A program made the position numbers and the translations under genes. The notes under the pieces are model-generated. The model had not been told where the DNA came from and did not search any database. It was given only the letters and a program-made list of their open reading frames with translations. A stretch of DNA of 63,867 nt, the filler included, from Pelomyxa schiedti (Eukaryota; Protista; Evosea), in assembly GCA_020536535.1 (NCBI GenBank). It is 6 parts of 6 records of this genome, joined end to end, with 100 filler letters (N's around TTAATTAATTAA, not from the genome) between each part and the next. Parts side by side here need not be neighbours in the genome. Positions count along the whole stretch, not along the records: positions 1 to 28,961 come from JAHLWZ010000226.1; 5 more parts are not named here. The stretch is one strand, 5' to 3'. Positions 1 through 63,867 of this stretch are shown here, piece by piece; within the stretch, counting starts at the first letter, position 1, and the number at the start of each line of letters is the position of its first letter.

Positions 1-530
1 CCCTATTTGTTTGTCAACTTCTCTATCTGACTATGTGCGTCCTTGGCTGAGCCCATAAAGACTGTCGAGGGATTGGGTTGACTGGTGGCCATCTCCACAA
101 GTTGTGACCGTGATGGATGATAGATAGAGGGGTGGGAGTCTGCGGTGTAAGCTTTTTCTCTATCGTGAACGCGCTGGGCAATCAGTTGCCACTTGTTGAG
201 TACTACAAGAAAAATGACGAAAGTAGAGGACCGGCTCAATTCTACCTAGGAGGAATTAGTGTGCCGAACCAGAAGAAAAGGAGAACGCACCCCTTCGCCT
301 ATCCAATATCCCCCAAGTCCGCAACAAACGCGAGGACAGATCCCAGAGGTAATCCAAAAACGTAGAATGAGGCCAAGTTGATAAACGCACCCCACTTCTG
401 CCTTCCACACCCACGGAGTACACCCCCACACACCTGAAGCCCATCAGAGGTGAGAAACATGGCGCACATGGGCAACAGCTTGGCAACCTGTATTCAAGTT
501 TGTTTGGAGAAGAAACAGGAGAGTGTCATA
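1..530. repeat. Dispersed repeat, copy 1 (near-identical to 8974-9323)
   Basis: Direct sequence match; this copy has 181 bp (122-302) that are absent from copy 2; no long intact ORF; runs into an N gap. Confidence 0.9.
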
Positions 531-1087
531 NNNNNNNNNNNNNNNNNNNNNNNNNNNNNNNNNNNNNNNNNNNNNNNNNNNNNNNNNNNNNNNNNNNNNN
601 NNNNNNNNNNNNNNNNNNNNNNNNNNNNNNAAACGAAAACGAAATAAAACAAACTTAAATAGCAGGAGACAAAGTGAGAAACAAAAAAAATACTGACTGA
701 GGTGTTTAAATTAAAGTAAATTACATTAATAAATAAATAAGCATACCAATGACGGAGCCCTTTCAGGAGGAGAAACTTGAAAACGGTGGTACGCTGCTGG
801 GATTGAGAGGCCGAAACTGTGAAGTATGAGATGAAGAGCGAAAAGGTGTTAAGAAGGGATGTTGAAAATTGTGCAAGAGGGAAACTGACAATAAGTGGGA
901 GTGCATACATCCTCAAGCACTTGAAACACCGGCATAGTGGCCCAAACCATCGAGTTTTTGTTTTTTTTCCTTTTTCCTCCCCCAACGCCAACCGCAAACA
1001 AACGACCCCTCCCAAGTGTAAAACCTCCTGCCCGCTCCAGTTTTTTGTACGCAGTTTTTCAAAATTTGGGGCTTCATGCCTTACAAA

Positions 1088-4000
1088 ATGAAGGCCTCAT
1101 TCTCATCACATTTGCACCCCGGTGTAGATTTTTTCGTCGTGGACGAGAAGATGCCCAAGAGATCAGTTCTCGACGACGAACAATGGGGGTGCGTGCACGA
1201 GAGGACGGAGTGTGTGTTGCGCCAGTTCGATGGTGTGTTTCGAGTGTCGTTCAAGGAGACGTGGTTGGAGGCGTTGCGTGGCATCGACAGGGACCAGAGG
1301 GCGGAGCGTCATGAAAGGGACAAACACACAAGGACGGGTCCCACGAATTACCATGGGACTCCAGACCCTGTGTGCTTTTTTTTTTTCCCGATGTTTTTGG
1401 CAAACTAGCTAACTCTGAGCAGGGCAAACACGACGCAGTTGCCTTGTGTATTTGTGACTTCATCATTGTTGGTACCACAACTTTTACATCACCGCTTCAT
1501 TCTAACATTTTACAAGATAAGGATGTTGATCCCTTTATTATGTACGTGATCAAGGCAGCTGCTGGAGATAATTCTTCTTGTGTTTATCGCCGTTTTGATC
1601 AGTTCAAAAAGCTCTCGGTCGCACTCAGTCCTTTGACTATTGCGGTGCTTCCAGAGCGGTCCAGTGGCTTCCTTGGCTTGAAGCGCAAGAGAGTAACCCC
1701 AGAATACGCACAAGCAAGGCTTCCAGTGCTCCAGAAGTATTTGAACGTTGTTGCTCAGAATAAAGCAATCCAGAACTCCAAAGCCTTCAGGCAGTGGTTA
1801 GGTTTAGGTAAAAAACCATTTACTCATCTAATTTCTTATTGTTTCATCAAAAGGGGATAACAATGATCCTGTCATTCAGGATGCTTTTGCCCTTGCATTT
1901 GGTCGTTTGGTCAGTGAAAAGTACCAGCTGTACTATGATGATCCTGTTGAAGCCCTTTGCAAATTCATTGTTGAAGAGAGCTTTTCGGTATTTGGTCCAC
2001 AAGTGAAGTCTCAAGGCAGAAACCAGAAGGAAAGCACAAAACTTATGAAAGCGGCCTACCTTGAAGTTGTTTCTTATGTGGCACCAAAAGTCGAAACCAT
2101 GTGGAAAGGCTTCCATCACTCTTTTTTTTGATGTATGTCTTACCTTTGGGACAGCTATTATTAATGAGATCATGACAATCAAGAATGGAAAAATCAGTCC
2201 CTGCTCAACTATTCTTCAAGCAGAGAGAGATCTGAAGGTGAGCCTGAAACCAGTTATGTCCGAAGGTTGGGTCGCGTTCTTGCTCTTAACGCTTGCTTCT
2301 AAATTTCTTTCAGCAATGCAAGAAATTTGTGGTAAATATCCTCAGTTGATGGAAATCTTCATGCAGTCGATACAACCACTCATTGTTGAAATACTGGTCA
2401 AACACAAGAAGGCCAAAGACAAATTAGTGGTGGAAATCTATAAAAATTTCCACCGGGAAACAACAGGATCACAAGAAGAACGGGAAAGGCAACTTGCCCA
2501 ATGGGTGAGGTACTTGCTACAATGGGCTGTTGAAATCAAGAACTCCATCACACATCTGGTATCTCTCATTTCTTTGGATTTTTCTTTTTGAAGCCCTGCA
2601 GGTTGATGGCAAGATTACGCAGATCATAGAAAGCATTGCCGGGCAGTTTGATACCAAGGTGGGCATTGTGGGAGTGGGCTTTTGAAATCTCAATAGGTTT
2701 TCCAAATTTAGTCCGGTGCTGTGGGTTGGGAACTGCTTCTTGGGAAAGTCATTGCGCAATTCCCCGCAATAATCAAGATGGTGTTCAAGTTTTTCAATTT
2801 TCGAAACCAGAGTACCGTGGTATGTTTCCAGCTTTTTCTATTTTTTGTTCTAATTTCTAAGTTCTACTCAATCTTGAAAGTAAAAGAAAACCAAATCAAC
2901 TACCTTGTGAGGAGTGGTCATGCTTCCGCAAGTGAGTTTTTGCAAAATATAGAGAAACAGGAATCCACTCTCCAGGAACGAATCTGGCGTTCTCATCGTG
3001 ATATGAAGGTAGCACCAATATATTAACCATTTGTCTTACTTTCGAAAGTTTGATGCATGGAAGGCAGTTTATGATCTGAGAAAATGGTGGCACGAAAGTA
3101 AGCAATCCTACAGAGAATATCTTGGCCCTCTGTTGGAAGTTCTCCATGAAATCTTACTCAAAGTGGCACTTCTAAACAAGCAATTTTTCCAGAAGTTCAT
3201 CTTCCGCACCAATGACTTCCTTATCTCTCATGTCAAAGAAAAACTCGGGGCCACTGCAACAAGCAAGACAGAATTTGTGCAAGCTGCCTTCCAGCAGGGA
3301 ATGGATAAAGCCATCAAATTCTTTTACAAACATGGCTACAACGTGTGTTTGTAATTGTGTGCCTTTTGGTAATTTTCACTTGTATAGCTTCTTGTGGATT
3401 GTATCATGAAACTTTTTGGCAAGGCACTGGTTCCTGCCATTTCACAAGCTATCCATGCATCCAATTCAGGTAACACAGCCATTGAACGTGTCCATATTCC
3501 AAAGGCAGTGGAGGTTTTCCTTCATCCGCATTTAATTGCCAATGCAGTCATTGAAGAACTTCTAAGTGAGTAACTCTTCATGTGCATTTTTAAGCTTCTA
3601 ATTCAATTGTTACAGGAGATGGAATTAAGAGCAGGCTGGAAGCATGGCTTCATGAACTCACTGCTAGCTCCAGTAGGGCTCATACACCTACAACTACAAC
3701 CGCAACAACTACAAGCACTACAGTAAAACAGTCGAACACAAATGTGGAACCCAGAAGAAGTTCCAGAAGCGAGTCTGGCTCTCGTAGTCGCTCTGATTCA
3801 GCCTCTCAATCTCACTCTGAGTCAGCTTCACGAAGTAGCTCCAGTTCCATACAAAAAACTGTATCAGTACCAAGGTCAGAGAGTGGCACCGCTTCGGCCT
3901 CCCAATCCCACTCTGGTTCACGAAGTGGCTCTAGCTATAGACGTGGATCAGGCTCAACAAGCGGGTCCGAATCCAGGGCTGGCTCAGGATCCAGGTCAGG

Positions 4001-4202
4001 GCACGTCGAGGCCAGAAACAGTACTGCAGCAGCCACAGCAGCCGTTACAGCTAGGGCAACACTAACTCCCAAAGTCACTTCACCTATTCCAGTGGTCTCT
4101 GGTTCCCACTCACCCGGCTCGTGCTATTGCTCTGTATCTGGATCAGAATCTGAATCCAGCTCTTGGTATTCTGTTTCAGGCTCCCTTTTGTCTGATGAAT
4201 AA
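1088..4202 (+). CDS. Multi-exon Niban/FAM129-like protein with PX domain and Ser-rich tail
   Basis: N-terminus VLDDEQWGCVHERTECVLRQF resembles the Niban N-terminal helix. PX signature YVIK...VYRRFDQFKKL...LP...RLPVLQKYL at ~1520-1800, followed by a long helical region; GT-AG introns; final Ser-rich exon stops at 4202. Confidence 0.7.
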
Positions 4203-4337
4203 GCTACAAACGAGGCTGGGTGGACCTGAAACATTTCTTTTGTATGTCCAGAAAAAAGACAAAAATCACAACTGTATGTTGAGAAATTGTAAAATTTCGT
4301 CTCCCTGGCAGCTCCTCCAAAGGTTTCGTGTCGACCA

Positions 4338-6455
4338 TCAGTAGTGTAGCTTGGCCCACAACATTGTGTCAGGGCCAGGATGAAATGATCCAGAGTTATC
4401 GAACCAGTGGCAGTGCTCACGAATCTCAGCAACAGTGAATCCAAAAGTATGGAGGGCGTGCTCAATGTGCCATGGTGACGAGATAACTGTGCTCAGGAAT
4501 GATTCTCGGACAATGTCAGGTGTGATCTCTGGGAAACACCTCAGCAGCATCATCCATGCTGAGAACTTGATTGAGAACTTGATTGGACACAACCCAAACT
4601 CAGAATGATCCCTCCTTACCATTTGCATCACCTTTTTTTTTTTTTTTTTCTTAGTGAGTAAATGAGGAAACTGTTTTATTACACTCACCTCATTCAATGT
4701 GATGTCAAAGGTTCTGATCAACCACTCTGCGCAACTCACCTTGTTTCCTTTTATCAACTTGTGCAGCAACGTGTTGTTGTTGACCTTCACTTGGTGGGCA
4801 GACAGGCCGTAATGACCAATCAACCACCTCACAACTTTGCTTGAACTCAGTTTACATTCTTCTGATGCCAGGACTTCAGCAACCTCTGACTGTGAGAATC
4901 CCCACTCTGATGCAAATTGTTTGGCAGTCGAGATGTCTGCAGTGACAACCACAGTCAATGCTGGTGTCCTCATTCTTTTGTGATGTGAGACGTGAAACCT
5001 CCTCAGCAACAGAAACGCATCACCATTCCCCCAACGGCCTTTCTTGATGGCAAGTTCAATTGCAAGCATGACATCTTCCTCCTCAACACTCTCGGTTGGA
5101 ACATGTTGGAGAAACCAGTTTAAAGCTTCACAAGAGTAACTGGCCTCAACACAATTTAACAGCCTTTTTGGAAGTCCCTTGTTTGCTTCAACGTGGAATG
5201 TCTCATCCAAAAAGTCAGCAACTGCCAAGTTGCCTGCAAGCAGAGCAAAGTGAATGGAATTTTGAATGTCAGATGATGGAATCTCTTTCATCGTCTGCAA
5301 CATGAACTTTGTGAAAGGCACGCTGTCCTTCTCGTTCTGAAACACGATTGGAGGATTAAACACAGGCTGCACAGAATGAGTCTCCATGAGCCACTCAACA
5401 AGCCTGGCATCGCAGACTGAAGAACAAGCATCCGAGAAAGCAGAGGAAGGCGACATCAAACCACTCTCAACCAGCCACCTCACCACCTTTCCCTCACGAA
5501 TGTGGTAGCTCACCGAATCGCTGCGACGGTTTACAAGCCACTTGCACCCTTCGATGAGTTCGTCGGCCGTCTTGTGTTTGCTTCCCAGGAACACATCGCC
5601 CACATATTTGGTAATACTCGCAGGGAACACTTCTGAGCACCACTTTATCGCCTCCAGGCTCCCGCCGCGTGCCGCGAATGTGGCCGGAAAGCTCCAGTGA
5701 TTTGCTCCGCGAAATAGCCGCCTCACGTCCGCCCTGCTCGCGATCCACTCGGCGACGTCGACGTGGCCGCCTCTCAGGGCGGCGAGGAACGGCCTGACCA
5801 GCTTCCAGTCCCTCTCCCCAAACCGGGCCACCAGCCACTTGGCCACGTCCAGGTGGCCCTCCCTGCACGCATCGCACAGAGCAGTCCCCTTGTCGTTCCA
5901 CCAGTGACGCATCTCCACCTCATCATCGGGAGCGGCGCCAGGGGGCCAGTGCAGCCCCGCCCTGTGGATCCAGCTCAGTTCCCCGCGATTTGGCCCAGAG
6001 GGGATTTGGGGGCTGACACCAGCGAGGTGCGCGGCGGCGAGGGCGTGGCCGCCTGCGCAGAAGCCCCACAGCACCCACGCACACTCCTTGCGGTTGTTCC
6101 GTGAGGTCTTGTGAGACAAGATCCACGACGCGCACCTGCCTCGCTCCCCGCTGGCACCACCTGCAGCGGCTGCGCACTTGAGCGCGAAGTACGATGACCG
6201 CTTCGCACTTATGGGTGCGTCCAAACAGCACGGCAGCGACGCGGTCGCGGCGGAGCAAGCGCGGGGCACGAGGGGGAAAAGAGCCTCGGCGAGGGTCATC
6301 AACGTCACACACTTTTTGGGTGACAGGCGGTTGAACTTGTGGTAGGTGTGCTTGGCGGTGCTCTGTTTTGAGACCCACAACGACTGGACCACGTTGTCCC
6401 ACAAGAAACGGGAGACCCCAACCACACGACCGACTTGCTCCGCTCGCCCTTCCAT
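4338..6455 (-). CDS. Ankyrin-like repeat protein (lineage-expanded type)
   Basis: 705-aa ORF with ACREGHLDVAKWL, ALRGGHVDVAEWI, AARGGSLEAIKW and ALLAGNLAVADFL repeats; likely one in-frame 57-nt intron at 4632-4688 (GTGAGT...poly-A-AG). Confidence 0.8.
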   Translation of the reverse strand: MEGRAEQVGRVVGVSRFLWDNVVQSLWVSKQSTAKHTYHKFNRLSPKKCVTLMTLAEALFPLVPRACSAATASLPCCLDAPISAKRSSYFALKCAAAAGGASGERGRCASWILSHKTSRNNRKECAWVLWGFCAGGHALAAAHLAGVSPQIPSGPNRGELSWIHRAGLHWPPGAAPDDEVEMRHWWNDKGTALCDACREGHLDVAKWLVARFGERDWKLVRPFLAALRGGHVDVAEWIASRADVRRLFRGANHWSFPATFAARGGSLEAIKWCSEVFPASITKYVGDVFLGSKHKTADELIEGCKWLVNRRSDSVSYHIREGKVVRWLVESGLMSPSSAFSDACSSVCDARLVEWLMETHSVQPVFNPPIVFQNEKDSVPFTKFMLQTMKEIPSSDIQNSIHFALLAGNLAVADFLDETFHVEANKGLPKRLLNCVEASYSCEALNWFLQHVPTESVEEEDVMLAIELAIKKGRWGNGDAFLLLRRFHVSHHKRMRTPALTVVVTADISTAKQFASEWGFSQSEVAEVLASEECKLSSSKVVRWLIGHYGLSAHQVKVNNNTLLHKLIKGNKVSCAEWLIRTFDITLNEVSVIKQFPHLLTKKKKKKKVMQMVRRDHSEFGLCPIKFSIKFSAWMMLLRCFPEITPDIVRESFLSTVISSPWHIEHALHTFGFTVAEIREHCHWFDNSGSFHPGPDTMLWAKLHY

Positions 6456-6599
6456 TAAATGTTGTTGTTGATTCGTTGTTTTCCACGAAAACGCATCGTT
6501 ACGAGTAGGGATGGCTTGTGGCCCGCAAGATTGTGTCGGGGCCAGGTGCTCTGTTAGGTTCTGTGGGAAGACAATAAAGTCCCACAGAGTGAAAAGAAC

Positions 6600-8240
6600 A
6601 AAAGAGAGTAAAAGGGTAAAGGTTCTCTTGCTTGTTCTCCTGCTTGGGTTGCACGTGCATAAAGGATAATTATTTTGGTGTGGTTAGCTTCGAAGCCGCA
6701 CTGTTGTCCAATACTCAGTTGCGATTACCTTGGAATCAATCACTGTTGCATCAATGCAATGCGGTTTTGTCGCCTAGGATCATCACATTAATCCATCGGC
6801 CTGCATTGTATCTCGAGTATATTCACACAGAGTCCGCACAGTGTCCATAGAGCGTGAGAAGTATTCACCTCGTATACTTTTCGATCGGCATTCCAGACTA
6901 AGGATATCTTAATTGAGGAAAATTGTAGCAATAACAATTACTTGGAATTTTTGACTGCAAGACTTTGCAATTTTCAATAGGGATCCTGTGAGCTTGATTG
7001 CGTAACCAGTGCTTTGCAATGCGGGAATGATCTACAAATTAGGTTTTCTATTCCATACCACACAGACTCTCCTCAAGATTTATGGTGAATGTAGTTGTCC
7101 CTGCAGAGCTGTTTTTTGTAGGTACACAGAGAGATAATACGCGAGTAATACTAATTGCGGCCTCTCTTTGGGCAAATTCTGTGTCAAATTCTATCTCGCC
7201 ACAAGTAAGAGCTGATAACTTTCCTCCAACAGGCATTTCTACTCTGTGCATAGAAATTCGTTGTCGCTTTGTGATATAAGTGTTTGAAAACAAAGGGTGA
7301 AATACCTCCACTCGGCACCGCACAAGTCCCTGTGGCGCTGCTCTATAAAGAATGAATAGATACGAAGGACAGAAGTAAATTACGTGGTTAGCCGGTTATA
7401 CACAATTAAAATATCTCTTGCTCTTCCACTCATTATCCCTCTTCTAGAAAAGATGAGGTCTGGCCATCACGCACCTCTACAAATATGATAAGATCAAGGA
7501 AACGACATCGGGACTGTAAGTAAACAATCGTTATTTAGGGGGGGTCGTTTTCTTCGGTAGATCCAAGCATCAATCAACAACACTCTCCACGTGAATGTAT
7601 GTGGTGCACACAGTTGATTGAGTTAAATAAGATCTCTGTCCATAAACTCTCCCCCTAGGCCACGCAGTCCATGCAGGAGGGAACGACGGCCACCACCAAA
7701 ATAAATCGCACCAAAACGCCGCACCTGTAAATGAGCACCGTATCCATTTTCTTGAATCGACGCGCAGGCAACTACTGCCATAAACGAGGCGTCTTGAAGT
7801 CCCACAACATTTCCCCTGGCACCACAAACATAAACCCAACGATTTATTTTGTAGATCGATTGGTTGGTACAAGGTGATGGTATCACCACCTTTCCCATTT
7901 TTTTTTCTTTTCAAGAAGAGCCTCTTTTTTAAAAAAGACGCTCCTCCTTTAAAAACAACACAGCGCCAATCATCCCCCCGCCACGAGAGCCTCCCGGGGC
8001 CCGGCCTCGGCCCCAGGAATCTCTCGCAACAGGGTTGCAGACGACGCGACCAACCGCCACACCTTTTGCCCGGCGATTTTCGCCGGGCTGAGACGAGACA
8101 GCCGGTCGATCGGGGACTCCCCACCCAACAACCCCCCTGGGCACCCAGTATTCCGCGGGGATTCCCAGCCCAGTTGGGTTTGGTCTAGGAATGTGTTCGG
8201 GGTCTCCAAACGCCCGCCGCGGTACTTTGGTGTCATACTC
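6600..8240 (-). pseudogene. Possible fragmented multi-exon gene or pseudogene of unknown function
   Basis: A chain of short minus-strand coding-like segments (7970-8275, 7623-7898, 7048-7323) with stops; no recognisable domain. Confidence 0.25.
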
Positions 8241-8399
8241 GGGGGAAGGGGGCTCAGCTTGTGCTTCGCCCCCAATCGTGTTTTGATTTGTTGGTTTGTT
8301 GTGGTTTCTGTCGCTCCTTATAAGCACCGGTTTTTCCCCTTTTCGCGTCGTGGGAATTTCCCCATGGGACAGAAAATCTTTAAAAATTTTCGCAGTTGA

Positions 8400-8499
8400 T
8401 GTGCTGAGGTGATGGTGACTAATTGTGGGTCCTTTTAAGGCCACAGACCGAACATAATAAAAGAGAATTCTCCACACGCCTCTTCACGACCTCCGCACA
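8400..8499 (+). repeat. 5' LTR of TRIM
   Basis: TGTGCTGAGGT...ACCTCCGCACA; internal hairpin TGTGG-(GT)CCTT-TT-AAGG-CCACA at 8424-8445; AATAAA at 8456-8461. Confidence 0.93.
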
Positions 8500-8503
8500 A
8501 TTA

Positions 8504-8521
8504 TGGTAGCAGAGAGTAGTT
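8504..8521 (+). promoter_or_regulatory. Primer-binding site complementary to the 3' end of initiator tRNA-Met
   Basis: TGGTAGCAGAG is the reverse complement of the 3' end ...CUCUGCUACCA found in many eukaryotic tRNAiMet; it lies 4 nt downstream of the 5' LTR. Confidence 0.85.
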
Positions 8522-8812
8522 CATGGTCTCTCCGACATCAACCCCTGCGACGGTGAGTCACAACTACGACATCTGCTCTGATGAGTGCGTGGCGCGACAC
8601 ATTCTCTACTTGAGTCAGCGATGCTTGGTGGCTCGTGCAGTGCGCTAGACGGCTCAAGGAGGGGTGGCATGCTGGCAAAAGGGGTGGTCAAAATAGAACC
8701 ATCGAGGCGCGCAGCAGGTCACAGTATCAACAAAAGCAGAAAGGATGTGCTGTGCGGGAAGGCCAAGTGGCACTTATGGGAGTGGAGTGGTGTTGCGAGG
8801 ACGCAACATCTT

Positions 8813-8826
8813 GAGCAGGTGGGAGG
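8813..8826 (+). promoter_or_regulatory. Polypurine tract of TRIM
   Basis: GAGCAGGTGGGAGG lies 1 nt upstream of the 3' LTR. Confidence 0.75.
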
Positions 8827-8827
8827 T

Positions 8828-8927
8828 TGTGCTGAGGTGATGGTGACTAATTGTGGGTCCTTTTAAGGCCACAGACCGAACATAATAAAAGAGAATTCTC
8901 CACACGCCTCTTCACGACCTCCGCACA
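8828..8927 (+). repeat. 3' LTR of TRIM
   Basis: Base-for-base identical to 8400-8499. Confidence 0.93.
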
Positions 8928-8973
8928 GTTGACTAAAAATTTTGATTTTTGTAATCAGTGCGCCATCCCTATT

Positions 8974-9323
8974 CCCTATTTGTTTGTCAACTTCTCTATC
9001 TGACTATGTGCGTCCTTGGCTGAGCCCATAAAGACTGTCGAGGGATTGGGTTGACTGGTGGCCATCTCCACAAGTTGTGACCGTGATGGATGATCCAATA
9101 TCCCCCAAGTCCGCAACAAACGCGAGGACAGATCCCAGAGGTAATCCAAAAACGTAGAATGAGGCCAAGTTGATAAACGCACCCCACTTCTGCCTTCCAC
9201 ACCCCACGGAGTACACCCCCACACACCTGAAGCCCATCAGAGGTGAGAAACATGGCGCACATGGGCAACAGCTTGGCAACCTGTATTCAAGTTTGTTTGG
9301 AGAAGAAACAGGAGAGTGTCATA
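8974..9323. repeat. Dispersed repeat, copy 2 (internally deleted relative to 1-530)
   Basis: Matches 1-121 joined to 303-530 via an AT microhomology. Confidence 0.9.
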
Positions 9324-9441
9324 CCAGTGCTACTACGTCAGCATTATTTGTATACATTTTCGCCAGAAGACATGTATGCCAATATTGTAATAGACAACGT
9401 AATAATGGGATGCCGTTCTTAGTTTTTGTAAAAAACTACTG

Positions 9442-9790
9442 GATTTGGCCCAGAGGGGATTTGGGGGCTGACACCAGCGAGGTGCGCGGCAGCGAGGGCG
9501 TGGCCGCCTGCGCAGAGGCCCCACAGCACCCACGCACTCCTTGCGGTTGTTCCGTGAGGTCTTGTGAGACAAGATCCACGACGCGCACCTGCCTCGCTCC
9601 CCACTGGCACCACCAGCTGCTGCGCACTTGAGCGCGAAGTACGATGACCGCTTTGCACTTATGGGTGCGTCCAAACAGCACGGCAGCGACGCGGTCGCGG
9701 CGGAGCAAGCGCGGGGCACGAGGGGGAAAAGAGCCTCGGCGAGGGTCATCAACGCCACGCACTTTTTGGGTGACAGGTACCCCAACCACA
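9442..9790 (-). pseudogene. Truncated duplicate of the 5' part of the ankyrin-like gene
   Basis: Highly similar to 5987-6327, then jumps to sequence like 6416-6427; small indels break the frame; the 3' portion is missing. Confidence 0.8.
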
Positions 9791-9968
9791 CCACCCCCGC
9801 TGGCGCTTACGCGTTGGTTTTTTTTCTTTTGCCTTGATCAACGTATCCACACACTGAAGTTACAGAAAGCACTGAATGTCCAACGTGCGTTCTTTCTTAT
9901 CTTTGCCAGAGTTATGTGATGTTGGGAGATGATTCTTGAGAGTCGGCTGTGAACTGGGAAAATTACCG

Positions 9969-12345
9969 ATGGAAGGGGCTGTGCACTCGACTACCACGGC
10001 GCCACCCATCAGCGTCGCCCTTACTGTTCCTGCCCCATTGCTGCCCATCGATGTCCTCGTCGTTCCGTTGCAAGCACCTCCACCTCCGCCGAGGGGGGAC
10101 AGCGGGGCTCCCACGCCCCACCACCCACCAGAGAACCAGAACCCCGCTATCGCAGCAGCCCCCACGCCGCACGCCGACACCGCCACGTCGGGGACCAGCG
10201 CCGCCAGCCTCAGCCCCCCGCCCTGCCCCGCCCCAGCTTCGTCTACTACTAGTGGCACACCAACACCAACACCAACAGCACCACAACCGGCGGATCTCGG
10301 AGGGGTTGGCACTGGCACAACCAGCAGCGGCGCGGCGACGACGACGGCCGCGCCCGATGCTACCGCGACGTCCGCGACTGGTAGTACTACGGGCAGCGGT
10401 GCTGCTGATGGCGGCGGCGGCAGCAGCAGCAGCGCGCTTGTGTGGGATTTGGAGGGCCGCTGTGGCGGGCCCGGGGGCAGCGGTACGAATGTAATTGTGG
10501 GAGAGGGTAATGATGGTGATGATGGTGACTGCGACGGTGACGGACTGAGGAACCAGAACCACCACCACCACTTCAAAATGCTGCTGTTCAATAATGACTG
10601 CGGGCAGGTCAGGCTGAAGGGAGATAATTTTATGAAGGGCGTGCTGTGGTAACCTTCCTTTTCTTTCCCTGTGCAAATTTCATAGACATTCATTTTGTTG
10701 TTCGACCCTCACAGGTCACCGGATGGGACTTGCTTGCTCACCTGTGCTGCTGACAATTCCATGAGACTCTTTGAGCTGTCTGTTTTTTTTTTTTTTTTTT
10801 TGATTTTTTTTTGGCCTATTCTGTCGGTATCTAACAGTGTTGTTAGACCATATGATCCTGTGGCATACAGTACCTTGTCTTTCGGTTTGATATAAACACA
10901 CTCACAATTTCGACACAGCGTCCTGGAATCCGGAAATGGAGCTTCATCCGAATAAAATGAATTGTGCTTTTCAGGTGAAGCATGGAGAGACTGTTTATGA
11001 CTACTGTTGGTATCCAAAGATGACTTCGAGTGGTACAATTGACTTTTTTTGAAAAACACTCCTTTATATTGGTGCAGACCCAACGAGCAGTTGTTTCATT
11101 ACAACCAGTAAAGATCACCCGGTTCAAATGTGGGATGCTTTCACTGGAAAGGTTTGCCTTTCAATTTTGGATGTTGGAAGAATCTGAGCTCTTGTTATAG
11201 CTGCGCTGCTGTTACAGTGCCTATGACGATGCTGACGAACTAACCTCCATCTTTTCTCTGTCGTTCAATACCGCGGGAAACAGGTACGCTAATAGAGTAG
11301 AAGGGATGGATAATCACCAACACCAAGATGTGTACATATGATTTTACAGGATATACGCTGGTTTGCAGAAGCAAATCAGGGTATTTGATGTCTTACACCC
11401 TGGAAGACATATGTCTGTCATCAGCACTCACTCCTCTAGGGCAGCCTTATCCCAGCCTGGTTCGCAGTAACCACTCTTTCATACATGCGTCTGATGATGC
11501 TTTTGGTAAATGATGCAGGGATAATAAGTTGCCTTGACATTCTTGGGGATGGCATTGCTGCCGCCGGTTCATATAACCACACTGTTGGTTTATACGATTT
11601 GCAAGCCAATACCAGAATAGCTATACTTAGAGCTCACACCGGCGGCGTAACACAGGTAAAAAAAATCCTGCCCCCTTCCCTTCCCTTCCTTAACTCGTTT
11701 GAAAGGTCAAGTTCACTCAAAATAACCTGTACCTCTTATCTGGTGCCCGCAAGGACAACAACATTTTTGTATATCACTACTTCTCTTCAAATTTCTTATC
11801 CCCTTTCAGGTTTGGGATTTACGGAACACCACTGCCCCCACACTCAAGCTTCCGCGTTTGGTCTCAACCAATCAACACCTGCTGTTTGACTCGACCAAGG
11901 ATTCCAACTACGTAATCACTGGTTCACAGGTATAAAACACTTATGTCTCAATCCTCTGACATTCCAAAAAGGACGGCACAGTGCAAACCTATAACATGAA
12001 AGATGGGTCACTGGCACAATGGACGATTCCACCTCAACCAAGTACATCCATCATCGCCTTTGATCATTTCTTGTTACTTACTCCATGATAGACACTGTAA
12101 ATGGAATCTCTGTTCACCCTCGGCTTCCACTCGTGGCATCCACGACCGGACAAAGGGTTATTGCCCCGCCGCAAGTCATTTTACCCCACAAGCGTTCCGG
12201 CACAAGCTATTACACCTGCGATGTTGACTGCGAGAGTGAAGAAGCCGTGGAACAGTCCCCGCAACAGCCGGAGGAACCACACCCACTGAACAACAGCCTA
12301 TGCGTGTGGATTGCTCCGCACCACTGGCACACCAACTCAACATAA
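9969..12345 (+). CDS. WRAP53: Telomerase Cajal body protein 1 (WD40), multi-exon
   Basis: Spliced motifs FMKGVLWSPDGTCLLT, GETVYDYCWYPKM, KDHPVQMWDAFTGKLRCCYSAYDDADEL, HTGGVTQVKF, SGARKDNNIFVWDLR, TNQ and VNGISVHP match TCAB1. Confidence 0.9.
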
Positions 12346-12537
12346 ACAAGCATCGTCCCCCAAACCATGCCTTCCCCTACAACAACGCCTGCGGTAATAA
12401 TACACAGACTACGCCCTCTATCCCTTATCTGTTCCCTATTTACCAACGCCCCTATCGGGCCACACCGTAATAATTATTTCGCTTGTCCCAAATAATACAA
12501 CGAAAAGAACGTTCAACGAAACCGTAATAACAACGGT

Positions 12538-14065
12538 ATGGGCGACAACAGCGGCGGCGAGAAGGTGACCAGGGTGCGAGGTGTCCCGGGAGGCTATTGT
12601 GGGAGAGTACTCGTTGGTTTCGCTGATGGTCTCAGGCCTGCTACTTACCAAGTGTGGTATTTTTTGTTTTCGTTTTGTTTATTTGGCCTTTTTTGGCTTC
12701 TACGTATGTTTTGCTCCTAAGAAATAGTTATTCACTCTTTTTTTTTTGGCTGTTTTGCTTAAGGAAAACGTTAGGATGAAGATTGGAGTGTAACTAGGAT
12801 GATTGTGTTTGGATTTGTTATTATTGTACTGGCTGCCGCTGTTATAATTCTTGGAGTATATAGAGCAAACCACAGAGGGGTTATTGTAACAACAGAAATA
12901 AGTCCAACTCTGGAAAGAATTCGGCAACTGGACGGTTGGCATCAACTTATAAGTTTAGTTGGTAATTCAGGAACACAGAAGGATCAGATGTACAAAGCCT
13001 GTCCTGTACATGCACCAAATCACTGAATTACGTTTACGAGATGCTGGAGCAATCCGGAGTCCAACCGGATTACACTCCTTTCTCCACTTCCTTTGTAGCG
13101 GCCTGCATTGCACTCTCTCCATCTACACCGAACATAGAGTCCATGTGTCAGTATGTCATGGGTCATGTAATGTGCCAATACATGCGAGTTTATACAACAC
13201 ATTTACCGCAGTTTTCTATTTTCAAGTGAGTAAGCTTCTTCTATTTAATGTCAACCTTCTTATTCACTGAAGTATTAACAGAATAGTAGGAGTGAACTCG
13301 AAATTGGATTCAATAGAAGCTGCTTCTTCATGTCAATTGAAGCGTTCCATCTTTGGCGACACATGGACTCATACTTGGATGCGGCCTTCAATAGCACAAC
13401 TATGGTATCAGACCCCACTGACAGCACATCAACACCTCTTTGGGGAGACACTAGTTCCACATCACAGTCCCGGCAAGAGATATGGAACTGGGCTAATTCT
13501 CTAGCCGGTTTGGTACTACTTCATCCACACTTGTATATCTTTTTAAAACACAATTTTTGTAATTACGTTGTAATATTTAAAAATCCCAATTAATAATTCC
13601 ACCAAAAATACATCATCAATTCACATTCTTTGGCAGGTTCTGCCATCTCTGGTGATGTACCAGCCAGATAGTCTCTGCAGTACTCCCCCTATTGCACCAT
13701 ATGATGCGTGGTACAGCACCCTATATAATCTATGTCAGGTTCAGACCTGTCAGTGGGTTGGCCTTGAAAGTGGCCTAGATGTGTTCCTGTGGGTGTTTGC
13801 AGTCATGGGCACAGTTCTCACAGTTGTACTTGTACTGGGTGCACTACTATATAACTTCATAGGGGAAATACAGGGTTGCCGGGCCAAAAGGAATGCATCA
13901 ACAAACAACGGCAACAGCCCGAGCCCAACTCCAGTGGTTGAATCACCATCACTAACAGAAACAGAAGCTAAACAGAGAAGAACAAGCAAAAGGTCATCTT
14001 CATCCAAGTCAAAGCACTCCACCAAAAAAACTGATGAGGAGTGTGTACAGCTTGATCCTCTGTGA
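12538..14065 (+). CDS. Multi-exon two-transmembrane protein with Cys-containing extracellular loop
   Basis: Hydrophobic segments IVFGFVIIVLAAAVIILGVY and VFLWVFAVMGTVLTVVLVLGALLY; basic/Ser-rich tail; GT-AG introns. Confidence 0.6.
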
Positions 14066-14168
14066 AAATATGTTTTCAACTTTTGGAACATAACTGTTCC
14101 TGAGCAAAATTTTTGTTTTATTGCGTTTTATTGTGGACAGAGTAGATTGTGATGGTTTATTGGTAGGA

Positions 14169-15369
14169 TCAATTTCTTCTTCTCTTGGCTGTGGGGCGAT
14201 GTGAAGTGGAATTGGGTGGATTGCGTTTGCGGGAACGATTTGAGCCACCTTGGAAGTTCTTAGCAGCAATCCGGCTATTTAGCACAACGGTGTTTGCCGG
14301 TGTTCCTGCCCGAATTGCTCTAATGTTCGCGGGGTGGATGTTGAGATAGCCTGTAGTCTTGTCATATTTTCCAATCCCGGGGCTAAAGCCGCGGCTTCCA
14401 TCCCCAACACCTGCGGAGCGTTAGCTTCATCTCTTATTTGGTTGGAAAAATGCCTGTTAGTCCGGACCTCTGTTTTCCTAGTTGCCATTTCCGGTATTCC
14501 TCTGGGGACATACGATTACTCTTCTTCATGACTTTGTTGCCTGTTACTAGCCCTTGTTCCCTTTCCTTTTCCCCGATTAACAATTTTAAGCTTTTTGGGG
14601 GTACACACAATGAGCTGCCTCTCTTGATTTTGCATATTTTGAAGTTGCATTTGCAGTTTAATAGCAGGCAGGTTCAATATCCTTTTTCCACAAAAGCCAA
14701 CCTACTGTAAATTTAGTAAAGAAAAAAAACAGATTAATACCCCACAGACCGTGATTGGCTGCACATCATGGTGTATCGTAGGCGGAGCTTCCGCAACTAC
14801 AAAACAAACAACATAAGTAACACAACACCAACGCCCAACAACAACAACATCATCCCATCAAACATCCCGCCAACAACAGCAACATTGCACATACATCCAT
14901 CAATAAATCGACCAATCAATGATACACCGCAAGGAGGGGAGGGATTACAGCAATGCTGATTGTACATATACACACACACATACATATAAATAAACATACC
15001 CAGCTGGAACATGTCCTTATATGCCTGGTCCAGCGAGGACCCCCCGCCGCCTCCCCGCCGCCCCCCCTTCCCCCTCTTGGTAGCCATGATCCCCGCCGTG
15101 AGCCTCGTCGACAGGCGGCTGGCCCCCGCGCCCGCGCCCGCGCCCGCGGCAGGGCCAGGGGCCCCTGGCGGCGCCTTGGGTGCCTTCTTGCGCAGCAGGA
15201 AGTGGGGCACCTTGTTCCTGATGGCGGCGGAGGCGCCCACCCGGGGTATCAGGGAGGGCCTGCGGCGGGGCCCCCGCTTGGGCCCCCCTGACCCCCACGT
15301 CGACTTCCCACCTCCGCCTCGGGCCGTGCTGGCCCCCCCGTTCACGTTCATGTACGTGCCCCCGGGCAT
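14169..15369 (-). CDS. Faf1/C1orf131-like SSU processome factor (putative)
   Basis: Basic Gly-rich N-terminus; spliced segments ...QERQ...QGLVTGKVMKK... and GIGKYDKTTGYLNIHPANIRAI resemble the Faf1/DUF4602 C-terminal motif; exon junctions not fully resolved. Confidence 0.5.
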
Positions 15370-15658
15370 TGTTTGTAGGCCTACACCCTCTACCTACCCA
15401 CAATTAATCTGTTGCGTGCAACTCCCGGCAGCTTCGAGACGAGAGTCTGGGGGGTTCTTCCGGAACCACAAGAAGCACTCTGGGAGGTGGTTACTGCTCA
15501 GTGTGGAAAAAGGGGCGAGTTGGTAAATGGGAGATTACGCCAAGCAGGAAGAGCCTCAAAACAGAGGCAGGCGAATCAATCACCGGGAAAAGACGATACA
15601 AAAAAGAAAAGCAAAGAACTGCGAAAACCACAGCGGGTTTGTCTAGCCGGAGAAGAAG

Positions 15659-17630
15659 ATGAAGACCAAAGAAGATGAGAAGAAGATCGTGGAGATGACA
15701 GCGTCCGTCGTGCAGGTACATATACATACTACTGTCGGGGTTTTTTTTCCCTTTCTTGCCGCCGTTAAGCGCGTATTTTTCTAAAGTGGAGAACGAAAAG
15801 GGCATCAAGAGAACATCTCCTCTTTTTTCTGAGTTAGTGCACACAGCCGACGCGTATATGAAACAATTGTCGGCGCTGTCTGCTACTGAGCAACATCTGG
15901 GCGAATCTTTCACCAGATTGTCTGCGGCGCAGGGCAGTGAAGATATTGACAAGGGTTTTCGCGGGATTGCTCAGATGTTCAACGAAATAGCCGCATCCAG
16001 AGAAGAATGGGTAACTTCATTCTCAATCTCAGTAATGCCTCCTTACTTTCATGCTATTTTTCCACCAGTCAAGGTCAATTGGTGCCGGGTTTGTGACGCC
16101 CTTCAAGCTCAACATTGATAACGAGAAACGAGAGGTAGGGGCTTTTGAAAAGTCCTCCAAGTCGGAAAGGGACAGAGTGAATACTGCTGTAAAAAAAGCT
16201 CAACAGAAAACTCAGAAGATGGCAAAATCTGACAATTTACTGCAAAGTATTGGAGAATTAAATGAAAGGGTTCGTTTTGGCGCCTTTCTACATGACTTCT
16301 GATTACCGGTAATTAATACAGGTCCAAGAAGCACAAAAGGTCCTTCTAGAGCAACTCAGAACAGCACTCATTCTCCAGCGGTCATCGTATTGTATAGCTG
16401 TTGAACAATGGAATTCTGTTTGTAACCTCAAGTTTAATCACCTCTCACTGTCTTCCAGGTTTTTAAATCTCAGGAAGCAACTTGTTCTTGCACACTGAAA
16501 CACATAAACGATTCAAGGCCATATCTTACAGACCTTGCCAATGCCTCCAAGAGGGTTCCTTTTTGTAATTCTATTCGTTGTCTTACATGCCCAGATACCT
16601 GCAGATAAGGAAGAGCTTGTCAAACAAAAAGTGCAAACTCTCATAGACGTATGCCCGTTTTCTTTTTCATTGTGCTTACTTTCTTCGGCAGCTCAGCCAA
16701 ATCTCTGGTGAGTGGAAGAAGGTGTTCCAAGAAGCCGGTGTGAAAAAGAGTGACTTGCGTGATAATGCTACCGCTCAATTCATTCTTGATACAATCCAAA
16801 CTATGCTACCCCCGGGAGTTGATGCCAAGTCTGTTTTGAGTGGAGCTGTTGGTGATGTAGCGTTGAGAGTTGAGGAAGCACCCTCCCCCAGTGCCTCACC
16901 ATCTCCGAATGCTTCACCCGCACCATCACCTGCGTTGACGGCTATTCCTTCTCCCTCTGGGTCCCCGGGATTACTAACACCCTCATCACAACTCCAAAGC
17001 CCACCACCACTACTTGTTCCTCATGCACACACTCTTCGTGCATCACCAAGTGGAGACAACCAAGAACATGACACAAGGCGCACAACCTCCACACCGACCA
17101 TTACCAAACCTCCCACGTTACCCCCACGCGAGTCAAGCTCTTCATCAGCTAAACCCCCGCCACCCCCACCCCGTAATCAAGAGGTTTCTCCAGTAGTCGG
17201 TACAACTCCAGTGGAACCATCTCAGTCACCTCCTGCTCAAGGTACTTAATTTATCCCCTCTATCTACTTACAGAATCTCAACAGAACAGCAACCACCAGC
17301 CCTTCCCAGTAGACCGCGATCAACCGGACCTATAAAACCAGCACCACCTCTACCACCATCCGTAGCAAAACGGCCGGCTCTCAGCACACCACCATCAACA
17401 CCACCCGCGACATCAACAACACCTTCTGTAACCCCGCCGCCCCTAGCCCCACGCAATCCCCCAGCTCAAGGTATGAATACACTACAGTCCTTCTCCTATC
17501 TCACATTACCTCAGCCGGCCGGGAGATGTCAACCTTTATTGCTTCCGCTATGGCCGCACGGAAGAAGACAGCACCGCCTCCTGAAGAACCGGAAGAAGAA
17601 GAGGATGAAGATGATGTATGGTCCGATTAA
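15659..17630 (+). CDS. WAML-type Arp2/3 activator: I-BAR(IMD) + partial WASP GBD + Pro-rich + CA
   Basis: IMD-like helices in the first exons; LSGEWKKVFQEAGVKKSDLRDNATAQFILDTI resembles the C-terminal half of the WASP GBD; the protein ends EMSTFIASAMAARKKTAPPPEEPEEEEDEDDVWSD (C and A motifs with Trp). Confidence 0.8.
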
Positions 17631-17706
17631 AACTTTTACTATCCAAAAAAAAAAGCCTATCACATAATAACACCCAAAAAAATACTTCCACATTGTCTTA
17701 GTGTTA

Positions 17707-20700
17707 TCAGTTTGCTTTCTTAGCATGAGGTGATAGTGATTGTGATGATGCTTGTTGTTGCTGTTGTGGCAATTGGTTTGCATTGTGTATGTACTGTTGC
17801 ACTGAGAACTGCAACTGTTGCTGCTGTTGTTGTGTCTGTGCCTGCTGCTGGGCCATTGTGGCCTGTGCTTGTGCTTGCTGTATTTGCTGTTGCTGAATCA
17901 ATTGTATGAGACTATTTGTAAGTTGTGGCTGGGGCTGTTGGGCTAATTGTTGCGGTGGCTGTGATTGTTGTGTTTGCGGTATTTGTTGTTGGGTTACTAT
18001 CTGTTGTTGCTGTTGTGGTAGTTGTTGGAGGTTTGTTCTGTTGCTGTTGTAGTATGATTGGAGGTACTCGGTCACAAAGGCTATGAAGCGAAGGGCTATT
18101 GGTGGTGGGAAAGAATTCACAAGTGCTTTGAAGCGGTCTATCTCTTGTGCTAGTTGTTGTTCTGAGGCCATGGCCGAGGCAGCCGCTTGTTGTTGCTGTT
18201 GTTGGCTGGAATTTGTGCCGTTATTTGTGGAATTAGCTTGTGGTTGCTGCTGCTGGGGTGTTGGAATGTGGGAATTACTGCCGGAGGTTTGTGCTGTCTG
18301 TTGGGAGAGTGGTGTTTGGGGAGGAGTGGGGAGTTCTGCTTGTGGTTGTGAGCGGGGAGGTTGGGGTTGTGACTGGCTCATTGTTGATGAGCCCGGATTC
18401 TCTTGTTGCTGGCCGGGATTCTGTTGCTGTGACCCAGTTCCTGTAGGAAAGTGAGTAGGAGGAAAAGGGTAAGCGAAAATATTACCTGAGGGTAGCTGCG
18501 GGAAAATGCCGTGCAGCTCCGAGGCCAGGAACGTAACGGTTTGTCGCATATCAGTTATCTGTGACTGCAAGGCAAGCATTTCCGCAATGACCATCTAAAG
18601 GGATGTGAGTTGCGAAACATTGTTCACTGGGAGGAGGAATGTGCCTGCGGGGTTTTTCCTTTCGGAACAGGGGACTCTGCTGAAAAGAATTAATTATTAT
18701 CAGGATAGACCAACAAACCTTGCTGCTGGGAGAAAGGAGGTTTTGCTTGGTTGGAGTTCTACAGAATGCATAAGTGGGGATAGAGGTAAGAGTGGTACCT
18801 GTTGTATGGGATTGCCTAGCGGTGACGGAGGTCTTTTCACTCCAACCTGAGGTGAACCCGGGGGAAGCTTTCCAGTAATGTCCTGCCTCATGTTCATGGG
18901 TTGGCTGGGAGTATTCACAGTTGGGGTTGCGACATTGGTGAGAGCAAACGGGGTTACACTGCTTGCCTGCTGTGGAAGAAGTTGTGGTGTGTTTCCACGT
19001 GAAGTTGAACCGGATTGAGGAGGTGGAGTATTTCGTATCTGTTCACGTTGTTGTTGTTGGTGAAGCTCTAACATACAGTTTATACAATACTAGAACCGCG
19101 TAAGACACAAGACAAGATAAAAAGGAAAATCACTTACAGGCTGAGATGAGCCTGTTGAATACTGCCTTGGTGATGCAGTATTGCACCGCGCACATTGAGT
19201 TGTTGACTGAGGCAGAAGGGGAGAGAAGCCATTACTTCCCGTTGACCCGCTGGCGGGATTGAGTCCTGGGCCTGGACCAGGTACCCCAGAGCCGCCAGAA
19301 TTTGAACCGAGAGATGTTGAATTTACTGCAATATTTGGCATAGATGATGCTGAGCCTAGAGAGGGTGCATTTACAACAATATTTGGCACAGAGGAGGCGT
19401 TGTGCAAGGATGACAACAGTTGTGCGTTATTGAGTACTAGGAAAAATAAAATAATGTAAGCAAAAAAAAAAAAAAAAAAACAGATACTGGATTCATTAAC
19501 AATAATTAAGAGGAGCGATAAATATACTCAACATAAACAAGCAACACCTACCTGAAGGTTGCATGGAGAAAAAATGGGAGAGGCCCATTGCGTTCAACAT
19601 TTTAACCATATCCCCCCCTGGGTTGCTGCTGTTGTTGCCGCCAGTACTTCCATTCAGTTGCTGCTGTTGCATGCCCATACTACCTCCGCCTCCACCACCG
19701 CCGCCGCCGCTACTCAGACTCCCGGTGTTCCCTGAGCTCAGTGCATTCCCGTTGTTGTTGACACTCCCGTTCCCCCCGCCGCTACCCGTGTTGTTGTTGC
19801 TGTTGCTGTTGCTGTTGACGATGTTGGCGTTGGCACCCATCCCCATCCCCATGCCCATCCCCAGCCCCATCGTCATTCCTCCAGGACCCATCCCCATGTT
19901 CATCCCCCCCACCACCATGTTGTTGTTGTTGTTGCTTCCGCCCGTTGCGGATGCCGCGGCCCCCGACCCGTTACTGTTTGTTCTCATTCCCCCCCCGCCG
20001 CCGCCGTTGCCCCCTGTCGGTCCCCCTTGTTGTTGTTGTTGTTGCTGTTGTTGCTGCTGCTGCTGTTGTAGCTGCTGCTGTCGCGCGACGGCGGCGACGA
20101 GGCTCTGCATGTGGGGGTCGAGCCCCCCCGCTTGCTGTTGCTGCTGTTGGGGAGTCGCGGGGCACGACGACGACGACGACGACGAGCCCTGCTGTTGTTG
20201 TTGACCTATCATCATCGCCCCACCGGACTGATTGGTAGGCGGGGTGATGGGAATGGGGTTAGGGCTGCCGATCGATGGGGGGTTCTGGTTCTGATTGTTT
20301 GAGTTGGACGACAAGGAAGAGGGGGCGAGACCAGCGCGGAGATGGGCCAAGAGCTGCTGTTGCTGCTGGAACGAGAGGGCCGGCCCCCCCCCGGGTGCGT
20401 TGCTGTTGCTGTTGCTGTTGTTGTTGTTTGGGGTGCAGCCGCCGCTGTGTATCTGTTGTTGTTGTTGTTGTTGTTGTTGCTGCTGCTGAAGGGCTTCCCG
20501 TTGTTGTTGTGAGGGGAATCCTGTTTGTGATTGTTGTTGCTGGGAGGAACCGGTTGCGGGAAGAGGAGATAGTGGCAGTGGGTTGGTGTTATTGTTGTTG
20601 TTGTTATTATTTGGGTTGTTGCTATTGGCGGCATTGTTGGTATTATTAACGTTGCCGTTGTGGGCAAAGTGTGCCAGCATAGAAGCCATTTGGAATGATG

Positions 20701-20881
20701 CTGTTGAAGGGGTGACTTGGTTGTGCGGTAGGGAGCTTGCTATTAGTGCTCCTGGTGTGGTGGCAGCGGTTGGTTGCTGTGAAAATTGGAGTCCTGCGCC
20801 AAATCCACCGCCTAGCCGAAGTGGCACTTGTTGCTGCTGTTGTTGCATACCGCCGGGTACAAAAAAGCCTTGGCTTTGCAT
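17707..20881 (-). CDS. Q/N/G-rich low-complexity protein with an intron-split C4 zinc finger and coiled coil (putative transcription regulator)
   Basis: Long poly-Q/N/G exons; splicing gives CARCNTASPRQYSTGSSQP|YCINC; heptad segment MLALQSQITDMRQTVTFLASEL. Confidence 0.65.
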
Positions 20882-21189
20882 GGTGTGTAGAGTTCAATCA
20901 AGGCGAGTTGCCCTTTACCTTGTGGTTGTTGAGTGGATGGTTGTTTTTGTTTTGTATGTGGCACAAACAACATTTTTGAGCACGCAGTGTGTTCTACGCA
21001 GACACAAACACATAATATAGGTGAGGAATAAAATAGAGGTCCACACAACAAAGAAATAGGAGAGATAGGCCACCTTTTGGTTCGTTTTCGCCAGGAAAAA
21101 CCGAATAAACGGAATTGGTGGTGTCCAAGGTGGCGTGTTGATGTTGACGGTAAAATAAACAAAAAAATAAACTCACAGTCAGAGGGGGG

Positions 21190-22332
21190 TGCACAGATGT
21201 TCAAGCTCCACTAACGACGGTTCTTGGAACAACTTCCGGTTGAGGTTTGATGTAACTAAATCCAGTAACACTCCCAGCCATTTATTGCCAGGCAATCTGA
21301 GGATTCTGCTGGCTGATTGCACTCACCAAGAATTAGCGCCATCTCAGAGTGAGTGATTATCTCTCAAAGTGTGCAAACAAAAAAAAAGAACCTCTGGGGA
21401 TTATGAGCAGGATCCGACACCAAAACCACACTCATGTGGCGCTGGTTTTAATTCCTGATCAAGTGTATCTTTGTGGCATACAAGAGGAAATCGACAATAG
21501 TTGCTGCGTCAATCTCCGAGGGACGCCACCCAGAAGGTACGTCAGAATCTGTAAGTGAAAGAAATACCTGCATCTTGATTCAAGCTTGTGGGAAGTTATT
21601 TCTCCACTTCCCCCTCCGATGTGATGGTTGTCCTCCAATGCCCAGTCGACTCCGGATATTCCACCTCCGATTCTCACCCTGTGTGATTCACTGTTTTGTT
21701 TTCAGTCCCAAACGACCCTTCGTAGCCCAGTCGACCGGGGCTGTGGTCCAGATGCACCGGGGAGTAGTAGGGGCGGCGACCCGGGGGTGCGGGAAGGGTC
21801 GAGGGTCTGTGGGGGTGTGGCTGGGACTTGTACTCGCGGGCGGGGGAGAGGATCAGGGGGTGGGGACTGCTCACCCTGCTTCATCTCTCCTTGGTCTGGC
21901 TTTCCAGGTGATTTTCACTACATATCTTAAAAAAATACATTTTAAGTGATGTGGGAAATATTTGTTTTTTTTCCCTTCCCGATGATTTTTATGTTTCTTA
22001 TTCTGTTACGACAGTTGAATGTGTACAAACTTTTCAAATGCAGCAGCATTTCTGAATCATATTCCCTGGGCTCCTGAAGTTGATTACCTGCGGGATGTAT
22101 CGTTTCCATGGAAGACATCCTTCACACCACTGATCTTTCTTACACTCAGGAAACCAAATCCGACGTTTGGGCCTTTAGGATGAAGGTAAAGGGAGACACC
22201 AAACTCTCCACAAATTTGGAAATTTCACTGTGGAAATTATATTCTTCCTCACCCGCTATGCAGGAATTCGGTTCACGGCGTTGTTGCTCCGGAGTCATTT
22301 GTTGCTCTGAAGCCCGTCCAAAGGCCACATAA
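21190..22332 (+). CDS. Possible small multi-exon hypothetical gene
   Basis: Several short coding-like blocks bounded by GT/AG, with a final exon stopping at 22332; no domain recognised. Confidence 0.25.
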
Positions 22333-22811
22333 TACTGGTACCAGTGCATTCACCGGCATTTATATTTCCTCCAATTCCTATCCCGCGGTGTGTACATTCC
22401 CTTCTATCACTATCACCAAAACCAAATCCCAGTTCGCATCACCGCAATCTGTATCTCTAATTCAATTCCACACAACAACAACATTAACCCATCGCACGCA
22501 GGTTGAGCGGTACCCAAGTTGGGCACGCCCTGTCAACCGGGGAATTCACATGTCGAGTCGACACTGTGTCTACAAACACAACGACAACAGTGCCCGGATG
22601 GGCCCGACAGTTGACCATGTGGATCCCGTCCCATCATCCAGGCCCACCATGCCTACTGCACAATATTTGGGAGCACCTCCACCAGTCCTCCTGAAACGTC
22701 TCCTACCTTTTCCAGAAACATCTTTTATCTGCTAAGAATTCGTTTTTTTTTTCCCCTTTCTTTTTAAAAAGGCACAAAATAGGGGGAAAAACAAATAGAT
22801 CTGGGTCGTTG

Positions 22812-23944
22812 ATGGCACGGACCAAGCAGACGGCACGCAAGTCGACCGGCGGCAAAGGTTGTCTGCCCTTCTAATGACTGCTTATTTTTTGTATTTTCAT
22901 TTTTAATATTAATTTATTTTATTTTTTTTTTTTTCCCCGCCCAACCTTACGTGCCATTGTGTATGTACACCAGCGCCGCGCAAGCATATTGCGTCCAAGG
23001 CAGCGGCACAGCCCAGCAAGCCGGCTGCGTCGGGAATACAGAAGCCACATAGGTTCCGCCCTGGTATGCCATGCCNNNNNNNNNNNNNNNNNNNNNNNNN
23101 NNNNNNNNNNNNNNNNNNNNNNNNNNNNNNNNNNNNNNNNNNNNNNNNNNNNNNNNNNNNNNNNNNNNNNNNNNNCATTGTGTATGTACACCAGCGCCGC
23201 GCAAGCATATTGCGTCCAAGGCAGCGGCACAGCCCAGCAAGCCGGCTGCGTCGGGAATACAGAAGCCACATAGGTTCCGCCCTGGTATGCCATGCCATGC
23301 CAGTCCGTCTTCAATCACGCTACTTGCTTTGATTTAATTAACCCCTCCCCCTTATTTATATATACAATTGCGTGCACTCACTCGCCACATACACACTGGG
23401 CAGGTACCGTCGCTCTGCGCGAAATAAGGAAATTCCAAAAGTCTACTGAGCTGTTAATAAGGAAGGCTGTGTTCCAGAGACTCGTCAGGGAGATTGCCCA
23501 GGGTTCGTTTGTGTGTCCTTCCTTTATAACTTACAGTTACCGTATCATCATTATTCTTTATTCTCCTACCTTCTACAGAACCGCTGATAATGCTTCTATT
23601 ACTATTTTCTTCTTTCACAAGCGTTTAACCTAGTTTTACATTGCAGACTACAAAACTGACCTGAGGTTTGAGTCTGTAGCTGTAACTGCTCTGCAAGAAG
23701 CTGCTGAGGCTTACATTACCGGTACGAACACTACCTATCCTCTCTATTGTTTTGTTGTTGTGTTGCAGCCCGGCCCTTATCACTGTACTTAGGACTGTAT
23801 GAAGACTCCAACCTATGTGCTATCCGTATGTCCCTCTTTTCCTGGTTTTAATGTTAATATATATGCGGAACAGATGCAAAGCGAATAACTATTTGGCCAA
23901 AGGATTTCCAGTTGGCCCGTAGGCTTCGTGGTGAGAGGGTGTAG
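22812..23944 (+). CDS. H3: Divergent histone H3 variant, 5 introns
   Basis: Spliced product [137 protein letters not shown]; exon 2 appears twice only because of the overlap at the gap. Confidence 0.95.
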
Positions 23945-24090
23945 TAAAAATGTAGTACTGTTGACTTCCCATATGGGATAAAGAAAAGAGTTGTTGCAAA
24001 ATTAGTTTCTTTTATTTGTTTGGTGTTAGGCACAACAATTCACAATGATACACACGATATTAAACAAATTCAGAACAGGCAAGCCCGATT

Positions 24091-27000
24091 TCACTTGCCA
24101 GTAAAGAGAGCCACAAAGAACCCCGATAACAGTAAAACATCAAAAGCAGCACAGCTTATTAGAAGTGAGCCCAGTATCAGTCTTCCTCTGCCCGGTTTTG
24201 ACTCTTGGCCCACCCATCTGTATGCAATAACAAGAGTTGCCACGGCAGAAATACAGACCGCGCATAGTAAGGAATAGTAAAGAGCCACTTTGTTACTGTG
24301 GCCAGGATCAACGCTCTCGGAAGAGTGAACTGAGGAAAGGGTTTTAGAGTTAGCTGAATTTGGATTGGAGTAATACCAAGGTGATCGGTACCGTTCCAGG
24401 AAAATCCAACCGGCCCCATCAACAGCCCCACAACAGCACATATACCAACAATCCCTAATCCTGGTACACAGGTTAAAGAAGTGCATTGGAGAGTGGAAAG
24501 TACCGGCCACCAAAAGAGCTTTTGGAGCTTGTCTCTGCCACCATTCTCCACGGAAGAAAGTTTTGAACTTCCTGCCTTTAGTGGTGCCGTACTCTGTTTG
24601 AGGTATTTCGGCGTCATTGTTGAGTGAGAACTGTGATGTTACTGGATCCTCAAATGAAACACTCAGGTAAGCGGTGCTCAACTCTGTTTCGTTGCAGGGT
24701 TGCTTGGTTTCACAGGTAGTGGAAAGTTCCAGGTAACTGGAGGGTTTATCAAGAGTTTTTCTGATTTGTTCCAGTTTCGACAGTTTCTTTTGTCGAGTAT
24801 CTGCAGTTGTTGGGGAAGTGCAAACTGCTGCATATGGATTTTTGCTGCCGTTCAGCTTTCTGGTCCTGGGGCATGATGTCCGCTTATTGGAAGTGGTGAC
24901 CTTGAGATTGGATTTTGAGCTTGAGTACTGTGGGTGCCCTGCTCTAGAGAAAGAAGGTTTTGTGAAGTGTAACGTTGTGCGTTCCAGTGGTTGAAGCTCA
25001 AGGAGAGAGTAGCTCCCTTTTTTCCCAGAGGGTTCCAGAACGGGGTCTATATTTTGGTCAGCAAGATATCTCGTTGTTTTATTCGTCGTCTCAATGGCGA
25101 TTTCAGTGTTCAGTGGCCTTTCTGGATCATCTTCTATTGTTTCCAATATATGCAGGTTCAGGGCAATATCCGCTCTAGTTTCAGCGAGAGTTTCCGTGAA
25201 TGGGGGTTTAGTGTGATTTGCCGCAGATTCGACAGAGATGATGTATTCGCCCACTTTGGTTATAGATTTTCTCTCAGCTTTTATTGCAGGTTGGGAGGAA
25301 AGATGATGCTGGAAAGGTGAATTGGCAAAAGGGGGTAAGTTCGCAGTCGATGTTGGTGCAGCGGAGAGAATAGGAGGCAATCTTTGTGGTGGGTATGGTA
25401 ACGTCTGTGAAGTACGACGGGTAGCACTTGGAATGTGGTGCCGTAATTGTGGAAGGGAGGGTGCTATTAATGTTGAAGAACTGGTTGCGTGCTGGGCCAT
25501 GTCACATGGAGTACAACCACTGAGATTACACGAAGACATATCAGCTTGATGTGAAAGTAGTAGCTTGGTTCTGCAAATTGCGAATGGTGAGATGGGAAAA
25601 CAAGAAATTCAGAGTTACGTTTGGGGATGTGCATAAAAGCAAGAATAGTGAAGAGGAGAGTTCCCCATGCTATCCTTTGAATTCACTACAGATAGGGCAG
25701 GGGCCTTCTGAAGACACCATCCGAGCAGATCGGCAAACCTGGTAGGTTTTACACAAGAGTATAGTTTCGCTACGCAAACCCTTTTATAGATGCGTAATGG
25801 AGGATATTTCTGTGGAAATTGTCTTCGAGAGAGACATCAATGGCATTGCCCTCCATACTATTATGTATAAAACGGAGAGTAAAACTGAAGAAATGGAAGT
25901 GTACTTGTCTATGAGTCTCATGGCATTTAAAACCACTTTCTCCAGCCCTTGTGGTGGAAGGGCACTCACTTGGTTAATGTTTTCTTGAATGGTTGAAGTC
26001 GTTGTTGAGGTCGATGTCTGACCGATTGAAAGTATTTGCATTGCGACAGACTTAGGACTTTCTACCCGGCCACTAAACTTCAAACCAATCTGGGAGTAGT
26101 TGATGGGGGAAAAAGATGTGGAAAGGAAACCAATTGTAAAGCAATTTCCAGCAGCCTTTGGTCCGAATCTGAGTAGAAAGTGAACGAAATGGATAGTAGA
26201 GACACAAAATACCGTCCCGATAGGTGAAGAGAGCGGGCTCATTTGCACTAGATTCATTGCCATTGATTGTAACATGAACGGTGCCTATAGTTGATAAATC
26301 AAAACCGTTTTGAAATGGATAAAACGTTACCAGCTTTTCCAGAAGGAGGAAGAGTGCAGACAATAGTTGTGGCGTTCCAACAACTGTACCACTAGGTAAT
26401 TATCTCACACACCATTAAAAACTTTTACTTAAGTGAAAGTGCTATGTAAGGTCCAAAATGTACAAGATTGCTAGAGCTGAACCCTGTCCCAAGTAGTGTT
26501 ACCTGCCACATATAAACTTTGTGTTGTATCGCTAGGTGTTGTTACCTCTATTCCACCTGCTATTGGACCAATGTTTGGAATGACCTTCTGGATGACGGGA
26601 GTAGTATGCTTATCTTCATAATCTATCGTGTTATTTAGACTCTTAGTGCATTTCAAATAGCACTACCAGGATCAATGCGAGGTCGCTTAGCTGTACGCTT
26701 TACCGATGTTTTGTGGTCGTCAGTGATTAGAACAGGTGAGGAAACACCTGTTAGTGAGAGTTAGAACTGATTACAAAGCAACCAAGTTCACTTGAGGCAA
26801 CAAGCTCCCCAGTAATTGGGTCTACAAGAGAAAGATGAATACGGAAGCCAACTTTTTCATTGTGATGTCTGCAATAACTGTATTGGGTTAACAGTTTTTC
26901 GAGGGAAAAAAAGCCTTGCCAAGTGATCCTGAGCGAGATTATTGCTTCCCCACTGGTAAAATCAATAAGCGGGCTACTGTGGAACTGCACAATTTTTCTT

Positions 27001-28961
27001 TGCTCTTGATCAATCATTTCAGGCCAGGCTCCTGAAACTCCAGCACTATTTAAACTGGGTGTTGAGGGTCTTGAACTTGGTTGGCTAGGACTTGGTGTAA
27101 TATTACTTGTGAAAGTTAGAGGACATATTGGGGAGTAAGGCTACTGTTTCTTTCTTTCCAAGGATCTTCTTTCACGTTGAACACAGCCCATACACATCAA
27201 TACTTCTGAAGAACGAAGTAATTACCTGGAGCAGAATGTTTTGGAAAAAAAAACCTCTATTATCGCTGGCACATAGAACTTTTGTTTGCACATTCAGGGT
27301 GGTTGAAAGGTCGTGCCCCTTCAACGAAGAAGAAGAAGAAGAATGTGTATTTACAGAACGCAGGTCATTATTGCACATATCTGGTGGCAAGTAGAGGTAT
27401 TTCCAGCGAAGGCCACCTCCAATCTTGGTTGTTTTGTGAAAAAACTTGGTGGGGTCCTGTGTACCTGTCCACTGGAAGCCACAAGTTGCACACATAATCG
27501 AATCTGTGTTTCAACTCTAGATTTTTGTGGTACTGTAGAGAGAAATTGGGAAAGGAGAAAAAGTGACAGAACTGAAACCTCCTAATAATCTAAGTTCCAT
27601 CGGATTACTGGTGTGGGAACAAGTTAGGGAAAAGAAATACCAACATTCATAGGATAAGTGTGAAGATACTTAGACTGTTGCCTGAATGCAGGCTGGGTTG
27701 TCCTACTTTCTATTGTAGAATGACTTGAGCTAACGCTGGTGTTCACCCTTCCAGCAGAGAAACTGGGAGGGGGTGGCGTTGGTGGAGGCGTCGCTGCTGG
27801 CGGCGTGGGTGTTGAATGCTCACTTAGGTACTCCTGGTTGTCGTTAGTTTATAGAGGCGACACTGTGGGTAAAGAAGAATACCATTAGAGGCGGAACTTG
27901 GGAAAGGGGCCGAAGACAGGATAGTTGCGAAGGTTGTTGCCTCTGTTGCAATTGTTGCCACTGTGGTGAAATGGAAGGTGTTTGTGAATGATTCAATGAT
28001 CCCTGAATGGGTGGTAGGAGTGGCTGCTGGAATGGAAGTTGTTGCGTGTGAAGGATTTGAGGTTGGTTTGGTTGTTTCTGACCGTAGAAATCAGCTCTAT
28101 TGGGAGATACAGAAACTCTAGGGAATCAGTTAGAAGTGTAGTTGTACTTTCTAAGGAATTCATCATTAAGAGGATTGTTACTGATTTTTGTACTTAGGGA
28201 TATCGGCAAACTCATCCGGGTTGAAATCAAGAAAAGGAAAGCTGTTTACTTCCTCACCAACAAGTCTTTCTGACAGTAAGACATTTCGCAGTTAGGAATG
28301 GGTACCTTGGGTATTGGACGGGCATCAAAGTCCCTCCTCCGTCCAATGAATAGTCTGTGTTTCCGCCATTTCCGATTGGAGGCAGCATCATAGCCGGGGG
28401 AGGCGGAGTGCCCCATCCCGATGCAGGTGAGGGAGTAGGAGATGAAGTTGGTGGCGTCGTGGCAGGAGTAGTAAACGGTGTCGGAGAGCACGACATAGAC
28501 AAATTGGAATTAGGAGCATTAGTGGTCCCGTTAGAGTTGAATCCGTGAGGACTCGATGCTGCGGAATTATTGTTTGGTGAAGGGACGGAAGGCGGTGGCT
28601 GAGGGGACGACTGCAAACTCGGGGAAATCTGAACTTGTTGCAATGGCAGTTCTTGCTGGTACCCTTGCAACAGAATGGGCCCGATCTGCTGTGGTGATTG
28701 GTACTGGTTGTTCTCGCCCATAGGAGGAAGTTGGGGCACAACTTCCCGGTCGTTGTTTGTCTGTTGCATTAAAGTATAAGGGGTGAATCCCACGATAGAA
28801 GGAGCCACGCTTGGAGGTGTTCCCACAATGGCACCTTGGGATTGTACGTCGGTAGAGGTTTTATCGCTACCAATTTCCGCGTTATTGTTGTAGTTTTTTT
28901 CGTAGTCGTACACAGAGCCGTGAGAAGGGGGCGTTGTTGAAAGTGACAAGGGAGCAACAGG
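24091..28961 (-). CDS. Spt23/Mga2-like membrane-bound transcription factor (DBD-IPT-ankyrin-TM), 5' partial
   Basis: RITCYCRHHNEKVGF...SSPVLITDDHK (Spt23/Mga2 signature); IPT domain PVIQKVIPNIGPIAGGIEVTLLG...FTYRD; ankyrin repeats RNILHYASIKG and GNSPLHYSCFY; C-terminal hydrophobic helices. Confidence 0.85.
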
Positions 28962-29005
28962 NNNNNNNNNNNNNNNNNNNNNNNNNNNNNNNNNNNNNNN
29001 NNNNN

Positions 29006-29017
29006 TTAATTAATTAA
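29006..29017. other. Artificial scaffold-joining linker TTAATTAATTAA (also at 38372, 56752, 60564, 62784)
   Basis: Six-frame stop linker embedded in N runs. Confidence 0.97.
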
Positions 29018-29172
29018 NNNNNNNNNNNNNNNNNNNNNNNNNNNNNNNNNNNNNNNNNNNNCTCCCAGTCTCCACCACCATCCATCGATCTTTCCTCGCT
29101 TTTTTTTCCTGTCCCAACCTCGCCCCCCCCTTTGCTACCTACACCCCCGCACCAGTACCAACCCCCAAACAA

Positions 29173-32100
29173 ATGAAGAAGAAAAAAGGAGGATCCAAAC
29201 ACAACAGCACAGGCACCAAGCAACAACAACACCCCAGCACCACCACACCGTCGTCGTCTCCTCCGCCCGGCGCCATCGCGGTTGCGGCGCCGCAGCAGCC
29301 AACAGCAACGACAGCGACGTCGTCCTCGTCCTCTGGTGCAGCTGCGCTCCCGGCGCCCTCGCCGTCTCCCTCGCCGTCGTCGCCGGTGCCCCCGTCGTCC
29401 GCGCCGTCGCCGTCGCCCTCGCCCTCGCCGTCTCTGTCCACGGCCCCGGCCCAGTCCCAGTCGCAGGGGGGCGGGGGCACCACCAACTCGCACGGCCACG
29501 CCGGGCCGCACCCCCAGCACCACGCCAAGAGCGGCTCATCGTCCGGCAGCGGTGGTGGTAATAACGGCAATTGTGGGAGCGGCGTGGCTGCCGCGGCGCA
29601 GCCCGGAGTGGGATTGGCTGCTGCTAATGCTACTAAACAGCCTCAAAGTCAAACTCAAACTCAAACTGCTCAGAAGCAGCAGAGGCCAAACTTGTCTCGA
29701 TCACCTTCCCCAAAGTGTGTTGTTTCTCCCTCCTCTACGAATTATTACCACTGAAAGTGACCTAACTTTACTGCGTTATGTCCCTTCCCAAAAAAAAAAC
29801 CATACAAACAACCCACACACTTAGCACTTCTGGAGGCTCAGGTGCTACTGGAACACCTCAAACAAGTGCTCCTCCTGCACAGCGTCCCACGTTGTTGATT
29901 GTTTCTGGGCAGCACCCTCCCCAACAGCCAATCACGGTGGCTACAGTTTCTTCTCCCCCTTCCTCTAATGCAAGTACTCCGTCTTCCACGCCGGCACTGC
30001 TTTCTCCCTCTTCTTCGCCTCAAAACGTGGAAACCCCCGCCGCCAAGCCAGAAGAATCTCCTCTTCTTGCGCTACATCAGAGCAAGAACCAACAGAACAA
30101 GGCTGTCCCGACAGCCACCTCGCCTCCTCTTGTGCAGCCCTCTGTTCAGCAGGAGTCGCAGCAACCTCTTCCCCCCACTCAACAAGACCAAGCAAATATT
30201 GTACAGCAACAAGGTGTGCAACCGCAGTCTATTGAGAGGTCCTCATCAGCTCCACCTGTAATTCTCCTTTACTTCCGCTCCCTTCATTCATTGTCAATAG
30301 GTACTACTAACCAGTGACGCCTTATTTGCTTTCAGACCTGAAGAATATGCTGTATTTTTTTTTTCCTAAAGGGCTATGCACAACTCACCACTTTTCTAGC
30401 TGCAAGACATAAGATGCCAAGAAGATTACTACGAATTCTACTATAAGAGTGATCAGAAAGGGTGCCTTCCTGCTCCGTTAGAAACTCAGGTTTTTCTAGT
30501 GCAGTATTTCACTGAACTGACCTAATATTCAGGGATTTCTTGTTGAGAAATCAGTAGCCGAAGACATTCCAACAAACATACCTCTAGAAGGCTTCACTCA
30601 AATTTCACAAGTGAGACAGGTATGCTGGGTTTTTACTAGATTTTCTTCCCTAATGAGAAAAAGAATCCTTCAAACAATTTCTTTGATTACAATTTCGAGG
30701 TTCCTGTTTCTTTGTCCCCTTCCACTGTTATCTTAATAAAATTACAGCCACAAAAAGAAAACACAGCCCGGCTTTATCTTAATAGCCCTGCCCTGGCTGA
30801 TAGTTCACCTGTACAAACCTGTCTCTTTTTTTTTTTTACCAAACCTGCATGCAGGTTTGGTCACCTCTGACTCGTAAAATTGCTTCTGCTGTTTTGGATG
30901 ACTTCGACTTGGATGATGAACACCCTGGCACTGTCAATGGCCAGCTGACCAATCTGACTAACGGCAACGTTTGTGGTTCCCCTCTATCAGAAGACTCAGG
31001 CATTTCAAATGGAAGCTTATTACTTGCAGCCAATTCACATCCTTCACGAAGTCAACTCCAACAGCACCAGGCGGCTTTGCTACAACAGGCACAGATACAA
31101 ATGCCCTCACAGCAGATGCAACCAAGGCCGCCGCCTTCTTTATCTGCAGACATCAACTCACGGGAAAATACTTATTCACTTCACAATTCTCTCCCCAGTG
31201 TACCACACTATAGATATGAGGAAAATCCCCCAGAAAAAGGTTGGAATACAAGTATCCCTTCGTAATTAACTTGAGTTAGCGAGACAAGTACCCACGGCGA
31301 AATCTCGTTGCAGGTAGCTTCGCACTCTTGTCTTCAACACATCTAATTTCAATTTCCAGGTTTTATCTTCAGGGTTGCTGTGTGCGAGAAAATTGCCCCT
31401 TTTTGCATGAACTTCCTGGAAGTCAACAACCCCCTATATCTCACACACCTCCATCACATTTGCAGGCTCCTGCTTCTTTTTCTGTGCAGTCTTCTGCTCC
31501 TCCCATATCATCCCACCTCCTCCTTAATCCACATACCGGTATACCCACTTCGACTTCACCACCACCTGCTATTGGAATGGGAGGTGTTATTGGAGCTAAC
31601 TACATACCAAAATCTGTCAACCCCAATGCTGCAGCTGTAACAACATCATGGAATTCTCGAAAGCCGAGTCCAGAAGAAGGTAGTATGTTTTTCCATATGA
31701 AGGCTAACAACGTTCTCAGTAATGAAAAATTTCCCACCAATTGAATCTCTTATTGGAAGGCTTTATGGTCTTTGTCAGGATCAATTTGGGTGCAGATATC
31801 TGCAAAAACAACTTGATGAGGGTGACCCAACAGTAAGTTTATAAAAGGTGTTCTTGCACTCACCTGGCTTAGGTGGCAAGTCACATCTTCAATGAAGTTG
31901 TTGATTATATGTCCGTACTTATGGCAGGTGAATAGTTATCTCCAAGAAATATCCACCCCGTTTACCAATGTCAGATCCATTTGGCAATTATTTAGCACAG
32001 AAAATCCTGGAACACGCCACTGATACCCAACGTTACCGCATTGTGCAGGTGTGCTCCTCCCTCCACTTTTCTTTTGAGACCGTTTCTAGGTTGTTGCCAA

Positions 32101-33288
32101 GGATCTGGAGCGAATTTCCATGAATATGCATGGAACAAGAGCTGTCCAAAAGCTAATTGAAAATCTCAAGAACCCCGAAGAGGTATTTTGCACTCCACAA
32201 AGCTGGGTTCTTACTGTTTTAGATTCGGCTTGTAAGAGAATCGTTGCGCCACAGTGTAGTGCGCCTAATACAAGATCTTAACGGGAATCATGTTATTCAA
32301 CGTTGTCTACACGTTCTGCAACCAGCTGACAAGCAATTTATTTATGATGCCGTGACTGAGGAAGGCCACATTGTCGATGTTTGTTTTTGTTTCAAAGAAA
32401 AATCCACTTATACTCTAAAGGTGGCAACACATCGACATGGTTGCTGCGTCCTGCAAAGATGCATTGATCATGCCTCTGATCAACAAAAGGTTTTTCATTT
32501 TTTTTTGAATCATTCATGACTCTTACACTTTTCAAGGCTCAACTTGTTCATGAAATTGTGAACAACTCACTTCCTCTGGTTCAAGACCCATTTGGTATCC
32601 AAACTCTTTTCAATTCCGTTTCGGTGAAATCCATTAGGAAATTATGTTGTGCAATATGTTCTTGAACTTCCCCTTGCAAATATAGCCCGTGGGCTAGCCC
32701 ATCAACTGAAAGGGTACATTGCTGAACTCAGCATGCAAAAATTTAGCTCCAATGTGATGGAAAAGGTTTCCCGTTCATATTCGTAAATGTTCCAACTCAT
32801 CCCGAACAAAGATCATCCAATCTGGGGATCTCGAGGCCAAGTACCTCGTTGTCAAGGAGATAACAGAATCACCGGAGATTGCAACATTGCTTCAAGACCC
32901 CTTTGGAAATTATGTAGTACAAACTGCCCTCAGCCACGCAGGTAACACCTCAAACACATTACCAAACCAACTGGACTCATATTCTTTCCTCTCTCTCCCA
33001 GACCCCTCACAGCACAGAGCCCTTGTTGAAAAGATAAACCCGCATTTACCGCAGCTGCGGAACACACCCTATGGCAAAAGGATACAAACCAAAGTGATGA
33101 AAGAGGGCCGGAACCCAATACTGATACAGCCTCCCATCCAACTACCAATACAGCAACCAATACAACCACAGCAACAGCTACCACCCCCGCAGCCCACACA
33201 TTCACCACAACAATCACAGCAACAGCCACAACAACCAGGAGGGAGGCGCCATCAGCAGCACCAACAAGTGGGTGGTCACCGTGGATAG
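29173..33288 (+). CDS. Pumilio/PUF RNA-binding protein with CCCH zinc finger
   Basis: Eight PUF repeats (CRYLQ, NYLAQ, TRAVQ, NHVIQ, CCVLQ, NYVVQ, SNVME, NYVVQ); CCCH finger CRFYLQGCCVRENCPFLH; RSSSAPP and DIR..EDYYEFYY motifs. Confidence 0.92.
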
Positions 33289-33603
33289 TTGTTACTATCT
33301 ACCCCACCAAATCCACAAAGGTGCTTGTATTACCAATCACCCCAAATACCCCAGTACCACCATATATGTTTGTTGTTGTCCTTTGGGCCATATGTCTGTA
33401 TGTTGTCTGTTTTAAAAATAAAGTTCCTCAATGACACACAAGGAAGCAAAAACACTGACTGTAATAAATAAATACAGTATTATGTTCGAAAAAAGGACTG
33501 TATTCTCCGCGTTGGTAGTTTATTGACACAAACGCCGCTTCCCTCTTCTGTATTGAAGAGAAACGAGAGAAGGTGGGAATGTTTACCCGAACGAGCCAGC
33601 TAT

Positions 33604-34734
33604 TCAAGACCAGCAAATAAGCTTTAACCAACCCTGGCTGTTCCACAAATCAGTTGTTGAGCCTGATCGCCATCCGCCGCGGCCATTGCCTCCCAGGTAC
33701 CAGCTCAGCCGGTGTTCCGCATCCACGTAGCTAACATCAGAATGGGCCAAGTTCACGGCCGCGGTAGGTGAGAACCCAAAGCACAGGCCTTCCACAAAGT
33801 ACCAGTAAGTACCCCGGTGCTTGACTGCTTCTGTGCGGGATTCAGTCCTCCGGCACACCTTGGTCCTCCTTCCCACTGCAACTAGTGCGAGTTCCTCACT
33901 CCCAACCTAATCCACTTAGCAAAACAATAACACAATGGTTCGAAATACGCAGTCATTAATTTTATAATAATATACCCAAACTAACATATCGTACTAGTGT
34001 TTCACTTATCCCACAATCCACACACAGAGGCACTGCGCGCACACAAACCTGCTGGGATGCAACCAACAGCCACTCACCGCGGCCGGGGTCGATGTTCTCA
34101 GGCTGCGTGGCGTGGCAGTACGCCTCCCTGTAGTGCACGTTCCAGCCCCCCCCGCGCAGAGCCGCCGAGACCGGGACGTTGGTGGCTATGCCCCCGGGGG
34201 CCGGGGCCCAGCAGCACGGCCCCACCTGGTTGCGCAGCGCCTGGATCTCGGCCCGCAGCTGGGCCTCGCTGCGGCGGCGGGCCTGCTCCACGGCGCGGAG
34301 GGAGTCGGCGAGGGCCCGGTTGGCGGCGACCAGCGAGGACAGGACGGCGCCAAGCGNNNNNNNNNNNNNNNNNNNNNNNNNNNNNNNNNNNNNNNNNNNN
34401 NNNNNNNNNNNNNNNNNNNNNNNNNNNNNNNNNNNNNNNNNNNNNNNNNNNNNNNNAGCGCCTGGATCTCGGCCCGCAGCTGGGCCTCGCTGCGGCGGCG
34501 GGCCTGCTCCACGGCGCGGAGGGAGTCGGCGAGGGCCCGGTTGGCGGCGACCAGCGAGGACAGGACGGCGCCAAGCGGGGGAGCCGCGAGGGGGCACGTG
34601 GCCGCGTGGTGGCCCCCCGTGCACGCCTCTGAAGCCCACGGAGGCAGGGGCAGCGTGGAGGTGTCGACCAGCAACATATCCAATGGGTCACTACTACCTT
34701 GTGGCAGGGCGACCTGTTCTGCTGCCTCCCGCAT
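33604..34734 (-). CDS. Coiled-coil protein with an aromatic-rich uncharacterised C-terminal domain
   Basis: Coiled coil LVAANRALADSLRAVEQARRRSEAQLRAEIQAL, then GGWNVHYREAY...GTYWYF...FGFSP...RLSWYLGG..GGWRSG; intron at ~33906-34046. Confidence 0.7.
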
Positions 34735-35260
34735 CGCCAACCTAACCTCTTTCTGGAAAAAACGAGAAAAAAAACATCACATCCCACAATTCAGCTCCAC
34801 AGAATGGGAACTTTGCCCCTGCCTCCCTCGGACGCGAAAATCTCGGCAAATATTCCGTGTGGGCTTGGGGTTCACTCGGGGTGGAAGGACCAGAAAAAGA
34901 ATTGTGTGAGGACTTTTTTTTTTCTTGGGGGTTGTGGCTAGTTCTGTCAGGTGGCAGTCACTGACACTTCAATCACCATCAAGGAAATTCCTGTTCCCGT
35001 AAATTTGCCACTGATGGAAAGAAGATCAACGCAACTTCGGCGGGCCAGAAAAGGCATAAATAATCGTACCATCATTGCCTGGGTCGTTTGCGTCAAATAT
35101 CCTTGTCCTCTCTCGGCTGACCCATAATACCGACAATGGCGTCGTCCCGTCAAATGGCGTGCAGCACTCGGTCGTTGGACGGTGCGTTGCGATGTATTCG
35201 TACAAAGGAAGGAAAAGCAACTGTCGTTCCTCCCTAGGGAGATTTACGGATTTCGTGTAA

Positions 35261-36546
35261 ATGGAACAAGTGGCATCAGTGGCAGCAGTGACGACGCGGA
35301 GCCAACTTGGAGCACTCGCGGCAGGGGCGACGATCAGTCGGTGCGGGGCCAACAGCGCCATGGTGGGAGCCATGGGCCACGGCCACGCGACCTCGTTGGT
35401 CCGCATGCTTTGGTCCGGCTGGGTCCGTCCCACAATCCGGTTCTTCGTGATCGACGCGAGGGGCTTCCCGAGTGGGGCCACGGTGTCCTTTGCCCTCTCC
35501 CCGTTGCTCCTCAGCGTCGCCCTCGCCCCCGCCTGCTTCGACGTGGCGTTAGGTTCCAGCTGGGTCGACAGCAACCGGTTCGCCTACGTTCGTTTTGGCG
35601 GCGATCCCTATCTGCCGGGTCTGTGGGTCGGGGATCTGCGCACTCTCCGCTGCGGAGAAGGCGGGGTCGCGGTGGCCCGTGGGCGCCCTGGCGAGGATTA
35701 TGTGTATCAAGCGAATTCCAAGTGGGCTGCCATGGTTTCATACACTTCATCAGGGAACCCTGGGCATGCGGCGTTGACTGTTGCTTCATTGAAATCTGTT
35801 GATGACCACACAGGCATGGAGTTCCTTCGGCACAGTGTTGTTGTGGAGATGCCATTTGTGGAGTCTTCTGTGCCAGTCCGCTTCCAACTGTACTTTGACA
35901 AGTCAGTCGACAGTGAGGTCATCGTGGTGCAGTGCAACAAAAGGTATTCCTCTGGGAACAGAGCAGATATATTCGTTGTGGACATGGAGCAGACCCACAG
36001 CACAAAGAGCCTGACAATTCTGAGCACCACAACGTGCATGTTCCCAGCGCACTACTTTGAATCTCTCGTTGTTCTGAGGAACTGGCTCCCTCGTTCCCCT
36101 GATTATGGTTCCCGTTCATTCTTCGTGAATGCTGCGGTGGCAGATGGTGTGTTTTATAGCCGCAACACGAAAATGTGCCGCAATGAGTTGTTCCACGTTG
36201 AGGAATCAACAGGAAAACTGACACACGTGGTCTCCCACATGGTCGATGTGTTCAGAGTGTGTGACTCTCTGGTCGGTGTCTCATTCCGCGCGAATAAAGA
36301 GCAGGAGTTGATCAAGTTCTATCACCGTGACGATCCAACAATCTTCCAGGGGGCATGCTGTTCAAATCACACAAAGGTAAAAAGGTGAGGAGATTCTCAG
36401 CAGATTCAGGATTCATCTTCTGTGCGTTTGGCAACTTGATTGATGTCATCGATCCAACAACGGGGATCCTCGTCCTCAGCATCACATTTCCTTGCTTCCT
36501 CTTCATCCACCACCTCACTCACTTCTCTTGCTTCTTCTCGAACTAA
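35261..36546 (+). CDS. Lineage-expanded beta-rich family member with a frameshift near 36350
   Basis: Family N-terminal motif TRSQLGALAAG..RCG..S...LWSGWV; the family C-terminus (GFIF...VIDPTTG) lies in the -1 frame after a G5 run. Confidence 0.65.
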
Positions 36547-36561
36547 AAAAAACTCACACAC

Positions 36562-37803
36562 ATGTCGGAGAGAGCCTTCTGGATGCCCGAGAGCGCACCG
36601 ATCGCACTGCGACGCGTTTTGGACGCGCGATCGCAATTCGTATCGTTGGCATGCGGGGCCCTAGTGTCGTCGAGTCCTGGCCCCCATGATGTCCTGTCTG
36701 CTGCCCTTCGTGCAACGCTTGCCAACGGAATTGGTCCCAGGTGGGTTGTCAGTTGCTCGCGCGAGATCGGCTTTTCAGTGCGCGGCAATGACTTCTTTCC
36801 GTGCGGGACGTGCAGCCTTGCTGTGTTCGTTGGTGTTTCACATACACTGGGTGTGGTGTGGCACAGGTGGCATGTGTTTGGCGGAACGGACTGGGAATCG
36901 CTGGAGCCGCCCGACGTGTCTTTTGCGTATGTCGGGTGCTACCTTGGGAACTCGAAGTGGATGAGTATTGTGCACGAAGGTGTGATTGAGACTCCCAGAG
37001 ACCTCCCTGTTTATGTGATGAATGCTGAAGGCAGGTTTGTTGGGAGAGTACCTGGATCAGAACAGTGGCAGTTTTTTACTGGCCACCATGTGAGCAATGG
37101 CAAGTGGTTGGTTTATTGTAACCAAACACAGCTCTGGGTGTGGAGGCTCAACAGTGGACTCCCAGTGGGTCAATGTGTGAAGCTGGAAATTGATCGTATC
37201 TGCAGACTACGAGTGAGGTTCCAGCCTTTTGGTGATGATGACCATGTTGTTGTTGTGACCTGGGACGTTGATTCTGAACTGCTCGTTGTAGATTTACAAA
37301 GAAGCTTTGGAAGTGGGAGTCTGACAATCACCAAGACTGTTGCCCTCCCCATTGGTAGAGCTTTAGATGTGCTGTGCCTGCCATGTGGTGAAAATATCAC
37401 ACTCCATGACACAGGCGGTGTGTTCACTGTGTACCACACGGGAACCAAGCAGCCAGTGGTATTGAAAGGTGGCATTGTGGAGTTTATTCAACCATCACAT
37501 GTGTGTGTTTCAAGAGGCCTGTGTGGGATGATTTATTCTGTCTCGGACATGGGGTCACTGCAGTTGCACCTGCAAATTTCGATGCACAGGTTACTGAAGG
37601 AACTTTCAGTATTTGGCCAAGAAGAGACGGGAGATACTTCAATTTCCTATCGTTTCCATGATGTTGTGACTGGCAAGGAGCTTTTCGTACTGACACGCAC
37701 CCTTCCAAACAGAAGCACAGGAAAGACACAACTGGAACAGCATTTCTGCATTTCTCGCCCTCCATCCCCCCCTTGGCCCACAAGCTCACCCTTGTGGGAC
37801 TGA
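36562..37803 (+). CDS. Lineage-expanded beta-rich family member, intronless
   Basis: 413-aa ORF; LDARSQFVSLACG...RWVV N-terminal motif; SNGKWLV, VVDL and HDVVTG motifs. Confidence 0.8.
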   Translation: MSERAFWMPESAPIALRRVLDARSQFVSLACGALVSSSPGPHDVLSAALRATLANGIGPRWVVSCSREIGFSVRGNDFFPCGTCSLAVFVGVSHTLGVVWHRWHVFGGTDWESLEPPDVSFAYVGCYLGNSKWMSIVHEGVIETPRDLPVYVMNAEGRFVGRVPGSEQWQFFTGHHVSNGKWLVYCNQTQLWVWRLNSGLPVGQCVKLEIDRICRLRVRFQPFGDDDHVVVVTWDVDSELLVVDLQRSFGSGSLTITKTVALPIGRALDVLCLPCGENITLHDTGGVFTVYHTGTKQPVVLKGGIVEFIQPSHVCVSRGLCGMIYSVSDMGSLQLHLQISMHRLLKELSVFGQEETGDTSISYRFHDVVTGKELFVLTRTLPNRSTGKTQLEQHFCISRPPSPPWPTSSPLWD

Positions 37804-38194
37804 ACTAAAGGAGCTACTTTGTAAGTAACTGCTACAAACCGTACATATCATAGCAACTAAAACCAACAATACCAAAACAAAAACCAGCTACGCAATCACC
37901 ACTGTACCCACCACAACAAACACATGTAAAGAATACACACCCCTTTTCATTTTATTGCCTCGTCTCCTGGGTGCACACATCGCCACCGACATCGTATCTC
38001 GACGCGGGATGAAGGAAGTAGTGCCATACAACCCCCAGTGTTGGTTACACAGCCATGAACCCAAGACAACAGTTGGGTAAATAAAAAAAACACCAGACCA
38101 TCGTTTCTTAAGTTTAGGTTTTGCTAATCACAACAGATTCGATTAGATCGGTGCACATCGAATTCAAAGAATAGACTTCCCCTAAAACGGTATA

Positions 38195-38327
38195 CAGCCA
38201 GCTGGAGTGTTGTCTTCCAGCCAACAACTCGTTTGACAGCCAGCACGTGGCGTGGGGGCTGACACAAGGGGTGGCAGCCAGCAGGTTGTGTGGCAGCCAG
38301 CAAATCGTTTGACAGCCAGCACTTGGC
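38195..38327. repeat. Cluster of short direct repeats (CAGCCAGC core) at scaffold end
   Basis: Five CAGCCAGC cores; TCGTTTGACAGCCAGCAC twice (38229, 38305); GTGGCAGCCAGCA twice. Confidence 0.7.
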
Positions 38328-38427
38328 NNNNNNNNNNNNNNNNNNNNNNNNNNNNNNNNNNNNNNNNNNNNTTAATTAATTAANNNNNNNNNNNNNNNNN
38401 NNNNNNNNNNNNNNNNNNNNNNNNNNN

Positions 38428-39490
38428 TGGAGGAAAATAACTGTGGAAGGTCAAGAGAAGCAAAAGTGGTGGTACCGGAGGGATAATGCATCACCAACAC
38501 AGCCTCGCCACGCCTCCGGAACAAAATGGCATCCAGATAGACCGCCGGCGGAGCTTCGTTGGTCAGCAGCTGGGCACACAGAGTACTAAACGGAACAGAA
38601 GCACACAGAACCACCGGGCGTTCCCAGTGTTCCCGGATGGTCTCCTGCAAGCAGCCTTCGTCCCCACCACCATGCCCATCCCCATCACCATCACCATCAT
38701 CACCCTGGCACCACCACCTAACCCTAACAACCCTGTCGCCATGCCACCCATTATCACACGACACCCACCACTCCCCGTCAGTAGCATTGCACAGCAGCTG
38801 GCTCTTATCCACCACCACCCCATCACCACCACCTCCCCCAGTATCTGCTGTGCCGCTGCTGCATGCGTACCTCCAGTGCCTCATGGCCCTCCCGCCCCAC
38901 CGGGCCTCCACGCCGGCCGTGTCCACCTTGACCAGGGACCCCAGGGGCATCTCTGGCCACTCCGACTCCTCCTCGCCAGGAGGCAGCGGGGTGCCGAGGC
39001 CAGACACGGCCACCGGCACCTGCGTGACGCCGCACGACATCTGGCAGGGGTGCCTGGCGGCCACCGCGACGACGAACCTGGCGCCGGTCTCGACCACCCA
39101 GCGGGACCACAGCCACTGGCGCATCAGCGCCGAGTCGCTGGCCGCGTGCCTCGCGGGGCTGCGGTGCCCGCACCGCGGGTGCGCCGAGACCAGCAGGGCC
39201 AGGACCTGGTGCCGCGCATCGAGGGGGTCGGCCGGCGGGGCGGCAGCAGCAGCGGCACCGGCGGGGCGCCTGGCAGGGTGGAGCATTTCTTTGGGCTGTT
39301 GTCTCGAGCAGCGGGGGCGCAGCGGGGGCGAGGACAGGGGCTGGGCCGGGGCCTTGGACGCTGGGAGGGGCTGGGAGGGACCATCTGGGTCGAGGAATGG
39401 TACCGGCGGGGTGTACGCTGGTTGTTGCCGGAATGTTGTCCGCCGCCTCTTTGGTTGTTGTTGTGTAGGTGGTTGCTGGCGCTCTATCAT
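38428..39490 (-). CDS. Haplotype B copy (3' partial) of the family gene at 42080-43896
   Basis: Near-identical to 42822-43896 with SNPs and in-frame indels. Confidence 0.8.
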
Positions 39491-39611
39491 TTTTACACCT
39501 TTTCTGTTGTTTAATGATGAGGTTCGGAGAAGAGGCTTTAAGTCGTTCAAAGGGAAAATTCTGGAGAGTGCAAGTGAAGGCGAAACGCTTTTTTTTGGTT
39601 GTTGTGTATTC

Positions 39612-39943
39612 CTAATGGACTTCAGCGGCGGCAACACCAACAGCAATTATAGGGAACCTGCCTGCTGGACCTGTATTGCGGGGTTGGCGATAAGAGACTA
39701 GAGTGGGAAGGGAGGTTAATACCAGTGGCATAAAGCTGGATTTCACCAAGCCTCATGACCCCGCTGGCAATGTTGGGTCGCATGCCGGCAAAGGCCTTGG
39801 CTTCAATCTTCTTGATGGTGGCAAGAGCTGGGCTGTGGCTCTCGAACAGCAAGGTTGTGCCCACCGGAATATCGTCGTTTTCTGGTTGGCAGAGAGCCGG
39901 TGAACCCTGCGGGAAATGGTGAGAACGCGGTGTCAAGTGGAAA
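39612..39943 (-). CDS. MARS: Methionyl-tRNA synthetase, haplotype B, 3' exons
   Basis: Near-identical to 44016-44346. Confidence 0.8.
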
Positions 39944-40043
39944 NNNNNNNNNNNNNNNNNNNNNNNNNNNNNNNNNNNNNNNNNNNNNNNNNNNNNNNNN
40001 NNNNNNNNNNNNNNNNNNNNNNNNNNNNNNNNNNNNNNNNNNN

Positions 40044-42051
40044 CCGAAATCAACAGTGTGGAAAACATTTCGGCTTCCTTTTTACATCCACCCAAGCTGG
40101 CAGGGATAACAGGGGGTCAGGAATCGTCGTCGTCACCCAAGGTACCACCGGTTGTTGTTGTTGTTGTTGTTGTTGTTGTTGCCTGTGTGTTGTCATTGTT
40201 ATTATTGTTGCAGTCTCACTCAGCCACATCACTTACACGCGGGACGCACACACACACAACACACACACAGGCAGGTTCGTCGTTCATTTACGCTGACTTG
40301 GGGACGTGTGATGCTCGGTGGCTGTGCTGTGTGTGCCACGCACCGGCGCACGTTCCACTGGTGCACGACTGCTGTGGGTCGTGGCTGTGCTCCGCGTGCT
40401 GCTGCTGCAGCAACAACATGGTGCGGATGTCTGTATTTTATGTAACTCTGTAGCTAGTACTAGTACAAAGCGGTAGAGCATACAATACTCAATTTATTAT
40501 ATAAATTGGGATAAATACTTTGTATTGTTGGCTTTAAGTTGTTTCATCCATCAACAAACAACAACAGGTTGTGACATGTCCAGTGTGTGAGGAGAGGATA
40601 GATACTGCGAAGCTGAAACCTGTGACAGCGAAGCCTATTCTTCTGAAACTCGCTGCGATTCAGGTTCGGTGCCCAACGTGCAACCAAGCCACTGACAGGG
40701 ATTCTCTTGGCCTTCACGTTTCACAGTGCCCATCAGGTTGGTTGTATCCTGCTTTTTTTTTTTTTTAATGTTTTTACTCCGGCTGTTCAGATTGCCCAAA
40801 CAAATGTGGAGAAAAGGTTTCACCGTGCAAACAAGAGGAACATGAAAGAACAGAGTGCATGGCCATGTGCCAAGTTTGTGATGCATGTCAGCAGTCTGTT
40901 CAAAGGAGATTTTTGAGGGATCATTCACACAAGAAGTTTGATTGCCCAATAGGTGTGAGGTTCATCTTACTCTCAATAATAAGCGAGTGTTTTACAGTAC
41001 CCTTCAGATTGCCCCAATGGGTGCGGCGAGAAAATCAAACCAAAACAACTTGAGGAACACACATCATCCAGCTGTGGAAAAAGCGTTGTCAAATGCACAG
41101 CCGGCCGCTTTTGCACGTGGTCAGGCCTCAGATACGATCTGAACGAGCACGTTCAATCATGTGCAATTGTTAAACTGAGTCCTTTTCTCACCTCTATGCT
41201 CGAAGAACACAAAACAATGCTCGAGGTGATTGCCACACACGAAGGTTGATATAAGTACCATAGATTTCCTTTTTACGAAACACTCAACAGCACATCTGAA
41301 GGCTGCAAAAGAGCAACTGGCACTCACAAACTCAAAGTATTTGTCACTTCAAGAGCAAGTGGATTCTTTAAAAAGTATTTCCGGCACAAAGTATATTCTT
41401 CTGCTCACCTTTCTAATATTCAGGTCAATTGTACGCGGTGCAGAAAATAGCCTCTGTGTTGCCTGTTAGACCAGGTTTCTTTGCCTCTATTCTTGCATAC
41501 CCGCTTATTCCACTTCAGAAGGCTTTCATTCCGCCCGGCTCATCGGCAAAGGTGTCAGAATTGACGGCTTCACAATCAGTGCCGCAAGCTCCGCCTGCGA
41601 CGCATTCCGTTACGCACTGGCAGACACATCAGTGTGCAGTGGTGTGCACTACTGGGAAGTCACAAAGCTAGCAGCCACTGACTGCTACTCCACCGTCGGC
41701 GTTGTGGATGGAATAACAATCCCGGACCAGACGAGAATCGGGACAACAGGCAACAGCTGGGGAATCAGAATAGAGCACAACCATCGTGGGTTCCCACAAT
41801 TCACAGGAGCATGGAACGCGGACGCGATGAAGGATTTTCCGGATAACTGGCCATACAACTGTGTGATTGGGCTGCTTCTTGATGCCGATTCAGGGAGACT
41901 GACAGTTTACAAGGACGGAGTGATGGTTGGTGTGCCGTTCATCAACGTGAGGGGGTCCCACCTCACTCCCGCCTTCGCAGTGTGCCACAGCAGCCCATCA
42001 CTCAGGGTCAATTTCACTGCAACCAGACCACAAGAACAAAACAGCATCTGA
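40044..42051 (+). CDS. RING + TRAF-type zinc fingers + coiled coil + SPRY E3 ligase (5' partial)
   Basis: RING CCVC..H.CCG...C..C...CPVC; TRAF fingers CPNKCGEKV...H...C and CPNGCGEKI...H...C; SPRY SGVHYWEV...VGVV...NSWG...VIGLLLDADSGRLTVYKDG. Confidence 0.85.
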
Positions 42052-42079
42052 AAATAAATAAATTCCGGCTTCAAAAAAT

Positions 42080-43896
42080 TTATTCAGAACAACAACGGAA
42101 CACATTAGCACCAAGGAAATACCTCTGTGAGAGTTGGACGTGGTTGTTGTTGTTTGTGGTTGTTGATGATGATTCGGGTTTGATTCTTGTGATGAGCTTC
42201 CCTGATGTCGGGTCACTGACACTCACTTCCATTGTGACTGTGTTCACTGTGAACATGAACCCACCACAACCAAGAATCACTGCTGTACATCCACCGCAGC
42301 TCGCAACGGTCCTCAGCGGCGATGTCAGGTTGTTGCAGTCCCATATCTCCGCTGTTGTCCACAGAGTCAGAACACAGAACAGAGACTCACTCAGTTTGGA
42401 GCACGATTGCCCTGTGGTGATTCGGCGCACAGTTTCTCCGGTAGGGATGTCAATTTGGTATACGTCGGCATCACCGGCACCAACATAGTCCCGCCCTTGG
42501 AATACTAGTATCTCATCGCCGGAGTTGTTCTTCATGAAGTGTGATGAATAGTAGAAAAGGTTAACCTTGGTGATTGCTGTCATCCTGGTTTCCGCGGCGG
42601 TGGAGGAAAATAACTGTGGAAGGTCAAGAGAAGCAAAAGTGGTGGTACCGGAGGGATAATGCATCACCAACACAGCCTCGCCACGCCTCCGGAACAAAAT
42701 GGCATCCAGATAGACCGCCGGNNNNNNNNNNNNNNNNNNNNNNNNNNNNNNNNNNNNNNNNNNNNNNNNNNNNNNNNNNNNNNNNNNNNNNNNNNNNNNN
42801 NNNNNNNNNNNNNNNNNNNNNTGGAGGAAAATAACTGTGGAAGGTCAAGAGAAGCAAAAGTGGTGGTACCGGAGGGATAATGCATCACCAACACAGCCTC
42901 GCCACGCCTCCGGAACAAAATGGCATCCAGATAGACCGCCGGTGGAGCTTCGTTGGCCAGCAGCTGGGCACACAGAGTACTAAACGGAACAGAAGCACAC
43001 AGAACCACCGGGCGTTCCCAGTGTTCCCGTATGGCCTCCTGCAAGCAGCCTTCGTCCCCACCACCATGCCCATCCCCATCCCCATCCCCATCATCACCCT
43101 GGCACCACCACGTAACCCTAACAACCCTGTCGCCATGCCACCCATTATCACACGACACCCACCACTCCCCGTCAGTAGCATTGCACAGCAGCTGGCTCTT
43201 ATCCACCACCCCATCACCACCACCACCTCCCCCAGTATCTGCTGTGCCGCTGCTGCAGCATGCGTGCCTCCAGTGCCTCATGGCCCTCCCGCCCCACCGC
43301 GCCTCCACGCCGGCCGTGTCCACCTTGACCAGGGACCCCAGGGGCATCTCTGGCCACTCCGACTCCTCCTCCTCCTCGCCAGGAGGCAGCGGGGTGCCGA
43401 GGCCAGACACGGCCACCGGCACCTGCGTGACGCCGCACGACATCTGGCAGGGGTGCCTGGCCGCCACCGCGACGACGAACCTGGCGCCGGTCTCGACCAC
43501 CCAGCGGGACCACAGCCACTGGCGCATCAGCGCCGAGTCGCTGGCCGCGTGCCTCGCGGGGCTGCGGTGCCCGCACCGCGGGTGCGCCGAGACCAGCAGG
43601 GCCAGGACCTGGTGCCGCGCATCGAGGGGGTCGGCCGGCGGGGCGGCAGCAGCACCGGCACCGGCGGGGCGCCTGGCGGGGTGGAGCATTTCTTTGGGCT
43701 GTTGCCTCGAGCAGCGGGGGCGCAGCGGGGGCGAGGACAGGGGCTGGGCCGGCCCCTTTGACGCTGGGAGGGGCTGGGAGGGACCATCTGGGTCGAGGAA
43801 TGGTACCGGCGGGGTGTACGCTGGTTGTTGCCGGAATGTTGTCCGCCGCCTCTTTGGTTGTTGTTGTTGTGTAGGTGGTTGCTGGCGCTCTATCAT
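42080..43896 (-). CDS. Lineage-expanded family member (LDARHQVLALLVSAHPRCG motif), haplotype A
   Basis: Continuous ORF once the 121-bp gap overlap is removed; C-terminus GGFMF...VSDPTSG. Confidence 0.8.
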
Positions 43897-44015
43897 TTTT
43901 ACACCTTGTATTTATTTAATGATGATGTTCGGAGAAGAGGCTTTAAGTCGTTCAAAGGGAAAATTCTGGAGGGTGCAAGTGAAGGAGAAACGCTTTTTTT
44001 TGTTGTTGTGTATTC

Positions 44016-47000
44016 CTAATGGACTTCAGCGGCGGCAACACCAACAGCAATTATAGGGAACCTGCCTGCTGGACCTGTATTGCGGGGTTGGTGATAGGAG
44101 ACTAGAGTGGGAAGGGAGGTAATACCGGTGGCAAAAAGCTGGATTTCACCAAGCCTCATGACCCCGCTGGCAATGTTGGGTCGCATGCCGGCAAAGGCCT
44201 TGGCTTCAATCTTCTTGATGGTGGGAAGAGCTGGGCTGTGGCTCTCGAACAGCAAGGTTGTGCCCACCGGAATATCGTCGTTTTCTGGTTGGCAGAGAGC
44301 CGGTGAACCCTGCGGGAAATGGTGAGAACGCGGTGTCAAGTGGAAATGCTGAGGAAATTACGGTTGTCGGTGTGGCAACAAGAACCATGGCTTCACTGAC
44401 AACCCCGCGAATCTTTCCTGGCTTCAGATTGCAAACAAATACAGCCTTCCTGTTGAGCTGAGTGGTTGTTTCGGGAATCCATTAGAAAAAGGTAACTTGG
44501 GGAAAAAAGGAATGCACCAGTTGTTCTGGGGTGAATGACGCCTTCAACCCTGCAACTACTTTGCGTGGTGGCTTTCCGGCTGAGAGACCGTTGGTTAAAC
44601 TCGTCTTAAGAGCACGGCTAACACACACATTCTATGGCAACGTCCATAACATAGAGGTGTTCGGCTGAAGGGTGTGCATTCACACTCAAAATGCACCCAA
44701 CACGCAAGTCAACGGGCATAGGGGTTCCCGTTGGATTCTTGTTAGGAGAAAATTGCTTCTGCCAAGCGGACAATTGTACTTGGAGTAGTTCCGCAAATAT
44801 CGGCTGTACAGTGCTTAGTACAAAGTACATTTGTTTTCACAACGAGGGTGTACCTCTGGTTTGTTGACTTTGTGCCCTGGTTTCAATGAAAATTCAAAGG
44901 TTTTCGGAAGTGTCGTCAATGGGGCTACATTGAGATATTGTTCGACCTGCACTCCGTTAAAAAACCCCAAGGAGCGTGCCATCTTCACCTTTTTCGCAAA
45001 GCCGGGCATGAAGGGTTTTGCCAGCTGAGCTAGGAGGTAAACAAGATTGCTGGCTATGTATTGCACTGTTCCACACAATGCAATATCCTGAGAGTCGTCT
45101 TAGAAAGACCTGCTATTAAGGAGAAAAACATACTGTTTTGACCAGCACCCAAGGTTGGTCTGCGGGATATATTTTTAGATTCGGTTTATGAAGGACTTCA
45201 GGTTACACACTTTCTTGTATGTACTGATTTCCACATTTAGATATTTGCATAACAACTTTAAGAGCGTCTTTAAGTTTTATCTAAGGTGTCAAGCATCAAG
45301 GGTAACCCTCAGTACTGAAGAACCGCAGGGATTTGATGATACCTTTTCAAACAAACTGAAGTATTGGGCGAGATTTTCATTGACCTTGGCAATAAGGTCT
45401 CTCTCTTGAGGTCTAAGATCAGTGGGAGATGGTAGCTGTCGCATGTCACAAAACGGAACATGAAGATGCGCGGCACATACAGAGGAGTCAAAAAATTTGG
45501 CTACAAAGCTGAGGGCTCGATGAGTAAAGTTTCCGATGTTCGCCAGCAACTCGTTGTTACACTTTTCTCCCAAGTCTTCCCAGGTAAAGTTGCTGTCAGA
45601 CGATTCCGGTCGGTTCATAATAAGAAGGTATCTTGGAGGAAGTGACTAATTTCCACAACTGTGGAATGCAAAAAACCTCCAAACTTCAGAGGGTATTCCC
45701 GTTCTCATAGCGTCATCTCCAAACACTCCAATACCTCTACTTTTACTGAACTTATCATCTAAAAAAGGGTAAATACCAAATGTAGGGGTGGGACTGTATA
45801 CCCTCGTAGTTCAGGTACTCTTAACAAAAGGGCAGAAGTGAGCACAAAGCAAAAAAAAGTGAAGTCTTTTTACCGGTAGTATTGATGTACTTCATAAGAG
45901 TCCATGGATCACGTGTACCAATGAGAGTGGCAGGGAAAATGACGGTATGAAACCTGAGCTGGGGTTATTATTGAACGCTTCCAGATAACGGATGTAAACA
46001 CACGGTATGTTATCCTTCCCCATAAATTGGACCAATTCCACCTTGAGTACCATCAGTTCATGTTCATTATATTACAAATGGGGAAGGTAAAGTACGTTGT
46101 CTGGGTTTTTCCACCATGCCTCCCAGTCATTTGTGAAATTTGCTGCAATGCTTATGTACCCAATCGGGGCATCAAACCACACATAAAACACCTTTGGACA
46201 ATTATCGAGCATTCTTAAATTGTTTGAACTTACTTTATCCCGGAAGCCATCCAGAGGAACTGGGGTACCCCATTTGAGGTCACGTGTTATGCACCTGGTG
46301 CGAGGTAAAAACAAGCGAATAAAAAAGAAAGTCTTTTCGTCAAACCTTGGCCTCAACTCTTTTGCCCATGCCCTTGCAACTTGAAGACTATTCAAGCTCC
46401 ATCTGTTTTCAGCTGCAGCGTGCTCAATGTACTCTGACAAAGGACCAGCTAACTACGTGAAGGGGGTCTTGTGTCAGAGAAAATATGAAGATGCAATTTC
46501 AACCTTTGGAAGGTCCAAGAAAAGGTGATTGGAAGACTTGATAATGGGCGAAGATCCACAGACTTTACACTTAGGGCTCTGAGAGGATGCGTATCAATTC
46601 AATAGAACAATTTTTCTAAATAACCTTCAACTCGGTGGCTGCATTGATCAGGTGCTGACAAGCGTCACATTGGTCTCCCCTCGCTCCAGGAGCGTTACAG
46701 TTGGGACAAATGCCTTCAACAAATCTGTCTGCCAAGAACAGAGCGCACTTCTCACAAAATAATTGCTGCACTGACTCAGGGAAGATGTACCTTCAAAATA
46801 TTTAGCTCCAGATATTTGAGGTGTTCTTGGTACCCATTTGCATGCAATTTCAAGAAAATATCCTGGGTGATTTTCGTCTGATTTGGTGTTGAGGTCCTCC
46901 CAAACTGTTTTGGGTTATAAAAACCAAATAATAGCAGTGTTTAACTTACCTTATCAAAAGCTATGTCGAACCACTTGTATATTTCCGCGTGGAGTTTGTA

Positions 47001-47627
47001 AAACTTCTGACAGATCTCTTGTGGGGTGCAGTGTTCCATGAGGGCTCTGGCTTCTGTTGTGGTTCCGTACTAATACGCAACAGATTAGTGATAGAGAGGA
47101 GGAGATGGATTTACCTCATCAGTTCCACAAACAAAGAGTGTGTTGTATCCGCACATCTTACAGTATCTAATTGGCGCGATTATACTATTTGAAAAAGCAA
47201 ACCACAAACTCTTACCTTGAATATACATCAGCACTGAGCACGCAGCCAATCAGGTTCCTGTTCGGTTTTTTTTGAGTTACTGGGCCAGTATCCACATTAA
47301 TAATGCTTACCCCAAGTGCGGGACATTGTTCACATAAGGCAGAGCGCTAGTAATGAGTATATTGCGTTCGCCGGTAACGGGTGCGTGCGGCTCTGGGGGC
47401 ACCCTTTCGCTCCACTTCTCTCCCACAATTGTTGTACTACAGTCGTCGCTTGCTGCACTACTAGTAGAAGTCGACGTTGACGTGGTGGCGGTGGTCGCCG
47501 CGGCCGCCGACGTCGACGATACCACGACCGAAGTCGGTTCCGCGGCGGCCGCTGGTGTCGCCACCGCCGCAGGGGAGGATGTTTCGGGTTTGTTAACTGC
47601 TACTGCTGTTGTCTCGGTTGTAGACAT
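44016..47627 (-). CDS. MARS: Methionyl-tRNA synthetase with C-terminal EMAPII-like tRNA-binding domain, haplotype A
   Basis: [16 protein letters not shown] (HIGH motif), zinc knuckles, [22 protein letters not shown] (KMSKS motif), RPE..DS.F.W, DLRVG...NLKP...SEAMVL. Confidence 0.95.
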
Positions 47628-49318
47628 TGCGATGACGGTGACGGTGTACGAACGAAGCGATCAGTGTTGTGGTTTAATATAAAAAGTGTGAATTAGATTC
47701 TCTTTGCGTAACCAGAGTGGGTAGTCTTGGATTCTGGTTTGACATCTTTCTCTGACACACGAACTCACGATTGAAAGCTTCCAATGGTGAGTTTTAAGAA
47801 TTACCGTTAATTCTTAGGATCCACAAAACGGAACAACCTGAGGCTTATGCCAGAACGAATTCACAGTGCTGCAACTGACCAAGGCCTTCACCCAAGGAAA
47901 AGAACCCATCCTTCCACTTTCACCAACTAACATTTTACTGCAGTAAAACCAAAAGTTGTTTTAAAACTGGTTGGAGAAAGGTGGACAAATTTCAGCTTGA
48001 AAGGTCCACTGGAGTTCCGTAAGAACGAGACTCTGTGTTTCTTTCCAACACAGATGTGGACTTCTTAGTATGAGTGAAAGAAAAGAGTGAAGTTGGTAAA
48101 AACCTGGTGTTCGTGGTGTGACCGAGTCAAATTGACGGGCTTGAGGTTCTCCAGGCACATGAGTGCACCGTTTTCACTGTAACAATGTTATATTGAATGA
48201 TGTGGTAGAAAAAAAAGCTTACAATTTGAGTAGTGAATGAGCTATACATTTTGCCTCAATTATATCCGGATCGTACATTCCAGTACTGCAGCGCCATGAT
48301 GAGGAGAATTACGGGACCCACCTTGAAAGAAGCCGTGATATTCAATTCGTTCTCCTAAAGATTCGATTAATGTTGACTGTGTGAACTGCAAATTATTACC
48401 TTGATGCACGCGAGCTTCCCACGCAAGCAGTAACAGTGCACCCCAACCGACGGGAACGCAGCACGCCCAGCACGCCACAACGCCGCCACGCCACGCCACC
48501 AAAGCCACCGCCTCCCAGAGGAGGAGGAGGCGCAGGAGGAGAGGTGAGGAGCCGTTGCGAAGAGCGAGGAGAATTGCGCACGACGGAGGAATCAAACCAA
48601 CCCCTAGGACGGTGCGACATGACGCGACGCCCACACGACTGCAGCGAGGCAGGCGAGGGGGAGACGAGACAGGGCGTAACGACCAGTGGGGGGCACCAAA
48701 CACCACACAGCAGCACGAATGAAGCCCATGAGACCAGGGTCAAAAGAGAACGGCACCGTCATCACCGCCACGACGACGGCGCAAGCGCCGGCGACGAGGG
48801 GGAGAGGAAGAGTCATTCCCAAAGCACCAGTTCACAAGGTCAATAAACGTGCGGCGCACCGTCAAAGGCGTGCGGACATGGCTAGATCTGCAGCTAGCAT
48901 CCGCAGTAGTGTTTTTTTAATAATGTGATATTTTATCGGTTTCTTCCGGTTTTGTAATTCGCAATTGGCTGGTGGGAAATCCACCGCAAATTTCCCAACT
49001 TTTTCAACCGCACCAGATAGCAGCAAAGATGGAGGTGAGTGAGGCGAGGCTTCCAGAGAGCCCACAAGACCAAAATTGATTGAGGCGGAATACCAACTGT
49101 AGTTGGAGGAAAAAGTAGTGCCTTGAGAGTGATACTTTCCTAGATTTGAACAAATCAAGTTGCTGGAAACGTGACACGAATGTCGGCGGGGTTGGGTGCT
49201 TGTCTCCAGTAGGGTTGTGTGCGATTCCATCAATTTCCTCTCTGTCTTAATCTTAAGATGACATCATCACTGTTTTTTTGCGCTCCTTTTCCGCCAGTTA
49301 GACTATACATAAGCAAAA

Positions 49319-51241
49319 ATGAGGCAGAAGAAGAAGCCCGCACAACAGCAGACCCCCGCTGCCTCCCCTTCCCCTTCCCCTTCCCCCTCGCCGGCCAAGC
49401 CCGCGCCCCAGCCCACGCCCGCGCGTGCGCCTCCCTCGCCCTCGCCGGAGCCCACACCCTCCTCCTCGTCCCCACACACACAGCGCCAACAGGGGCAACG
49501 ACAACCGGCGGCGGAAGTGGCGGCACCTGCCGCGCCAGCGACGTCGGCCGCCGCGGCGCTGCAAAAGCACGTGGCTAGGGCTAGGGCTAGCGCACCTCCT
49601 TGTGGTGCTGGTGCCCCCACATGCACGGGCACAAGCACAAGCAAGCCTGCTGCTCGGGCAACACCACCAACAGCCCCGGATGTACAGAAGAAAGACACCA
49701 CCCCCATGCTACCTAAGGTGACCGTAATTGTGGGACCCAAATCCAAGCCCACCCCTACTACTACTGCTACTAGTGCTGCCTTAGAATCGAAATCCGGCAT
49801 TGCTACCACCTCAAAGACAACTCCAACGCAGCAGGCACCTGCTGCTGCTGCAACTGAATCTTCCAACCTATCTCTACTGCAAGATAAGCTCAATGATGAT
49901 GTCACTACTAGAAAAGAGGAGGCACTGTGCACAAAACCCCCGCCTTCAAGGGGTGCCTGCGAGAATAATAGAGGAAGAAAAAGAGAGAGGGGTAGAACTA
50001 GTAGGAGTAGAAGTGTGAGGTTAAGTAGGAGTAGGAGTAGAAGTAGAAGCAGGAGTTGGAGCAGAAGTAAGAGCAGGTGTAGGTGTAGGGATAGGAGTAG
50101 GAGCTGGAGTAGGAGTCGGAGCAGAAGCGGAAGCTCCCAAAGTTGTAGAACCAGTGACTCCCAAGAACTAGCATCCGATGACGAGAGCCTCGAGAAATAT
50201 ATGAAGAATTCCAGATGCCAAGAAGCAAGGAGAAGGGTGAGCAAGACTGTCACCCTGATCAGAGAGCTTAGAAACCAACGAGACAGTGCTCGGCAGCAGG
50301 TCCAACAGCTGGAATCAAAGAGCAAGGATGAAACAATACGAAAACGCCTTCCTGATCCTGTGGACCCTGACAGTGTTGTCCAAGCACCTAAAAAACCTGT
50401 ATTCCCACCAATGTTAATAAACCCTCTCAAACTAATGATGTTCCAATAACAACAGAGAACCACGTCTGGGAATAGCAGTACAATGCAATCCGAGGTATTA
50501 TCATCCTCTACCATGCATTACTTCAGAAAGTAAAAAAAGTTGTTAACACCACTAAAACAACCTCCACAGAGAAGTAAAACAATTCCACAATTACCGGATC
50601 ATAAAGATATGGGAAAGATTGAGGACACCCCAAAAGTTCATGACCCAGTCAAGGGAATGGAAGTATGTACTTGGAGAAAATTGAGATTTGCCATCTAATG
50701 CGTTTTAAGACAGTCTCTGCTGAGGCAGTGGACCGACCAAAGGTAATTTCCACCAAAGGTCTGTCTCTCATTCATTTATCTTCATTAGACAACAGACTCC
50801 GGACTGAAATTCCTGTCACAGAAACAAGGAAAGTTGACAATACTAGAAGTGTGTCTCCCCCACAGTCTATATGAAGGATCCGAGCAATGGCCCGACGAGC
50901 CCTTCTACTTTGAGTGTAACAGAGTTGATAATAGTTCCCGGTTCAATATATTTTTACAAGTGGACCCTTACAAACAGAGTTATGACTACAAGGTATTTCT
51001 GTGCTGCTTACTACTTTCCTATCAAGTTAAAACCAAAAACCGCACATAGGTGCAAGCAAATGATGAGGAGACACACCAACATTTCGTCATAAAGCCCACC
51101 AGGATACACACTAGGCGATGTATCTGGTCCCGCTCCAACTCTCAACACAAGTCAAAGTGGCAGTTTGTACTCACACCCAACGAACATGGTAAAGCCCCGG
51201 AATCAACAACAGGAACATCAACCAACACATCGTCATCATGA
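49319..51241 (+). CDS. Pro/Ala-rich, RS-repeat, coiled-coil hypothetical protein, haplotype A
   Basis: 376-aa first ORF with an RSRS tract and coiled coil; downstream spliced exons end at 51241. Confidence 0.65.
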
Positions 51242-51469
51242 CGCACTCCAAGAAACCACAATGGATAGATTAGAAGCAATTACTTTGTGCTGTGCCCAAC
51301 CTTACAAATGCCGTGCCACTCTCCAGAATAACAGAATAATAATAGGAATAGCACACAGAAAAAAAAAAGACAATTTTCTTCCAGCAAGTATTTGGCATTG
51401 TTTACAATGTATTGGCAGGAATGGGAACCACCTTGGATCCCAAGGGGTCTGTTCCTGGTGTGCTCACTT

Positions 51470-51713
51470 TCAGAGGTCACCAGTATTGGTGAAAAGAAAG
51501 GCGTTGATAGAATCAAGCTGTTTGGAGAGGTCATCCAGCATGGAAAAGGTCTGGCAAGGTGATTGATTTGGGTTGTTGCATAAATGGGGTGAACATACTG
51601 TGATGCGGGCACTGTATTCAGAGGGTATGGACTGTACAAGTCCGTTGGAGAGTTGGTCCAAATCTTCAATTTGATTTTGCATAGAGGTGTAGAGACCTTC
51701 TAAATCGGCGCGG
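51470..51713 (-). CDS. 3' end of a coiled-coil gene, haplotype A
   Basis: ADLEGLYTSMQNQIEDLDQLSNGL...LDDLSKQLDSINAFLF; runs into the gap. Confidence 0.5.
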
Positions 51714-51813
51714 NNNNNNNNNNNNNNNNNNNNNNNNNNNNNNNNNNNNNNNNNNNNNNNNNNNNNNNNNNNNNNNNNNNNNNNNNNNNNNNNNNNNNNN
51801 NNNNNNNNNNNNN

Positions 51814-53916
<2,103 letters not shown>

Positions 53917-54567
53917 TGCGATGACGGTGACGGTGACGGTGTACGAACGAAGCGATCGGGGTTGTGATTTAATATAAAAAGTGTGAATTAGATTCTATGT
54001 GCGAAACCAGAGACTTGGAAGCTTGCGAATTCTGATTTGACGTCTTTCCTCTGACACACAAGGCTGCTGAAAACCAAGAAAAACCAACTGGTTCGTCTTG
54101 GTGAAGATTGGTTGGCTGTGGAATACTTGGAGTGATGCAGTTTACTTTGAATAGAGTTGAGATTGTGATACCGTCTGATACACACCAGTTGTTGATGGTG
54201 GGACAAGTGATCCTCAATCCATTTGTGGAGAATTTGAGGGAGGCAAAGGATGGTCATTCGGAAATTGCGTGAGTGTCACAACAGATAGCAGATATATGCA
54301 CCGGTGGTGAGAGGCTTCCTGTGAGCCTTCAAGAGCGTAAGCAATTGAGGCGGGATACCAACTGGGGGGTAGGAGAAAGGAGCAGGAAGGGTTTGAGTGA
54401 TGGGCACCTTTCCTTGATTTATAACAAATCGAGTTTTTGCTGTCGGTGCCGGGGTTGGGTGCTTATCAGCAGTAGGGTTGTGTGGAATTCCTTCAATTTC
54501 CATTCCTCTCTGCCTGCCCTTAGAAGATGACATCATCACTGTTTTTTGCGCCTACACAAAAGCAAAA

Positions 54568-56255
54568 ATGATGCAGAAGAAGAAGCCCGCACAGCCCACG
54601 CCCGCTGCCTCCCCTTCCCCCTCCCCCTCGCCCTCGCCCGCACCATCCTCGTCGTCGCCACACACACAGTGCCAGCAGGGGCAACAACAACAACAACCGG
54701 TGGCGGCGGAAGTGACGGCACCTGCCGCGCCAGCGACGAACACTTCCGCGTCGACGCCGGCCGCCGCGGCGCTGCAAGGGCACGTGGCTAGGGCTAGGGC
54801 TAGCACACCTCCTTGTGGTGCTGGTGCCCCCACATGCACGGGCACAAGCACCAAGCCCGCTGCTGCAACTGAATCTTGCAACCCATCTCTACTGCAAGAT
54901 AAGCTCAATGATGATGCCACTACTAGAAAAGAGGAGGCACTGTGCACAAAACCCCCGCCTTTGATGGGTTCCGGCGAGAATAATAGAGGAAGAAAAGGAG
55001 AGAGGGGTAGAATTAGGAGGAGTAGGAGTAGAAGTAGAAGCAGGAGTTGGAGCAGAAGTAAGAGCAGGTGTAGGTGTAGGTGCAGAAGCCGGAGCTCCCA
55101 AAGTTGTAGAACCAGTGACTCCCAAGAACTAGCATCCGATGACGAGAGCCTCGAGAAATACATCAAGAATTCCAGATGCCAAGAAGCAAGGAGAAGGGTG
55201 AGCAAGACCGTCACTCTGATCAGAGAGCTTAGAAACCAACGAGACAGTGCTCGGCAGCAGGTCCAACAGCTGGAATCAAAGAGTGCTGCCTATACATGTG
55301 ACAAGGCCAAGGATGAAGCAATGCGAAAACGCCTTCCTGATCCAGTGGCTCCTGACGGTGTTGTCCAAGCACCTAAAAAACCTGTATTCCCTCCAATGTT
55401 AATAAACCCTCTCAAACTAATGATGTTCCAATAACAACAGCGAACCACGTCTGGAAGTAGCAGTACACTGCATACAGATCATCATGGCACTCAACCTCTG
55501 CAATCCGAGGTATTATCATCCTCTATCATGTATTACTTCAGAAAGTAAAAAAGTTGTTAACACTACTAAAAAAAACTCCACAGATAAGTAAAACAATTCC
55601 ACAATTGCCGGATCATAAAGATATGGGAAAGAATCATGAAGACACCCCAAAAGGTCATGACCCAGTCAATGGAAAGGAAGTATGTACTTGGAGAAAATTG
55701 AGATTTGTCATCTAATGCGTTTTAAGACAGTCTCCGCTGAGGCAGTGGACCGACCAAAGGTAATTTCCACCAAAGGTCTCTCATTCATTTATCTTCATTA
55801 GACAACAGACTCAGGACTGAAATTCCTGTCACAGAAACAAGGAAAGTTGACAATACTAGAAGTGTGTCTCCCCCACAGTCTATATGAAGGATCCGAGCAA
55901 TGGCCCGACGAGCCCTTCTACTTTGAGTGTAACAGAGTTGATAATAGTTCCCGGTTCAATATATTTTTACAAGTGGACCCTTACAAACAGAGTTATGACT
56001 ACAAGGTATTTTCTGTGCTACTTACTACTTTCCTATCAAGTTAAAACCAAAAACACACGCACATAGGTGCAAGCAAATGATGAGGAGACACACCAACATT
56101 TCGTCATAAAGCCCACCAGGATACACACTAGGCGATGTATATGGTCCCGCTCCAACTCTCAACACAAGTCAAAGTGGCAGTTTGTACTCACACCCAACGA
56201 ACATGGTAAAGCCCCGGAATCAACAACAGGAACATCAACCACATCGTCATCATGA
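54568..56255 (+). CDS. RS-repeat coiled-coil protein, haplotype B
   Basis: Colinear with 49319-51241, with large in-frame indels. Confidence 0.65.
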
Positions 56256-56461
56256 CGCACTCCAAGAAGCCACAATTGCTTTGTGCTGTGCCCAACCTTA
56301 CAAATGCCGTTCCACGGCACTCTACAGAATAACAGAATCATAGCACACACACAAAAAAGACAATTTTTTCTTCCAGCAAGTATTTGGCATTGTTTACAAT
56401 GTATTGGCAGGAATGGGAACCACCTTGGATCCCAAGGGTTTGTTCCTGGTGTGGCTCACTT

Positions 56462-56707
56462 TCATAGGTCACCAGTATTGGCGATAAGAAAGGCGTTGAT
56501 AGAATCAAGCTGTTTGGAGAGGTCATCCAGCATAGAAAAGGTCTGGCAAGGTGATTGATTTGGGTTGTTGCATAAATGGGGTGATTACATACTGTGATGC
56601 GGGCACTGTATTCAGAGGGTATGGACTGTACAAGTCCGTTGGAGAGTTGGTCCAAATCTTCAATTTGATTTTGCATAGAGGTGTAGAGACCTTCTAAATC
56701 GGCGCGG
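56462..56707 (-). CDS. 3' end of a coiled-coil gene, haplotype B
   Basis: Matches 51470-51713. Confidence 0.5.
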
Positions 56708-56838
56708 NNNNNNNNNNNNNNNNNNNNNNNNNNNNNNNNNNNNNNNNNNNNTTAATTAATTAANNNNNNNNNNNNNNNNNNNNNNNNNNNNNNNNNNNNN
56801 NNNNNNNGGAGGATTGAAGTACAAACAACTAACTAATA

Positions 56839-59800
56839 TCAACACACAAGGCACCCGGCAGCAGATTGTCTTCGTCTTCCTTTGGGTAAGAACATCTGCA
56901 TTAAGCAATGCCGAAGGAATTCCCTCACGCACTGTGTAAACAATTCAACAACCTGTGTGTTTGAGTAATTAAACCGTCACATAAAGTTTAAAGTACATGA
57001 TATCTATTTGGTACACTCGTTTCAAAGAACGCGATGTTGTGCTTCTTTGCCACAGCACACCCTTGGGCCACTGTTACTTGCCGGTGTGCATTAAGGTCAC
57101 ACTGTAATAATATTTTCAAAAATAAGAATTGCAATTCCAATAGGGGGGAAGAAGTTACCTTCGTTCCGGTAAGTATTACTGCCGGTGCGTCATCTTCCCA
57201 GCTGCATGAATCCTTGGCTCTTGGGTAAAATTATTCTTGAGGAAGTGGGTGCTAGTGTACTTGAGAATGAAGTCCAGATAAAACTTGGTTATTGCATCAA
57301 ATGATGCTCGGTTTGTGGTGTCATAGAGTAAAAGAACCGCAAGAGCTAAAAGAATTAGGTGCGAAAAGAATATTTGCGGGGTTTTACCTTGTCTAACAGG
57401 TTCTGCCGGGATTTGTGATCTGTGGGAATCAGTACAACTGGCAAGAGGGTAAATAGAGTATTACCCGGTTTGCTCAATATCACGAATATCTAGAAAGTAC
57501 TGCGAGCCATCAACTGTTACCACTTTTGTATAATCTTATTTATGTAAGTGAGAACTTGAAGTGATGAAAAAAAAAAAGATACGCGTTTTCAGTGAACTTT
57601 CCTTTGAACATATAGAAAATGTGCTGAGGAATACCTTATGAGAAAAGGCAGTGGATAAGAGGTAACAACCTTTCTGTGTCATCATTGGCGTAATCCTTGT
57701 GAAATTGTCAAATTTTGGGGATATCCAAGGAATAGAACCTTTATAAAGTGGGAAATCAGAGTTGTCTTTCCAACATGACTTTCACCTGAGATTGACTTTG
57801 GATTTATAACAATAATAGTAACAGTACAAACCAATTACAACAACCTGTGCGCCTGTTAGTGTAATAGATTGAGGTGAAAAAGAGAAACCGAGAGCGGCTC
57901 TCTTGGTGGCATATTGTATTCCGTTTGGTATTCAGTGGCAGCAAATAGTGGATCCGGTAGCCACAATGCCACCTGGGTTTCCTGGAAGGATTCAGTGCCA
58001 ATTGAAATGGCAATTATCCTGAAGTACCTTGACTAATACTGCATACTGGGCCCGCATGCATTGTGACTTATCATGTGGGTGAATTCCAAAGTCACGTACA
58101 ATTAATCTTTCCCACAGATAATCAGTTCCACAATTCAGAAAAAGAAATTTGTCAACTTGCAGTAATTTTGCCAGTGAAATAGCGGGGAGGAACTAATTGT
58201 AATTGAGATTGGGTCAGTGTAGGGGCATTGAGACAAACCAGGAATATTCTGCCCCGGATTTCTTCCGACAATGATGAAAAAGGATTCACGGAAGCTCCGC
58301 CAGTAGGGGAGATGTTGACTCCACCCAAGGGTATAAATATTTCCAAGGCCAGTTGATCGCTTACAGACAAGGAATAAAGTGTCTGGGTGCTTGTAGTGCG
58401 AGTTAGATCGACAAAAATGTTGGCTGTAGTTGAAGGTGTGGGGTTTGAGGCAGAGTAGTGATGATGAGCCGGGGGTGGTGTGATGTTTATTGAGGAGCGG
58501 GAAGAATCTATGGCTCCTCCCGCCATAATTAGGGACCCTCGATGCATAACTGTAACGTGGTGATATCTGGCTCTATATAGTGTTACTCAATATGATTTCT
58601 AGCGCATTCACTTTTCATACTTTGGAGAATCACCATGTTGGTTCACTCTGAACCACTGTGAGTTACTCCATGCCCAAACATCGTCGAGATTGTGTGATTT
58701 AGAACGGCCACCACACAATACTAGAAAGTCCCCCATCACTGTCATTGTGTGTCCCCTACACACCAGGTAAGAGGTGATTCTGATTGAAAAAGAATTGTGT
58801 GCTTACTTTCTTGGGGCCATCAATGAAGGAACTCGGAGTGATGACCAGGACAGGGTGTGCAACCTGAGGCAATGCATGTCTGAAAGGGAATTCACACCAT
58901 TGAAACCTCCATGAACAAACATTCGTTTGCCAAGGACTTCCATCGCATGATGGCCTCTGGTACAAAAATTATGCCAATGCCAATATTGGGTAGTTACAGT
59001 GAAGAAACCTTGGCGATGGTGGTGTCCCATAAAGTAAAGGAGACATCCAGACCAGAGTATCTAACGAGAGAATCCACAGATCCTGCATTGGATCGGAGGT
59101 CCCAAAGCCACCAAAAACAAACATTTTCCCATGCCATACTACAGCTTTGTGACCCCTACTTTGACATTAGTGTACCCAAATATTGTAAAGGAATAGAAAC
59201 CATCTCTTTGGGGGATACGGTTGAGTGGTGTCAATCTCTACTCTGCTCCAACGATTTCTGCTTCATGTTAGCCATCCATAACTGGTATTACATTCGTACC
59301 GGGAGAATTTGAACGTGTATAAATCGTTTTGGGGTCCGTTTTTAGTCATGCCTCCGAACAGAATCATTGTTCCATTGTGCACTACACAGGTATGACTGTG
59401 TCTTGCTAAAGGTTGACTACCGGTTGTCTCTACTAGATTCCACAAAAGAACTTCTCTAAATTCATTTAAATGAGGGTAAAGGAGAAGTATTGAATACTCA
59501 CTGTGGAGGAGTTGTCCTCAAGCATAATAAATCGTTCAAAAACCTTCCCTGTGCCGACTGACCTCCGAAAAGATATATACATCCCCCATATGATACACCT
59601 GAATGTCCATGCCTCCCACCTCCTGGCATGTTCAGTCCAACTCGCGTAACCTGTGTGTATGATGCCCAATACAAATCCAACTTTTCATTGGAAAATAAAC
59701 AAGAGCACATTAACGCAGTGTTAGAAAACCAGGGGAAAAAGAGAGAGAGAGCAGATATACATGGTTTGTGGGATCAGTTGTAGTAGCTGTAACAGATGTA

Positions 59801-60519
59801 TCAGTTTCATCCCTCTCAGGGTGCCTGATTGTTGTTGCACCTTTCGTATCATCCAGGCCACTATTACCGCTTGTACTAGTAGTTGTTGTAGTTGTTGTAG
59901 TAGGTGACGTTGTTGGTGCATTAGATGGAGGAGAATGTAGTAGTGTAGTATTAACTACTGATGCCGATACACTAGCCGCAACCCGGTGGTGATGCAGCGC
60001 GCTACTGGCCGTGGTCGGTGGCGATGGCGACGACCGCGATGTCACGTTGTTGTTGCTGCTGCTGCTGCTTGTGTTTGTGTTGTTGTTGTTTACTGTGCTA
60101 GTGCTACTGCTATTATTGTGAGTGGTGGTGGTACTGTTGCTATTTCCGGTGAATACGGTGTTGCTGATAATGATGGCGGAGCCGGAGCTGGACAGGGCGG
60201 GCAGGAGGGGCGGCGGCGGCCCAGGGGGCGGCGGGATGTACTCGTGGTCGCTGCTCCGCGGTATAACCATCGACGACGCCCGCCTATGGAACACCACAAC
60301 CCCCCGCGGCGACGGCGACGCCCCGCCGCACCGAGGCGACGTAATGCCGCCCCCGCCGCCGCTACCACCACCACCACCACCACCGCTCGAGGGGGAGGGA
60401 GAGGAGGGGCTCAGGCCCCCCCCGCCGCACCTCGGGGAGGCGCTGATGGCCACCACGGCGGTGGAGCGGGGGCTGGCCGAGGGGGTGCAGGTGAGGACCC
60501 GCGGGGAGGTGCTTACCGT
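56839..60519 (-). CDS. Kelch repeats + F-box-like + Ras-like GTPase + CaaX fusion (5' partial)
   Basis: Kelch GRHGHS..IYLFGG, ARHSHT..MILFGG, RGHHA..MFVHGG; F-box-like PFSSLSEEIRGRIF...LWERL; GTPase VVIGESHVGKT, TKCDL, FFETS; C-terminus GCLVC. Confidence 0.8.
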
Positions 60520-60619
60520 NNNNNNNNNNNNNNNNNNNNNNNNNNNNNNNNNNNNNNNNNNNNTTAATTAATTAANNNNNNNNNNNNNNNNNNNNNNNNN
60601 NNNNNNNNNNNNNNNNNNN

Positions 60620-61333
60620 AATCGATGACTCTCAGTATCTGTGTGGGGCGGTGGGTGAGTTATTTGGTACGGAAATCCAGGGTACATACATCAATAAGCA
60701 GCGGAGATAGACATTGTGTTCTGATATCTGCCCACTGCAGCTTTGGCGGTGTGCCTTCCGATTCTTGATCCGGTGCTGTTGAGTGTGTTACCTCTGTATG
60801 TGGATCACAACAGCCTCTCTTTAGGTGCCGATATAGGACCTCAATGGCACATTCCCTGACCGGGCCGTGCTGCTGCCAGCCCAGAGGTGTCAAATGTCCT
60901 TGGCACCATGCGCACATATAGGGCATGTCAAGCTGCATGGGGATCATAATGTTAGCCCTTAGCCTTAGCGCTTTATCAATCAAACTCGGTTCAGCAGAAT
61001 CATGCTGGTGTGGAGCGTGGTGTTTTGCAAGCCTCTTTTTGTGTTTGGTCATGTGCCATTTCAAGTGCTGGCACATTCCGTTAACTGCAACTCTCCTTGA
61101 AGTGTAGTCTGAAATCCACCCCAGCTTTTTAAATTTCTTGCATAGTGGGCATCTGTACCGTGCATCACCCTCCATTGGTACAATTGATTTGGCCCTTCTC
61201 AGTACATTCTCTCCTTTTTTTTTACACCACGGGGTAAGGGCACAGGAAACAAACAAAGCAAGACCCGTACAACTGTTTCACTCACAAAGATAACAACGTA
61301 ATCTTTTTAGTGCGTAACGGTACCCTCTCGCAT
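60620..61333 (-). CDS. Atypical double zinc-finger protein, paralogue 2 (3' partial)
   Basis: RAKSIVPME..YRCPLC...HLKWH and LRANIMIP..PYMCAWC...LYRHLKRGC. Confidence 0.65.
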
Positions 61334-61490
61334 CAAATCACACATCGGATATTGATTTTTTTCTTTTTTTAAAAAAAAAAGGGTTGTTTTTATTTTCCAA
61401 GAAAAACTCCTTGATGGACCATTGGTCTGGTCAATCACACACGGATAGAATTCTTTTTACAATGGGAATGTGTGGTGCTAGAGGGCGGAG

Positions 61491-62639
61491 TCACTGTGCG
61501 CGGTTTGGTAGCGGCACTTCGGATTGTTCTTGTGGATCAGTGGAAGTGTTGATTGGTGTGGTCTGTATTGTTGGAATTGGTGCAGGTGTGGGTGTGGTTG
61601 TATTCGTGATTATAGTTGTGGTTGTGGTTGTGGATGAAGATGTGACTGGGGCTGGGGGTGCGACTACGGTTGGGATAGTGATTGGTGGTGGGGGTAGATT
61701 GATTGGCAATTCGACCGCTTCATTATGAGCGGGTACTAGTGGTGCGTTATTCACAGCAATGCACTTGGTATCAATTTGTGACTACATAAGGGCTAAGTAA
61801 ACCCAAGTCAAGAAATCGAGTACATACAGCACCAATCAAAGAGGGAGTGTTCTCATCGCTCGCTTCCACTGGATGGGATTCCTTGATTGGAGAAGCACCA
61901 CGCCCGGTCCTACGCTGCGGTGCTCGAGTTATATCTCCTTCAGTCTCGGTCTCGGTCTCAGTATCTGTGTCTGCATTGACATCTGCATCAGCATCTAATG
62001 CGTGACCTCTTCCGTTTTGCGGCCATCCAAGCGGTTCCAGATTACCGCAGCACTGTGTACACGTATATGGAACCTCTGCTTGGTCAGGGATCATGAGGTT
62101 GGCTCTGAGCCTTGCCGCTTTTTCATTCAGGATTGGTGCATCCATCTCCAACCCTGTTGGTGTTGCGTGTGGTGGGGATTTACGGGAGATACGCTTATGC
62201 CACTGTGGTTGCCGTTTGCGCTTGCATTTGCCTTTGGTTTTTGGGCCAGGCTTGAGCTGACTTTTGTGCAGACCATCATTGTTGTCGCTGTGTAACTGAA
62301 AGTGCTTGTACATTGAAGTAAGCGCAGTTTTCCTCGTTTTGTAGTGTGCCCATCCATCAGGCATGTCATAGTTTGGGCAAAGTGGGCACGTGTAAGCTTC
62401 GTAGTTTTCCATTGGTACAACTGATTTAGCTCTCTGCCATAAAGTCATCCCTACTTTAAAAATGACCCCCGTTAGTGCATATGAAGGACAGGGGAGACGC
62501 AAAAGAAAAAAGAAAAAAAAAAGTGGAAGAAGCTGGCGGAAGCAACGACGGCAAAACTTCGAGAAGAAAACAGACACAAAATGAAGACAAATCTGCGACC
62601 TCCACCCAAGTGCGTACCTTCTTTTTGAGTATCAGCCAT
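61491..62639 (-). CDS. Atypical zinc-finger protein, paralogue 1
   Basis: RAKSVVPME..YTCPLC...HFQLH and LRANLMIP..PYTCTQC; Thr/Pro-rich last exon stops at 61491. Confidence 0.65.
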
Positions 62640-62839
62640 GTCGAATTATCGTAGCTTCTGTCTTTCTTCCTTCGTGCTCTTGTGCTTGTGGGTCTTTCCT
62701 ATGCTGCAACGCGATGTGTGCAATGACACCGTCTTCTCGNNNNNNNNNNNNNNNNNNNNNNNNNNNNNNNNNNNNNNNNNNNNTTAATTAATTAANNNNN
62801 NNNNNNNNNNNNNNNNNNNNNNNNNNNNNNNNNNNNNNN

Positions 62840-63867
62840 GGTTTTTTATCTTCCTCTTCAATCTGGGCTTGAAACGATGCCAGAACTAATGTTTTCCGAC
62901 TTTCAACAGCTGGAGGAGGCTGTGTCAAGAGGTGTAGAGATGCGGCACTTGAAGCAGGAAGAGGTTGTGAAAGAGATGAACTTGAGGTTGTGCTTGTGCA
63001 GGTCGTAGAGGACCATTGCCCATTCTGGTGCAAATTCATCTCAGCAAGTGATTGTTCATCAATAGAGAGGTACTCTGGGTGAGTGAGTCTGAGATTTGCT
63101 TATGAAAAGTGAGAAAACACCATAAATCTTTGATTTAGCCACCCATTCTTCATTTTGTTTCTGACCGGCGCTGGTCAGCACCACCACAGCAGTCGTGGGG
63201 GTTGTTTTGATAAAGTGGGTATCACTTCCACTATTGGTTCTCTGACCAGTGCCGGTCAAACACTTTGTTGTTTTCACCACATTTTTCCATTTTTAATGAG
63301 CAAAACACAAACAACACACCTCCTGCATGGCACCGCGATACACCGTCATAGACTCCATCGATGTCTTGTGCTCTGAGAGTGATTGGATCTGTTCTGTGAA
63401 CTGTCGCCTTCCACCTCTCCAACGCCAGCACTGCCCGCATGCAACTTGACCCAAATTTCAGAATCACTCTGCCATCCGAACTTCTGAATGTCTTCCTCTC
63501 TGTCTGTTATTCACCCCGCATCCAAGTCCCGATCGTAATTTCTGAAAACTGGGGTTTTGATGGGGTGTCTGTGTATTTGGGGGTGGTCATTTTACCAATG
63601 AGGCACCCCGCTTTGTGGTTTTCCCACCCTTGGTGTGCGTGTGTGCGGCGATTGTTTTGGAGTTTGGTGGCAAGTTTTTCTTCGAGGGAGGCACACCTTG
63701 GGCCATTTCTAAGAGTCGAATTCTTGCCATGAACACCAATGAGCTGATGCTGTGTAGCTCTGCTGGTGTTGGGTCATGAAAATATCGACTAGCAGTTGCC
63801 CTCATCACCTCAGTCTGCTGATTCTCCACCTTGGTTTTCAGGGTCTCCTTCACTCCTTGCACTGCAT
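62840..63867 (-). CDS. Internal fragment of an unknown multi-exon gene or pseudogene
   Basis: Coding-like blocks at 63587-63862, 63231-63467 and 62840-63039; in-frame stops unresolved; both ends truncated. Confidence 0.3.

Follow-up and report, generated by a model that had tools for sequence, protein, structure and literature searches.

A probable TRIM, a miniature non-autonomous LTR retrotransposon, in the nuclear genome of the amoeba Pelomyxa schiedti

Anatomy of the locus

The DNA analysed here, referred to as the window, is a stretch of 63,867 nucleotides (nts), filler included, joined from six parts of the genome of Pelomyxa schiedti, an anaerobic amoeba of the Archamoebae (Amoebozoa). 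The assembly of this genome (strain SKADARSKE) comprises 52.4 Mb in 5337 scaffolds, and derives from seven micromanipulated, MDA-amplified single cells by way of a SPAdes co-assembly with k up to 121 and RNA-seq scaffolding (PMC8887013). Within the window, a 528-bp element bounded by a pair of short LTRs sits between two copies of a target-site duplication, with an expressed gene on the minus strand to its right (Table 1).

Table 1. Features of the element and its surroundings, in window coordinates
Feature	Positions	Strand	Basis or remark
Left target-site duplication, GTTGA	8395–8399	.	Sequence; the empty-site contig of run X2 retains one copy
5′ LTR, 100 bp, TG..CA ends	8400–8499	+	Direct-repeat comparison
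Spacer ATTA, 4 nts, LTR to PBS	8500–8503	+	Kept in all copies
Primer-binding site (PBS) TGGTAGCAGAGAGTAGTT, 18 nts	8504–8521	+	Exact complement of the initiator tRNA-Met 3′ end plus CCA
Non-coding internal domain	8522–8812	+	ORF scan and copy comparison; 8512–8670 varies between copies, 8671–8827 is invariant
Polypurine tract (PPT), 12 of 14 purines	8813–8826	+	A single base separates the tract from the 3′ LTR
3′ LTR, same sequence as the 5′ LTR	8828–8927	+	Direct-repeat comparison
Right target-site duplication, GTTGA	8928–8932	.	Sequence; empty-site contig of X2
Right-hand neighbour gene, expressed, spliced	9004–9355	minus	Intron 9279–9322 spliced in X3

An initial annotation, made from the sequence alone, had described this feature as an intact miniature LTR retrotransposon (TRIM), and its structural account is borne out by base comparison. 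The two LTRs are identical at 100 of 100 positions and begin and end with TG…CA, and their outer 11 nts form a terminal inverted repeat that matches at 10 of 11 positions; the perfect 5-bp duplication is likewise present on both sides. A repeat search stretched the direct repeat to 103 nts at 99% identity, but the additional 3 nts are a chance match of two in three, contributed by the spacer on one side and by the duplication on the other. A perfect direct repeat of 100 nts is itself far beyond chance. Each LTR carries an AATAAA within an A-rich stretch at about its positions 66–76. The placement of the PBS shortly past the 5′ LTR and of a purine tract before the 3′ LTR was confirmed in sequence, as was the lack of pol by an ORF scan: ATG-started frames in the element reach at most 41 aa, a frame of 93 aa, the maximum when any start is allowed, extends into the LTR, and no gag or pol coding capacity was found anywhere between the element's ends.

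TRIMs are defined as elements of less than 1 kb with terminal repeats of 100–250 bp, a PBS and a PPT, and no coding capacity (PMC6934838). At 528 bp, the Pelomyxa element falls well inside the limit of 1000 bp, and it possesses TG…CA terminal repeats, a PBS, a PPT, independent target-site duplications among its copies, and neither gag nor pol, such that the TRIM architecture proposed by the annotation holds in every structural respect. The window feature is accordingly read, with a probability of about 0.9, as a non-autonomous, TRIM-type LTR retrotransposon residing in the P. schiedti nuclear genome.

The family in the assembly and the state of the insertion site

BLAST searches with the whole element and with the LTR alone against the whole assembly, at E up to 10, located LTR sequence at 25 places in ~52 Mb, a very low copy number. 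The family comprises at least three full copies, two or three copies cut by contig ends, solo LTRs, and older fragments. The second full copy (C596:50292–50815, 524 bp) is flanked on both sides by the duplication GTTGG, and both of its LTRs are identical to those of the window copy; indeed, the window LTR is 100% identical to LTRs on six contigs (C596, C507, C192, C1624, C4252, and C667). A third copy is divided between contigs. On C4153, the pentamer CCCTC precedes a 5′ LTR and 284 bp of internal domain, while on C1624 a PPT and 3′ LTR precede CCCTC, and the presence of the same pentamer on both outer flanks identifies the two pieces as a single insertion. The copies on C507 and C192 (5′ ends) and on C4252 (3′ end) all break off 120 nts into the element, a length that corresponds to the k−1 overlap of a SPAdes assembly graph at k = 121. 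Three solo LTRs carry duplications of their own (TGCCA on C667, GCCCC on C534, and TTTAG on C826), showing that some copies have been in place long enough for LTR–LTR recombination, and about 10 degraded LTR fragments, truncated or diverged at 84–98% identity, record older activity.

The internal domain measures 324–328 bp in at least three insertions, located at different sites and flanked by different duplications. Since the same architecture recurs at different sites with 5-bp duplications of its own at each, the short form itself has transposed repeatedly. Segmental duplication of the copies is contradicted by their different flanks and duplications. The question of whether the element is single-copy, for which the annotation had looked to an assembly-wide BLAST, is thus settled by the multiple copies, solo LTRs, and distinct duplications recovered. 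Beyond the assembly, a search of JGI metagenome contigs for relatives returned no exact match to a conserved 22-mer of the LTR.

Comparison of the window copy with C596 revealed a mosaic of conservation. All 9 substitutions and 4 indels between the two fall within 8512–8670, and the 357 nts made up of 200 nts of LTR and the 157 nts at 8671–8827 contain 0 differences (Fisher p = 1e-7 for the difference in variability). The PPT is likewise the same in the window copy, C596, C1624, and C4252, and is thus conserved over four copies. This mosaic fits either of two explanations, namely that the cis-acting ends are under constraint, or that co-packaged RNAs have recombined.

Several family members occur in unusual settings. 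At C884:60524–60688 (L010:1500–1670), a rearranged fragment presents the last ~37 nts of the LTR in both orientations, back to back, and these inverted LTR ends are followed by a variant PBS and ~100 nts of internal domain. At C507:53824–54717 (L006), the 5′ LTR and PBS of the TRIM are linked, across a scaffold gap of 100 Ns, to an actin gene that runs on the opposite strand; RNA-based scaffolding created this join, for which chimeric or read-through RNA pairs may be responsible. One degraded LTR appears, between identical flanks, at both C1176:8857–8926 and C573:50540–50609 (L019 and L020), and given those flanks the two are probably duplicated haplotigs of the co-assembly. Finally, C198:8116–8162 (L022:1501–1547, minus strand) holds 47 nts that are 89% identical to positions 8555–8601 of the TRIM and include the motif CUGAUGAG. 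This piece is the sole match to the internal domain elsewhere, and lies 1.9 kb upstream of an RT fragment on the same strand (C198:5834–6250), with no recognisable gag or PBS between the two. The family's coding ancestor could have left it as a relic, or it may simply mark a spot rich in transposable elements.

The state of the insertion site was examined by comparing public runs over 7900–9400, all in the form of pre-assembled contigs, which report presence rather than absence and carry neither strand nor transcript ends. In run X1 (single-cell DNA, Logan contigs), the left junction is bridged by 8263–8428 and the right junction by 8902–9094, providing the support for both LTRs that the annotation had considered necessary, and a further contig spans 8470–8857 with 0 differences. 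Run X2, which shares its sample record with X1, contains instead one contig of 629 nts that joins 8392 directly to 8926 at the depth of the flanks. This contig omits 533 nts, the sum of the element (528 nts) and a single copy of the 5-bp duplication, and leaves one GTTGA; its junction is ambiguous by 7 nts (CA plus GTTGA), as expected. It is a precise empty site, of exactly the kind that the annotation had suggested seeking among reads, here found as a contig. As the site is filled in X1 and empty in X2, both from the same culture, the insertion is polymorphic, recent, and not fixed. Because the assembly pooled seven cells, the two runs most simply represent different cells, or different alleles after amplification. 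Zero differences over LTRs of 100 bp bound their divergence only to below ~3%, and hence the youth of the insertion is far better supported by the empty site than by the identity of the LTRs. The annotation was right that the insertion is very recent, though this conclusion rests more on the empty site than on the identity from which it had been drawn.

Three readings compete with that of a propagating TRIM. The LTR pair could be an artefact, in which a solo LTR or a collapsed repeat was falsely duplicated in the co-assembly of seven amplified single cells. A SPAdes assembly of single cells with RNA-based scaffolding (PMC8887013) invites such suspicion, as does the ending of several family members at contig breaks. 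Against this, independent Logan contigs of X1 cross the left and right junctions and read through the entire internal domain with 0 differences, the architecture is repeated between other flanks and duplications in another full copy and in the split one, and the empty and filled sites differ by exactly the element and one copy of the duplication; an artefact is thus extremely improbable. The element could also be an isolated derivative of an autonomous element, shortened by internal deletion, and no propagating family. Such a derivative would be in keeping with the small size of the family and its lack of a known partner, but is very unlikely in view of the three or more insertions that share the same internal domain of 324–328 bp at different sites with different duplications, which indicate transposition in the short form.

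The third reading draws on RNA structure. Retrozymes are TRIM-like non-autonomous retroelements that contain hammerhead ribozymes and spread via circular RNA, and they have the layout of TRIMs (PMC5680766). The internal domain of the Pelomyxa element holds CUGAUGAG, conserved in C884 and C198, and an RNA contig starts and ends in the same 30-mer. The motif is located in the internal domain and not in the LTRs, and the GAC that comes after it stands in the place of the GAA required by the catalytic core; the shared 30-mer, for its part, is a product that a k = 31 graph yields at any LTR. Moreover, a permissive Rfam scan of 7900–9400 (E up to 10) detected no hammerhead or other ribozyme, leaving a retrozyme with hardly any probability. 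Within the element, the same scan matched no RNA family of any kind, 5S included, and thus gave no sign of a captured RNA gene in the manner of Cassandra.

Some observations pertain to the flanks of the insertion. Over 8263–8375, the run contigs contain a second, diverged version with 7 substitutions and 3 indels, continuing into unlike sequence, and before 9104 (9094–9104) a different sequence appears in both DNA and RNA runs. Either a divergent haplotype or a locus paralogous to this one could be the source of this second version. Farther to the left, 8120–8250 is a short high-copy repeat whose contig depth reaches 500–700, compared to 25–85 in the flanks. Its other copies are bordered by mutually reverse-complement 11-mers, with loose ends at 8120 and 8250, an arrangement that gives the repeat the appearance of a MITE-like element's central part.

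Initiator tRNA, primer-binding site, and candidate helpers

Contig C533 bears two identical genes for an initiator tRNA-Met of typical eukaryotic form, recognisable by an A1:U72 pair, the anticodon arm GGGCCCATAACCC, and an AUCGAAA T-loop. The last 15 nts of this tRNA together with CCA complement the window PBS at 18 of 18 positions, and pairing stops at nt 19. Exact occurrences of the PBS 15-mer without CCA are limited, across the entire assembly, to the window element and the two C533 genes, and of the 46 distinct tRNAs sampled, the other 45 pair with the window PBS over 4 nts at most. Priming by initiator tRNA-Met, as the annotation had supposed, is thus supported by the complementarity with the genome's own tRNA genes. 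The two genes belong to a tandem tRNA cluster (C533:13313–14448; L055) with a period of ~1064 bp, each unit of which comprises tRNA-iMet, tRNA-Glu(CTC), and tRNA-Gly(CCC).

The perfect PBS is confined to the window copy. Its siblings on C596, C4153, C507, and C192 read TGGTAGCATCGAGGTAGTT, which matches the initiator tRNA over 8 contiguous positions, followed by two mismatches and a one-base bulge, and the old fragment on C884 has a PBS of the variant type too. No tRNA suited to the variant was found in the genome at up to 2 mismatches, nor among the 46 distinct tRNAs sampled. Two substitutions and one indel, exactly three places in all, separate the PBS of the window copy from that of its siblings, and each of the three changes restores the complement of the tRNA.

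A source for such a change exists in the replication cycle of retroelements. Plus-strand strong-stop DNA copies the 3′ 18 nts of the primer, up to m1A58 (PMC11251516), so that the PBS duplex of a new copy is a heteroduplex that can resolve to the sequence of the tRNA. By this route, the perfect PBS of the window copy may have been rewritten from its primer tRNA during plus-strand strong-stop synthesis, a proposal to which we give slightly better than even odds. It resembles the PBS reversion of retroviruses, where the 18 nts beside U5 are likewise copied from the primer tRNA up to m1A58 and a copy can gain a perfect match to its primer (PMC11251516); the PBS differences between the window copy and its siblings are confined to an equivalent 18 nts. 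Here, primer templating is read from natural copies and not from a replication experiment, and the opposite has been reported for the yeast element Ty1, whose primer tRNA sequence is reportedly not inherited (ref. 26 in PMC5371799).

The Ty1 report lends weight to a contrary polarity, in which the perfect PBS is ancestral and was kept by a separate sub-lineage, the sibling PBS having degenerated once with no tRNA-templated rewriting. Outside the PBS, too, two substitutions are peculiar to the window copy, at 8603 and 8670. In addition, a G at 8526 is common to the window copy and the old C884 fragment, while C596 and C4153 have an A, and on the strength of this shared G the window copy could branch outside the variant group. 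Conversely, the 357 nts over which the window copy and C596 are identical point to very recent shared ancestry, the PBS differences are restricted to the very 18 nts that are copied from the tRNA, and C884, the oldest relative, carries the variant type. For the direction of change, the only outgroup-like copy is C884, at 88% identity a dead, rearranged fragment. Ancestry of the perfect PBS is a serious possibility, somewhat short of even odds, and rewriting from the tRNA remains our preferred reading of the contrast.

In the cycle proposed for the family, the element would be transcribed from its LTR, and its RNA packaged by the Gag/Pol of an autonomous LTR element acting in trans. Initiator tRNA-Met, annealed to the PBS, would prime the minus strand of the DNA, and the polypurine tract the plus strand, after which the partner's integrase would insert the copy through a 5-bp staggered cut. 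The genome is well stocked with candidate machinery, having at least 38 integrase places and at least 86 RT places. Nevertheless, BLAST of the assembly at E up to 10 recovered no autonomous element sharing the TRIM LTR, the leader or PBS flank, or the PPT flank, no integrase match was found on any LTR-bearing contig, and a pattern search of the whole genome for the LTR end plus PBS retrieved only TRIM copies. For these reasons, mobilization in trans by a helper is inferred from the behaviour of the family. The same situation prevails for many published TRIMs, whose partners have likewise not been identified (PMC6934838).

The annotation had argued that an active autonomous helper should exist in this genome, and this expectation stands in part: apparently intact autonomous Ty3/gypsy elements do exist, but none shares the LTRs of the TRIM or a contig that bears them. 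The clearest, on C1462 (L062:1–1641), combines a gag of 426 aa, with a weak match to the Ty3 capsid, and a pol ORF of 1540 aa in which RT precedes the integrase. Its PBS lies 2 nts past the LTR end and matches the same initiator tRNA-Met at 17 of 18 positions, and its LTR of ~380 bp (TGTGGC..GCCACA) recurs as solo LTRs on C607, C2807, C934, and C2171 (L101–L104), the one on C2807 with the 5-bp duplication CAAAT. The C1462 family thus resembles the TRIM in its TG…CA LTR ends, its initiator tRNA, and its 5-bp duplication, and differs in its far longer LTR of unrelated sequence, in a spacer of 2 rather than 4 nts, and in the absence of a shared leader or PPT region. The raised alignment score between C1462 and the TRIM comes mainly from the shared PBS, as judged by eye from the alignment. 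As an LTR-sharing partner, C1462 was set aside owing to its unrelated LTR. A helper is plausible in kind.

Other candidates were discarded. C746 encodes a PR-RT-RH-IN ORF of 1337 aa, and its apparent PBS near an integrase proved to be a 13-mer inside the protease coding region; C884 and C4325 offer rearranged or truncated LTR fragments, and C198 its 47-nt TRIM-like piece with no gag or PBS nearby. For assignment of the lineage to Ty1/copia or Ty3/gypsy, the TRIM presents no coding sequence, and its sole internal match is that same C198 piece near an RT fragment.

A more comprehensive scenario would have retrotransposition ongoing in the cultured strain, with the window copy a fresh product bearing a PBS rewritten from the tRNA and mobilized by a Ty3/gypsy element with unrelated LTRs. 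Taken as a whole, this scenario is tentative and rather unlikely. A helper with unrelated LTRs would imply that recognition rests on the PBS, the termini, and RNA packaging, and not on shared LTRs. If the scenario were true, the window copy would be a naturally occurring case of a TRIM whose PBS was repaired on the primer as template.

Known TRIMs and RNA from the locus

TRIMs have been reported from plants, algae, fungi, an ant, the honey bee, cestodes, and bivalves (PMC6934838, PMC3532108, PMC4558846). In plants, those of the type of Witte et al. (2001), together with Cassandra, Wukong, and SMART, have much in common with the Pelomyxa element: a length below 1 kb with repeats of ~100 bp or more, a PBS directly after the 5′ repeat that is often for tRNA-iMet, a PPT before the 3′ repeat, and no ORF, as well as 5-bp duplications, solo LTRs, insertion near genes, and a partner that is often not known (PMC6934838; PMC3281118). 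The Pelomyxa element differs from them in having no 5S or other captured RNA gene, in its mere ~25 LTR places in 52 Mb, and in its host, an anaerobic archamoeba. The animal TRIMs, namely PbTRIM of the harvester ant, ta-TRIM of taeniid cestodes, and biv-TRIM of bivalves, share the same miniature architecture; ta-TRIM is highly transcribed, and here too the partner was often not found (PMC3532108, PMC4558846, PMC6934838). Whereas biv-TRIM has no recognisable PBS, the Pelomyxa element has a perfect one of 18 nts, in a lineage of Amoebozoa.

Transposable elements of Archamoebae are essentially undescribed. The words “transpos” and “repeat” are absent from the text of the P. schiedti genome paper (PMC8887013), the Mastigamoeba genome paper makes no mention of transposons, and in the full-text literature no paper was found that links TRIMs or LTR retrotransposons with Amoebozoa or Archamoebae. 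As far as the literature searched extends, this is the first TRIM reported from Amoebozoa, in agreement with the annotation, which had raised the possibility of a new family. Since the family is small, very young, and polymorphic at a site within one culture, it constitutes a tractable case for how a miniature element finds its helper. Its two most worthwhile features are the polymorphic site, which provides a presence/absence marker for cells or lines of an amoeba that is uncultivable in axenic form, and the contrast between a perfect and a degenerate PBS, which bears on the inheritance of primer sequence in non-retroviral LTR elements.

RNA from the element is present in two single-cell RNA-seq runs, as a contig of 458 nts in X3 (8421–8878) and one of 189 nts in X6 (8676–8864). 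Both are identical to the window copy, and the X3 contig includes its private PBS. That X3 truly represents RNA follows from the splicing of a 44-nt GT..AG intron in the minus-strand neighbour gene (Table 1). In this run, the element and the right flank are covered, and the left flank is not. The element RNA may be its own transcript reading out, or the 3′ UTR of the neighbour gene reading in, with the strand and origin of the transcripts inferred. The neighbour has no Pfam match, and its identification as a MATE transporter, considered at first, was dropped for want of Pfam support. Its last ORF segment stops at 9004–9006, only 72 nts from the target-site duplication, and given this proximity and the RNA contigs that contain it, the element may contribute to the 3′ UTR of the neighbour gene.
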